64,000 bases of DNA from assembly GCF_963676685.1 (NCBI RefSeq), contig NC_092350.1, positions 60,512,001 through 60,576,000 on the forward strand. The letters run 5' to 3'. Each line of letters opens with the position of its first letter. Position 1 is the stretch's first letter. The position numbers and the translations under genes are program-made. The notes below the pieces were generated by a model. It saw only the letters and a program-made list of their open reading frames with translations, made no database searches and was not told the DNA's origin. Positions 1 through 64,000 of this stretch are shown here, one piece after another. The DNA is from Mytilus edulis (taxonomy: Eukaryota).

Positions 1-367
1 TGAACTCGTGATTTCATCTAGCAGATATAAAAGATGTATTTTTTACCCATACGACATCAAGTGTGCCTTTCCTTTAAATGATAGCCATGGTAACAACAGT
101 CCTTCTCCATTGGGGACTTCATTTATCGCTTTAAACCGATCAACCATCTTTTAACCTCATGTTTTTAGGTTTTTGGAAAGTGAATTTGAACATTAACATG
201 TGGATAGATATGTTGTATGGCACGGTACGACAAATCATGGACGGACGAATCGATAAAAGGACAGAATTAAACAAGTATTCTCCTCTTTAAGACTGGAGGT
301 ATAACATAAAACAGTAAAAATAATGTTAATACTATGCAATACATTTTTAATATCTTTAAATAGAGCA

Positions 368-3300
368 TTACTGAAAATCAGTAAAATCGAGACCACGTCG
401 AACATGTGGCAGTATTTTTGTTTCGTCTCTTTTGTGAAATTGTCTGACTGGACGAATGCCTCGTGCAGGTTCATTAGGTTGTGATACGTCTCCTTTCTTC
501 CTTTTTTGCTTTCCTCGTTTCCTTGACAACATGTCAAATTGGTGGTCTCTACAACAAAAAGGGTTGAAATACATAAAAAATACACACCATTTATATTATA
601 TGAATTTCTTTCTCAAATGTAAGTAAAAGGACAACTATATTTGGTGTATGGTTACCTTACATTGTTTTCATGTCTGTCGGACATGACTAATTTGTTTTCA
701 AAAAATATAAACAGAATAGCAAATTAATGTAATGTGCATGTACCTGTCTGTGTGGCAGTCCTTGACTTACTTTTCACAAGGTTTGATGCACGGAATGGTC
801 ACAAAGCGGACATATAAAAAAAGAAGATGTGGCATGATTGCTAATGATACATCTCTCCTCAATAGACCAAATGACACAGAAATTAACAACTATAGGTTAC
901 CATACGGCCTTCAATAAATTCAACAGATTGAAATTGCCACGTAATAAATCGTTAACAGCTGCGACTGAATGGCAATGTATAAAACATGTACTTACAATGG
1001 TTGTATTTCAGACATATCCCTAACAACGCCTTCTTCGGTGCCACTTTTCTCTGTTTCAGCATTCAACATATCAATCTCGTTCACTGGATAGACCTTAGCC
1101 TTTGATGTTTGCATGTAGAATCCTCTGAAATATATAAACCTTATTAGTCAAAAGAAAAGCTGATACCATATTTACGCTTAAAAAAACAGCAAATGTTTGT
1201 ACGAAGGTGTGAACCTCCATATTCAGCACATGATTCTAGCGTTGTTTATAATTCATCGATAATTTTTTTTCTGACAGCTGCTTAATACATTCGTCTCGCT
1301 TAGAAAAAGAGGTGTAAGCGAGAATTGTCTCGCTTAGAAAAAGAGGTGTACGCGAGATTTTGACGGCGTCAAGTTTGTGATAGGAATCATATAAAACAGT
1401 TAACTACTGATAATGAGTCATTGATATTTATTGGTTTTTCTATTTAAACAGTTTATTATATAGATTAGACCGTTGCTCTTCCCGTTAGAGTGGGTTTACA
1501 CTTGTAATTTGGGGGCCCTTTGTAGCTTGTGGTTCGGTGTGAGCAAATGCTCTGTGTTGAAGGCCGTACCTTTATTTATAATGGATTACCTTTTTGAATT
1601 GTTATTTGGATGGAGAGTTGTCTAATTGCCACTCATACCACATCTTCCTATATCTATATATCTATTTTCGATTTATGCATACCTCTCTGGATTTAGCCTA
1701 GCATCTAAAAGTTCAATGGCTACACTAACAGCTGTTGGGATGTCTTGTGGTGTCAGGACGCCCGTCCCTCTAGGATCTATTTCTTGGAATGTGCCAAAAA
1801 AGTTTTCTATATCCAAGCTACTTATTGCTCTAACATTATAGCACTGTCGCTTTACAAATGGAAAAAGTTGGACTTTTCGTTCAATGTTGGTAAGAAGTCC
1901 TTCGTACAGCACAATTGGTATGTTTTTGATATATGAACCATGCGGCGGAAATTTTGTAAAATCTACATCCTCTAAAAGCCAGTCTCGAAGTGATAGACGA
2001 TGATGAACTCGGACATCTACTGGAATCCCTGGTTCGTCGTCGGCTAGGTACCAATTGTAAATGAGACTGCAAAACTTTGCTTCGTTTATCGCTCCAATGT
2101 CCTCCAGGGCACGTGTTACTTTTGGACTGAATGTCGATTTTGCAAATTCAACACTTTGTTTATCAATAAGATCCACGGCCATCGCTATGTTTAAACCACA
2201 TTTGTTTTTATTTGAATCTTTAGCAATACTATGGAAAGCTTCCTTTTTTATTCCAGATGCAGGAATTCCATTTTGACATACGAGTCTTCGTGCTCCACAA
2301 AGCTGATGATAGCTATCTAAGATAAGAAAAAGATAGTGTCCCAAGGTAGAATTAAACTCTGGTTTTGAGTACCACATTTTATTTTTGATGCTGTTTTGGT
2401 TTTGAATATTGACATGAGCTCCAAATGGTGACGAAGAATACCAATCCTCTAACTTTTCAGCATAAATATTCTCAGCATAAAAACTGTTTAAAACAAGCTT
2501 TGGCATCTTGTGTATGCTTTTCTTGCACATACTTTTAAGGGATTCAGGATTCTTCTTTTTATATTTTTTATTGTGGAAAACAGTTCCATCTCCTAAACAT
2601 TTTGACATAACTGACACCAACTCGTGTTTTGGCAGTGAACTCTTGCATGTCCCTCCTTTCGATTTCAGCTTTCCTACAACAGGCTGCATACAAAGGACAA
2701 GTTCTGCTTTCGTGAAGCTTTTATCTATGGAGTTTGCATTTTGGAACTTTTGTTCGAACTCTTGTACACTTATGTCCCATGATTTCTTTGTCTTTCCAGT
2801 AGTCTGCACTGCTTTAAGCATATTGTGTATGTCAGATTCTGATATCAGCTTTTCGGAGCTGTTCCATGGATTCTCCTGTTCCTCGGAGGGTATATCAGTT
2901 GTTTTGTGAACTTCATCTTCGTCCATTTCTATATCTTGATCGTTGTTATTGTTACTGTCAAAATTTTCATCAATAGCATGATCATTTGTTTCGGGAAACT
3001 GGTCAGAAAATAAGTCTTCAATGTTTACATCTACCATTTCATCGTCCTTTAATATTCCACTTATTTTGGTTTTCGATAACGATGATACAACTTCTATAAC
3101 TTGATCGGCAACTTCTTCTGTCAAGTTGCTTTCTATCTCTTCTGGAAGTGAAGACATAATATCGTTTGCACGTGTTGAGTTGATTTCTTTCTCATCGGAT
3201 GTCATTTCAACTGTCTTTGTTTTGCCCGTAATTGATGTTGCCTCTTTAATTAGTCTCCTGATATTGTTTGAAACCATGAAAGTTTTCTCACCCTTAACTT

Positions 3301-4957
3301 TTCCAACAAGAAATGAATTTATCACCAACTCCTTTTTATTTACATCTATGGTCTTTACACATTTGGTAATGTTTACTCTGTTTGAAAGGCTCAAATAGTC
3401 TGAAACTGATACCACGTTTGCTGAAGTTATTTCTTTCAATATGTCCTTCTTTGCAAGTTTTTTTACGCAATCCCAGATCTCCTTTTGCAACTGAAGTAAT
3501 GTCAGAGGACTGTCATTTTGATCATGAACTGTCATTCTATACCACTGACCATCGAATGAACAGACTGGAGTATATAGTCCCCTGTTGTGGCATTCCAGTA
3601 AAACATATTCCATCATTTCTCTCATCACTTTATTTGATAGACTGTAACCTTTTAACCCAAATGCTATGGGAACTGAATGGAATTCTTCTTCCCTGTAATT
3701 TCTGTCTACATCAGATATCATAAATCCTAGGAATTCAGAGGCCCGTGTTCGAGTTAGATTATACGCAGATTCTATTTTTTTTTCGCTATCATGTAGTAAA
3801 GTCTGAACAGATTGAATAGAAATGGTGCTGTTTGGTATTTCATTTGACTTATGTCGACACAACAAAGAAGTCGATGTTTCAGAGCTGTTTCTGCAATTAA
3901 CTCCTGTACAAGATTGGAGTTCACATAGAAAAGTGACGTTGTTTTTAATAAAGCTGCTTATCTTATCCTGTAAAATAGGAAAATTTGCTGATCTCCTTGT
4001 TGGTCTTCTTAAAGGTGTACACGTAAAAATTTCCAGTTCTGTACATATTTCAGTCCATAAATCAGGACAAAATGTAATCTTCTGAATGGACGTCGACTCT
4101 GAAGTATAGCAAACATACAAAAGTTGATCAACATCGAGAGCAAACATTTCCGACAGCACTTTGGGCACGTAATATTTAGGTAGAGAATAGTGTAATCTTG
4201 TTTTGAATGCTACACCCTCTCTTGGAGCTGGACACTTTATTTCAACAGCAAAAACAGCTTTGTCATTGGCATCTCTACAACTTCCATCTGGACTAACGAT
4301 CATTTTCTTTCTTTCTTTCATCTCTACTTTGTAGCATCCTTCTTCATAGAAAAAAAGATCAGGATAATATATTGGTAAAAATCTTGAAACGAGAGTCGCT
4401 ACCGCATTTATCTCATTATCAACACCATGTTGCATTCTTTGTTTTACTGTCTCTGAAAACTCTGACTTTTCTTTTCCGTAAACGATGTTATCGAAATGAT
4501 GAAGCTGTTTCTTAAAGCTATCCAAACCAACAGCTGCATTTAGTGTGCTACCAGTCACAATTGCATCTTTTCTTATAGCAAACCATGCATCCGTTCTCTG
4601 TTTGATAAATCTGTACTCTATATCCGGGTGAAGCGGTTCTGTCAAATGTATGTAATTGGCTTGTATATATAGAAATAATTGGTTGCCTGTAAAGTACAAG
4701 TTGGTTGCTGCACTAAGACAGGACAATACGGACCCAAGTTTTGTAATTAGTTCAAGGATACCACTTATGCAACATTCTATGTCAAACCGAACTGTTTCCA
4801 ATGCGCTTATTACATACAGTAATTTACTTTTTCGCCATTCTTGTCCTGCCATTTTTTTAAATTTAATAAGAGCCATCTCCTTTGACAGATGTGCTTGCCG
4901 TAAATCCTTTAGCCTATTGGACAAAATTTCTATGAGTACTTTGGTGGATTCAGTCAC
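368..4957 (-). CDS. C-terminal part: YqaJ/lambda-exonuclease-like domain followed by P-like DDE transposase core; spliced join 4957-1683, 1124-996, 548-368
   Basis: 1094-aa ORF with YqaJ motifs QRTDAW..R..VTGS, MQHG..NE, VSPDG (D at 4286-4288), AVEIKCP (E at 4241-4243) and YYVPKV. Then SFDG (D 3551-3553), DSYH (2306-2317) and DIENFFG (E 1805-1807). Two downstream exons extend the frame: RGFYMQTSKAKVYP... and LDHQFDMLSRKRGKQKRKKG...DFQ*, the last basic and NLS-like. Confidence 0.8.
818..915 (+). repeat. Dispersed SINE-like repeat family A, fragment
   Basis: AAGAAGATGTGG...AAATGACACAGAAATTAACAACTATAGGTTACC shared with 33430-33530. Confidence 0.7.
1293..1358. repeat. Two tandem 34-bp hairpin-forming units in intron
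   Basis: GTCTCGCTTAGAAAAAGAGGTGTA(A/C)GCGAGA at 1293 and 1327; TCTCGC/GCGAGA is self-complementary. Confidence 0.75.
1455..1660 (-). repeat. Dispersed SINE-like repeat family A
   Basis: Reverse complement matches 19878-20080 (GGAGAGTTGTC..GCCACTCATACCACATCTTCC; GTTGAAGGCCGTACC). Confidence 0.7.
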
Positions 4958-4998
4958 ACAAGATTTTTTTTTTGCGACATCTTATTTACGGAGTTTAT

Positions 4999-6180
4999 TT
5001 AATAATCTGTTTGTTGTCGTAATTTGTCTATCAGATTGGTTACTGTGGTTTTCTCTTCCTTCAGTCTTAGCTGCTTATCGGCTAGCGTTGGAGTACCTTC
5101 ATATCCAAATAAATCTATATCTCCAAATTGATTACTGGTTGAGCTGTTGATTTTCTTGCCATCAAAACAAAGTTTGAATGTCTGATATTTATTTGACTGT
5201 TCAGCAACTTTATCAAGTAAATGCGGTACTATTCCCGGACGTATTTGGCTGGAAGGTACCGGAGATTCTGAAGTTCCAGTCACTTTGGAAAATGGTACAC
5301 TGTAATTAATCCTTGATAATTTTGGATCAAATTCACCCGGAGGTGATTGCCCATTTATTAGATCCCCCTTGTGTTTAGGGCCACTCATGTACCGCAGCCA
5401 CTTGCCATGGAACATTTTGTAGCCTATTCGCCAGAATTTGTTAACTGCTGAATTAGCATACTTCATTTCAGTCGTAGATTGTGTTCCATACCATTGCACA
5501 ACATCTAAAAACAATAAGAAGGCAATATTGTCCATGGGAAATGACTGTGTTGATAACATCTGGTTGAATTGAATCCATGTTTGTAACTGGCCTTGATTTT
5601 TCATTGCTTCGACTACTGATGGGATAAGTTTTATTAGTAATTTTTCATCTCCCATTTCATCTTCTTGTTCAATTTTGAAAGGTATATTCAAATCATCATT
5701 TTTTGTTTCTACATCAGATGGTTTCAACTTTTTGCGCACAGGACTGCAAATTGTGATTTTATCTGTACTCTTATTGCTTGAAATTTGAATTTTTAACTCA
5801 TTATTTGTAAAGTCTGGTTGTATTGTCTTACCCTCAGTTTTTAACCTATCCGGAATAACTTTGAAATTGTGACTTCGGAAACCATATTGTCCATTAGATG
5901 AATTAAATTCTAAATGTTTTATCTTGAGAATGGATAAGCTGTGATTTGATATTGAGTGTTGGATAACATCTTTAAAAAATTTGAATGTTGCTGAACAGTG
6001 ATAACAATGGTATGGATGAGTTTCTCTGTAGTGTTGAATTACGTCATCGAACTGTGGAAAAGTTGCATTGCAGTATAGGCAGTGGTGCAGATGGTGTTCT
6101 GATGAGTGTTGTGTCAGCTCATCACTTTCTGAAAAGCTGGCATTATAATAAGTGCAATGATACAGTAAAGCAACATCCAT
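4999..6180 (-). CDS. N-terminal part of transposase-like protein: 3 C2H2 zinc fingers (first degenerate) and first RNase-H strands (FDGKK, candidate catalytic Asp at 5161-5163)
   Basis: 393-aa ORF with CLYC..F.....QH...H and CYHC..F.....QH...H fingers; FKLCFDGKKIN...GDIDLFG resembles the P/THAP9 LxFDEMxI...GxVDLG motif. Ends 41 nt before the next ORF, which is in a different frame. Confidence 0.75.
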   Translation of the reverse strand: MDVALLYHCTYYNASFSESDELTQHSSEHHLHHCLYCNATFPQFDDVIQHYRETHPYHCYHCSATFKFFKDVIQHSISNHSLSILKIKHLEFNSSNGQYGFRSHNFKVIPDRLKTEGKTIQPDFTNNELKIQISSNKSTDKITICSPVRKKLKPSDVETKNDDLNIPFKIEQEDEMGDEKLLIKLIPSVVEAMKNQGQLQTWIQFNQMLSTQSFPMDNIAFLLFLDVVQWYGTQSTTEMKYANSAVNKFWRIGYKMFHGKWLRYMSGPKHKGDLINGQSPPGEFDPKLSRINYSVPFSKVTGTSESPVPSSQIRPGIVPHLLDKVAEQSNKYQTFKLCFDGKKINSSTSNQFGDIDLFGYEGTPTLADKQLRLKEEKTTVTNLIDKLRQQTDY

Positions 6181-6313
6181 CAGTACCCTGAAACAAAAAC
6201 AAAGTTTAGAAATGGCCGATCATGTTGGTTTTCAAACCATATACCCAAATAATTCGTGTTGCAAAGTTAAATCAAATTTGCTAAAGAGGGGAATTGTGTA
6301 CCATAATTGGCAC

Positions 6314-7047
6314 TAATTAGCTGCGCTATGACCGCATGATACGCCCGTCGTTTTATGTGTGAAGTTATATGCAATAATCAGAAATATTTTCTGAGATGGG
6401 GCGCACCATGTGAAAACCGCTATTCTTTTTTTACAAAAAACTCAATGACTCCAAAATAAAAGTTTGAATCATAACCAAAAAGTATAGAGATCTTAAGATT
6501 AATATTAATAAGAAGTGAGTAAAATTTTAACAATAATCATAAATAGGTTTTGAGATACCTCGCTATAAATGCCCTCCCCCTTTTGTTTTACCAAAAAATA
6601 AATCAATCACTCTAAACCAAAATTTTAAACATCACCAAAAAGTAACAGAAGTTTATAATATTTATATAACTAAGAAGTACATAAAGTTTGATGCAGTTAT
6701 AATACTTCGTTTTTGAGATTTTGCGCGACATGTTAAAAAAACCCATATTCCTGTTTCACTTACATTTTCTGTAACTCAAAAAGATTTAATTTGATTTTCA
6801 CTAAAAGGTTTTCAGATCGTTTGACTATTATCATGATTATAAGAAATAACTATGTTATCTTGTAAGAAAATAAGATAAGCTGTCCTGAAGTTACGGTGCG
6901 ACATGTTTATGCTGGACAGACGGATAGATAGACGGACGGACGGACCGAATGATTGATAGATGGAGGAACGGACGGATGGAAGGATGGACGGACAGACGGG
7001 TGTATACAATAATACGTCCTGTCAAAATTGGAATGGGCGTGTAAAAA
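6314..7047 (+). mobile_element. Non-autonomous Helentron-associated (HINE/DINE-1-like) element
   Basis: 5' ATGATACGCCCGTC motif, (GGAC/GGAT/AGAC)n microsatellite at ~6914-7000, and a 3' stem TACGTCC...GGGCGTGTA followed by an A-run; this layout is typical of HINEs. Confidence 0.6.
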
Positions 7048-8174
7048 CGAAAAAAAGGGAAAAAAATCGTAATTAAAGGTCAATAAGTTTTATTAGGATA
7101 TCGGCAAAGTCGATTTATTTGTATATTTGTCTGCCCCATCATTTTCCTATATGACTTTTATATATATTTGAAAAAAATGTATAGAAATCGAAAAAAAGAT
7201 ACTCGGCATTTATTATTATAAACATAATCCAACTCACATAATCCGATTTCCCGGGTGTTCATGTTTTCTCATTTCTTACAATATTTTAATTCGGTATACA
7301 CTTTATAAGATAAGTGGCGAATCTAGATGACGTATATGTTGTACGCCCCGATCCCACCTTTGGTTGCCAAAACTATATTGATTCCTGTATTGAACGATTT
7401 TGTAAAGCAAGAAAAAATCAAAATATTGTTCGACTCGCTACGCTCGGCGGTATGTAAAAGTTGTTCTCAATATGCTGTTAAAAAATTTCGGAATGCAAAG
7501 TAAAATTAAAATATTTGTGGTCTATAAGAGTATGAGTTATTATTTATTTGAATCTGAGACTCATAATAAATAATAGGCCTCTGTCCGGTGAACGAACTTG
7601 TTTTCGAACGACCCACAAAACTCCTTTCGAACGCTGAAGTTATATAATCAATTATAATGTAATGCTATTATGATTTTTTTTATTTGACCAAACCGGGTTA
7701 TGCATTTTGAAATTTATGACGAAACCGGGTTGTATACATTGACGAAACCGGCCAGTTCCATTTTGACATGACCCATTTCTTTCGTTCCATACACAGAGTT
7801 ACAATTATTGAGATGCTCATAATAACTAAATTTGCAATCTCCGTGTCAATATCTATCTTCCCGTACCTTTCTTTCCGTACAAAGTGAACAATTTAACGAG
7901 AAATTAAACAATTGCGAGGCAAGGTTCACTCAATTCGTCATTTTGACATGCATTTTGACTTATTTCTCCGTTAATATAGAACGGTTGTAGAAAATATTGC
8001 ATCTCACAATAGAAAATAGTTGTATATGTATATATATTCTTCGATATCATAAAAAAAATAAAAAGATAAGGAGAGACCTACCTTTCTTTTGTCTATTGGT
8101 GTTCCGTCATTGTGCCGGATGTTAGGAACCCTCGAGTCCGTGCAAATTGTACCGGTGTGGTTTAGACACAGATA

Positions 8175-9540
8175 GTCAAACATGTTTTAGGATATTGGCA
8201 TCGTTTAGAAAATATTGGCTCATCATTTCCCTTGTTAAAAGCTGCATATAATTGTTCTAAAAAGCTATTTGAAACAAAAAAAAACTCTTGGTATGGATCA
8301 ATTAATATTTTAAGGAAAAAAATGTCAGGCATAGAAAAACATATTCTTGAAAAATACTCAACATTTAAACTACACTGTGGTCAGATAGTTAAGGGATACT
8401 ATACTGCATTGTGGAAAAAACAGCTAGACAAACATATAGATGGTAAACTACGAACTTATGTAACATTCAAGTGCAACTATGGTTTTGAAAATTATTTGTC
8501 AATAATTCGACATTTTGAGCAAAGGAAATGTATTACTAGATTAAGAATATCTGCTCACAAATTGCAAATTGAATCTGGTAGATATCAGGATACTCTTCGA
8601 CAAAACCGAATTTGTCTCAGGTGCACCTCAGGTGAGGTTGAGGATGAAGTTCATTTTTTATTTAAATGTGACACTCATTTATTAAAAAGAGAGGAAATGA
8701 TGCAAAATATATTAAAATCATGTCCAAACTTTCAAAATTTAAATATTGATAACAAATTAATTTGGATAATGAATAATGAGGATCCTAATGTACTATTTGC
8801 ATTTTACAAATATATAGAAGATACTTAAGAATTAAAGTACAACTTAATCTGCAATAACTAATTCATTATAACTCTTTAATATGAATTTGGATACCGTGTT
8901 AAGCCTGCACAGATCATAAGAAGAATTTCAAATTCTTTGGCACCGTCCCTTGATGATCTTTGCTGGCTGGACACAGAATCTATAATCTTAGAAATATTTT
9001 TTAAAAATATATTTTCAATAATTAAGGAGCTTGACTCATCTGCATTAAGTACAAGTAGGGACTCCCCTTTAAGCACCGACTCTTGGTGCTTTCTGCAGAT
9101 AAGTCATATTAAATATCCTTTATTAAATAAACTTTGTTATTTGCAGTATACCTCATAGTCAAATGTGGGAGTGCTTAATTGCTTTGTTTTTTATTGGGTT
9201 CTTTTTTGTATTTTTTTGTATTTTTATATATTGACATTTCTCCGCACAAACTACTAATGCCTCATGTTTGTCTTCTCAAAGTGAAGATACACTTACCGGG
9301 TGCACTTGAGTCATTTTCAACATAGTATTCATTGAATAATAATACATTGCTACTATTTCGTTGAGTGTATTTTCTGTGTTATATTATTTTATTTTATTAT
9401 TTTTATAACACTTGTTACATATCTTTACTGTGTGTGTATTGCATATGTTATTGTTTATAATAATATTGTCTGTATCATATGCCCTCCTGGGGCCCTAATT
9501 TGGTAAATAAAATATTCTATTCTATTCTATTCTATTCTAT
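8175..9540 (+). mobile_element. 5'-truncated non-LTR retrotransposon (LINE, RTE-X-like) 3' end
   Basis: ORF 8232-8828 carries the ORF2 C-terminal signature KLRTY..FK...ENYL..RLRISAHKLQIESGRY..RICLRC..VEDEVHFLFKC. The 3' UTR ends in AATAAA plus an (ATTCT)n tail at ~9506-9540. Confidence 0.85.
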
Positions 9541-12500
9541 ACAACAATAAGTGGTGGTTTTTTATTGGGGGGGGGGGGGGTATTGAAAACAGGTTGCTAT
9601 TTAACAGAAAGCTTCATTGGTTTTCGCATTACCTTGAAGCACTCGACCGAACTGAACGCTTTCCCCACAAAACATTTCAATAATCTTGATAGTAATCATC
9701 TTGCCTTTAACATCAATTTGAATAATGATAAAGGACTGAAATACTTGAATAAATACTGGACATTTTTTTGCATGTAAAACTTCATCTGAAGGTTTACCAA
9801 AATTTAGAGATCATTTTACAAATATCAGAAAACAGATAAATGTGTTCAACTCCATACATTGAACATTTCAACAAAAGCTTGTTTTTTTGAAAACTGGTTA
9901 AGAAGTAGACTTGTTTAAATTGTGAAGGACAATTATCTTTTTTTATTTAAAAAAAAATGAATTGCGAAGTTTAATTTATTAACATCCTCCTTACCACCGA
10001 AGGAAAGGCAGCAAGTCCTGATTAAAGAAAACTCTATACAGAGTAATATCAGTATGTGTTAGGATGAATTGAGATGGGAAAATACACTAATACAAACAAA
10101 ATATATTCATCCAGTTAACTGATAAAGGTTATGACCAAGAAACTGAATCAATCATCTTCAGAGATCACTAGCAAAAACACGCTTATTGTCTTTTTCATAC
10201 CATTGGTTTGGAAAGGGATTATATGCCAAAAAATTAGAGAAATGATTTTATTCCCACTATGCAGTTACTATTTGAATGGAAAATTTAACAATTATATTAT
10301 ATTTATATTAGTAAATCATTTAAATGCATATACCAAAGTAATGAACAAAAAGGATTGACTCTAGGGCGTTTTGTTGGTTTTGCCATTTATGAAACGTCTC
10401 ATCTCTGCGAGAGACAGAATGTATGAAATAGCTGTTGGGGTGTAATGTGCTGTATTGAACATGCATATGTATTGCATTTTGATTTCAGCGCAATTAATTG
10501 ACATGGTCTGTTGCTGACGACCGTATGCAAAGCTAAAATTGTCCTTAGGCTGTTGTCTGGCTTAAGTTATTCCTAAAATCCTTGGAGGAATTCGAACCAT
10601 ACTATCATCAATTCACTACGAATGAAAGTAACTCTCAATATTGGTCAGTATTGTTTATATTTTAGCCAAACCTTTAAATAAAACAATTCAAAGTTAATGC
10701 AGTGGTAATGTTGCATAAATTTATTAGCTGAACGACATCCAGTACTATTACATCAATATAAATGTAAAATAATAAAGCTTTAACATTTAAATTTTGTATG
10801 AAGAAAAAAGTATGAAAGCGCCACACTTGCATCACTGTGTCCTTTTGGAATTGTTCGTTTGATATTTAAAAATGAGAATATTTCAACAAAACGATGTTTT
10901 GCCACAAGAGATGCATACACATTTACATATGTCACAGATTTCTAATGTATTGGGTAAATTTAAATACCAAATTTATGCCTGGTATCAAAAGTTCAACATT
11001 GCGATACACATTTCAAATTAAAACTTTTAATCATACTTTACTCATCATCCTCATTGTACAAACATAAAAAAAAAACATATTTAACAATTCAAACACTTTA
11101 CATATACAAACTTATCAATACATAGTTCATATTTTTGACATAACCAACAAATGTTCTACTATTCTTGAAAATCTGACGTAAGTTTTTTTTTCTCTTTCAA
11201 GTAACGTTAATTAAATTGCCAAATACAAATGTATGAGATTTGGTAATATCTTTGGGCATCAAATATGTAGACGTTTTTATACTGAAGTAATGCAAGATGC
11301 AAACATATTGCAATAACTCATTTAATCTAATTATATTTTTTAGACTAATTCGCCCTTTTTAATTCTAAAGAAGTATGAACAAACTCATTGTTCGTTTACC
11401 AAAAATGAATATACCGTTGCGTCATTGGATGAAGATCCATGATTCAGTACTTATTAATACCATAAACACATTTTGGTGAATGCATTTGAAAATATTTCAT
11501 AGAATGTTTTATTTTGAAACGGTCAAGTTGTTGCTATCTGCTATTCAGAATGAATAAGCTTACAAAATGTTTGCATGTAAATAAAGGCGTTTATGAACAC
11601 TACTATTCTAACTGGATCTTATTAGAATTGCATGTCATGGTTGTGAGACATCAAAGTAATTGATTGCATGTCAACATCAACGCCATAGTTTTTGACACAC
11701 TTTGGTCGCGTTCACAATGTGTATAGTATAAATAGAAAATTCAAAGAGTTCCCTTTGGAACTGTTTACTAAGTTATAGACTGAAAAAGTTTCGACAGAAG
11801 TGGTTCGATTTAAAAATTGATTTAGAATAGAACAACCTAGGAAATTCTTAAAAAGTATACATTTAGTCAGAAAATATATTTGTGTTCACTTGTTGTATTT
11901 CTTTTTTTTTTTAGTTTGGCAAAATCAAATATAAATGATTTAAAAAACAACAACATTTATTAACAGGCATTACTTAATCAGTTAAGCTGAACATATCACA
12001 CTGCTATCCATTACTTGAAAATGCATGTACAATTTTCTACAAGAAATTCAGACACTATTGCACAAATTAAATGGCAGACAATAAATATAAATATGTGAGA
12101 ACAACAACATTAAAACAAATATTTAAATTACACAGATAAACATGTGTACAAACTACAGTAATGTCTATATAAAAGCAACGCAGACAACTGTTTGTAAAAC
12201 TAATACATGAGTACATAATTAAAAAAAAACTAACTTTTCTAATGAAAAAAAAATATAACATGTAGAAAGGAGAAGGCATTACAACGATGCTGCATTTTAT
12301 GATCTTCCATTTGATATTCAAAATGTGCAGCCTATCTATAAATGAGTTTTTTGCACACGTTTTCAGATACAAAGATGTCAACAATATTTAATGATATGTT
12401 GTTTTTGATCATGTATAATTTAAGCGAAAACAATTATCTATGTAACATGTGTTTTGACAATATACCACCACATGATCATGGTCATCATATTTTAAATTAC

Positions 12501-13059
12501 ATTTCTGCATTTTTCAATAGAAGGTTAGAATGATGGCTGTTATCATACCTATCTATATAAATGGACTCTAAATTTTAGACTAGTCTAAACATTTCACTAT
12601 TTGAATAATACTAATCACATTGTACTCACATGATAAAATTCAGATGAATTACAACAGGCTTACACACACAAAATAATAAACGGATTTGCAATATAACGTA
12701 TTCTAAGGAACATGCGGATGTCAAATACATTGGATTATAATGTTGTATTTGAATGAGATGCATTCTGTTATTCTGATATAATCAAAATTGAAACTAGGTC
12801 AATCTTGTTTACCAAAAAAATATACGTTATTTTAAAAAACCTAAATTCTCTGATAAGGATGTCCGCTACAGTTGTTTTTGATTTTTGTTTAGATATTCTG
12901 AATCCTCTGGTTTAGTCGATATCGTTACAATAAGGTTAATTGCTTTTCAAATTATAAATACGTATTGATAAAAAAGCTAAAAGTTAAAAATCTAATACAT
13001 TCATTTTTATTTTCTCATTGAACTTGTCATAGGAGACATAAGCTATTTGTCATTTATAA

Positions 13060-13390
13060 ATATAAATAAGGAGATGTTGTATGAGTGCCAATAAGACAAC
13101 TCTCCAAGTCACAATGTATAAAAAGTTACCAATTAAAGGTCAAAGTACTGCTTTCAACACGGTGCCAAACAGCAAGGTCCCACAAAGAATCCAAACAGAA
13201 AAACTAAAGATCTAATATACGTATACTAGAAAGAAAAAGGAGAAACATATATTGACAACGCAAACAAACGCAACCACTGAACAACAGGCTTGTGACTTGG
13301 GACAGGTGTATAAACATGCAGTGTGCTGACCCGTTTTTTAGTGTCAAACTTCAGCCTCAACTGCGACAGCAGTGAAACATCTCAATTGGA
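13060..13390 (+). repeat. Dispersed SINE-like repeat family A, diverged
   Basis: GTATGAGTGCCAATAAGACAACTCTCC...AGGTCAAAGTAC..TTCAACACGG, similar to the 19878 copy. Confidence 0.6.
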
Positions 13391-15244
13391 ATGGCTTAAT
13401 GGTAATGAATCAAAAAGATTTAAACAGAAACAAGTTTACAATACAACAATATCTTATAAAGCCATTTTTTTGTTTTTACTTTCCCGACTGTGTACAATGA
13501 AATATTTCAAATGCATCATAAATGAGGGACAAGCCACGAAGTATGTTTTCATAGATAGATTTTTTTTCTTCATGAAAACAATGCATTCAAAGGTGAAAAA
13601 GGTATGCAAGACTTTTGATAGAAGATACAGAAGAGACTTGCGATATTAGAATAAAACTTCCAACCATTACAAGCAAATCAATAAGACCCTTTTAAAAGAA
13701 ATGAAATGTCCTGAGCTCTATTAGGTTGCACTTTGTTAATATAGATATTTAACAAACCAATCCCGTTTTGGGGAGATATATAATGTTCATAGATATATTG
13801 ATGTGTTCACCAACTAGTTCCTAGTATATGATCTCTATAGTTCATCATGTCATTGAGAGAAAAAAAAATTACCATGGAGAAGGTAGAGTACTACAAAATA
13901 CGTTCATACGGGAAATAAAATTGTCTTTATTTACGGAACTGCAACCTATAAGCCTTCGAAGATATACCACTTGAGGAAAATTAAACGGATGACAACAATC
14001 AAAACAATGTCTGATTGCATTTGTGACACATCATATATTGATGATGGCTACCAAAATTATGAGGGAGTTTATAAAACTTTAAAACGGTTGACCTCAACTG
14101 TGATCATTTGGTTCAATAGCTTCTTTGTAAGCTACACTTTTTTTTATCAAAAGATAAATCAATTCCATATGAATGTGTGTTCCTCCACATAAACTGAACT
14201 TTCACAATGGAAAAAAATTGTGAATGATACTATCTTAAAAAAAAAATAATACTATGTAGTCATACTATATATTAATTTACAAATACTAAGACAAAAAATA
14301 AAAAAAATAAGTAACAAAGAAACCCGCACGAATAAAAAAACAATTGGAAAAAAAAGGTGATCACCACTATGCTAAATATAAAATTTTATCAACATGAACA
14401 AATATTCAAAGACAAACAGTCTGTTAACAAACATAATCTAAGCATTCTATTGCATCATTTTCTATCCAGATTACTATAATTCTATTTTTGTTTTGTTTAA
14501 AGAATAATATTGACAGTAATATAGCAATTTCATGTGTACCAAATGAATACTGCGATTATCAACGTCTTTTCAGTTGTGTCAGAGTCCACACTATTTGAAA
14601 ATCAAAAACGTCAATAATTTGTTATCTTTAAATAAGTTTGTTTTTTAATAATCCATGTGGCTAATACCAAATCCTTTTGACTATTTATGCACACATGTGT
14701 AACAGGACTTGTTTACCATTCCGTAGCACCTTATATCTCCACTTCGACATATTTTTTTTTTACAATTACAAATTTCCCCCTACGTCATTCCAAAAACTAA
14801 AGTGTGTATTGTGAATAGTTTTTAATTTGGTATCTTTTTACAAGAAACGAAAATAAAAGAATAATTGGCCTTGTATAATTTCTTTACATTGTACCAACAC
14901 TCTCCGATTACTCACACAAACGACAACACAAAAAAAAACCGTCGTTATAGCAGGTGCTACGGACTTGAAACCTGGTCCTACAACACATTTAACAATTGTT
15001 GTATAAACAGACATATTCGATATGGTATTCGACGTATGATTTATCAAAAACAAACTTATTTAACGATAATTGTTTACAAATACGCATGCATATAAATGTA
15101 ATGCATCATATGAACTACCACAAGAATAGCCGTTTTAGAATTAAAGAAATTTATATAAAACCAATTAACATATACCAACTTTTATAAGCACAGAAATGAA
15201 ATAAAGATATGGTAAAGAATCATATCATTGTTGTTGAAACCATT

Positions 15245-18200
15245 TCAAATAAGAAATGATGAACAGTCAGCATCTTCATGAAACGAATGAGTCGTTTCTT
15301 CGTTATTGTCAGATTTGCGCATCAAGGAACATTCCTTTGTCACCTTATTATATATTCCAGCAGAACAACCCATTTGTCGTATGCATTGGTTTGTACACTC
15401 AAAGTTACTCCTCGCAAGCATCTTTTGTAGGAATATACCATTGTAAACTTTACCAGGAAATCCGTATGCTTTAGTTTTATGTGGATTAGATTCTTCTGAA
15501 ATAAAAATTGTCCTGTTTTTTTGTATGTTCTGTATAATATAAGAAACAACTAATAGTTATCAAAGGTACAATGATTATAATTTATTACGCCAGACGCACG
15601 TTTCGTCTACAAAAGACTCATTAGTGACGCTCAGATCTAAATAGTTATAAAGCCAAACAAGTACACAAAATCTACATGGATTTCTGTCATTGTCATACTT
15701 TAAGTTATATCAAATTCAATATGCATTTAAAATCCTAGTCCGGCCGATCGGTGAAAAAATTGCTCAAATAATGAGGAAAGCACCAAATTTTGCATGATGG
15801 TACATTTTTGTGTACTGAGCAATATTAGCTATGGACCCACCCTAAACATTCAATATGGCGGCTTATTTCAAGATGGCTGCCATACATTTTAAAATATTTT
15901 TCAGTATTGCACAAACCACAGTGGATTTGATGCTGGAAGCACAAAAATCAACAAATTTGAATGTATTGGTGTATTTAGCGAAATTTTGTTTTGATCTATC
16001 TTTGAAATTCAAAATGGCGGCTATTTTCAAAATGACCGCCTTGAAAAATAAGCAAATATTCATTATTGACATGAATTTAAGCATTTTATTGATGTATAGT
16101 GTCATTAAGTCTCTGTCCCAGTTCTGCCCTTTTTGATTTTGCCTCGCTTGTTATTTCATACACAAAGTAGTAGCTTTCATAAAAAGCTGCAATAGTAACT
16201 TTCATTAAAAGCTGCACTATTTGTTGTCTTGAGTAACACATAAAAGCTGTGATTTGGGATTAATCTGCCCCAAAAAATATTCATTGCCTATTTTTTTCTT
16301 AGGTCGCAATAATTTGCAATTTGAGATATTAAACTGTGAATTGAGAATCATTTAAACACATATCAGTGAAATGGCAGGAGTTGAGGGCACCAAGGACAAG
16401 AACATTGAAATGGCAGAAACTAAATCACTTTGGGATATTGACAAACCCACAACTGAAGACGCTTTAACAGAGGACAACTAAGAAGTGACTATTAGGAAAT
16501 ATAATGTTCAAAGAACAGCTGAGACTTACCGCAATATAAAACAGAGCGAAGCGCCAATTGATAAAACATGTGTTGGTCTCCTTACGATGCAAGCTGAACA
16601 GAAAGAGGCAATGAATATTAATAACGAACAGTTGGGAGCAATATCTCAGCAACATCAGCAGTCTGTAGACAGGATAGACCACAAGGGTAGAGGTAATTGC
16701 TTTGCGGAATTGATGGTCAGACCAATAAAATATTCAATGTTGTGGTGAGACGGATGGACAAGCTGACAACAACTGAGCACGGAGACACAGTTCAATTTAA
16801 AAGTGCATTTAAACAGCAGGGTACCCTCCAACAACTGGCATCTGTTGTAAGTGAATTACTGGACAATCGAAATAGAGAAGCTAAAATTCTTGCAATGGAC
16901 ATATCATCTAAGCCAAAATTTGACCTTAGCCAGTACAACGCAAGTTTACCAAAAGTACACAACAAAATCCCTGCCTTAGGTCTTTCCCCAATTATAGTTC
17001 GTATGAATCATCAACCGCGCCAACTCTGTTGAAGGTGTCTTCACCTAAAGTCGAAAGTCCTATGTCAGGGCCCTTGGTCCTGCATAAGACAGTTCAAATT
17101 ATTCAACAGCAACCTCTATTTAAGAACATACAAGAAACCTCTAGTACTTATCAAGGATACCAGCAAAAGGCTTATGTGTCTTTTTACACACACTTACCAC
17201 CTACTATGAATCAATGATATTTGTTTCAGAGCAGCACACCATTACAGAAACAGATGGCTACAAGAGGATCCTATCAAGTTTCTCCAATGATGATTGCAGT
17301 GCCTACTTACGGTATCATCCCCGTCGAGTCAATGGCAAATCCTCCTCCCAAATTTATCACTCCACTTATGACAACCTCGTCAGCTCCTGGAGCTCTAATA
17401 GACTGCCCATAACAGCAAGCTGACTCCTCTGACCGATCCAGGAATGGACAGATGAAACCAAAAGAGTGTGGCAACAGCTCGTCTTCAGACTCCTCATTCG
17501 AGTGAGAATATACTCGATGGCAAGAAATCGTGGTGCAAGAGACCGGAACCGAAGACTACAGCTCCCAAAAATGCAAATACTCAATTGAAGAGGATCCTTG
17601 AATTGGAAGGCGTTTATTTACCAATTTGAACGAACTGCCGGTAGATGACAATGGAAAAACAGGAACAATATGTGTAGGCTCCCAGATTGTCAGGCCGATG
17701 TTGGCTTTGAGTACGCTCGCAAGGTAAACACAGATGATGATTCCAAGGCCTAAAGAAAAGTATTGGAGCAGTGCTTCAACAAGGAAGACGATCAAACCAG
17801 ATTGGAACAGAAGCATTTCTTCGAAGATGTAATTTAAAAGACAAAGATTCTGCAAGGCATGTAATTAATAGAGAGGAACCTAGAAATATTCAACAAGGCG
17901 TTAAAACAATTGAAAACCTCAAAAGCCAACCAGATGGCGATATATGGATCAAAAAGTGCCAATTATGGCCATCGGCAAGTCTACTTTACTGATGGCGCAG
18001 TATCACCTACAGATAAAGGAAATATGAGCAGTCCTTTGGAAAATGAGGTGCATTAACTCACACAAATTGTCAAAAAACAAGCTGATGTTATGCTTTCAAC
18101 TAATCAGCATAACCGTGGATTGGCCGATCAATATAACCTTGTTCCTTCTGATCAAATAATCATGGAAGATCACCTGATCAATATACACGTGGTAAATCTC

Positions 18201-21200
18201 CTGAGCAATACAATCGCGGTAGATCGACAGATAGAAATACACCCAAGTTTATTGCACGTCCACCAGCAACACCCCCACTAAGACAGAGATAATAAAGTCC
18301 TTAAGGACAACGGATAGCATCTCCACGGACAAACTCCAGAAATCCCGGTTATTTCAGACAACGGTCAACATCACCAGGATACAGATTAGATCAAAGCGCA
18401 ACCCCTCCTATATTGTCATCAGACGAACCATTTGAAAGAGTTTAACAGAAAGAGGTACTATACATGACCAGAAATTGAGCATGATTGTGGACACTGCTGC
18501 AATGATAACATAAGTAAATGAGAAATAATTCCGGCAGATAATGGAGATTTGGAGACCGTTATGCTACATGGTTTGGGTGAACAGCTTGTTATTGAGAAGA
18601 TTATACAGAACGACTCTCGACATTGATAGAGTAAACATATAATTGTGTGTTAAGAGCCATTAACAGAAGATGTTATGCTAGATATTTTGGACACACTGAG
18701 CGCAGTGATAAATCTGAGTACTCCCACACTCACCATCAACACTAAAGTGATAAATGCGGCATTTGTTAACAGTGGAAACGAGATTCAAACTCAGCAAATT
18801 TGCATAAAACGAACCATCACTCAGAAATGACTGTTACCGTTTAAACTAATAAAAGTGCTAACCAGGAGTGCATTTTAGGACCATGCTCGCTGACTAGTAG
18901 CGAATTGGTTTCGCACGTAGTTGGAAAAGGAAATAGTTGCCCCTTAATTATTTTAAATGATGGCAATCGTCTAATGCGCCTGAAGAAAGGTACGCCTATT
19001 GATTCAATAGAATAGTTTGACGATGTAGTGGGTACGGCAGATGAAAACGCGATAAGTGACGTAAGACGTGGCATTGAAGAGACACGAGACAAGGTGCTCT
19101 CGGCACTGCCTTAAAGTTCAGATAAGTTACCTAATATTCTACCGCATTTAACCGACCTATATTAACGTTTAATCGACTCGCTTCAACATATTTCATTACA
19201 ACCATTAAAACTGAAAGCGTTTATAGAACAATTACAATAACATGTAACATATTGATTAGTATTTTGAGTTTCACTATTTGTTTTTGTTTGTAGTCATATT
19301 TGCAAATGTATGCGTTATAGAAATAACCAAATTATTTTTTTTATATTTTAAAATTAATTGATAACAAATTCAAAAACATGAAGATCATTTTAAAAGAATC
19401 ATTACTTTGATTTCCGATATAATATAGAATACCTTGCGGATATTCTTGCTATTTTTAACGTTTTTCCGCCATCTTGAATATGGCAGCCATATTGGATTTT
19501 TCAGAGTGGGTCCATAGCTGACATCAAAGGGAATATGACCAAGAACTACTGTGCAAAGTTTCATGCTTTCCTCATCAAGTGAGCAATTCTGCCCTATATC
19601 TGCACCAATCGGCCGGTCTATATTTAGAACTACCTTATTAACACCTACAAATGCTTATGTTCAGCATTCAAGACTATTGTACATAGTCTTGTGAGATGTA
19701 CTTACACAAATTTTTCTGTTGGTAGTTTCTACCTTGAAGTATCCAGTTATTGTTTATACAAAATGTACATGTGTGTTTGCAGGGTTATGAATCTGAGATT
19801 AATTGTTTGCCATACCAATACTGATGTTCTAATGGATACATCTTGCAATCTGAAATTGACGGTACCGTTAAAACTTATCATAGATATAGGAAGACGTGGT
19901 ATGAGTGCAAATGAGGCAACTCTCCATCCAAGTAACATGTTTTAAAAGTAAAACATTACAGGTCAAGGTACGGCCTTCAACACGGAACCTTGGCTCACAC
20001 CGAACAGCAAGCTATAAAGGTCCTAAAAATAATAGTGTAAAACCATTCAAACGGGGAAACCAACGGTCTAGTCTATATTAAAACAAGAAACGAGAAACAT
20101 GTATGAACTACATAAATAGACGACAACTATTGTACATCAGATTCCTGCAAGTTTTATCCGTTGAAAAAAGTGTGCCGCTCATCATGGTATATATGGTTAT
20201 CATATTTTACCGGCGAAACCCTTACACGTTGCATTATATTTATCTTCGTGAGTTCATAAAAGTCACACTGCTAGTTTGGTTATTTCAGCATTTTAAAGTA
20301 TACAACGGGCACATAATATGATTGGTCAAACATCTCGTACCGAAAATTAAGTTGTGTTTTAGAAGGTGCAAAACATCGCTTAGCTACAAAAACAGAGAGC
20401 TCCTCTCTAAACTGTATAGGTCATTTCTTAAGGAATATAATATTATATCATTTGCGTGTGTTTACTTTCTTTTTCGTTTTTTTTTTAGAGTGTCCGAGCA
20501 ATTGAATATACGGATCTGTGATATCAAGTTTGAAAGAGGCGTGGTATCTATATTTAGTCCATAAAGTAAGAATGATATTTATCGTAATGGCAATTCTATA
20601 GATATAGCCTGTATGGATTCAGGCATGTGTCCAGTAAAAAATCTAAAGTTATATTTGTAGTGAGTTGATATTTCGTCGGGTTTAGCAGAAAATTTTTTTA
20701 CACAAATTCAACAAAATTCAAGGATCGATATGTACTTCAAAGGGATAATAAATTGCTGTCTTATACACGTATGCGACAATTATTCATTGGAAATTTTCAA
20801 CCGTTTGTGTCAATATTAAGAATTATAGACTACACAGTTTACATTCTGATGGAGCTGCTAATTTAGGCATTTCCAATCGATTGTTCAAAAGACATGGTAG
20901 AATGGTTTCAGAGACCTCAAAGGATTGTTATAATTAAGAGAAGTTGTTTCCGCAAATTTAGGTTTATGACATTATTTATATTGACTCTTAATTTTCAGAG
21001 TAGATTAAGTTCTATGAGCAAGATAAAAATTTTATTGCCCGTTCTATGTAGTTCAGCACATGGCACTGTCGTATGGGTATTCAATTTTAACTTTAGATAG
21101 ATTGTTATAAGTGTTATGAGGCTGTTGTTAAACGTTATGTGTATAGAAATGGGTAGTCTATGAGCGTAAGTATTTTTTTGAAGAAATGTTATTTCAACCG

Positions 21201-24200
21201 TTTGAAAGAATTGAATTTGATTGGAATTAATTTCTTCGAATTATAGTCATTTCGTACCCTAACCATTTCGTACCCTGGCAAAAACCATTTCGTACCCTGA
21301 CCATTTCGTACCTTGACCATTACGTACCTCATGGAATATTTACATGTACGTCATTTCGTACCTCATGGCAGATTTATATCTGTTTCATTGATGTGCAATT
21401 TCGTACCTCATGTAGGAATTGGATTCAAAGAATTATATGTATTCCATTTTGTACCTCATGAATGTCGGTTATACAAATAACATTACAACATAACCTCTGT
21501 AGAGCATTTATCCGACATACATATATGACAAGCACAATACAAAACAATAAAACATAAAGCAGAGACTTTTTTGTTTGTTAATTAACCTCTTTCTTTTAGA
21601 GTTTAACAATTAATTAAGATCAAATCTGCAAACAAACAAAGTGTAATCATAACTATTGAAGTTTGCAAGTGCTGTTTAATCAAACCATGCATCGGTCCTT
21701 ATAATATTGTTAGGTGCATAATTTTATTTAATACGTTATATTTAAAAAAAAACAAAAAAAAACATGAAAAACTTTAATATGATACGAAATAGTTAATTAC
21801 GTCCATGAGGTACGAAATTGTAGATACATTTGGCCCATAGGGTACGAAAATAATGTTATCGTGAGTAAGAAATGGTAAATGTTCGATACGAAATGGCAAA
21901 TTTGTGTACGAAATGGCAGAGGTACGAAATGGTCAAGGTATGAAATGACTTGCATCCATTATTGCTAGTTGTCTGCCTATAGATCGTTATTTGTATTCAC
22001 GTCCTTCATGGGATGTAACCATTCAATTCGACAAAACCGACACTATAAGAGTTATAAAAGTTATTTTATAATGTCTTGCTTATGGGTATTTATTTGATGT
22101 TCTATTTAATGTTTTGATTTCAGAAGTATTTATAAATTACTGACCTTGTTTGTCGACAAGATATTATGTATCATAAAGTGCAACCGAAATCAGCAACTAA
22201 ACGTCATCTAAAAACGACTGAATATAACAAATAACGTCGAATCTGAATCAGAGCTATGCATGTTGGAGACAAAATCCTTAATTTGAAATAAAATATACCT
22301 GTCATTTTTGTTATAAGTTCGCCATAAACTTCTACTTCACAGAGACAGAGTGGAAACGCGTTGCTTCGTCTTTTTATCCTGATGAATCTGCCTTTCACAT
22401 CCGGAGGGCATGTTGCATTCACGAACGATGAACATGACTGCTGATAATGACAAAGAGATGTCCTTCCTTTTTGGAATGTTGCCCATTTATCACCAAACAG
22501 TTTTGAGTGCTCTATAACATCAATGTCATAGTTCTGTAACCAATTGGCTAAATGACAAACAATGATGTTAATTAGAAAACAAAAACAAAATACTCAAATA
22601 TAACACCCCTTTCTTTCGTTATTTTGATTCCTATAATTATTTAGTCCTGTTTTTAAGTTTTAGGTTGCTGTCTCTGCATTATGAGCCTAAATCATTATTT
22701 TATTTTTATTTTAATTTAAATTGTCAATATTAAAGTTTCCATCTAATCTTAAAACAACGAATGGGCGTATCGCGAACATTTTTATTTCTAACAGTCGAAG
22801 CTTCCGGTTTCAACCTCAGTTTTATGTGAGATTGGGGTTATTCAGTACCTTTATTGTGTTCTACATGGTCTATGTGGTGTTGCGATTTGTATACTGTTAG
22901 GGTTTTTTTGTTCGTTTTATTTCCGTTTATGCTATGACGTTGTCAGTTTGTCGTCGACTAGGCAGTTGGAATATTCCAATGGTTGTTTCCCCCACCTAGT
23001 GTCAACACAGCACAAATGTGAAACCATATCTTAAAGAGCTACTGAAGTACAATAACAAGTAAAATAATTTAAAATAAGAAAGCAAAAAATACCGAACTCC
23101 ATTCCATTATTCTTAACAGAAATGACAAAATAAAAAGCTAAAGAACATCGAACGAATTGTGAACAACTGCCATATTCCTGACGTGGAAACGAAAATCCGT
23201 TGTAGCATGTTCCTTCATATGTATTTGTCAGACAATTCCATATCGTGCATTTAAACGTTAATATAATAGAAATATTTACCATCTAATGTATTATCTTTAA
23301 CATTGTTGGTCCTTATTCATCCTGAGCTTTGAAATATTCGGCGTTGAGCGTCCTAATAAAGGCAAATTGAGAATAGCGCTTCGGACGCATTAAATGTATA
23401 ACGTGTTGTTTTCTTTTTTCATAACAGATTGAATGCATAGGGGAAAACAAAGGATGAAGATTAGGTTTTAGAGTTTAATGAATAATGAAGATATTGATGA
23501 GATCCATATTTTCGGTTTGAGTATCGCGTACATTTTAATAATTTTATCGATTACAATGCAACTGTCGTACAAGTGATAGGTTTAGTAAGCTATATCACCA
23601 GGTTTAATCCACTATTTTCTACATAAGGAAACGCCTGTATGGAGTCAGGAATATGACAGTTAGATTTGTTTGAGCTTTTGATTTTGTCTTTTTGTAAAGG
23701 ATTGTCTGTTTTGAGTTTTCCTTGGTCTTTTTGTTATTTTACATTTTAATCTACAGGTTTATACTTACAACAACATGTTGTTTGTCTTCCATATATAACA
23801 ACATTTGTGACTTTGTAATGTCCTCCAAGGTCAACTGCCCACCAGTTTAACCCACTGGTTGATAAGTCGTTAGAATGTGTACATGCATACACATCTGAGG
23901 GATTTTCTATAGAGATTCCATCGACAGCTAGTTCAGATGTATATGACCCATAAGTTGATAATTGCTTAGTTGGTTTTCCTAATGCAATGTTATTTCCTAA
24001 AACATATAAGGCTTATACAGATCTATGTATACACACATATTTGACATATTGTAATAAATTGAGATTTTAAAAAAAACAAAATCATCAAAAGTCCTAGAAA
24101 GCATGACCTTGTACAAGACCGCAATTTAACTTTGTTTTTTTTTTGTTGTTGTTGTAATCAGTGAAAATAAAGAGATGTCCAATTCACAAAAATCGGATAG

Positions 24201-26672
24201 CGATATAGTAATAAAAGTTCATCACTTTATGTCTGGCGTACTAAATCATTATCCTGGTTCCTTTGATAACTATTTACACCACTGGGTCGATGCCACTGCT
24301 GGTGAACGTTCCGTCCCCAAGGGTATCACCAGCCCGGTAGTTAAAACTTCGGTGTTGACATGAATATCAATAATGTGGTCATTTTTGATAAATTTCCTTT
24401 GAATATTTCGAAAAACTAATGAATTTTCTTATCCCAGGCATAGATTACCTCAGCCGTATTTGGCACAAAATTTAGGAATTTTGGATCCTCAATGCTCTTC
24501 AACTTTGAACTTGTTTGGCTTTATAAATATTTTGATATGGGCGTCACTGATTAGTCTTATTTAGACGGAACGCGCGCCTGACGTACTAAATTATAGTCCT
24601 GGTACGTTTGCTAACTATGTAACATGACAGCTGTTTGTAATGATTCAGCGATTTAAACAAAGAAAACAAGCTGAAGAAAATCAACAAAAATATTTCTTTC
24701 AAACAGTTTTCTCAATAAAAAAATGCATACACAGACAAGGAATCGTGTTTCATTTGATTAAAAGATAGACTTGAACTTTCTATAATTCCGTGAGTCATAC
24801 ATGTACAAATCTACTAAAGATGGGAAGTCAACCAATGAATCAATAAATAACAATTTCATAATAAAATGATTACATGTATTTTGCAGTTACATGTATGTCA
24901 TCCGTAATGTCAAAATTTCATGCATTTATTTAATGACAACAGTATCATCCCATGCTGTTTGTTGCCATGGCTATGCCGTTTTTTAACCCAAATATTATAA
25001 AGTCTTGTTTAAAGGAATTTTTAATGAACTTTTGAATTAAAATTTATTATTAATGAATAGAGCACAATTATTTATATATATTTTATTCAGTTTTTTTTTA
25101 TAGCATATTCCAGAAGAATTTAAACACAATCTTCCTTAAAACAACATAAAAAACACTTTAAAAAACGGGACTATGTTCTTTCAACATTGATTGGGTACAT
25201 CCTCCTGTCAACAAAATGATGTATCATATCAGTATAATATCACTAAGAACAAAATCCAGGGTTCTAGCGAACCTTACTTTAACTAGGAATTTACATGTCA
25301 GATAAATGTCATTACGATACTGACGACTATAGACGGATTGCTTCATATCTTTAAAATATTTCCAAAGATTTTGACACAGTATTACTTTAAATAAAATTAT
25401 ATGGCAAATATATACATGATATATGATGCTTTCAACATTCCAAATACCATAATACTCTCTCCTCAATTGTGTGAAATTTACATGGCCTAATCGATACATC
25501 TCGAGCGTGATTATTCACAGTCAAAAGACTTTATCAGCATTGACGTCCTTCCTCTATAAAAATTGCTCTAACAGAGAAAGAATAAGTAAAAACGACATTA
25601 TGAAATGTCTATGGTAATCATGTCGAATTAATTGTCTTCTTTCTGCTAACTAATTGCATTTTTGTAGATCTTGAAATAGCAGAACAGTTGTATAATTTTT
25701 AATTAAACTTATCATGACTATTGGTGACGTTTGGTGGACGGGTGCCAATTCGTATGGCGGCTGATTAATACATATCAGGATGCGCTTGCCGTGTCCACGC
25801 AGCATATCTAACTCATGTTTGAGTTCATGCGGTTCTCAAAATAAGAAGAAAAACTAAAAAAAAAACTCTCAACTGAAAAGAAACCTTAATTTAAGAGCAA
25901 TCTAGGCAAATATTGTTATGAACTTCCTTTTCTCATTTTAAAGGTTTATATATGTTGTGTTCAAGTTATCATTTTGTACAAATAATAATTTGTGCATAAC
26001 AAATGTAGAAATTATAGGTTGTATTTTGACTTTGTACAAATTGTAATTTGTACAAAAAGTGTTTTTACAAATAACACTTTGTACAAAATTTGAATAAAAT
26101 TCCCTTGTAACTTTAACTATAATTTATAGTATTAATTTTGTTTTAAAAAAGCATCGATACACACTATAAAATATATTTAATGATCACACAATAAACCTCA
26201 TTCACAAAATACAAAAATGGTTTTGTTAGAGTATGTGAGTGAATTAAAGCATCGGGAATTGCACTTTGTTACAATTTGTACAAAGTCAACCACAAATTAT
26301 AATTTGTACAATGAATTTGTACAAATTGTAATTTGTACATTTTTTTTTGTAAATATTATAATTTGTACACAACACACAAAAATAGATGTTTCTCTAAATA
26401 GTAACGTTGTGATAGTGCGGCATAATAAGTTAATAATAATTGTGCTGAAATGTTTATCGATAGAATTCCATTGCTAAAGTTTGATTTGTTTTAAAAACAA
26501 TTGTTTTCAAAGAAAAGGGACGTTATTGGTACCAATAACTGAATTCATAGCTTAATTATTTTTCTCGTAGATGTAAAACTTTTTGTACTTGAAAAACTTA
26601 AATATCAAACAATATACCTTTAATGCTGGAAACACAAATGGCAAGCAAAATAATTACAGCAGTAATCTTCAT
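15245..26672 (-). CDS. Secreted F-type lectin (fucolectin-like, F5/8 type C fold) + C-terminal PAN/apple domain, paralog 1 (260 aa)
   Basis: Exons 26672-26618 (signal peptide MKITAVIILLAICVSSIK), 23996-23769 (NIALGKPTKQ..AVDG..CTH..WWAVDLG..GRQTTCC), 22547-22299 (..GRFIRI..LCEVEVYG) and 15495-15245 (PAN: ECTNQC..GC..YN..ECSL). All introns GT-AG and phase 1; 783 nt open frame. Confidence 0.9.
15553..15665 (-). ncRNA. Retrozyme fragment with degenerate type I hammerhead ribozyme
   Basis: Minus strand reads GCGTCA-CTAATGA-GTCT(tttgt)AGAC-GAAA-CGTGCG-TC-TGGCGT; the core CUGAUGA is mutated to CUAAUGA. Same family as 24231-24618. Confidence 0.7.
15736..19620. mobile_element. Non-autonomous TIR DNA element (~140-bp imperfect TIRs starting TAG; Academ-like or TA-target type) containing a Gypsy fragment
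   Basis: Left TAGTCCGGCCGATCGGTG..TTGCTCA..ATGAGGAAAGCA..AGCTATGGACCCAC..AATATGGC versus right (reverse complement) TAGACCGGCCGATTGGTG..TTGCTCA..ATGAGGAAAGCA..AGCTATGGACCCAC..AATATGGC. Lies in intron 3 of lectin paralog 1. Confidence 0.8.
16370..19170 (+). pseudogene. Decayed Ty3/Gypsy gag-protease fragment
   Basis: Frameshifted gag-like WKAFIYQFERTA...FEYARK at ~17600-17725 and aspartic-protease motif MIVDTAAMIT*VNE at 18481; many stops. No RT, integrase or LTRs seen. Confidence 0.7.
19878..20147 (+). repeat. Dispersed SINE-like repeat family A
   Basis: GGAAGACGTGGTATGAGTGC...AGGTCAAGGTACGGCCTTCAACACGG...CTCACACCGAACAGCAAGCTATAAAGG; several other copies in the window. Confidence 0.75.
21223..21957. 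mobile_element. Foldback/MITE with subterminal CCATTTCGTACC repeats
   Basis: About 8 copies of (CC)ATTTCGTACC on the left (21247-21460) and inverted GTACGAAATGG copies on the right (21780-21950). Confidence 0.75.
23555..23750 (-). repeat. Dispersed SINE-like repeat family E
   Basis: CCAGGTTTAATCCAC..TTTTCTACAT..CCTGTA..AGTCAGGAATATGACAGTT. Related copies near 23075, 39720, 45380, 49435, 50688, 53040, 54650, 58840 and 60770. Confidence 0.7.
24231..24618 (+). mobile_element. Non-LTR retrozyme unit (345-nt period) with degenerate type I hammerhead
   Basis: Direct repeat GTCTGGCGTACTAAAT..CCTGGT..TTTGATAACTAT at 24231 recurs at 24576 (period 345). The junction holds GCGTCA-CTGATTA-GTCT..AGAC-GGAA-CGCGCG-CC-TGACGT, a hammerhead with three core substitutions. 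Confidence 0.75.
25945..26392. mobile_element. AT-rich MITE with TTGTACAAAT subterminal repeats
   Basis: TTGACTTTGTACAAATTGTAA (~26026) is inverted at ~26269-26289; related element at 38335-38872. Confidence 0.55.
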
Positions 26673-26986
26673 TCCCTGCAAATAAAACAAAATCACATTT
26701 CAGCTTAAATTTCACGAACACTCTTAATTTGAAAAATTCTAAATATATCAAAGTATCATTTCACTCAAAATAAAAATAAAAATTATAACTTACTATTTAT
26801 TCTGTTCTATTCGTGAAAGATTAAAAAAGAATCAGCTGAATTCTAATAAATCCGTATTATATTGCTCCATGAACCTCCGAGTTTTCCATCATGTTTTAAA
26901 GTAACTGCGTAGTATATACCAATGTTTGAATTTTATACATAATGTTGATTTCAAAATAACCGGATGTGAATAAAAAGATCCTGAAA

Positions 26987-27348
26987 CCATTCAAGTGCTC
27001 TATGAAATAAGTATTGAAATTGCAACTACGGTCTTCCTGTTTCTTTTCACTCTCGATCTCAAAATATATTTATTGAAATGCTCTAACCGATAAAACAAAT
27101 AAAATACACAATGCTTCTGACGTTTTGTTTGTACATGTAGACACTCTTTTTGCATATGAATGAAAAGATTCCAACACCATTTAAGTGCTCTATGGAATAA
27201 GTATTGAAAAAGCAACTAGCGGTCTTCCTGTTTCTGTTCACTCTCGATCTCAAAATCCATTTAATGAAATGCTCTTATCGATTTATACATATAGAATATA
27301 CCATGCTTCTGACGTGTTGGTAGTACATATAGACCTTTTTTGTGCATA
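26987..27348. repeat. Tandem duplication (~190-bp period) upstream of lectin paralog 1
   Basis: AAGTGCTCTATG.AATAAGTATTGAAA..GCAACTA..GGTCTTCCTGTTTCT..TCACTCTCGATCTCAAAAT occurs twice; paralog 2 has a single related copy at ~50820-50990. Confidence 0.8.
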
Positions 27349-27658
27349 GAAAAGGTCCTTATATAACTTTTATGAAGAAGTGTAACAAATGAAAAAAAGC
27401 TACTTCCTACTAATAGAATTCAACCTTTTGCGTTTTTATAAGAAAATTATTTGAGTTTTGATAAAACTCTTTCTTTGTGTACCATTGCAAAGTCTGACAT
27501 AATGAAAGGAAACAAGACACTTAAAACGTTTTACAACCTTTTGATAATATCGAAAAAACGTGTATGTTCTAAATCTTTTTAATAAATGCAAAATCAACAA
27601 GAATAATGCCGAACATATGGACAATCACTTTTCCGTTCGACAAATTTTCAAAAGGAAA

Positions 27659-29405
27659 AGCATTTTTACTAGATAACATTTTTGTTCGCTTTGGGGATTC
27701 CGTATATCGTCAGATTATCGGAATTCCAATGGGGACTAACTGTGCACCACTTATTGCGGACCTGTTTTTGTATTGTTATGAGTTACAATTTATGACAAAA
27801 ATAAGCAAAGATCCATCGAAACAACATCATATTTGGATGATATTTTGGCTATCAATAATGACGACTTCAGTATCTTTATTAATGAAATTTATCCTGTTGA
27901 ACTTACTTTAAATAAAGCTAATACTAACAATGACCACTGCCCTTTTCTCGATCTTGATATCTATATCACTAATGGAAAGCTGCATACTAAAATTTATGAT
28001 AAAAGGGATGATTTTTCATTTCCTATCGTTAATTATCCGTTTTTAGATGGTGAAGTTCCCTTGTCACCATCTTACGGTGTTTATATATCTCAACTTGTAC
28101 GATTCGCTCGTGTATGTAACAATGTTTAAAATTTTAACGAGAGAAATTTGTGTATTACTGAAAAATTATTACACCAGGGTTTTCGATATCACAAACTAGT
28201 CAAAACATTTACTAAATTTTATCATCGGTATAAAGACATCATTCGTAAATATAGCTCAACATGCAGACTTCTAATACGTTCAGGTATTTCACATCCAATT
28301 TTTTATGGAAATATTCTTTATAAAGCACAAAGGTGTCAGTATTCACCTCAGAAACTTACAAAACTTTTGAATAGACTTATTAAGAAGGGATATAATTACG
28401 ATACTGTTGTCAAGTCATTAAAAGAGGGACGAAAGATACCAAAGGGACAGTCAAACTCATAAATCTAAAACAAACTGACAACGCCATGGCTAAAAATAAA
28501 AAAGACAAACAGAAAAACAATAGTACACACGACACAACATAGAAAACTAAAGAATAAACAACACGAACCCCATCAAAAACTAGGGGTGATCTCAGGTGCT
28601 CCGGAAGGGTAAGCAGATCCTGCTCCACATGTGGCACCCGTCGTGTTGCTTAAGTGATTACAAATCCGGTAAATAGTCTAATTCGGTAGGTCATTAAAGA
28701 TTGCATATTTTGGCGTTAATACATGTAAAATTGAGTCACTGATAAGGTCTTTGCATCGGAACTAAACACATTTATTCTAAAAACAGTTGTTGGCATGACA
28801 TGGGTTATGTTCTTCTCATATATGTTATGATGGTATGATACTAAACCCCTAACGGGAAGGATTGTGCCTGATGTTCATATGATGAAATCATAATCTTTCA
28901 GTCAGTTTAATTGAAGTCTGGAGCAGCTGGCATGTCAGTTAACTGCTAGTAGTCTGTTGTTATTTATGTATTATTGTCATTTTGTTTATTTTCTTTGGTT
29001 ACATCTTCTGACTTCAGACTCGGACTTCTCTTGAACTGAATTTTAATTTGCGTATTGTTATGCGTTTACTTTTCTACATTGGTTAGAGGTATAGGGGGAG
29101 GGTTGAGATCTCACAAACATGTTTAACCCCGCCACATTTTTGCGCCTGTCCCAAGTCAGGAGCCTCTGGCCTTTGTTAGTCTTGTATTATTTTAATTTTA
29201 GTTTCTTGTGTACAATTTGGAAATTAGTATGGCGTTCATTATCACTGGACTAGTATATATTTGTTTAGGGACCAGCTGAAGGACGCCTCCGGGTGCGGGA
29301 ATTTCTCGCTACAATGAAGACCTGTTGGTGACCCTTTGCTGTTGTTTTTTATTTGGTCGGGTTGTTGTCTCTTTGACACATTCCCCATTTCCATCCTCAA
29401 TTTTA
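27659..29405 (+). mobile_element. 5'-truncated Penelope-like retroelement (RT C-terminal half + 3' region), pseudogenised
   Basis: FLLDNIFV..YRQIIGIPMGTNCAPLIADLFLY, YLDD (~27830), PFLDLDI..KIYDKRDDF, YGVYISQLVRFAR. A deletion/frameshift at ~27825, a stop at 28127 and an insertion at 28422-28689; the frame ends ..SLHRN* at 28765. The 3' part (28880-29405) is near-identical to 44547-45070. Confidence 0.85.
28422..28693 (-). mobile_element. Non-autonomous repeat family C inserted in the Penelope RT, with target duplication
   Basis: GTCATTAA on both sides (28414-28421 and 28690-28697); removing the insert restores VVKSLKIAYFG. Near-identical copy at 51708-51927. Confidence 0.85.
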
Positions 29406-29524
29406 TTGTTAAAGTCAAAGCTCATGAACAATTTCTTTTTCGTTTATATCCTGTTGCAAATGTTTCATGCATGTTCAGAACGAGAACAAGTTAACTATAA
29501 ATTCTATAGGAAGGTCTTGTAATA

Positions 29525-29800
29525 GATAAAATTGAGAATAGAAATAGGGAATATGTCAAAGAGACAAAAACCCGACCATGGAACAGACAACAGCAGAAGG
29601 TCACCTATAGGTCTTCAATGCAGCGAGAAACTCCCGCACAGTGGCGGATCCAGAACTTTTCATAAGGGGGGGGGGGGCTCCAGCCATGCTTCAGTGATTT
29701 CCTTTATAATCAACCAAATTTTCCCCCATGAAAGGGGGGCCCGGGCCCCCTGACTCCCCCTCTTGATCCGTCTATGGCGCACCCGGAGGCGTCCTTCAAC
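29525..29800 (-). repeat. Family B repeat, inverted relative to 28880-29405, interrupted by a small GC-rich MITE (29639-29775)
   Basis: AAAATTGAGAAT.GAAAT.GGGAAT.TGTCAAAGAGACAA. The insert CAGTGGCGGATCC...GATCCGTCTATG splits CCCGCA|CCCGGAGGCGTCC. Confidence 0.7.
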
Positions 29801-29978
29801 TGTTTATATATAGCTAATATAAGACACTTAAGTTGATTAACCATTCCAGACCCTTTTGTTTTCCACATATATAATTATATAATTAATCATCAATCATATT
29901 GTCATATTATTGTTTGTTGTAAAATGATGCCCTTTATATGTTCTTGGTTAGATTAATAAAATTCTTATCTTATCTTAT

Positions 29979-30176
29979 TACCATAATTGATAAGTTCCAG
30001 TTCGAAAAGTTCAAACAAGAAAGATTTTGAAAGCATAGAAAACTGTGCATATTATAATCAGCATGACTTTTTCAGATTACAATACCAATACTAAAAATTC
30101 AGGCTAAAATAAGGCTTGCACATAGTTATATACTTTAATTCAGTCACGGACCTGTGATATCGCGGATGTGTTCTAG
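29979..30176 (+). mobile_element. Helitron 3' end fragment
   Basis: Homologous to 59950-60136; hairpin followed by TGTGTTCTAG|T. Confidence 0.75.
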
Positions 30177-31657
30177 TGTATACAATAAAAACAAAATGAA
30201 GTTAACGATCCCTTTAATTTCGTAATGGTAAACTTTGTAACACTTGTGTTTAGGGAGCAACCATTTAACTTCAAAGGAAGGGGAGATGGTTTTTTTTGTC
30301 TGAGTCAGATTCCCCCCCCCCCCCTTTACGTTATCAATATTTTTTTTCAATTTTATTTTACATCTGCTTGACCAGAATATTTTTTTAGGAAAAAACTCGG
30401 TTCCTTAAATAGTTTATTATTTTTTTTAACATCTGTTACAATTTTTATTGTAAAATGAAAAACATTTTGATTTTTTTCAACTTGATTATTGTACATAATA
30501 TAATCAAATGAATAAAGGGAGATGATTACGCACTTTTGAATATGCGACCTTAATTTACTGAAAGATAGAAAAAGGAAAATAATCATCAAATATCAAATGT
30601 ATATGAATGATAAAAACATGTATCATAAATACATCAGTCTCTTTTTTAACCGTCAAATATCTATACATGATGATATTGAAAGATTTCTTGAACTGGTAAT
30701 TGAACAATATTGTTCATGCAATGTATACAAATACTTTGATCTGTAAATGAGTAGCACAATGTTAATTTTGAAGTTCCTTTCTGAACCATTATCACAATTG
30801 TTGCAAATAATTATTTTCTCCGTCCCATTCACTAACTATTGTATGACTAACTAGAAAGGAGGAGTGCTTTTGTTAATATGTCAAACACGGAAGCTTTGAT
30901 CCCTTATACACATAGAGATGAAGAACTTTGATGTCATCGAAGATCAATGTAAATTGCATAGGATAAATCTGTTTTCTAGTCATGTGGCATGCAGTTGTAA
31001 CAACTGCAAGTTGGCTATAAAGATCAGAAGCTATACACATATTCATTTATAGCAAAATGTACTCTCTAAACACGAACTCCGAATTCTAAGATTTGCACAT
31101 ACCTCAAAATGTCAACTTTCAACTCTTTGATGTCTTCTGATAAGGATCCGGATATTGGAGACAGCAGCATGCATTTTGTTTCTTGAGTCATCACAGACTT
31201 CAGAAGTCCCTGAGCAAGGAAGAAGCCCAAGTCCAGCACAGATATGGAGGCCACATTTTGAGAGTCCAGTTATAGCAAATAGCCCAGTCACAGTTTCGTC
31301 AGGTGCTTGTGGAGGGCCACAAGATACTCCTCGGTCGTATACCCGACAAACCAGTACCCCTTTACTGGGTAGAGTGCAACAAGAAAACACTACACGTATA
31401 TCCAGCTCGTGTATTAAGGTACTTTACTTTATAACTTATGAACATGTGTGTACCCAATTGAAGTATTAAATTGACATACTTCCACGATATATAATGACGA
31501 TTGGGAATTGATAGGCATGAATGAGGCTATATTATAATTTTATCATTTTGTGGCGTGGTCATTTCCATTTTAGATTTGATAAGGATACTTTTATCAGTTT
31601 AATGATATTTAATTTTGATTGATGTGACAGCTTTTACGGTTCATTGAATGCTTTGAT

Positions 31658-31858
31658 TAAGGTGGTACCTAATACTACAGGGAGATCACTCTGAAATTCA
31701 GTTAAACGTTTTAATCACTTTGTATTGTTAAGGAAATATTAGGCTTCTTAGTCAAACTGCTATATAACCAATGAAAATTTTCTTATAAAGTGGTTGATTC
31801 AAATTTTTGCCAAAGGGTCAAAGTAAACATTTTGTCAAAATTCTATGAAAATTAAACG
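31658..31858 (+). mobile_element. Truncated TTAA-flanked MITE (Kolobok-like AGG terminus)
   Basis: TTAAGGTGGTACCTAATACTACAGGGAG start; abuts the truncated exon at ~31860. Confidence 0.5.
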
Positions 31859-33429
31859 TGACGGATACAAACATAACCAGACAACAAATGGGTTAAAGTG
31901 GACCACAAAAACTGCAGCCGGTACAGTACTAAAGTGAGTATAACATGTATCTTATAACAACAATCGAATACCTAGTCCGAGATGACTTTGACATCTGAAG
32001 ACCTTTTAAGAACTTGCTTGTGCAGTGGGACGAAAGAGCACACTCCTTATAGAAAACAGAGAAATTGCTGGCTTAGACTTGACGCGGCACATTTATTAAA
32101 AATTAAAAAAATCATATACCATCCGATTCCTCATTCAATGATGTTGATACCGATTGTTTATGGTCGTTCTATTGCGTCCAAGTCGCTGTACCTATATGTT
32201 GCCAAACCAAACAAAAGTATAGCAATGTCCGGATGGATGTTATTTTTTCTTTCTTTATTTTTTTTAAATATTTTGTTATCAAATCAAAACGTTTCTGCCT
32301 TTTATGAACTGTATAGCCCGCCTTTTAATTAAGTGTCCCCTGTGTGCAACGTAAATGCACCTATAGTGACAATTCTTTTTTTTAATATAAAGGACAAGGA
32401 AGACTAGTCCACATTTTTTCTTTCTGTTACAAGTATGTTTAAAGTTATAATAAACGAACTATATGAGTTTAGCTTCAAAATAAGGAAATTGATGATGAAC
32501 ATATTCTTATATTCATAGATGCAATTCTGAAGAAAATAAAGCAATGACAGAGGCGATTTTGATTTATGTGAAGGGTCAGCATCAAACTGTTGAAGAGGGT
32601 GTGATCAGGTGTAAGTACATCTATAGCTGCAGCACTTATACTTATAATATTTTGTAACAGTCGTTAGACGATCAAAATTACCTATCCAATGCGTTTTATC
32701 ACTTATTTTCTTAAACTTATGATTGTATGGTGGATTGGGAATTACGTTTTTTCGAACGACCCCCCCCCCCCCCCCACCCCTTTTTCCAAAAAAAGTCCAA
32801 CCAAACACCAAAACAAACACCAAAACAAACAAAATAACAAAAACAAACAAAAAGAATATCAAATAAACGCGCTTAGTAAAAAGTAAAAAGAATGATTCGA
32901 TCATCCCCAAATTCCTCCATGAATATCAAATGACCGTCAATTTATGACAGTATCCGATTTCTTTCTTTACCTAATTGATTAATTGTCATTACTACATCGC
33001 TTTTTTTAATTCTGAGATGTGGCACGTGACCGTCATTTGGTTAAAAAAAACAGGTCCGTTTCAAACTTGAAGTAAGATTTTGCCTCAGATTCGGCTAGCT
33101 CTGTCTTGAAGGCATCACTTTGATGTCGAGATGGTAAACAGCAATAGAAGCGCAGTTCCTTTCCTTTTTTTTTTAGTTTATGTACTCACTTTTTAATCAG
33201 TATATGCATGTTCGAATATCATTGAGAATTTTTCCAAAGCTGTCGTTGAAAGCGTTTGTTTGCGTCTTAACTTTAAAAAAAAAATCTTCTATTATTCTTC
33301 TAAAGGTTTGCAGTGTTTTTTTACGAAACAATTGTACACACCATATATATGTATATAAATTATATCTGATATAATTTTATTGGTGGTTATATCTACATAT
33401 TTTAGAATTAAAATCAAAATGTATCTTCA

Positions 33430-33695
33430 TATAAAAAAGAAGATGTGGTATTGCAAATGAGACAACTTTCCACTAGAGACAAAAATGACACAGAAATTAA
33501 CAACTATAGGTTACCGTACGGACTTCAACAATGAGCAAGGCCCATACCGCATAATCAGCTATAAAAGGCCCCGAAATGACAATGTATAACAATTCAAACG
33601 AGAAAACTAACAGCCTAATTTATGTACAGAAAATGAACGAAAAACAAATATGTAACATATACACAAACGAAAACCAATGAATCACTGGCTCCTGA
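33430..33695 (+). repeat. Dispersed SINE-like repeat family A
   Basis: Shares AAGAAGATGTGG..GAGACAAC..ATGACACAGAAATTAACAACTATAGG with 818-915. Confidence 0.75.
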
Positions 33696-36439
33696 AATGT
33701 TGGCAGGATCCCAACCCTCCTCAGTTTGTGTATCAATGAGTAACATGTATGGAACTATCATTCAAACTGTACAGTTTTCGAGGCGTTATTCTGTTTTTTT
33801 GTTGTTATTTCATTTAGGCTTTGGCAGTGAAGTATTAATTTTAGGTTTGATATTTTCAGATAGTTCTTTCTTTTTCTGCAGGTGGGATTGAAACGTATTT
33901 CAATTCTGGTAAACAGAAGGAGATAATGGAGTTAACAGGGAAAAAGGAAGAACATAATAGAAAAATGGTTCTCTATGGCCGAAAACACAGGGTATGTGCT
34001 GAATTAACACTTGAGACACTTTTAGTCATCTGGATTAGGAATAAACATCGGTGATAATTATTCTTAAGATAAGAATTTCAATAAAGATTGATTAAAGACA
34101 CATTGAAACTTATATAACAGTAAGGAGATGTTTGATGCTTTTGATGAGTTCAATGAATTAAACGTAATCAATTTGTTGTAGGCAGTTTGATTAAGAGATT
34201 TGAAGGTTCATGTAACTTTTCCGTATAATATGGTTAATTCATGGTTTTCATCTGTATATATTTTTTTGTAAATGAGAAAATTACCATTTTAACAAATCGC
34301 TTATTCAGAGACGGGTCCGGATTTTTCGGAATAAAAGGAGAACGCTTTTTTTTAAATCTGTTAAAGAGGGCGGACCCATTTTACCCTAAAATCCCACTGT
34401 TTTTTTTAATCCGAGTTAAGGGACCCCCATGATACGCCTATGCTATATACGAAAACAACTGTACAAGGTACCAATACTTAATTATTCGTTATTTATAGCG
34501 ATTTCAATTTCGTTTGTTGATAGTAATGCAAGGGAAATAATCCAAATTATACATCATGTGGTATTTATTTAAATTTTTATTTCACCATCTTCTGAGTTTA
34601 ACATTTAAGGTATACTGTACATATGTGTCTTTTTTTCAGAAACTTATCAACCGAAGAAGAACCCTAAAAGAAAGAAAAATTGATCCAAAGGAGGAGGAAA
34701 GGTTCATGAAAGCATTGGAGATTGAAACCATGTCCTCAGAAGATTCCGATTCTGAGGACGATTCTATCTTCGTTACACGTCCTCTGTCGTGGGTGTCGAC
34801 AGAGTTTAAACAGCTGATACAGCGTTTGGATAGAAAATACGATCGTACGTTAAACGCTCAGGGGAAGAGATTAAAATCCAAAAGAACAGTCGGGGAGCCA
34901 TCAGATAGACCGTGTCCCAAAAAGCCCAAGGGACTGGAGTGGATGTTTGGCTAAGGTGATATGGAGTTTTGACCATCAGTCATTTCAGATACATGTACAT
35001 GAAATTGTACTAATAAACATTTTGGCATACATATATGGTCTTGTTTAATTTATTACGACGAATTAATTTGAACTTATGTTGCCGTCTCGTTTTATTTTGT
35101 TAAATTGTGTTTATATTCAGTTTCAGCTAAACATGTAAAGAACCACGGGTCATTCTCCTTTAACTTAAAACCATTTGATATGCTTGGTGGGATAGGGAAG
35201 CGGCGTAATGACACGCACGCGCCGCACACAAACATATTTTCACTTTTGTACACAATTGTTTATTTTTTGTAAACTTTTGTTCGCCTATTTTTTTCAATAA
35301 TGTACATGTTTATTTTTAAATGAAATGTAGCATGTGTATGTCATTGATAATGATTTGTTATTCATTTGTTTTGTCTTATTATTTTTGTCAACTAAAACTA
35401 TTAATCAATTCACAAAATTCTTTACATTTATTTTTGTGGTTTTTATAAATAGATTTGCTTATCCTGGATGCCCCTTCTCACGAGGAACAGGGTATGGCGA
35501 ATAACGAACATATATGTACATGTCATCAATACGCTGACTTCTCGAAAAAAAAAGAAATCCTAAATTTAATGTAAAAAATGACTGTAGAAGTATAAAGAAC
35601 ACGTTTTCAGTTTGTCTAGATTTTTATTTATCAAAATAAGGTTTGATCAGAATGTGATGCCGAATATGTAACACTTCTTCAAACATGTAGCTATTTGAAT
35701 GTGCATAATAAAGAATATGACCACATAAAATGTATTTACTTTATTATTTATACTTGTAAATAACTTGTTTCCCGGGGCTTCTTGTGTAAATAAGAAAAAT
35801 ATAATTTCAGAGTTTTATATTGCAAAATGTACTTCTTGAGTATCGGGAATATGATATAGGTGTGCTGCTCGATTTTGGTGTTTATCGTTGCAATTTCGTG
35901 ATTCTAATTGTTTGATGTGAAAATATTCTCAGGGCAGTCTTTTCTAAGATTCATAGTCCAGAGTCTTCTGATTACTGATTGATCGAATTACCTTTTGCTG
36001 AGTCAAAGTGCCGGTGTCCTTTTTAACGTTTTTTAGCGTTTAGAATATTAGAAGCAAAATGCAGTTCTTTTTTTTCTTTTTTACCTCATTATGGAACAAA
36101 AAACGATAAATGACATAAAGGCATGTAGCAAGTCAAGATACACCTGAAGCTTGAAACTTTTACAGCCATATGGTACAGAAAATTTGTGCATAAGGTTATG
36201 GCCTAAGTCTCACCTAACCATCTTTATAAAAATACAAACACTCTTGTTAATTGTGAATCTTGTAGATTTGTAAATCATCAAACTATCAACATATTTGCAC
36301 ACACCCTTTCCCCTTTTTAATGCTTATAACAATCGAAAAAAAACCCAAAAACGAACAAACAAACAAACAAACAAACAAACAAACAAACAAAAAAAGGAAG
36401 AAAGAAGTTACTTAGAACATTTGGAACAGTTTATTGCGG

Positions 36440-36907
36440 GTAATAAATTGATATTAAATATTAAATTTAATGGCAATTATATATGAATAATTTTCAAATT
36501 TACGAAAATTTAACAATATTTTATATGCTTTATTTTAATTATTGCATTTGTAAACTTTAAATTTAATTCACAGTAAATGGTTTAAATCAGAAAAATAAAG
36601 ACATTTGTTCTGCTTTAAATTTCTAATTTTATTAAATTTACTTAAATTTTCCCTAATTAAAATTTCTCATTTAAATAGGTTTACTGTAATTTAAAAGAAA
36701 ATAAATTTTAGATTTATACAACTTTAAAAGTATATGTAAATTGGGTTTATTCTTAAAAGTTTATTGGTTATATTAAACTTAAAGTTAATACGGTGTAAAT
36801 AAGATATTTTCAAATGGATTATACTAATGATAAATTTTGAAATTTTAAATATATATTAGCTTTTATATGGATATAATTTTCTAATAAATGCATCATTTCA
36901 TGCAGTG
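36440..36907. mobile_element. Probable CACTA/EnSpm right end (…CATGCAGTG) with AT-rich subterminal region
   Basis: A ~450-bp stretch rich in AAATTTA/TAAATT ends abruptly in GCATCATTTCATGCAGTG (reverse complement CACTG...). No matching left end seen. Confidence 0.45.
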
Positions 36908-38334
36908 AACAGTCTTGTAAATCATTGAACGTCACAGAGTCATGACATATAAAATTATACATTCTGAGTTTAGCTTTCATAATCTGAAATTAACAATTTT
37001 TAAGCAAAATACATGCAGTTGTCTGATGCGCCTGTCTAGTCCTAGGTACATTTGAACATACATAAAAAAGAATCTGCCGTTCTTGGTTTTGCAATATTGG
37101 CTTCAGTAAGACAACATGACAATCTCCTATCACGCAATATATCAGCCAGAGTTTTATAACAAGTCATTTTAATGTGCAATCCACCAAACATGACGATACA
37201 CTTATATTTTCCTTACAAAATAGGCCATTCCCACTGAATTTGCTAAGGCATTTCCAAAACTGGCTGATCTGCAGTTACATTTGATGTTTCTCCAGATTAA
37301 CTACATTTTCGCCTTCACCATCGAATACCTGAGAATTGCCTGGTAGGGCATACAAACCGCTCTTTATGTCTATAAATAGTTTGCACATGCGCAAAAGTGT
37401 GAAACACATATGTATCATAATCTTGAAAAATGTTATTAAACCAATTCACAATATCATTAGAAATACAAAAACACTAAATATATAGTAAATAGTTCAAATG
37501 ATTTTTGAAAGAATTTTGCTACATTTTTGCGCATGCGCAAATACTGGATATGTCAATTGCTTTTTTTAATAAATATATGATGTAAGGAAGGTAGCCACCA
37601 AACCTTGACATTGGTTTTTACTAAAAGAAGTTCAAAGAAAAGTTTTCCAGAAAAATCAGCATTTTCAAACTAAAGAAAACAGCCATTTTAGAAAATGGCC
37701 GTGGCCATCTTGAAATTTATTTTTTTTTATGGCCAGCAGTTATTTCTTACAAAGTATATAAAAATGATGCTTTGTGGTAATTTTCTTGCTTGTATCATCA
37801 TTTGCACAATTCCCTCGATATTGCTTGCTAATATCTTCCACTAAATTGTTCTGTCTTGACTTGGAGAACGGTTTGTTTACGGAACCGTATGATCCAATTT
37901 TGCCCATAAATCTTCATGAAAACTAGACATATTTGTTTATATTCGAGGTCTGACTTTTTTGTGTGGTTCTGCAAAATATTTCCAGAAATATACAAAAGAA
38001 GCGACAAAAAATCTACGATTCCATTTGAAATGTGCAAGTTTACTTAGTTTCAATAACTGACTTATTGAATGAGAAAGTATTATGGCTTTTAGAAGAAAAA
38101 AATCGTTGTTTATAAGTTGATTGTTTGACGTGATTTGTAATATATACAAAAAGGTAGGATACATAAATCTGCTAACCAATGACACATGCATAAGAGTTTA
38201 GTTGATCATTCACTTCCCTTAATAAAATATTTAAAGCATGAAGTTTTATAAAGCTTACTATTTTATTTCCGTACAAATGACATAAATGAAAAATAAATAT
38301 GCTTAGAGTAGTTGTCAAAATGAAAATCGTGTGA

Positions 38335-38872
38335 AGAATCATTTTTATGTAGATGTTGTGTACAAGTTATAAGTGTTTTATTAACCGCTTAGCACAAATT
38401 GATGATACAAGCACGCAGGGTTTGCACATTTCTGTCATATTTCAGCAACTACAGAATACAGACTAATACAGAGCACTATAAAAATACAACCAGACTTTTC
38501 ATTGATATGACTTTTGTATGAGGAGAAAAATAAAATTAGAATTAAAACCATTCAGTAATCCTCATTTCCAGTTTGAGGACACAGAGAATAGCACTAAATG
38601 TTAGGTTGAAGTTTAGAGATTTAAATTTGAGACATTAAACTGATAAAATTGAGAATGGAAATGGGGAATGTGTCAAAGAGACAACAACCCGACCAAATAA
38701 AAAACAACAGCAGAGGGTCATCAACAGGTCTTCAATGTTACATATTAGAAGATAAACTTTTTTCACCTGATGCAAGAAGGTAAGTATCAATAAAACTTAT
38801 AACTTGTACAAAAACCCTATACAAATTATAATTTTCTACGAACGTTCATCTTGTACACAACATAGATTTTCT
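38335..38872. mobile_element. MITE with nested family B fragment (38642-38738)
   Basis: ATGTTGTGTACAAG(TTATAAGT) on the left; ACTTATAACTTGTACA and CTTGTACACAACAT on the right. Confidence 0.55.
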
Positions 38873-39319
38873 AACAAAAACCCTAATGACTCCCTTATAA
38901 CATGTTCTTTGTATAATTACATAATTGTCGTCACGCTTTAGAATCCTCAAATCATTTCCTTTATTTTCTTAAAAAGACCCAATATATACAGTAGTCACTT
39001 GTTTGTTGCAGACCATTATGTCTCCTTTAGATATAAATGTCAATATAATAACTGCTTATTTATTTATCGGAATGACTAAATATAATTGTCTGAATTAAAC
39101 AGTCAAGAAACTGGATATAAGAATATATATATTGTGTCTGGTCATTATTGTTTCAAATCGACCTCCTTGTTTTCCATTATTTTTAAATTAAAAATATCAA
39201 ATTCTGCTTTTCAGTACAATTTCAGCAACCAATTCAAGTAATATAATTTATTCTATTAGTGTCATATCTGTCACTTTTTGTGTTAAAGATAGTTTTAAAG
39301 CAATAGAGGAGTAAGGTAA

Positions 39320-39580
39320 CAAAGGAACCTGTTGTTCATGGTTGTTATTTGTTGGCTTGGTTCATATTCTCGTTTCTCAATTATTATATTGACAAGACCA
39401 TTGGTTTTCCTGTTTGAATTTATTTTACATGTGTAATTTGGGGCCCTCTCTAGCTTGCCGGTCGGTTTGAGCCGAAGTTCCGTTGAAGGACTTGCTTTGG
39501 TCAATAATTGTTAATTTTTTGTACATTGTGAATTAGATGGAGAATTGTCTCATTGACACCCATACCACATAATCTTATTT
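39320..39580 (-). repeat. Dispersed SINE-like repeat family A
   Basis: GGGGCCC..TAGCTTG..GATGGAGAATTGTCTCATTG..CATACCACAT. Confidence 0.6.
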
Positions 39581-39865
39581 TGTCTTCAAACTCACAGGTA
39601 GAACATAAACTTCCAACGCCATGACAAAACAATAAACGACAAACAAACCCAACATAGAAAATCAAACACGGAACCCACCAAAAGTTATAAAGTGTTAGCA
39701 GATCTTACTCTAAATATGAAACAGAAAGTCCCAAATCAAATGGTAAAACAAAAGCCCAAATACATAAAACGACAGGATAACAACTATCATGTTCCTAACT
39801 TGGTACAGACATTTTTGTATGAAGATAATGGTGGACTTAACCTTGTGTTATACATGAATCAATCA

Positions 39866-40185
39866 AATTAAGGTCATCACTCAAGAAATTTTACGGTCGC
39901 CATCATGATCTGATTGGCCATTATGACAAAAGTGTGTCAGAAATCATATCTGATATTCTTCTTCAGTCATAATAACCTTCCATCATTACCAGACTGAACA
40001 AAGAAATAACACGACGGGTGCCGTATACGGTGCAAGAAATGCTTATCATTCCGGAGCACCTGATTTCACTCCCGGTTTTAGTGGAGTTCTTGTTGTTTCT
40101 TATTTATTATTTATAACTGTTGATGTACATGTCTTTTGGTTTAACGAGTCTTTGTTTACTCCTTGGTTTTGATTGTTATTGTCTT
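39866..40185 (+). mobile_element. Extreme 3' fragment of a second Penelope-like element (RT C-terminus + structured 3' UTR)
   Basis: Translates LRSSLKKFYGRHHDLIGHYDKSVSEIISDILLQS*, followed by AACACGACGGGTGCC...TTCCGGAGCACCTGA, which is shared with family C. Confidence 0.7.
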
Positions 40186-40273
40186 GTAAGCAGGTAAACT
40201 TTGAGATAACAATTTTTATAAGCACATAGATGAAATAAAGATATGGTAAAGGTTAATTGCTCTTGGAACCATG

Positions 40274-43200
40274 TCAAATAAGAAATGATGAGCAGTTATC
40301 ATCTTCATGAAACGAATGGGTCGTTTCTTCATTATTGTCAGATTTGTGCATTAAGGAGCATTCTTTTGTCACCTTATTGTATAATCCAGCACAGCAACCC
40401 ATATGTCCAATGCATTGAGTTGTACACTCAATGATACTCCTGGCAACCATCTTCTGTAGGAATAGACCATTGTAAACTTTACCAGGAAATCCGTAAGCTT
40501 TAGTTGTATATGGATGATATTTTTCTGAAATCAAAATTGTCCCGTTTTACACACATATACATATATATATATAATATAATATAACAAACAACAAAAGAAA
40601 CGTGAACTCGGATCTCTTTCATTGTCATATTTTGAATAATTGCAAAATCAGTTTGAACTTCAAATTTAGATATATTGAAAAGTCGAGAATTTCTTAATCT
40701 GGAAAATAGCATTTTATTTCTTTTTTGTGCTGTGCGGAGTAAACAAATCACCAAATCAATCAAGCAATCATAAATCTCAAGCAATGAATCGTGTATTCAT
40801 TTACTTTACGAGTTCAGAAAAACACCAATCTGTTGACTGCTTACACATAGTTAAATTGGTTCATTAGATAATTTTAATCTGAACCAACAGCTGCATCAAC
40901 GACACGGTGTTGTTGACAAGGGGAGTGTTTCTATGAATACTAGCAGTACTTTTCCAGCTATCTATAATGCAGTTAAAGTAGTGTCCATCATTCTAGTTTT
41001 TATAATCTCCGGTGTTTCCAAAATAACCCCTTAGAATTGTTTTGATGTCAGCCATTTATAACATTAGGAAACGAAACCATAACTGCATTTATACGTACGA
41101 ATTCATACGGTTTTGTAATAGTATACCGTCACAGTGTTTAGTCGTATTGGAAACGCAATCCCAGTCTTTGCTGTTGCATAATCTGAAAACAGCTTTTAAT
41201 TGCGTTATATAGAATGGTACGAGCATAGAACAGAGTTTGGCAGTCGTAGCCTTGACCAGATTGTTTTAAAAGATGTTAGAACTTACTGATTTAAACCGCA
41301 ACCAGTAACAATCAAGTTCATTTCGGAAGTAGAGGAATACAAAGAAGAATACAAGATACACATTATACATATCCACGTTCTATATAACAACAGTGTATGA
41401 TTGTTTCCGTCGAATTTAAATGAAACTCCTACGGTTCAGTTGTCAATGTGAAATATTTATTCAGGTAAGGCAATATTTACAAATATATATTACAACCTTA
41501 GAATATAGCAACTATATATGTATACCACTAATGACTTAAACCGAGGATAACTGATGAAAGCAAATAACATGAATAAGCTAATTTCAAATGGTGGTCCTTA
41601 TAGTCTTGATGATAACATTAATAATGTATTAATCAATTTAACCGTTTAAATTATTCGTAAAAAAGCAATTTAATAAAATATAAAATCTGAATCTGACATT
41701 GAAATTGGTTTTCTCATTAGGTGTTTGGTTTTTTTTTACTTAAATTTCATTTTTGAATTCACATGAAATTTTACAAAATCTAGCAATGTATTTCCGTTTT
41801 GAATACCACTAAAACAGAAAGAAAAATATTATACACCTTTGACATTTGCAACAGATCAATTGTAAGCAGATGTTCTTGTATTTCTATTCAAGGAAGTTCT
41901 TGTAAAATCAGTTTTTAAGTAATTTGGACATTGTTTGATGTGAAAAACATTAAATACTTGATTCAGACGTAGTTGTTATACTCGGTTACAAACCTTCAAT
42001 GATTCATTTTTTTCGAAACCATTTAAAGTGATTCGTTTTTTTCAGAGGAGGATATAGTATAAACTATATAATTTTATTGGTGAAGAACCCGAAGCTTGTC
42101 TTTAAATTTCATGGATTAGCGTTCTTACCAACAAGCACATGCATAATCCATATGGCACTGCCATAATGCAATACAAAATATATTTTTTTAAATTGTTGAG
42201 ACAAATATTCTCTTTATCTTTATAAAAATTCGCTAATTAGCCTTCTTTATAATACTATAAAAAACTGGTTCGTCACATAAAAAATTATACCGAAATATTT
42301 CATATGATTTACTCTCAATTTTAATATGATCTCATACAATGGAAAAATATTTTTCATTAACAATCTGAAGTTTGTCTTTGGTCCAAATTAAAGGCTTGAG
42401 ATAACTAATTACTAGTATCAACCAGTCAATCTTTTCATGATTTCAACATATGTGATAGCTTTCTATTAACTAATTTGATCTGACCGTCTGGCGTATTACA
42501 TTATAAGCCTGGTACATTCTATTTCTAGAAATCAGTTTTGAATATGAATTTAAAAAATGAATAGCCGTACCATCAGCATATGAGAAAACCTTACAATCAG
42601 TATCAATGCTAACTTGTAAATCATTCCCTTAATTGAATGACGTAATTGAATGAAAATAAAAGTGGCCCTAATATACTACCCTGGGAGACACCGTAAGTTA
42701 CATCAAGCACTTCAGACTTTGTTTTGTTTTTTTATTAGAATATGTCTGCATGATCATTTACAAAATATGATTGTACATGCAACAGTAATTTACGATACAA
42801 TTAGTATGATGGTTACATATGTAACATATTTAATTAAAAGATGTAACTTCAAAATTATATAGAAATTGGTTTTTGTAATGTGATTAAAATACAGCATCAC
42901 TAAAGAGGTAATAATTTTAGTGTTGCTGTTTTTATTTTTCAAGTTTAGGCAAACAACGACAGATTTTAGAAATGTTGACGAGTGTGTATTATAAAACAAA
43001 TTTAAAAGCATAGAAGGGACTTAGATTAAGAGATTTGAATACAGGAGATGCAATTTTGAATTCGCTGTTTCAGAATCTAATGCATTCTGGGTAATATTTT
43101 CAAAAATGTACACCAAAACGTCGTGATTGGTTGAAAACGTCCAAAACAATGGAAATTAAGCCAATGAAGTTATTATTTTTATTTTGAGGTACGAACAACG

Positions 43201-46200
43201 AAATTATCCATGATTCTTTAGATTTTGAAAAGGCGATTTTCAAGGACACTTACCTGACATATTTGTAATAAGATCACCATATACTTCTACCTCACAGAGC
43301 GAAAGTTGAAAATCGTTGCTTCGTTTTTTTATCCTGACGAATCTTCCTTTCACATCTGATGGGCATGTTGCATTTAAATATGTTGTACTTGACTGTTGAT
43401 AATGACAATGTGACGTCCTCCCTTTTTGAAAAGATCCCCATTTGTCACAAAAGCATTGAGGGTCTTTTATTACATCAATGTCATAGTTTTGTAACCATTG
43501 TGCTAAAAAAAATTAAAAAAAGAACAAAAACGTGAACATTGCAGCAATTTGTTGAAGTTGCTGTCTCTTGGCAATATGATTCTTATCCTTTTTTTGTCTT
43601 TTATTGTTACTTCGAAAGTGTTAAGACTGAAGTTTCAACCTTATCTTAAAATAATGAACGTGCTTTAACTTTTATCTCGAACTTTCTTATAACTACATTT
43701 AACCTTCGGAGTATCGATATCGCCCTTATTTTTTCGCGGGGTAGGTGTTATTTAGTTTTATTTTTGTCTTGCTATTTATTGTTTTGTTTTTGCTATGGCA
43801 TTGTCAGTTTGTCATCGACTAGACAATTTAAATATATCATTGGTTGTTTCTGCCTCTCTTTTAATGCCAATACAAAACACATATGATACCATCAGTTGAA
43901 GAGCTACTAAAGTACAATATATGAATAACAGTACTATAATATTGTTGAAGAGTAGCCACCGTCAATTGGTAAATTGAAGGTCGCAAATGCAGTTTACTAG
44001 CAACACGTAACGGAAATTTGCAACCGTCAAATTAAAATTGACGGTGGCAACTCTTCAACTACAGTATTTTTATTCGGAATCTTATGCAAAACAAAAAGAA
44101 ATAATACGTTAGAGCTAGAAGAAATGTATAAATTTGAAATAAAATTAAATTTAACAAAACTGAATGACTGATTTTGCCGCAAAGACGTCAAGGCTAAATA
44201 TGACGTCATTCAAATGCAAACTAACAAACTGAAGGTTATTTCGTTACTTCTACCATTCAAATTTGGATCAGGTAGATAATGTTTCATTTTCGATTGAAGT
44301 AATCGAACATTTGTTGATACATGAATTCAAAATGGCGAGTCCGACTGATCAACTGTGGAGTTGATGGTAACTTTGAGTCAATGAAAAATATTGTTTCATA
44401 AAAAATGCATTCAATGAAAGGTGAACATAATTGAAAACACACAAAAGGTTTTGACATGTCCTTTATTTGTGTTTTACTGAAAAGTCTATATTGTGAATTT
44501 TAACGTTAAAATATAAACAATATTTACCATTTAATGTATATATGTATTGATGAAATCATAATCTTTCAGTCAGTTTAGTTGAAGTCTGGAGCTGGCATGT
44601 CAGTTAACTGCTAGTAGTCTGTTGTTATTTATGTATTATTGTCATTTTGTTTATTTTCTTTTAGTTACATCTTCTGACATCAGACTCGGATTTCTCTTGA
44701 ACTGAATTTTAATGTGCGAATTGTCATGCGTTTACTTTACTACATTGGTTGGAGGTATAGGGGAGGGTTGAGATCTCACAAACATGTTTAACCCGCCGCA
44801 TTTTTGCGCCTGTCCCAAGTCAGGAGCCTCTGGTCTTTGTTAGTCTTGTATTATTTTAATTTTAGTTTCTTGTGTACAATTTGGAAATTAGTATGGCGTT
44901 CATTATCACTGGACTAGTATATATTTGTTTAGGGGCCAGCTGAAGGACGCCTCCGGGTGCGGGAATTTCTCGCTACATTGAAGACCTGTTGGTGACCCTC
45001 TGCTGTTGTTTTTTATTTGGGCGGGTTGTTGTCTCTTTGACACATTCCCCATTTCCATTCTCAATTTTATTACTAGTATCTTCAATGTTTTCTGTCCTTC
45101 TACATTGTTATTAATCCTAAGCTTTCAAGTATTTGGCTTTGAGCGTTCCTGAGTAGGATATCCAAGAAAACGCCTCGGACGGATGAAATTTATGAAAAGT
45201 GTTGTTTTCATTTCTCAGAGCAGTTTGAATGCACAGTAGAAATAAATAATAAACTTACTTCTTGGAGTAAATTTTACTCGTCATGTTTCTTTTAAGGTCA
45301 ACTATCTTAAGAAAGAAATTGATGAGACCTATATTTTAGCTTTGAGGTCCGTGCACCCTTTATGATGTAACGGATGACTATGCAACGTTGAAGGTTTAGG
45401 TAGCTATAATCTAGGTTCAATATACCATTTTCTACGTAAGGAAATGCCTGTACCAATTCATGAATATAACAGTTGTTTTACATTCATTAGGTGTATTTGA
45501 GCCTTTGAATATGCAATTTGGTAAGGGTTTTCCGTTTGACTTTATTTTAGGTCAGTATTCTTGTTATTTGACAGTCTTAATATAGGTTAATGTACTCACT
45601 ACAACATGGATGCGTTCTTCCGGTTAAAACAACATGTGTGACTTTGTAATATCCTTTCAGGTCAACTGCCCACCAGCTTAACTCAGTGGTTAAATATGCT
45701 TTTGTATGTGTACATTCAAACTCATTTGATGTGAATTCTATATAGTTTCCATCGACAGCATGTTCAGATGTCCATGGATTGACAGTTGTTAATTGCTTTG
45801 TTGGTTTTCCAAATGCAATGTTATTTTCTAAAATATGCAAGACATTAACAGATGTAATCATACACTTATAACATATTTGACATATTGTAATAAGGTTTAG
45901 CTTTTTTTAATTGAACATGATGACGGTTTAAATAAATAAAATCATAAACAGTCTGGGAAAGTATGATCTTGTGCAAGGCTGCAATGTCAGAATCAAGAGA
46001 TTGAGTAAGTCTCAATAAGAAGCAATATGTTTGAAGTTTGTTGACCTGCAATCAATGTTTAAACATACCAACGAGAACAATATTCAAAGATAAATCAAAT
46101 CAATTAATCAATAACCATTCCACTTTGAACTGATTGTATATACTTTGTAGTTATTTCATCAATAATGGCTACTAAGTATTATCGATTTTTGAATCGGGTT

Positions 46201-49200
46201 TACATGTTTTGATGTTAACATGTAAAAACTATCAAAGTAGTGCGGTAGCATGAAGTATATGTCGGACAATAGTAGTAGTAGCACATCCTAGTATAGAATT
46301 TTACCTTTTGATCATCAAATGACGCTACGTGTCAACCTACGAAATTCAGTTGCAACTTATTTTCATATCAACATAACATATTATTGTAATTAATATGTTT
46401 GTTATGTTGGCAGCAGGAATTTAATCATTATCATTTTATATTTTGGCTCTTTCAAAGGCTAATCACAACTCTGCATAATGAGAGATCTGGCTAACAACCG
46501 AAATCAATTATTTGAGTCATCTCTGTTTTAACCCGAGTAATCCAGTCGTTATATTCCGATCCGATATAACGAGGATAGTCCGTCGGAAGGGGACGATAAA
46601 TGGCTGACTCGGGTTAAGAGAGAATCATATCTCTTGCACGTTAAAGACACCCTTGTAGATTTAAAAAAAAGAGCATGCTAATGCCGCTACAAGGCAGCAC
46701 TCGCACCCGCATAGTGTAAAGGGATTAATATAAGTTGCAAAACTTGTTTCCCAATCCACTATAAATACATATGTTTAAACTAAAACAAAATATTCCGATC
46801 CACTATCGATCGCTCCGTTAACATCGAGAAGGACATTGACCGAAAGAGGGCACTGTATCCTTCGAGTTTTTCGGACCCTATATGTGTCGGCTTTTATAAT
46901 TAATGACATGATATCTCATCCGTTCACTGTCTTTTATTTCAATAAAAATAAGGGTGAAAATGATGTAATGGGGTCGTTCAAAATTCATAAAACAAATGAC
47001 AACGTCATCACAAAAGAGAAAAACGATGTAAAGACAACCAAAACGTTTCAACCAGCCCATTATGTATGTACCTATCTCAAATCAAAAGCCCTTCATTCAG
47101 TGGTTTTCGTTCGTTTCTCTATAAATCTTATTTGTGTTTCGTTCATTATATAGCAGATAAATTAGGCGATTATATTTTCGTTCTTATGTGGTATCGGTTT
47201 TACTCTTTGTTTACTGCCAAACGGTGACCCAACAAACAAGTCCAATAACAACCTTATGTTCATATTAGAAGAAACTACCATTTAAAATCCGACATAGTGT
47301 ATTTGTATCTGCAATAAATATTGTCAAGTGATATATACTTTTTATTCATATGATACTGAAAAGTACAGACTGAGTCTATTTGTTTTATTTTGTCAATTTG
47401 TAAGTCAGATGGTCTAATGAGTCAAAATCTCATTTCGTAATAATTTCCGCTTTTGACTTTTGATTCGTTTTGATTTTGTAATAATAAAAAAACTGCAGGC
47501 TGAAAACATAGGAATCAGCAAGCTATCTAAATAAGAATTTACATTATGATACTAACGACATTAGACGACTTGCTTCATATTTTAATATTTCCCTCGAGTT
47601 TGATACAGAATGACAGCATTAAACTAAATTTTATGACAAATATGATACTAATAACTTCCGAATAACCAAAATAGTCTCTAAAGCATGTAAAGTTTACATG
47701 GCTCAATTGATTACTCATACTGAACAGACTGCATAGGCGTCTTTTTTCTACTAAAAATTGTCAGAGGAAACATTAGTAAAATTGACACTCTAAAATTAGT
47801 TTGGTAGTTATAACGAATTGATTGATCATAAAATAGCAGAATGATTGAAAAATTAGAAAGAAGCTAATTACATGTATGACCATATTCAACGTTTTATTTG
47901 ACATGTGTGAATTCGTTGTAAAATTAGAAAGAAGCTAATTACATGTATGACCATATTCGACGTTTTATTTGACATGTGCGTATTGCGGGTGATGGATGCA
48001 TATCAGGAGGACTTGTCAGGTCTTGTTTGAGCCCATTTGATTCTACACCTGAAAAATCCCCGCATTAAAATATCCACGTATGTGATAGATATAATAATAA
48101 TTGAAATGAAATGTAGGCAAATATGTCATGCAAATCTTCTTTTCTCATGTTTAAAGGGTTATATACCAACAAAATTTGTTTTCGCTTAAAAACATAGGGA
48201 GTGCGAGTTCAGCAAGACAGGGTCATAACAGTTATGCGGAAATGTTATTGTAAAAGTAATATTTTTTTCTAAATATTGTTTTTAAAGAAAAGGGACATAA
48301 TTGGTTATAATAACTGAATGTAGGGCTCAACTATTAAAGGGACACTAACTGCCAAATTGATCTTAACCGGTTAAACTAAATTTCTAATATATGGTTTATA
48401 ACGATGTAAAGCATTTATACAAAGTATCAAAAGTAAAAAATAATGACCCTATAAGCGATGTCAACATTAATAATTTAATTGCAATTGTTGTTTTTTTGTG
48501 GGGTCTGTTTAATTTCATATTATAGATTAAAGATATATGTTTATCGTCGATTTACCTTTATAAGAATGATTTTGTGTATCGAATCAGTCAATCAAATGAT
48601 TTACCTTTGTTTCACTTTCAATATTGGCATTCTTTTCCTTTTGATACCTTTGCACACATAATGCATGCGTTATCGATCTATACGTAACTAACGGTTTAAA
48701 TTGAAGTTCAAATGATTACAGATTCAATGAGGTCGAATTGTTCACTTGCATGTAAATAATTCATCATCAATGTTTCTTAGCTTATTTTGACAAATTTAAA
48801 CCATACTTGCTGCTGAAAGGGGATAATTATTTCACTATTTCACTTGTACTAATGATTGAACAAAAAACATCATATTTAATTTTTTTTAAATCGCGTAGCT
48901 AGTGCACCTTTAATCACGTAGATGAGAAACTTAATGTACTTGAAAAATTTAATTAACAAACAAAGCACCTTTAATGCTGGAAACTCAAATCCCATGATGA
49001 ATGACACGTTTGATTATGGCGAAGTGCTATTATCAAGAAGAACAAATCCATTAATGGGAAACTTTGTCTAATGGAGCTAAAACTGGAATATCAGTATCAT
49101 GGTTTGATAATAAACGGGAAATTTTATATATTTGTTCAAAAAACAATTTCAAGTTGATTTATCATTCGACAGTTATCATAAGATTAGTTTTTCATAAAAT

Positions 49201-50337
49201 ATCATTAATGTGGAAATAAAAAAGTAAGTTAGAACATGTCATGTTTCTTATGGGAACTGAAAGACCGATTCAACTCTTATGCATGCTTCATGGGTTATTA
49301 GATTTATGGATCCTACCTTCTTGTAGAAAATACAAATCACGTCAAATCATGTACCAGTATCACGATTTCGTGACCCCTCCGTGTCAGTTCTTTTACATTG
49401 ATGTATACCTTTTACTCTATCAAATAATCAACTAATAAAAAGAAAAATCACAAAAATACTGAACTTGGATGAAAATCAAATCGGAAAGTTCCTAATCACC
49501 TGGCAAAATCAAATAACAAAACACATGAAAAAAGAATGGACAACAACTGTCATATTCCTGACTTGGTACAGGCATTTTTAAATGTAGAACATGGTGGATA
49601 AAACCTGGTTTTATAGTGCTAAACTTCTCACTTTTTACGACAGTCTCATCAAATTCCGTTATACTTACAATAATGCGTCAACTAAACAGACATAATAAAT
49701 GAAAAAGTCAAAATATGGTTACAGCAGTCATCATCGTGTTACAATTTTAAAAGAAACAATTTTGTCTGACGTTAGAAAATTTATACCTCACATATTTTTG
49801 TCGTTCCAAAAAATGGTTCATTCCCCTACGTAATAATATAATTTTGACGTTTGTGATTCTTATATTCTTCTTATATTCTATTCAATGACATTCATGTATC
49901 TCACAATGAGGTCACGAGGGGTAGGGTATATAATAATATCCTGATTATCTGTTAAAAAAATGTATTCAAAAGAAAATCTTTCTAAATATTTCATTCGGTT
50001 CAATTAAAATTGTTGAAAAATAATCACTTTTCCGCGATAGAAATGTCATTACAAATAAATATAACACCCCTGCCTTTCTTCATACACTGAGTTGGTATAA
50101 TATATTACTGACAAAGTGTTTTGTATTTTTCATAAGCCGTAATCGGATGGTAACATTTGATCAATCCTGACACCCCCTATCGTGTTCTACGACAAGAAAA
50201 ATCTTAAAATATGCATTATCTAAAACAGAAACTTAATGTTCTTGAAAAACTTTATTTACAAACGAAATACCTTTAGTGCTGGAAACACAAATCCCATGAT
50301 GAATGACAAGCAGAATAATCACAGTAGCAATCTTCAT
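40274..50337 (-). CDS. Secreted F-type lectin + PAN/apple domain, paralog 2 (264 aa)
   Basis: Exons 50337-50271 (MKIATVIILLVIHHGICVSSTK), 45827-45600, 43502-43254 and 40524-40274. Same lengths (228/249/251) and phases as paralog 1; GT-AG introns; 795 nt open frame. Confidence 0.9.
43056..43243. mobile_element. Small palindromic MITE next to the exon 3 donor
   Basis: TTGAATTCGCTGTTTCAGAATCTAA versus TTAGATTTTGAAAAGGCGATTTTCAA, an imperfect inverted repeat. Confidence 0.55.
43930..44070. mobile_element. Palindromic MITE
   Basis: GTTGAAGAGTAGCCACCGTCAATT / AATTGACGGTGGCAACTCTTCAAC inverted pair. Confidence 0.7.
44547..45070 (+). repeat. Family B repeat, a free copy of the Penelope-like element 3' region
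   Basis: Near-identical over ~520 bp to 28880-29405. Confidence 0.85.
46565..46785 (+). mobile_element. 5'-truncated Deu/Nin-domain SINE
   Basis: GTCCGTCGGAAGGGGACGATAAATGGC...GCACGTTAAAGACACC resembles the Deu-domain core; AAACTAAAAC-type tail. Confidence 0.55.
47849..47978. repeat. Tandem duplication, 71-bp period
   Basis: AAAATTAGAAAGAAGCTAATTACATGTATGACCATATTC.ACGTTTTATTTGACATGTG occurs twice. Confidence 0.85.
48338..48909. mobile_element. TTAA-flanked MITE (Kolobok-like AGG...CCT termini)
   Basis: TTAA|AGGGACACTAACT ... AGCTAGTGCACCT|TTAA. Absent at the paralogous site (~26560). Same family as 56315-56893. Confidence 0.8.
49435..49760 (+). repeat. Dispersed SINE-like repeat family E
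   Basis: AAAATCACAAAAATACTGAACT...TGGCAAAATCAAATAACAAAAC...AACTGTCATATTCCTGACTTGGTACAG; also at 50688-50822. Confidence 0.75.
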
Positions 50338-51707
50338 TCCCTGCAAATAAAACAAAAACGCTTTTTTAACTTATATTTCAAGAAACTCAAAATTTGAAAA
50401 TATTGAATTCAGCAAATTATTATTTTACTCGAAATACAAAAATATATAATATCACCATATACTTACTATTCTTTTCCGTTAAGTTCTCAAACGATAAAGA
50501 ATTAACTGAATTCTAATAAATCTGTATTGCTCCATGAATCTTCTAATTTACCTGTCTGTTTTGAAGTAACTGCTTACTATATACCAATATTGGAATTTAA
50601 TCCATAAAGTTGAAACTTAAATGTCTGTTTTGTCGTCATTGAACTAAAAATGTATCGAATAGGAAAGAAAAGATCGCGAACACATCTAAAAAGTAAAATC
50701 ACAAAAATACTGAACTCAGAGGAAAATCAATTCGGAAAGTCCATAATCACATGGCAAAATCAAATAACAAAACGCATCAAAAATGAATGGACAAGAACTG
50801 TCACATTCCTGACTTGGTACAGTGCACTATTAAATACGGATTGAAATAGCAACTGCCAATCTCCTGTTTCTTGAACTCTCGATCTTAAAAACCGATCATT
50901 GCTATGCTCTTATCTATACAAAAATATAATACATGTACATACAATATTGTTACACGGTTTTTTAAACACTTATTTTAGCATATGAAATGCATAATTCATA
51001 TAACTATGTAATCTAAAGCTAATTCCTACTAATGTCTACTAATAGAATTCAACATTGAAAATCCATCTGAGTTTTTATAACGAACATTATTTACGTTTTG
51101 ATAAAACTATTTCTTTTGTATTATTTGGCTCAATATTCTTAACTAATTTGAGTAAAAATAAGTTAATGTTGACGTTTTCAACTGTAGTACAATCTAAGTC
51201 GGAAACTTGGATTTGAATGATGGCTTGTTTCAAATGTTTTCATTCACTTCCCCTAATAAAAAAAAATGTAAAGCATAACATTTTAAAGCTTACTTTTTTT
51301 TCCGTTATAATGACATTTTATGAAGAAAAAAATATTATCTTTGCTGTCGGATAAATCATAATGAAAAATCTACCTAACAATTGTTTTGAACAAATATGTG
51401 AAATTTCCCGTTTATTATCAAATATTCCGGTTTCAGATTTATTAGACAAAGTTTCCCTATGATGGATTTGTTATTTTCGGTTATAGCACTCCAATGATTT
51501 TTGTCCTAATAAATCCTTGGCTTTCAATTATTTGAGTTTGAGCGTTCCTAATAAATCCAGAAAAGCGCGTCGTACTCATAACATTCAAAACGTGTTGCTT
51601 TCAGCTTTTTTTTAAACAATGTGTTTTTTCCTCAGATGGTGGACTATTAGTCCACGATGGTATCATCAGCTCATTCGCCAGTACTATGGTATTGACTTGA
51701 TTCATAA

Positions 51708-51927
51708 CAAAAGAGGGACGAAAGATACCAAAGGGACAGTCAAACTCATAAATCTAAAACAAACTGACAACGCCATGGCTAAAAATGAAAAAGACAAACA
51801 GAAAAACAATAGTACAAATGACACAACATAGAAAACTAAAGAATAAACCCCACCAAAAACTAAGGGTGATCTCAGGTGCTCCGGAAGGGTAAGCAGATCC
51901 TGCTCCACATGTGGCACCCGTCGTGTT
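51708..51927 (-). repeat. Non-autonomous repeat family C
   Basis: Near-identical to 28422-28648. Confidence 0.85.
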
Positions 51928-53992
51928 ATCTAAAAACGGAATGCAAAAAGAGAGGCGAAAGTTTTGTATGAACCTTTTCTAAGTAAGCAGTCTGTTATTC
52001 AGTCGGTGCCATTTTATTTCGAAAACAGAACATGCATATGAATACCTCTTTAACTTAAAGTATATATCAGCACGCTCTATCAATAAGTGTTCAAGGCAGC
52101 CATAATAAAATTTCAAGATATAGAATTACCTAATAAACAGACAATGCGTGTGTCAAACTTATACTGGTCAATATAACTCTGATTGTATTTACCAAATGAA
52201 AAAACACCAGTAACACAATTGAAGTGTTTCTTTAGTTAGTTCATATTGAAATGCAACATCACATCATGTGATGAAAAACACTTTTGAAAAATACAATATT
52301 CTATATTTAACAATTTCAATTACGTATAAAAATTAACATTTCAAAAAGCACAAACAGACCGTTATCTACGCAATTCTGCTATGATTATAATGAAGCTAAA
52401 CGAGCAATATTTAAAAGTTGTTTTATAAATTTGGAACTGCTGCTGAGTAAATTATTTAAGAAGATTTCACGCATCAATGTATCATAGCAATATTAAGTTC
52501 AAGGTACAATGAATACTTAATATCTCAATATATAGACGTATTCATGTTTTTCAATACAGAGTTTATGATGATAACTTCAAATACATGTGTACGAGTTTAA
52601 CTCCCCTTATTTAATTTTGAATGATAAATATTTTTGAACTCGTTTAAATGTTGTACGCCTCTGGGTATTTTCTCGCTGCATTGATGGCCTTCAGCTGTTA
52701 TCTGCACTTTGGTTTGGATGTTGTTCGTTTGACACATTCACATGCAATTTCAATTCTGGATATCGAAAAAACAATGTCAGAATATGAGAGAAAGTTTGCG
52801 CATTGATATGTCTTTTTGATATGAATGTTATAAAATATCATACTTACTTTGTCTTCTATTACCACTTACGTTTTTTGTTAATAACATTTTTCATTGGTAA
52901 AAAAAATAATTCATGTAACGAAGACGCACTGAGATTGACCTTTTAATTCAGCTTAATCATTGATGCCTATTCAAAATGAAAGGAAAGTTCACAGTCAAAA
53001 TATGTCAGTGTGGAACGCGAAGTCATGCTAAAGAGAAAGGCCGACTGTCGTACAATTGAGAGGTTTTGATAGCTATAAAACCAGGTTAAATCAACATTTT
53101 CTACACAGGAAAAGACATGTTCCGAGTCAGAAATGTTACAGTTGTTATACATTCGTTTCATTTCTTTGAGCTTTTGATTTTGACATTTGATTAAGGAATT
53201 TCCAATTTTTACTTGTTTTGTGCGTTTTGTATGGAACGTGCGTTTTATAGCAACGTCGATTCCGTTAATTTTCGAATTTTGCGACTCTACTGTCATATAA
53301 TTTTTTCCTATTTTAGCTCACTGTTTTGTTGGGGGCTTTTTGGGGGGGCGGGGGATGGGGTGAAAAATAAAATTGAAAATAAATATTTACTGTTGTCCGT
53401 ATAACGACTTCTATGATTTTTGTTTGTGCGTCTTCTTATTTTTTAGCCATGACGGTGGCAGTTTATTTTCCATCTATGAATGTGAATGTGAATGTCCCTC
53501 TGGTATAGTTCGTCTCTCTTTTAAGGTGATAAGCAATTAGAATACATTTTAATAATTCATTAGCAATACACATAAGTCCCGGATCTCAACAACTTAACCA
53601 TTGATGAACTTACGTGTTTTTGGTATAATATTTCAGGCAACATTACTTCTAAAGTGAAATAGAAGCTAGAAAGATCCCAAACAGAGTGAAATAAAAGTTT
53701 TTCTCGAAGTAATGGTATGAACACATTATAACGAAACTGTGTATATTGGGAAGAGGTAAAGTGACTGGTATTGTTCGCAACAAATAACACAATACACAAT
53801 AGATCCCACTAATGATAAACATTGACACTAATAACGAATCAAGCTACAACTTTTATGTATAATCATGCATTTCCGAACAAAACAAACACTTATTGAATGA
53901 TTTATTTCATGTACACTATATGCAACAGTTTTATTATGGTACCATAATAAAGTGTAATACTAGGTCGACACCGAATGTTAAATAGAATACGT

Positions 53993-56900
53993 TCAAATTA
54001 ACTCATATATTTGTTTGTTTTCAATGTTTTCCACCTTTTCAAACGATGGATTCAAAGCTTTGTTCACCATGGCTGCAGCTAAGTTGTCTGTGTTGATAGC
54101 GCCTTCCTTTACAAACCATTGTGGCATCGGTTTCCAGCAACATCTAATGCATGCTTCAATTGGTCTTCTTTCTACTCTATCACATAGTAACATTCTGAAA
54201 AAAGAATGGTTTTTGTCTTAAAAAAACCAAGGGAACATTATACATCCCGGAATAGATTTGCTACTTATAAATGATTCTTTCCTCCCTTTTTTTGTCATTT
54301 GCTTTTCTACTTTTAAAAAACATCAAAATAAAATCACATCTTGTTTTGATTGTATACCTTTTGAAATTTTCAACAGATGATTAAATTTTGGACTATACCT
54401 CCATGAACATAGTATAAGGAGGCTCTTCATGTAAATAATAAAAAAAAAAAGTAACATTTTGATAGAACAAATATTTTATTGTTCCATAGCGATTCGATTT
54501 TAGAAGAATACATGTGCGTCTGAATAGAACCTTTAGTCAAATAAAGCCAAATAATTTGTCTTTGTATAATTGAGAAAACAATGAAATAGACATCTTAAAT
54601 AATAGCATGATTTTATGTTTCATAAAAGTGTTTTAAAATAAATATCATTTACCTATTATGTCTGTTTGTTTTGTTCACATATCGTTGTCGACATTGTGGC
54701 ATTTTATGCAACTCTCATACAAGTAAGAGGTTTAGCTATCTATAAAAACGGGTTTAATCCATCATTTTCTACATGAGAAAAGGGCTGTACCAAGTTAGGA
54801 ATATGACATTTGTTATCCATAGGTTTGATGTGTTTCAGATTTTGATTTTGCCATTTGATCAGGTACCCTCGGCGTTTGGTATTTCTGTGTTTTAACTTTT
54901 TATCAATGCGAATTGTTCGGTAAAAAAAACAAGCACTTTCACTTAAAAAAATGTAGAAATGATATCTTCCGCTGTTGTGTATCGTGTACATCCTTTGCTC
55001 TCATTCAAGAGCAAACTGCTTGTTTTCTGTGCACAGCTTTAAAATGTTTATACTCATCATCATTTAGGTTTTTCGCTTTTGCGATACGTCATCGAAATTG
55101 CATCTATGGCATAATTTCCTTGTACAGACATTAAAAACATGACTCGTTATTGACAAAGATGAATAAACAATTGACATTATTAATAACCTAGTATAACAAG
55201 TAATATGTTTTTGGAAAACAAGTAGATGTGAAATTGTTAGATTGCATATCACGTCAAATACAAGACGTTTGATAAATGTTGTGCTGTTACAAAAGCAATA
55301 TCTGAACATCAAATAAATGTTATAAGATAAATACCCTGGTCGGAAAATTGATAGATTGTCAAAATTGATTGATTTGAGGTCTTCTTCAACTTCACCCTGA
55401 AAATAAGAAACATCTACAGGTTTAAATGTAACAAATGTAATGTAGTATTTATTATACATTTTTTTCAAAAAACTAAGCTGTAGAATGACATCCGACAAAG
55501 TTTGTCTGTACGAAGTTTGGTATTTATTGTAACATGTGTGTAGAATATTTAAGTAATGACTCCTGTACAATTTGAAGCTTCATGTTCAAAGGTCCCAGTA
55601 AAAGTTATTGTATGAACATTTAGCCTAAATGTCTGATTGAGAATAAATCAGCATTTTGGTCAAATATAATAACATAAAAACTCATCTTGAATGTCATAAC
55701 ATAAAACATCAGTGATATTTTAGTATTGGAAAAAGTACCTTTGTTTTTATATAAAGGAAACTGCTGTCTTTGTTTGCACCATAAGAAGATACCACAAGGA
55801 AATGCTTGCATCCTACAGATTTAGCCATCGCTGCGGCATTGACTACATAATCATGATCTACTTTAATAAATCCAGCCTATTAATAAACAAAATAACGTTT
55901 TTAATAAACAATTAACATATGTTATTGAATGCATTACTTGAATAGTTTCAAAAGCCAACTTGAAGTTCTAAAACCTCAAATTGAAAATCAGGGTTTTTAA
56001 CAAATTCAAATATTCACATTAAACCTACTAGATTCTTGACTCGACATAACAAAAGTGTTGAGGGGCCTCTTGTTGAGACATTTGTCTGTTTTTAAGGATG
56101 ATATATGATTATATACCTCATGCAATACATGTACCTATATCTATACCAAGATAGCTGCTCTCATTTTTTTTCGTTGGTTGATATAGTCGAGCATTTTGTT
56201 TTGTCAGGCTTATTTGAGATCTCCTTTTTTGCATCAACTTGAGAGTTCGGTACTATGGTTTATCCTTAATTTTACTTTGCTTTTCCTATGCCATGAACAT
56301 TAGAATAATTTTAAAGGGGCCTTAGCTGTCAAATTCGTGTTCACCGATTTCACTCAAATTATCATATTTGATTTATAACAATGTTAAAATTGTATTCAAA
56401 CTATTGAAAGACTTAAATAAACAGTTTACATGTTGTGAGCTCGATAATATGTAGCTTCGTGTATGTTTTAGTCTAGACGCCATCTAATTAACTATTGAGT
56501 TGACCCTCGAACACCTCCAATGACCATATAAGCGATATAAACATATGTATAGATATAAATAGATTAGGCAACTCGTTCAATTAGATTTCTCATGTTCCGT
56601 TCAATTTCATATAATAGATAAAACAAATATAATGTTTATCATCGTTTTACCTGTATAATTTTTTTTTATCGAAACAGTCAATTAAATGATTAACCTTTGT
56701 TTCAATTTAAATGTTACCAATTCTTGCGCTGTCAATCTCTAGCTAAGGGGTTAAAATGAAGTTAACAGGAATACGGATTCAATGAGATCAAATTATTCAC
56801 TCGCAATAACCATTTCACTATTTCACTTTCATTAATGATTGAACAAAAAAATCATTACTTTAGGTTTTTATATATCTCGTAGCTAGTGGTCCTTTAAGAA

Positions 56901-58283
56901 TTATTATGTTTTGTGGGATGGCAATATTCATTATGTTGAATCTTGATAATTCTATACTTTTACTGAGTTCTAAACAATGTGTTTTCAAACATATCTTTTT
57001 TATCTGAAGAAATATTAATACACAAAAGCTTAAAAAATCACACTCAGTGCGCATAACAAATGCGTTTCTATGCTTTTTAATAACACTGTTTTATTGTAAT
57101 CGTTATGGTATTTTCATAAAGATTTAATGGCAACATAAATAAGTAAGACATACTAACTTTTCCACCGGATTTCGCTTTACTGGTACCAATGCAGGAAAAT
57201 CCTGTATCCAGGTCTTGAAATTCATGTTTGTAGTCGTTTAAATGATCAAAATCGACCACCTTTTGTTCCTGTCGTAAAAAATATAACTACAGGTAACCTA
57301 TTTGATTGGGCTACCTCCATTATCATTCACTGAATATTTTATAAATTAATATAGTATGATAAACAATATTCCGTTTGGATATTCTAGTTTCCAGAATGGT
57401 AATACAAGTTCTAACTTTCCTTGTTTGTATAAGGTACAGTGTATAGTGTTTGTGCAATTAGATGTCTAAAAATGGAGGTTAAACGCTCCCTCTCATCAGA
57501 AAAGCTAACTGGAACAAGCTAGAACACTAATAATTTTACATGTTTTAATTTTAATTTGAAATCTTTCAAAACTTTATATGCACTAATTATAAGCATATCG
57601 TCTGTAATAGTCGAGTTTCAGTGTATCTATATCATGGTAGGTAATTGTTTTTAAATGAATCATTCGATCGTCAAATAAAGGCAACAGTAGTATACCGCTG
57701 TTCAAAATTCATAAATCGATAATGAAAAAACAAATCCGGCTTACAAACTTTAACTGAGGGAAACGTATCAAATATAAGAGAACTACGACACAACAGAGAC
57801 ACAACACCGATATGTTGCACACACAGAAACGAACTTTAATGTAACAATGGCCATTTTTTAAGTAACTGATGATTTGATGTCCACATTACTTAATTGTAAT
57901 AAACAATAGTCACTAAACAACAACAAAAAAATCAAACATGTGTTATACCATACTGCAATTGTGGTATCAGGCGGTTATTGTCTTTTCTGGTAATGTTCTT
58001 TTATTTATATGTCGACAAAAATGAAAATAAATTTAATTAGTTTTGGTGCATTCTATGTTTTACTCTTTTATTTGTTTGGTAATGTGCTACATGTACTTAC
58101 AAACTCCGGCCCTAAATCTTTTTCAAACTGAACTTCTCTCCGCCCAATTAACATCACTTTCTTAAATACTTTTCTCCTACTAAGTTCTTTGACCAGTGCT
58201 TTTCCTGTTTCGCCAGTATAGCCTAGTACAAAAGCCATTCTGTCTGATTTTAAAGTGTTTTTAGAATCAACTTCTATTGACAT
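53993..58283 (-). CDS. HTATIP2: Oxidoreductase HTATIP2 / TIP30 / CC3 homolog (atypical SDR, 231 aa)
   Basis: Exons 58283-58101 (AFVLGYTGETGKALVKEL..IGRR), 57268-57158 (VVDFD..GFSCIGTSKAKSG), 55876-55739 (FIKVDHDYV..VSSYGANKDSSFLYIKTK, YxxxK), 55396-55335 (GEVE..SIFRPG) and 54194-53993 (MLLCDR.E.RP.E). All introns GT-AG; 696 nt open frame. Confidence 0.93.
54650..54900 (-). repeat. Dispersed SINE-like repeat family E (HTATIP2 intron 4)
   Basis: GGTTTAATCCA.CATTTTCTACAT..CTGTACCAAGT.AGGAATATGACA..TTTGATTTTGCCATTTGAT. Confidence 0.7.
56315..56893. mobile_element. TTAA-flanked MITE (Kolobok-like) in HTATIP2 intron 2
   Basis: TTAA|AGGGGCCTTAGCT ... AGCTAGTGGTCCT|TTAA; internal homology to 48338-48909. 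Confidence 0.8.
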
Positions 58284-59389
58284 TCTGAAATGCACATGTG
58301 TTTAAGAGATTAAATGCTGATTTGTAATCAGTTAAGATTTTTAGCGTATCTTTCGTTTAAAATTTATTCCCTTATTATTAAAGAGTTTTAGGCAAATATC
58401 AAGGTTCTAAGGGTTTCTAAAAGGTTGACGTCAGACAATATAAACTGCTCTTATATCAGTCTTCTTTCAATTTTAATGATGTAAACATGGTAAAGATGTA
58501 CATGTACATCTATATAGTTCCTAACCGTTGTTACGAGATAAATTTTAGTAGGTTTTCCAACTTATTGTACAAAGAAGGCAAATCAATATGTTTCCGTAGA
58601 CGTCGATTCATAATGTGTCTAGATTATGAACGAATACACTTGTCATTAGTTAGATGCCATGTCTGATATAATGTAATTACACGTAGACTAGGTTTTAAAT
58701 TTTAGTGATCAAAATTATCTCAGGCGATTTATAGCAGTTCTGTTCATTCCTCTTATATGCTCTGAAAAATTAATGTGGTTTGCGTCCAAATTTTTAGGCA
58801 TTTTCCGTATTGCAATATATATATATGTGTCGTCTGTTCAGCTTTAATCAACCATTTTCTACAGATGTACATGAGAAAATGTGTGTACACGTCAGGAATA
58901 CGACAGTTCTTTTCCATTCGTTTCAAGTGTTAAGGCTTTTGTTTAGCTATTTTATAAAGGGATTCCCGTTTTTAATTGTTCTTGGAGTTCGGTATTTTGC
59001 TGCTTTCTCTTTTGTCAATTTACTAAGAGTTACTGCATCAATGCTTTAAACCCCACAGCTCATTTGTGGCATACCCACATTAAGTTGAAAGTTAGAATAT
59101 GTTAATAAGGATTGTTCCCCTTTACCTACAAATCTCAAACAATGCTTTAGTATGCAAAGTTTTGTCGGGTTAAGTATGGAACAATTGATGAACTTACCTT
59201 GAATTTTTGTATTAACAATTAACTGTGGAGGTGGTTTTTTCGTCATCTAGTTGATAGTATTATTTATTTTACCAAGTGATGTAAAAATTAACTTGAATTT
59301 TATCTGTAAAGTCGACCTAAATAGATAATGGCGATCAATATATAAAAGTACTGTAATATATCTATTTATAGTTATAATTTTAATAGTTT

Positions 59390-60136
59390 TCTATTTATCT
59401 ATAATACTAAAATTACGAGGTCCAATTTGTCAGCCGTCATCACGTAAAAACAACGAATCAAAGAATTCAACTTTATATATAACTAATTTAGTACAAAGGT
59501 GTAGATTAAAAATTACACCACTCCAGGCCCTTTTGTTTTCCACGTAATTAATATTGCCAATAATTAAGAAGTTCCGGGTCGAGTCCGATACCGATACCAA
59601 TAGTATATTCACCTGTTACCTATTACCTTATCTGTACGTTCCGCATCTGACAGGCGCACCAACAAACGGTGTATTCAGGATTAATATGCTATATACACGG
59701 GTCATAATCACAGATCAAATTTTTACTTATTGTAGTATTTTAATCAGTAAAACTTTCTAAGATAACAATACGAATACTAAAAATCTGGACTAAAAATAAG
59801 GCCTATAGGTACAGTTTTCAATTTGTTAGCGGGCATGACGTAAAACAGCGAATCAAAGAATTCAACTTTATTTATAACTAATATAGGAAAATGCTGTTGA
59901 TTAAAAAATACTCCATTCCAGGACCTTTTGTTTTCCAAATAATTAATATTACCAATAATTGATAAGTTCCAGTTCGACGGGTTCAAACAGAAAGATTTGA
60001 AAGCAGACGGAAACTGTGCATCTTATAATCGGCATGACTTTATCAGATGACAATACTAATACTAAAATAAGGCTTGCGCATAGTCCTATATACTTTAGTT
60101 CAGTCACGGACCCGCGATATCACGGGTGTGTTCTAG
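59390..60136 (+). mobile_element. Non-autonomous Helitron
   Basis: 5' TC(TAT..ATAATACTAAAA), an internal ~150-bp duplication (59425-59575 vs 59820-59970), and a 3' hairpin CCCGCGATATCACGGG followed by CTAG|T. Confidence 0.8.
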
Positions 60137-61963
60137 TATGTTATGAATTTGTGGCAACAAAATATACTCAAAGCAGGACTAAAAGGATACTGAAATAATA
60201 GAAAGTATAAAACAAATTATTTGTCTTTCAATTTTATTACAGTTTGAATATCAACACAAGCTAACTGGTTTCTATGTTTAAATTCAAGCAATTACAACAT
60301 TTTTTTTCAAATTTTCTATTGGAACAAATTATTTTTGCACTTCCCATTTAACCTAAGATGTTAATTTCTGGTTCATGTTGGTATCGTGTGAAGAGTTGTC
60401 TCATTGGCTTTCAAATCACATCTTCTTTAATCTATTAGGTAGCTTATTATGTAGTTAATAACAAACATGACTGTAGTTGGTTCGAAATCAAAAACTGTAA
60501 TTCATAGAGTAATGTGTCATCATTTCGACTGTTATTTGGTGGTTTAGAATGTTAAAAATTAATTCCAGTTTATCAGTGTAGTATATGTAATGTAGAATAT
60601 ATATTTACATAACTCATCAGCATTTGATCATGAGAAGACTTTAACTCAGCCTACATTGGATCTACTAAATTTATTTATGCTTTCCTACACGTACAGGGCA
60701 GTGTTTCTCTATTAACTAAAATATGAGTATAAAAAGTACCAAAAAAAAATTCTTACCGAACCCTTAGAAAATTCAATATGGAAAGTCTATCATCAAATGG
60801 CAAAATTAAAATCCCAAACACATAAAAAGAACTGAACCTTGTTTTATACCTAACTAAACCTCTCTTGTAATTACCAGTCGCATTGAACTCTATTATGTTG
60901 ACACTAAGTTGTAGGAAAATCAACAGACATTATAGGTTAAAAAAAGTCAAAATTCTGAAATATTTTTATTTCTAGTTTGCAATCCTGTAACAATAATCTT
61001 ATCAGGAGACCTTGAGTCCACTAAAAGTGGAATGCCAATTGCTCTAGATCTACAACCCCATATTTTGTATAGAATCATTGTGTTATGAACTAGCATAAAG
61101 TATGTTAGAGTTTGCGTATGATGCGTTATCTATCGAGATCAACGTTTTTTGAAACCGAATTGATTTTCGTTTAACAATAGTTTTAAATGTAATATTCGAA
61201 AATAGTTTTAGCATAAAACATTCAATTCAAGGTCAACAAATACAATTGTTAAAGATTTTTAGATATGATGTGTATATTGTCGTTACTATTATTTTTTATA
61301 TTCAAGTATATATAAATCTTCTTTATACGGTGTCAATGACACTTTTATTGTGAAAAATATACTGAAAAACTTAAGTAATTCATCAGTTTCCAGTTATTAC
61401 AAAATCTCATTATATCTCTTAGTATTAATCGGATAAGCTATATATATTGACGTTATGTTGGATACATCAAATAAATTATAAACTGCTGATTTTAAAGAAA
61501 ATCATAAAATAAGCAGTTCAGTTCTCCCAAATTGTTTTTTTTTTTTTCAATGTAGGAAATTCTAACCTATTATGAATCACCCCTTAAATAAAAAGAACAA
61601 ACAGATAACTGATTTATGCACACATATTTCTAACAAAAATTTAAGAAACAAATTGATAAATGTATGAAGATCGTTTTTTTTTCTTTAAATACTTTTGATA
61701 AAATAAAATCCGGGTCAACTATATAAAATTGGATCCTTTCCCTTTCCTTTCTTCGGTTTAATGCTTAATCTTCTTTAAAAAGAAACATAAAGACGTAAAA
61801 CAAATTGGTCTGTAGTGTGTTTTTTCAATTGATCAGTCTATAAAACATTGATTTATAGTTGGTACGTACTGCATTTTGCACAAAGAAGAATATTGTTTAT
61901 ACCGAGTAGTAGAAACCGAATTTTTAGTTAGTCTCGTTTTCCGTAGAAGATTATTTATTTGTC

Positions 61964-63759
61964 ATGGTTGTGATGTATACAGCGTTGGTGTTGTTAATCT
62001 GTACTACTGTGTTGATGAAAGGTATTGTATTAATTATGTGTTATGATACACCTTTGAATAACAATGACACAATAATTCATCTATTTAAAATAAGAGTACG
62101 ATTTAGTAGTGGAATAGGATCACATTACTGGTTACTTGTGTCAGAAGCAAAGCACGTTCGTCGTTGATCAGACTATCAATTAACCCGTATAACTAAAACA
62201 TCCCTACAATCACAAGTTTTCATTTAAAAGGAAAATAACAAGATATAAAAGGGCAATGAAAAATTTATCAACAATGGAAAAAATTGATTCATTGTAGTTC
62301 ATTCTATCAAGTTAAAAAGAAACTAGACGAAAAGGATCATCTCTGCCTCGGAACATTACACAGAAAATCACCACAGTTTTAGCAGTATCAATCAAACTAT
62401 AAATAGATTGTACGTGCTAAAACTCTTACAATGAGCTACTGCACACATTATTGATAATTCTAATATGACATGCTTCTTTCGCTTTATGAATAAACCCATG
62501 CTCTAAATGCAATAAAAAATTGTTTGCACATGCGTATATTGACTACTGCAGAATAGTGAATTTTATCAAATTGGCATGCATTTAATTTATTTCATTAACT
62601 TAAAACACTTCCAAACTTCTAAATGATGCACATGTTGTAACTTACTAATTCATCTATTACGACTTTAATGTGTTGCATTCCGAAATTAATATATTTGACC
62701 CAGATACGACAACTTAATTGCTGGCTGTTCAAAATCTCCTCCCTCTGAAAAATCACAGTGCAAGCTGGTTGCTTCTTTACAAACAAAAAGGGAGGTTCAT
62801 GGAAGAGCCTACACAATCGCCCTACCCTTATACACATTGGACAAAGAAATTACCTTAATTGTACTAATCAGAATCGAAATAATTGATGCAAGCTATACTT
62901 TATTGTAGTTTTAACATGGGTAGGCATTATATTCGTGTTATTTTAGCCCTCACTACCGCTCGGGCAATAATCATCACGAATACAATAGAATACAATAAAG
63001 TATAGCTTGCATCAATTATTTCTTTAACTAAATCAAATGGTATATCGTTATTGGTAATAGGGCATTATAATTTGCGGATGTGTTTGAAAGATTATATGTA
63101 TGGTATGCACTGCAAATCAATGGAATTTTTTCAGTTAACGAATAGGTTTTTTTTTTATTTCTAAGTACATGTATATGAATTTCAGATATAAAGAATACAG
63201 ATATCACAACTTCTGCAGATGTTCATAAGACTAAAAACAGTGACTTAAAAGGTAGATCAAATAAGGACCACAATTATAATTTTGAAGAAATTGGTTTATC
63301 AGATAACAGGACGGATCTGCTGCCCAAAAACTGTAGTAATAGTACTACAAACTACAACTGTAAGCTGGCATTCATGAACTGCAGTATACACTGCATTAAG
63401 TGTGTATCACAAGGAGTATGTAAAGGATGTGAGGTAGGCTTCTATGGACAAACTTGTCACTTGAAATGCTTATTAAACTGTGGAGCTGATGGCTGTAATC
63501 AACACACAGGAAAATGCGACGGTAAGTTAATTTAGTGTACTACATAAAGTCAATTTCTAAATCTTCAATTAATTAATTTCTATCAGTATGATATAGACTA
63601 GTTCTCTCACTGATTTTCAAATAATCAACAAAAAGTTGTTTCATAAATACAAAAGTCAATTTTTGTAACTTTTGAAAAAATTGTTAATGTGCTTTATAGT
63701 AGTAGTAGTAAAAGTAGTTCAAAGATATAGTAGTAGTAGTAGAAGTAGCAGTAGTAGTT

Positions 63760-63841
<82 letters not shown>

Positions 63842-63984
63842 AAAAAAGGTAATGGTATTTGCTTTGACAGTAGAAATGATACGTTTGTTTATTGATGTGG
63901 TTTTTGTTGTTTTAGTTTCGATTTTATTATACCTAATCATCTGGTTACTATATATACTTTTAGGTTCTGGAGGAAATGATGACA
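61964..63984 (+). CDS. 5' part of secreted/membrane EGF-like-repeat protein (MEGF10/SCARF-like); continues beyond window
   Basis: Signal exon 61964-62021 (MVVMYTALVLLICTTVLMK), exon 63186-63521 (..CSIHCIKC..VCKGCEVGFYGQTCHLKCLLNCGADGCNQHTGKCD, GTAAGT donor) and a 21-nt exon 63964-63984; all phase 1. A possible extra exon at 62759-62860 has a weak donor. Confidence 0.75.
62876..63022. mobile_element. Hairpin MITE with perfect 32-bp terminal inverted repeat
   Basis: GAAATAATTGATGCAAGCTATACTTTATTGTA (62876-62907) and its exact reverse complement (62991-63022); inner TATTCGTG/CACGAATA pair. Confidence 0.85.
63697..63841. repeat. (AGT)n microsatellite
   Basis: Long AGT run, pure from ~63761 to 63840. 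Confidence 0.97.
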
Positions 63985-64000
63985 GTAAGTGTTAAATCAA

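Follow-up and report, generated by a model that had tools for sequence, protein, structure and literature searches.

Related transposons and the architecture of the locus

KolobokE (PMC9587614) and ISL2EU (PMC4482050) elements are known to encode nucleases of the lambda-exonuclease/YqaJ type. KolobokE elements occur in invertebrates, belong to the C/DxxH signature group and carry a eukaryotic DDE transposase and a lambda-exonuclease-like nuclease in one protein, with the nuclease downstream of an uninterrupted core. In ISL2EU, which is PIF/Harbinger-related, the YqaJ exonuclease is a separate second ORF beside a Harbinger-type DDE transposase, and the element has GG termini and 2-bp (AT) target-site duplications. 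A DDE centre is also paired with a PD-(D/E)xK nuclease for end processing in Tn7, where TnsA and the DDE protein TnsB are two separate proteins; TnsA, which cuts the 5' strand beside TnsB, is restriction-endonuclease-like and not of the lambda-exonuclease type. Lambda exonuclease is a trimer, and the title of PDB entry 1avq calls it toroidal. The Transib terminal consensus is CACAATG and the recombination signal heptamer is CACAGTG (PMC1131882).

We analysed a 64,000-nucleotide stretch of the Mytilus edulis genome, referred to here as the window (contig NC_092350.1, positions 60,512,001 to 60,576,000). We consider it likely, with a probability of roughly 0.82, that the element in it is a DNA transposon that moves by cut and paste and comes from a lineage akin to the P/THAP9 superfamily, with a P-like transposase in which a YqaJ domain is nested. 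Structurally, no other system comes close to P/THAP9 (of the roughly 370 residues in P 200-569, 324 align). Both have an RNase H fold that is split, with an alpha-helical domain inserted ahead of the Glu helix, and both have the DxxH and ExFF Glu motifs. A weak PF21787 match, transposase introns, inverted repeats and numerous non-autonomous copies with internal deletions add to the likeness. Unlike P, the protein has two insertions, one of about 470 residues (three helices plus the lambda-exonuclease domain) between strands 2 and 3 and the other of about 370 residues ahead of strand 5, and it has a C2H2 finger in place of THAP. The duplications are 5 bp (8 bp in P), the inverted repeats 53-436 bp (31 bp in P) and the termini CACWGTG, and the elements are 11-13.5 kb long with a second, convergent C2H2 zinc-finger ORF. 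The Transib-like ends, the C2H2 finger and the second insertion thus distinguish the element from canonical P.

The element shares 5-bp duplications with Transib/RAG1 ends, as well as the heptamer start, which is CACAGTG in a sister family and CACTGTG in the window family; Transib and RAG1 are also the second-best transposase folds (Z about 12-13). However, the protein is P-like rather than RAG1-core-like, the inverted repeats show no obvious nonamer-like second block, and the target duplications of the bivalve element are AT-rich whereas Transib prefers GC-rich sites. The nuclease resembles lambda exonuclease/YqaJ (PF09588) and LHK-Exo in its fold (Z 15), its D...ExK centre and its N-terminal W..R and T/SGS motifs. 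Unlike lambda exonuclease, it is nested within another enzyme's fold, and the element showed no annealing protein to partner it. None of the publications searched describes a P-like transposase with a nested exonuclease. Since Repbase and Dfam were outside the search, an entry there, and thus earlier cataloguing under 'P', cannot be excluded.

Gene structure and inactivation of the window copy

The minus strand carries two long ORFs, 4999-6180 (393 aa) and 1673-4957 (1094 aa). The original prediction of one spliced gene of about 1600 codons spanning 368-6187 was correct in its span. The gene has three exons, with both introns at the 3' end (1682-1125 and 995-549). Its coding length of 4805 nt is not divisible by 3, and restoring one missing base gives 4806 nt, or 1602 unbroken codons. 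The joint between the two ORFs had been taken for a splice, and this part failed; the interruption is instead a lesion, consisting of a premature stop and a 1-nt loss. The gene features are as follows.

1683-6180, minus strand: exon 1, starting with the ATG at 6180 and ending at the donor GAGAG|GTATGC
4999-5001, minus strand: premature TAA stop, CAA in fragment copy L005 and Q in protein P0002
4964-4973, minus strand: A10 run with frameshift, 1 nt shorter than the matching 11 nt in L005
1125-1682, minus strand: intron 1, GTATGC...TTTCAG
996-1124, minus strand: exon 2, beginning GFYMQTSKAKVYP, located by tblastn of the P0006 and P0011 C-termini and by splice sites
549-995, minus strand: intron 2, GTAAGT...TTGTAG
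368-548, minus strand: exon 3, basic tail ...KRGKQKRKKG...KILPHVRRGLDFTDFQ, stop at 370-368
1-367, minus strand: 3' untranslated and subterminal region, running on beyond the window to the other inverted repeat

Both L005 (a fragment copy, 97% identical) and P0002 (a protein from another dataset, 95% identical) are uninterrupted across the joint. Because these two and the paralogues show it, we conclude that the ancestral ORF was single and continuous; the exon 1 equivalent of homologues is likewise a single open frame of 1300-1511 aa. The window copy is inactivated by one stop codon and one frameshift. Both introns are canonical GT-AG, and exons 2 and 3 code for a C-terminal tail that is conserved and also present in Mercenaria and Solemya homologues, and the exon 3 tail is 60% identical to those of P0006 and P0011. 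Intron 1 holds a high-copy SINE/MITE-like repeat at 1452-1669.

Domain order of the transposase

The protein features were assigned as listed below.

5941-6081, minus strand: two C2H2-type zinc fingers (aa 34-55 and 59-80), with weak zinc-finger structural matches
5098-5172, minus strand: first RNase H strands, LCFDGKKI (D340, candidate first catalytic Asp, codon 5163-5161) and GDIDLFGYE (5124-5098)
4628-5088, minus strand: linker of three long helices from the first RNase H strands to the exonuclease, from the paralogue model and alignment
4145-4585, minus strand: YqaJ/lambda-exonuclease PD-(D/E)xK domain with QR..W...R, TGS and NE; catalytic D224, E239 and K241
3533-3742, minus strand: RNase H fold resumes with ASEFLGFMISDVDR, PIAFGLKGYS, a helix and CSFDGQW (D469, candidate second catalytic Asp)
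2320-3530, minus strand: second insertion relative to P, with a beta hairpin, an acidic low-confidence stretch and a helical domain, before the strand preceding DxxH
2306-2317, minus strand: DxxH signature LDSYH (D881, H884), at least 90% conserved in A2 and invariant in A3
1793-1816, minus strand: LDIENFFG with E1051, candidate catalytic Glu (codon 1807-1805), E at least 90% conserved

In the predicted order, the N-terminal C2H2 finger or fingers are followed by a helical region, possibly a P-type helix-turn-helix, and then by RNase H strands 1-2 with the first Asp, the three long helices and a complete YqaJ nuclease. The RNase H fold continues with strand 3, helix 1 and the second-Asp strand 4, followed by the second insertion (an acidic disordered stretch and a helical domain), strand 5 with DxxH, an alpha-helical insertion domain where P has its GTP-binding domain, the Glu-bearing helix, and a C-terminal domain with a basic tail. 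The strand assignment around the second insertion is inferred.

All the motifs quoted in the original prediction, including the triad at D 5161, D 3551 and E 1805, were found where it had placed them. The exonuclease motifs lie at 4600 (start of QRTDAW), about 4555 (VTGS), 4414 (NE), 4288-4286 (D of SPDG), and 4243 and 4237 (E and K of EIKCP). They are followed by ASEFLGFM from 3742, PIAFGL at 3670, the D of SFDGQW at 3553-3551, DKQSV at 2164 and YNVRAI at 1840. The proposed THAP9/P series held with respect to these motifs, but the window transposase has no THAP domain and has a second large insertion between the second-Asp strand and the strand before DxxH. A degenerate third finger precedes the two C2H2 fingers, whereas homologues have one finger. 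The stop and the frameshift both fall within the helical linker.

Predicted fold and conservation

Since the stop and the frameshift break up the window protein, it could not be folded as a single chain, and the AF2 model was made of an intact paralogue, L025, which is 39% identical (pLDDT 83.9, pTM 0.76). This model matched the P-element transposase 6p5a_A with a Z of 30.2 and an rmsd of 2.9 A over 324 residues, and the alignment, model 19..1198 against P 200..569, spans the exonuclease insertion. Other transposases ranked lower (HzTransib Z 12.9, RAG1 about 12, Hermes 9.6). Residues 227-445 of the model matched lambda exonuclease 3sm4_B (Z 15.2, rmsd 3.3, 192 residues), and the Foldseek probability was 1.00 both for lambda exonuclease and for P. 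The linker helices occupy residues 75-101, 112-153 and 157-198. In the second insertion, residues 708-806 have pLDDT below 50 and residues 812-951 are helical; its alignment columns are gappy and the acidic stretch is poorly conserved.

The candidates D340, D469 and E1051 are equivalent to D325, D880 and E1436 of L025, with D230, D303 and E531 as the presumed P counterparts. The superposition of the triad was judged from alignment ranges and end offsets, not from measured distances. The first-Asp strand, aligned to P from residue 200, has a pLDDT of 95, and D48 of the model lies 29 residues past the alignment start as compared with 30 for P D230. The offset of the Glu to the alignment end likewise matches that of E531 (39 and 38 residues, respectively).

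Pfam YqaJ (PF09588) was detected in the window protein with 41.7 bits (E 1.8e-10, cut-off 22). PF21787 gave no match in the window protein itself. Elsewhere in the family this profile is split by YqaJ, with positions 52-132 matching after it (E 2e-5) and positions 2-64 before it (E 0.16), where it is the only family reported for that piece; the same genome's canonical P-like genes match positions 3-136 unbroken. The matches are marginal: in two of five paralogues they score 24.9-25.4 bits (cut-off 24.6), and in 2 of 33 other homologues they reach E<=0.01. The family profile retrieved no P transposase from PDB sequences and no canonical P-like locus from the genome, and there was no sequence-level match to PF21788, the GTP-binding domain family. 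In the ESM-Atlas, the nearest named clusters to window 1676-3802, the part after YqaJ, are all P/THAP9 families.

In an alignment of 58 sequences with a mean identity of 23%, the D/K of CxDGKK, DGQ, DxxH and the E of ExFF are 90-100% conserved, as are QR..W..R, TGS, NE, SPDG and ExKC of the exonuclease. The exonuclease catalytic D, E and K are invariant across all 58, the D and K of DGKK show no variation in 50 sequences, and DGQ is at least 90% conserved in 58. The family comprises 1842 representative clusters at E<=1e-3 (405 at E<=1e-30), with at least 45 paralogous loci in M. edulis.

The predicted P-type DDE fold with a nested YqaJ thus held on the basis of predicted structure, Pfam, conservation and language-model features. 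The absence of an RNase-H transposase match, or triad residues that vary among homologues, would have refuted it, and neither was the case. The anatomy, the fold relationships and the conservation of both active sites are shown here. That the YqaJ domain interrupts the RNase H fold between the first strands and strand 3 is likely, as the structure is a model prediction.

Element ends and copies

The whole transposon is 11,084 bp, from window -2910 (G000:C7:60509090, in L060) to 8173. Its terminal inverted repeats, window -2908..-2473 and 7736..8171, are 97.9% identical over 436 bp.

1-8173, minus strand: part of the transposon inside the window, from the inverted match of the ends and internal-deletion copies
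7736-8173, no strand assigned: terminal inverted repeat on the gene's 5' side, family consensus tip CACTGTGTCTAAACCACACCGG
-1028 to -465, convergent, outside the window: C2H2 zinc-finger ORF within the 3' subterminal region

The consensus, built from 13 copies, begins CACTGTG. A genome-wide count of this terminus gave 702 occurrences (345 forward, 357 reverse; control 0), and the window family has about 350 copies in the 1.37-Gb bivalve genome, mostly non-autonomous and internally deleted. L015, L016 and L005 are internal-deletion copies that unite both end regions, and such derivatives have short microhomology at the junction. The window copy itself has no intact target-site duplication, and its right tip departs from the consensus, the outermost two bases (8172-8173) being AT.

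Duplications of 7-8 bp had been expected, but those found are 5 bp. The window family offers a single pair, at L012; in the sister family the 5-bp duplication is exact in all seven further pairs and in one of two full-length copies. Paralogous families include twin full-length copies, 98-99% identical, with perfect inverted repeats and duplications. Single-copy, syntenic homologues without inverted repeats or duplications would have spoken against a transposon; the homologues are instead multi-copy and have both. These mobility signatures are established.

Proposed mechanism and alternative explanations

We propose that the DDE centre would cut the ends and join them to a target with a 5-bp stagger. 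Beside this active site, the nested 5'-3' exonuclease may resect the 5' strands of transposase-made breaks; with no activity data, we would give this inference even odds or slightly better. Resection would leave 3' single-stranded tails, possibly on the transposon ends (P-type strand transfer uses such tails), on the donor flanks, or on both, and tails on the donor flanks would channel repair into homology-directed copying. The latter role, suggested in the original prediction, remains an inference without functional data. Alternatively, within the same architecture, the PD-(D/E)xK domain could act as an endonuclease, cutting the second (5') strand at each end in the manner of TnsA. Two conserved nuclease centres within a single polypeptide would suit this explanation, as would the CAC termini and 5-bp duplication, which imply an end chemistry unlike that of canonical P. 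We regard it as unlikely because the domain resembles lambda exonuclease/YqaJ in particular (Z 15 to 3sm4, 1avq and LHK-Exo; PF09588) and keeps the N-terminal W...R and TGS that align with the end-binding segment of lambda exonuclease. Endonucleolytic relatives scored lower, with Cas4 4ic1_G at Z 9.6 and MGME1 only in the Foldseek list (E 0.17-0.7).

It is very unlikely that the element belongs to a named group (KolobokE, ISL2EU or hAT) and that its P likeness is superficial, even though the first two encode such nucleases. KolobokE duplicates TTAA, has RR..YY termini and carries zinc fingers behind both the first D and C/DxxH, whereas our element has a 5-bp non-specific duplication, CA..TG termini, no finger after DxxH and a nested nuclease; the KolobokE core motifs VVADG, ADGDSS and CTNHLLRN (PMC9587614 alignment) are unrelated to CxDGKK, SFDGQW and LDxxH. 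KolobokE identity was rejected. ISL2EU is countered by its separate YqaJ ORF and Harbinger-type transposase, and hAT by the Z of Hermes (9.6 against 30.2 for P) and by the lack of a hAT dimerisation domain in Pfam searches of the window protein, paralogues and homologues. The nesting could also be an artefact, with CxDGKK outside the RNase H fold, the true first Asp after YqaJ, and YqaJ simply fused N-terminally. No residue-level superposition lies behind the alignment, the Pfam match before YqaJ is weak, and AlphaFold may follow co-variation in a shallow 58-row alignment. Against this reading, which we again hold to be very improbable, the P structural alignment begins at model residue 19, ahead of the insertion, with nearly equal Asp offsets; the first-Asp strand is confidently modelled and the D and K of its DGKK are invariant; and PF21787 matches after YqaJ only from position 52, whereas it is whole in canonical P-like genes. 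A domesticated, immobile host gene can be all but excluded. At the DNA level, no second coding copy of the window family was found in the assembly, and the gene has introns. However, the gene is disrupted by a stop and a frameshift, the 436-bp inverted repeats on either side of it are common to about 350 other copies, and paralogous families retain near-identical full-length twins with inverted repeats and duplications.

Gene structure of the window copy

The coding sequence of the window transposase occupies two long ORFs and a spliced 3′ end:

4999-6180, minus strand, ORF1 (393 aa)
1673-4957, minus strand, ORF2 (1094 aa)
3′ limit at 1683, minus strand, end of exon 1 with donor GAGAG/GTATGC
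1124-996, minus strand, exon 2
548-368, minus strand, exon 3

Both introns at the 3′ end have GT-AG borders. The tail encoded by exons 2 and 3, which contains a basic patch, matches the C-terminal ends of the homologues from Mercenaria and Solemya at 36-60% identity. The gene has 4805 coding nt in total; with one lost base counted, this becomes 4806 nt (1602 codons). The original prediction of a spliced gene thus held in part: the 3′ introns are real and the ORF1/ORF2 joint is a lesion.

ORF1 closes at a TAA (5001-4999) and ORF2 begins only downstream of an in-frame stop; therefore, no simple splice joins them. An intron at the joint was rejected, since no usable GT-AG pair restores the frame and two relatives read through it. 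One of these, L005, is a 97%-identical fragment copy on the same chromosome; it has CAA in place of the window's TAA and 11 bases versus the window's ten-A run (4973-4964), resulting in one unbroken frame. The other, P0002, is a protein of a separate public dataset; it is 95% identical and continuous across the joint (...TDYQINSVNKMSQITKSCVTEST...). In many paralogues, the whole protein is in a single open frame of 1300-1511 aa. Because L005, P0002 and these paralogues all carry a continuous frame, we conclude that the window copy is one ancestral exon disrupted by a nonsense mutation and the loss of 1 nt. The lesions and the splice sites were called from the genome sequence, without read-level or RNA data. 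The window ORFs and exons were searched as separate pieces, and an intact paralogue was folded in place of the broken protein.

A high-copy repeat of ~210 bp, SINE- or MITE-like, was found in intron 1 (1452-1669), three bases from the old stop codon. Its copies number at least 40, are spread over chromosomes and show 84-90% identity, and a partial inverted copy is present in intron 2 (806-917).

A P-type core with a nested exonuclease

Homologues were compared in alignments of 17, 58, 33 and 50 sequences, with a mean column identity of 22-26% in the three larger ones. The transposase-type residues that were invariant or at least 90% conserved are the D and K of CxDGKK, GDxDLxGxE, ASE...DR, DGQ of SFDGQW, the D and H of LDxxH, A...F of KQS..A..xFS, YNxR and the E of ExFF. 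Those of the exonuclease are QR..W...R, TGS, G...E, SPDG and ExKC. The triad and signature residues of the window protein (D340, D469, E1051 and D881/H884) were invariant or at least 90% conserved in the 58 and 33 homologues, and the exonuclease catalytic residues D224, E239 and K241 were invariant across the family. The original prediction had read LCFDGKKI (D at 5163-5161), SFDGQW (D at 3553-3551) and LDIENFFG (E at 1807-1805) in this gene, and all the motifs it quoted were found where it placed them.

YqaJ (PF09588) was detected in ORF2 at aa 125-271 with 41.7 bits (cut-off 22, E 1.8e-10). Beyond YqaJ, the Pfam search of ORF1 and ORF2 returned just weak C2H2 fingers in ORF1 and no PF21787, the N-terminal part of the P-type RNase H domain. 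The fold was examined in L025, an intact paralogue from a sister family. The AlphaFold2 model of its residues 278-1477 had a mean pLDDT of 83.9 and a pTM of 0.76. Foldseek matched this model to lambda exonuclease (E 2e-4) and to the Drosophila P-element transposase (E 1.3e-3), both with a probability of 1.00, while RAG1 was at E > 0.1. The structural alignment with the P transposase (6p5a_A) gave Z 30.2 and an rmsd of 2.9 Å over 324 residues, model 19..1198 versus P 200..569. The lambda-exonuclease alignments gave Z 15.2 for 3sm4_B (model 227-445), 15.1 for LHK-Exo and 15.0 for 1avq_A. Other transposases scored lower than P: HzTransib at Z 12.9, RAG1 at about 12 and Hermes at 9.6.

Since the P alignment starts before the exonuclease and stops after the Glu helix, the RNase H fold is very likely continuous across the insertion, as predicted by the model of a paralogue. 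This upholds the earlier claim of a P-type core with YqaJ nested in its RNase H fold. The alignment start and the first Asp are 29 residues apart, versus 30 for D230 of P, and the Glu and the alignment end are 39 residues apart, versus 38 for E531 (P numbering from PMC7776569). The window triad thus likely corresponds to D230/D303/E531. This is inferred from alignment ranges and offsets, and not from measured distances.

The sequence evidence for a P-type core agrees with the structure but is weak. After YqaJ, PF21787 positions 52-132 were matched marginally in paralogues L031 and L034 (24.9 and 25.4 bits, cut-off 24.6); PF21787 reached E 0.035 in paralogue L027 and E<=0.01 in 2 of 33 other homologues. 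The 90 aa that precede the insertion in L031 had PF21787 as their sole Pfam family, positions 2-64, at a weak E of 0.16; in canonical P-like genes of this genome, the match runs over positions 3-136 without interruption. The nearest named ESM-Atlas clusters to the window's post-YqaJ part were all P/THAP9 families (score 0.85, 177-181 shared features), which we treat as a lead only. A family sequence profile searched against PDB chains gave weak lambda-exonuclease matches only (E 0.3-0.5) and no transposase. The post-YqaJ profile searched against the genome recovered paralogues only (E<=4e-19) and 0 of 47 canonical PF21787 loci. The fold search with the N-terminal 393 aa of the window protein found nothing above Z 4.3.

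These 47 canonical P/THAP9-like loci have an uninterrupted PF21787 (best E 8e-25), and several belong to multi-copy groups of identical members whose open frames are 798 aa long. This genome thus harbours ordinary P-type transposons alongside the P-like ones with a nested exonuclease.

Domain order relative to P, N- to C-terminal, partly inferred from the secondary-structure order of the L025 model
1. C2H2 finger(s), at the N-terminus
2. Small beta-rich region, after the C2H2 finger(s)
3. Helices weakly like the P helix-turn-helix (ORF1 model residues 214-307 versus P 134-198, Z 3.8, not significant alone)
4. Strands 1-2, carrying the first Asp
5. Three long helices, between strand 2 and the exonuclease
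6. Lambda-type exonuclease, nested between strands 2 and 3
7. Strand 3, helix 1 and strand 4, strand 4 with the second Asp
8. Hairpin, acidic low-confidence stretch and helical domain, a second insertion absent from P
9. Strand 5, then DxxH
10. Alpha-helical insertion domain, at the site of P's GTP-binding domain
11. Glu helix
12. C-terminal domain and exon 2-3 tail with the basic patch

PF12017, the P helix-turn-helix, gave no match. THAP had no Pfam match in the window ORFs, paralogues or homologues, which have C2H2-type fingers instead. PF21788, the GTP-binding domain, was in no member checked (window ORFs, paralogues and 33 other homologues). The structural alignment spans nearly all of P 200-569, GTP-binding domain included, and the Atlas neighbours carry PF21788. 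The N-terminal finger is repeated ~3 times in the window copy (5941-6160, minus strand, ORF1 aa 8-80), with one unit degenerate; most homologues have one.

Ends, copies and target sites of the window family

No inverted repeats were found inside the first 10 kb searched (L001); they lie farther out, in the 10 kb of upstream sequence. There, -2908..-2473 is the inverted complement of 7736..8171 (436 bp at 97.9%), and the element is 11,084 bp long, from -2910 to 8173. In three other copies (L015, L016 and L005), the region left of the window start is joined directly to 7465-8171. A terminus, CACTGTGTCTAAACCACACCGG, was derived from 13 other copies of the family; the genome contains it 345 times in forward and 357 times in reverse orientation, versus 0 in the reversed control. 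Most of these termini occur as facing pairs 2-5 kb apart, and the family therefore has ~350 members, mostly non-autonomous. In L015 the internal deletion spans 382-7562, the entire coding region, and its junction shows 3 bp of microhomology. A further coding copy of the window family was not found in the genome at either the DNA or the protein level; because the search scored the best candidates only, the coding-copy count is a lower bound.

One member with both ends obtained (L012) is flanked by a 5-bp duplication, ATTGA, and the target-site duplication of the window family rests on this single pair. The window copy has no intact duplication, and its outer dinucleotide (8172-8173) deviates from the consensus.

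L005 (G000:C7:47331790-47335677) is a rearranged derivative on the window's chromosome that kept the ancestral, unbroken ORF1/ORF2 junction. Its pieces are, in order, -1498..-1010, 4549-5435, 6958-7054, 7616-8171 and 6836-7466 of the window.

An intact sister family and a second ORF

Two paralogues, L025 and L026, are twin full-length elements, 98-99% identical over 13.5 and 12.6 kb and both on another chromosome than the window (with flanks, G000:C10:43555361-43568854 and C10:55585307-55597933). Each has an intact 1477-aa first exon that is 39% identical to the window protein. Their ends are perfect inverted repeats of ~53 bp starting with CACAGTG, the recombination-signal heptamer. The 31-nt terminus of this family has 573 exact occurrences in the genome versus 0 in the control. 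Exact 5-bp duplications were seen at 7 of 7 further pairs of ends and at one of the two full-length copies (copy A); the other sits in low-complexity sequence, where the duplication is ambiguous. The 573 exact termini and the near-identical 13-kb twins make very recent or ongoing activity of the sister family a possibility, one that rests on copy number and identity without activity data. Both twins also contain an internal array of roughly 226-bp tandem repeats.

The inverted repeats sought on the flanks were thus present, at 436 bp in the window element and ~53 bp in the sister family. The predicted target-site duplications of 7-8 bp failed, as they are 5 bp in L012 and in the sister family. 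A single-copy host gene would have refuted the prediction of a transposon; the family is instead multi-copy, with inverted repeats and duplications.

Beyond the 3′ end of the transposase gene, the window and L025 elements each have a convergent ORF that encodes 5-6 C2H2 zinc fingers:

Window -1028..-465 (L060:8972-9535), plus strand, outside the window, zinc-finger ORF of the window element
G000:C10:43564869-43565678, minus strand, zinc-finger ORF of L025

The two are 28% identical (E 2e-15), and C2H2 repeats align easily. They may represent a conserved second gene of these transposons, or no more than generic zinc-finger similarity.

Relationship to known transposon superfamilies

The window family shares with P a P-like DDE core of the RNase H fold, which an alpha-helical insertion domain interrupts ahead of the Glu helix, as well as DxxH and the conserved D, D, E, a triad whose equivalence to that of P is inferred from alignment ranges. 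It lacks THAP, its GTP-binding domain is unconfirmed, and both the window and sister families make a 5-bp duplication versus 7-8 bp for P (8 bp in PMC7776569). For these reasons, the family is likely a new variant in a P-related lineage rather than a plain P member. It also meets the description of a YqaJ/lambda exonuclease, with PF09588 above the cut-off, a catalytic D...ExK and the lambda-exonuclease fold.

Other assignments fit less well. The ends are like those of Transib: a 5-bp duplication with CAC-heptamer termini, a combination once held to be unique to Transib (PMC1131882), is common to it and the window and sister families. The core, however, is P-like and not RAG1-like (HzTransib and RAG1 are far below P in Z), and RAG1/Transib Pfam families gave no match. 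Kolobok is defined by TTAA duplications and 5′-RR..YY-3′ termini (PMC9587614); it was rejected together with KolobokE, as the window and sister families have non-specific 5-bp duplications and CA..TG termini. KolobokE moreover has zinc fingers inside its core, a CCHC after the first D and another between C/DxxH and the last E, and no conserved Cys/His cluster was present in the matching stretches of the A2/A3 alignment consensus (58 and 33 homologues). Its nuclease is downstream of the core, whereas that of the window family is between the first and second D, and the core motifs differ. ISL2EU was rejected because its YqaJ is encoded by an ORF of its own and its core is Harbinger-type (PMC4482050). 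So was hAT: the Hermes alignment was low, the PF05699 dimerisation domain is missing, the duplication is 5 rather than 8 bp, and the third terminal base is C where the hAT rule calls for G (PMC1131882).

End type and transposase superfamily usually go together; a P-like protein with CACWGTG ends and 5-bp duplications departs from this rule and bears on the evolution of end chemistry among hAT, P and Transib/RAG enzymes. A whole nuclease domain between RNase H strands 2 and 3 shows an unusual tolerance of that fold and puts a second active site beside the first.

Possible function of the nested nuclease

These elements have the signatures of mobility, two conserved nuclease centres and a P-type core. 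How the two centres cooperate is a matter of inference. The DDE centre would bind the inverted repeats, cut, and join the 3′ ends to the target with a 5-bp stagger. The nested nuclease may then carry out 5′-3′ resection of the breaks made by the transposase. We favour this reading, at slightly better than even odds and with no activity data, because the domain is specifically lambda-exonuclease-like with an invariant catalytic D/E/K, and because it retains an N-terminal W..R segment alignable with lambda exonuclease. The Arg of that segment binds the 5′ phosphate in lambda exonuclease. P-type transposition also works with long 3′ single-stranded transposon ends, made with a 17-nt stagger (PMC7776569). 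Finally, resected donor flanks would favour homology-directed repair, restoring the element at the donor site, and aborted repair would give internal deletions like those seen in this family. The link between resection and homology-directed repair, already a possibility in the original prediction, stays an inference. The 5′-3′ activity and a toroidal trimer are likewise inferred by analogy with lambda exonuclease, without biochemistry.

The main rival is that the nested nuclease is a TnsA-like endonuclease that cuts the second strand. We consider this unlikely, although neither reading is backed by activity data. The resection reading can also be extended. It is conceivable, taken as a whole and again without activity data, that these elements are a branch of their own next to P, unclassified and of superfamily rank, in which a P-type core would act on Transib/RAG-like ends (CACWGTG, 5-bp stagger). 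The nested exonuclease would be obligatory for transposition and supply the 3′ tails that P gets by its 17-nt staggered cut, donor repair would be biased to homology-directed copying, and the branch would still be active in bivalves. If true, this would be a self-contained cut-resect-paste-copied-back machine. The sister family, if active, would be an experimental system for the role of an accessory nuclease in cut-and-paste transposons and for the long-standing question of how such transposons gain copies.

Spread of the family

Representative clusters of the family number 1842 at E<=1e-3 and at least 405 at E<=1e-30, and this genome has dozens of its loci (~45 paralogous loci). Full-text literature searches turned up no account of a YqaJ domain nested in a P-type transposase; cataloguing in Repbase Reports or Dfam is not excluded. 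For divergent members, the taxa of their clusters were looked up, and most hits were metagenome or Logan proteins without a name. The named members are from the bivalves Mercenaria, Solemya and Mytilus and the annelid Owenia. All are labelled hypothetical or YqaJ, as had been expected of ordinary annotation, and in genome papers on bivalves (PMC10225492, PMC7826175) YqaJ genes are placed among recombinases or endogenous viral elements. On the present evidence, a large animal family labelled only 'YqaJ viral recombinase' or 'hypothetical' is a transposase lineage related to P. One homologue, P0020 (1018 aa, 48% identical), was deposited as a 'Candidatus Thiodiazotropha sp.' protein from a metagenome-assembled genome. 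Because it is homologous to an intron-bearing animal transposase, it is most likely host (clam) DNA binned with the symbiont.
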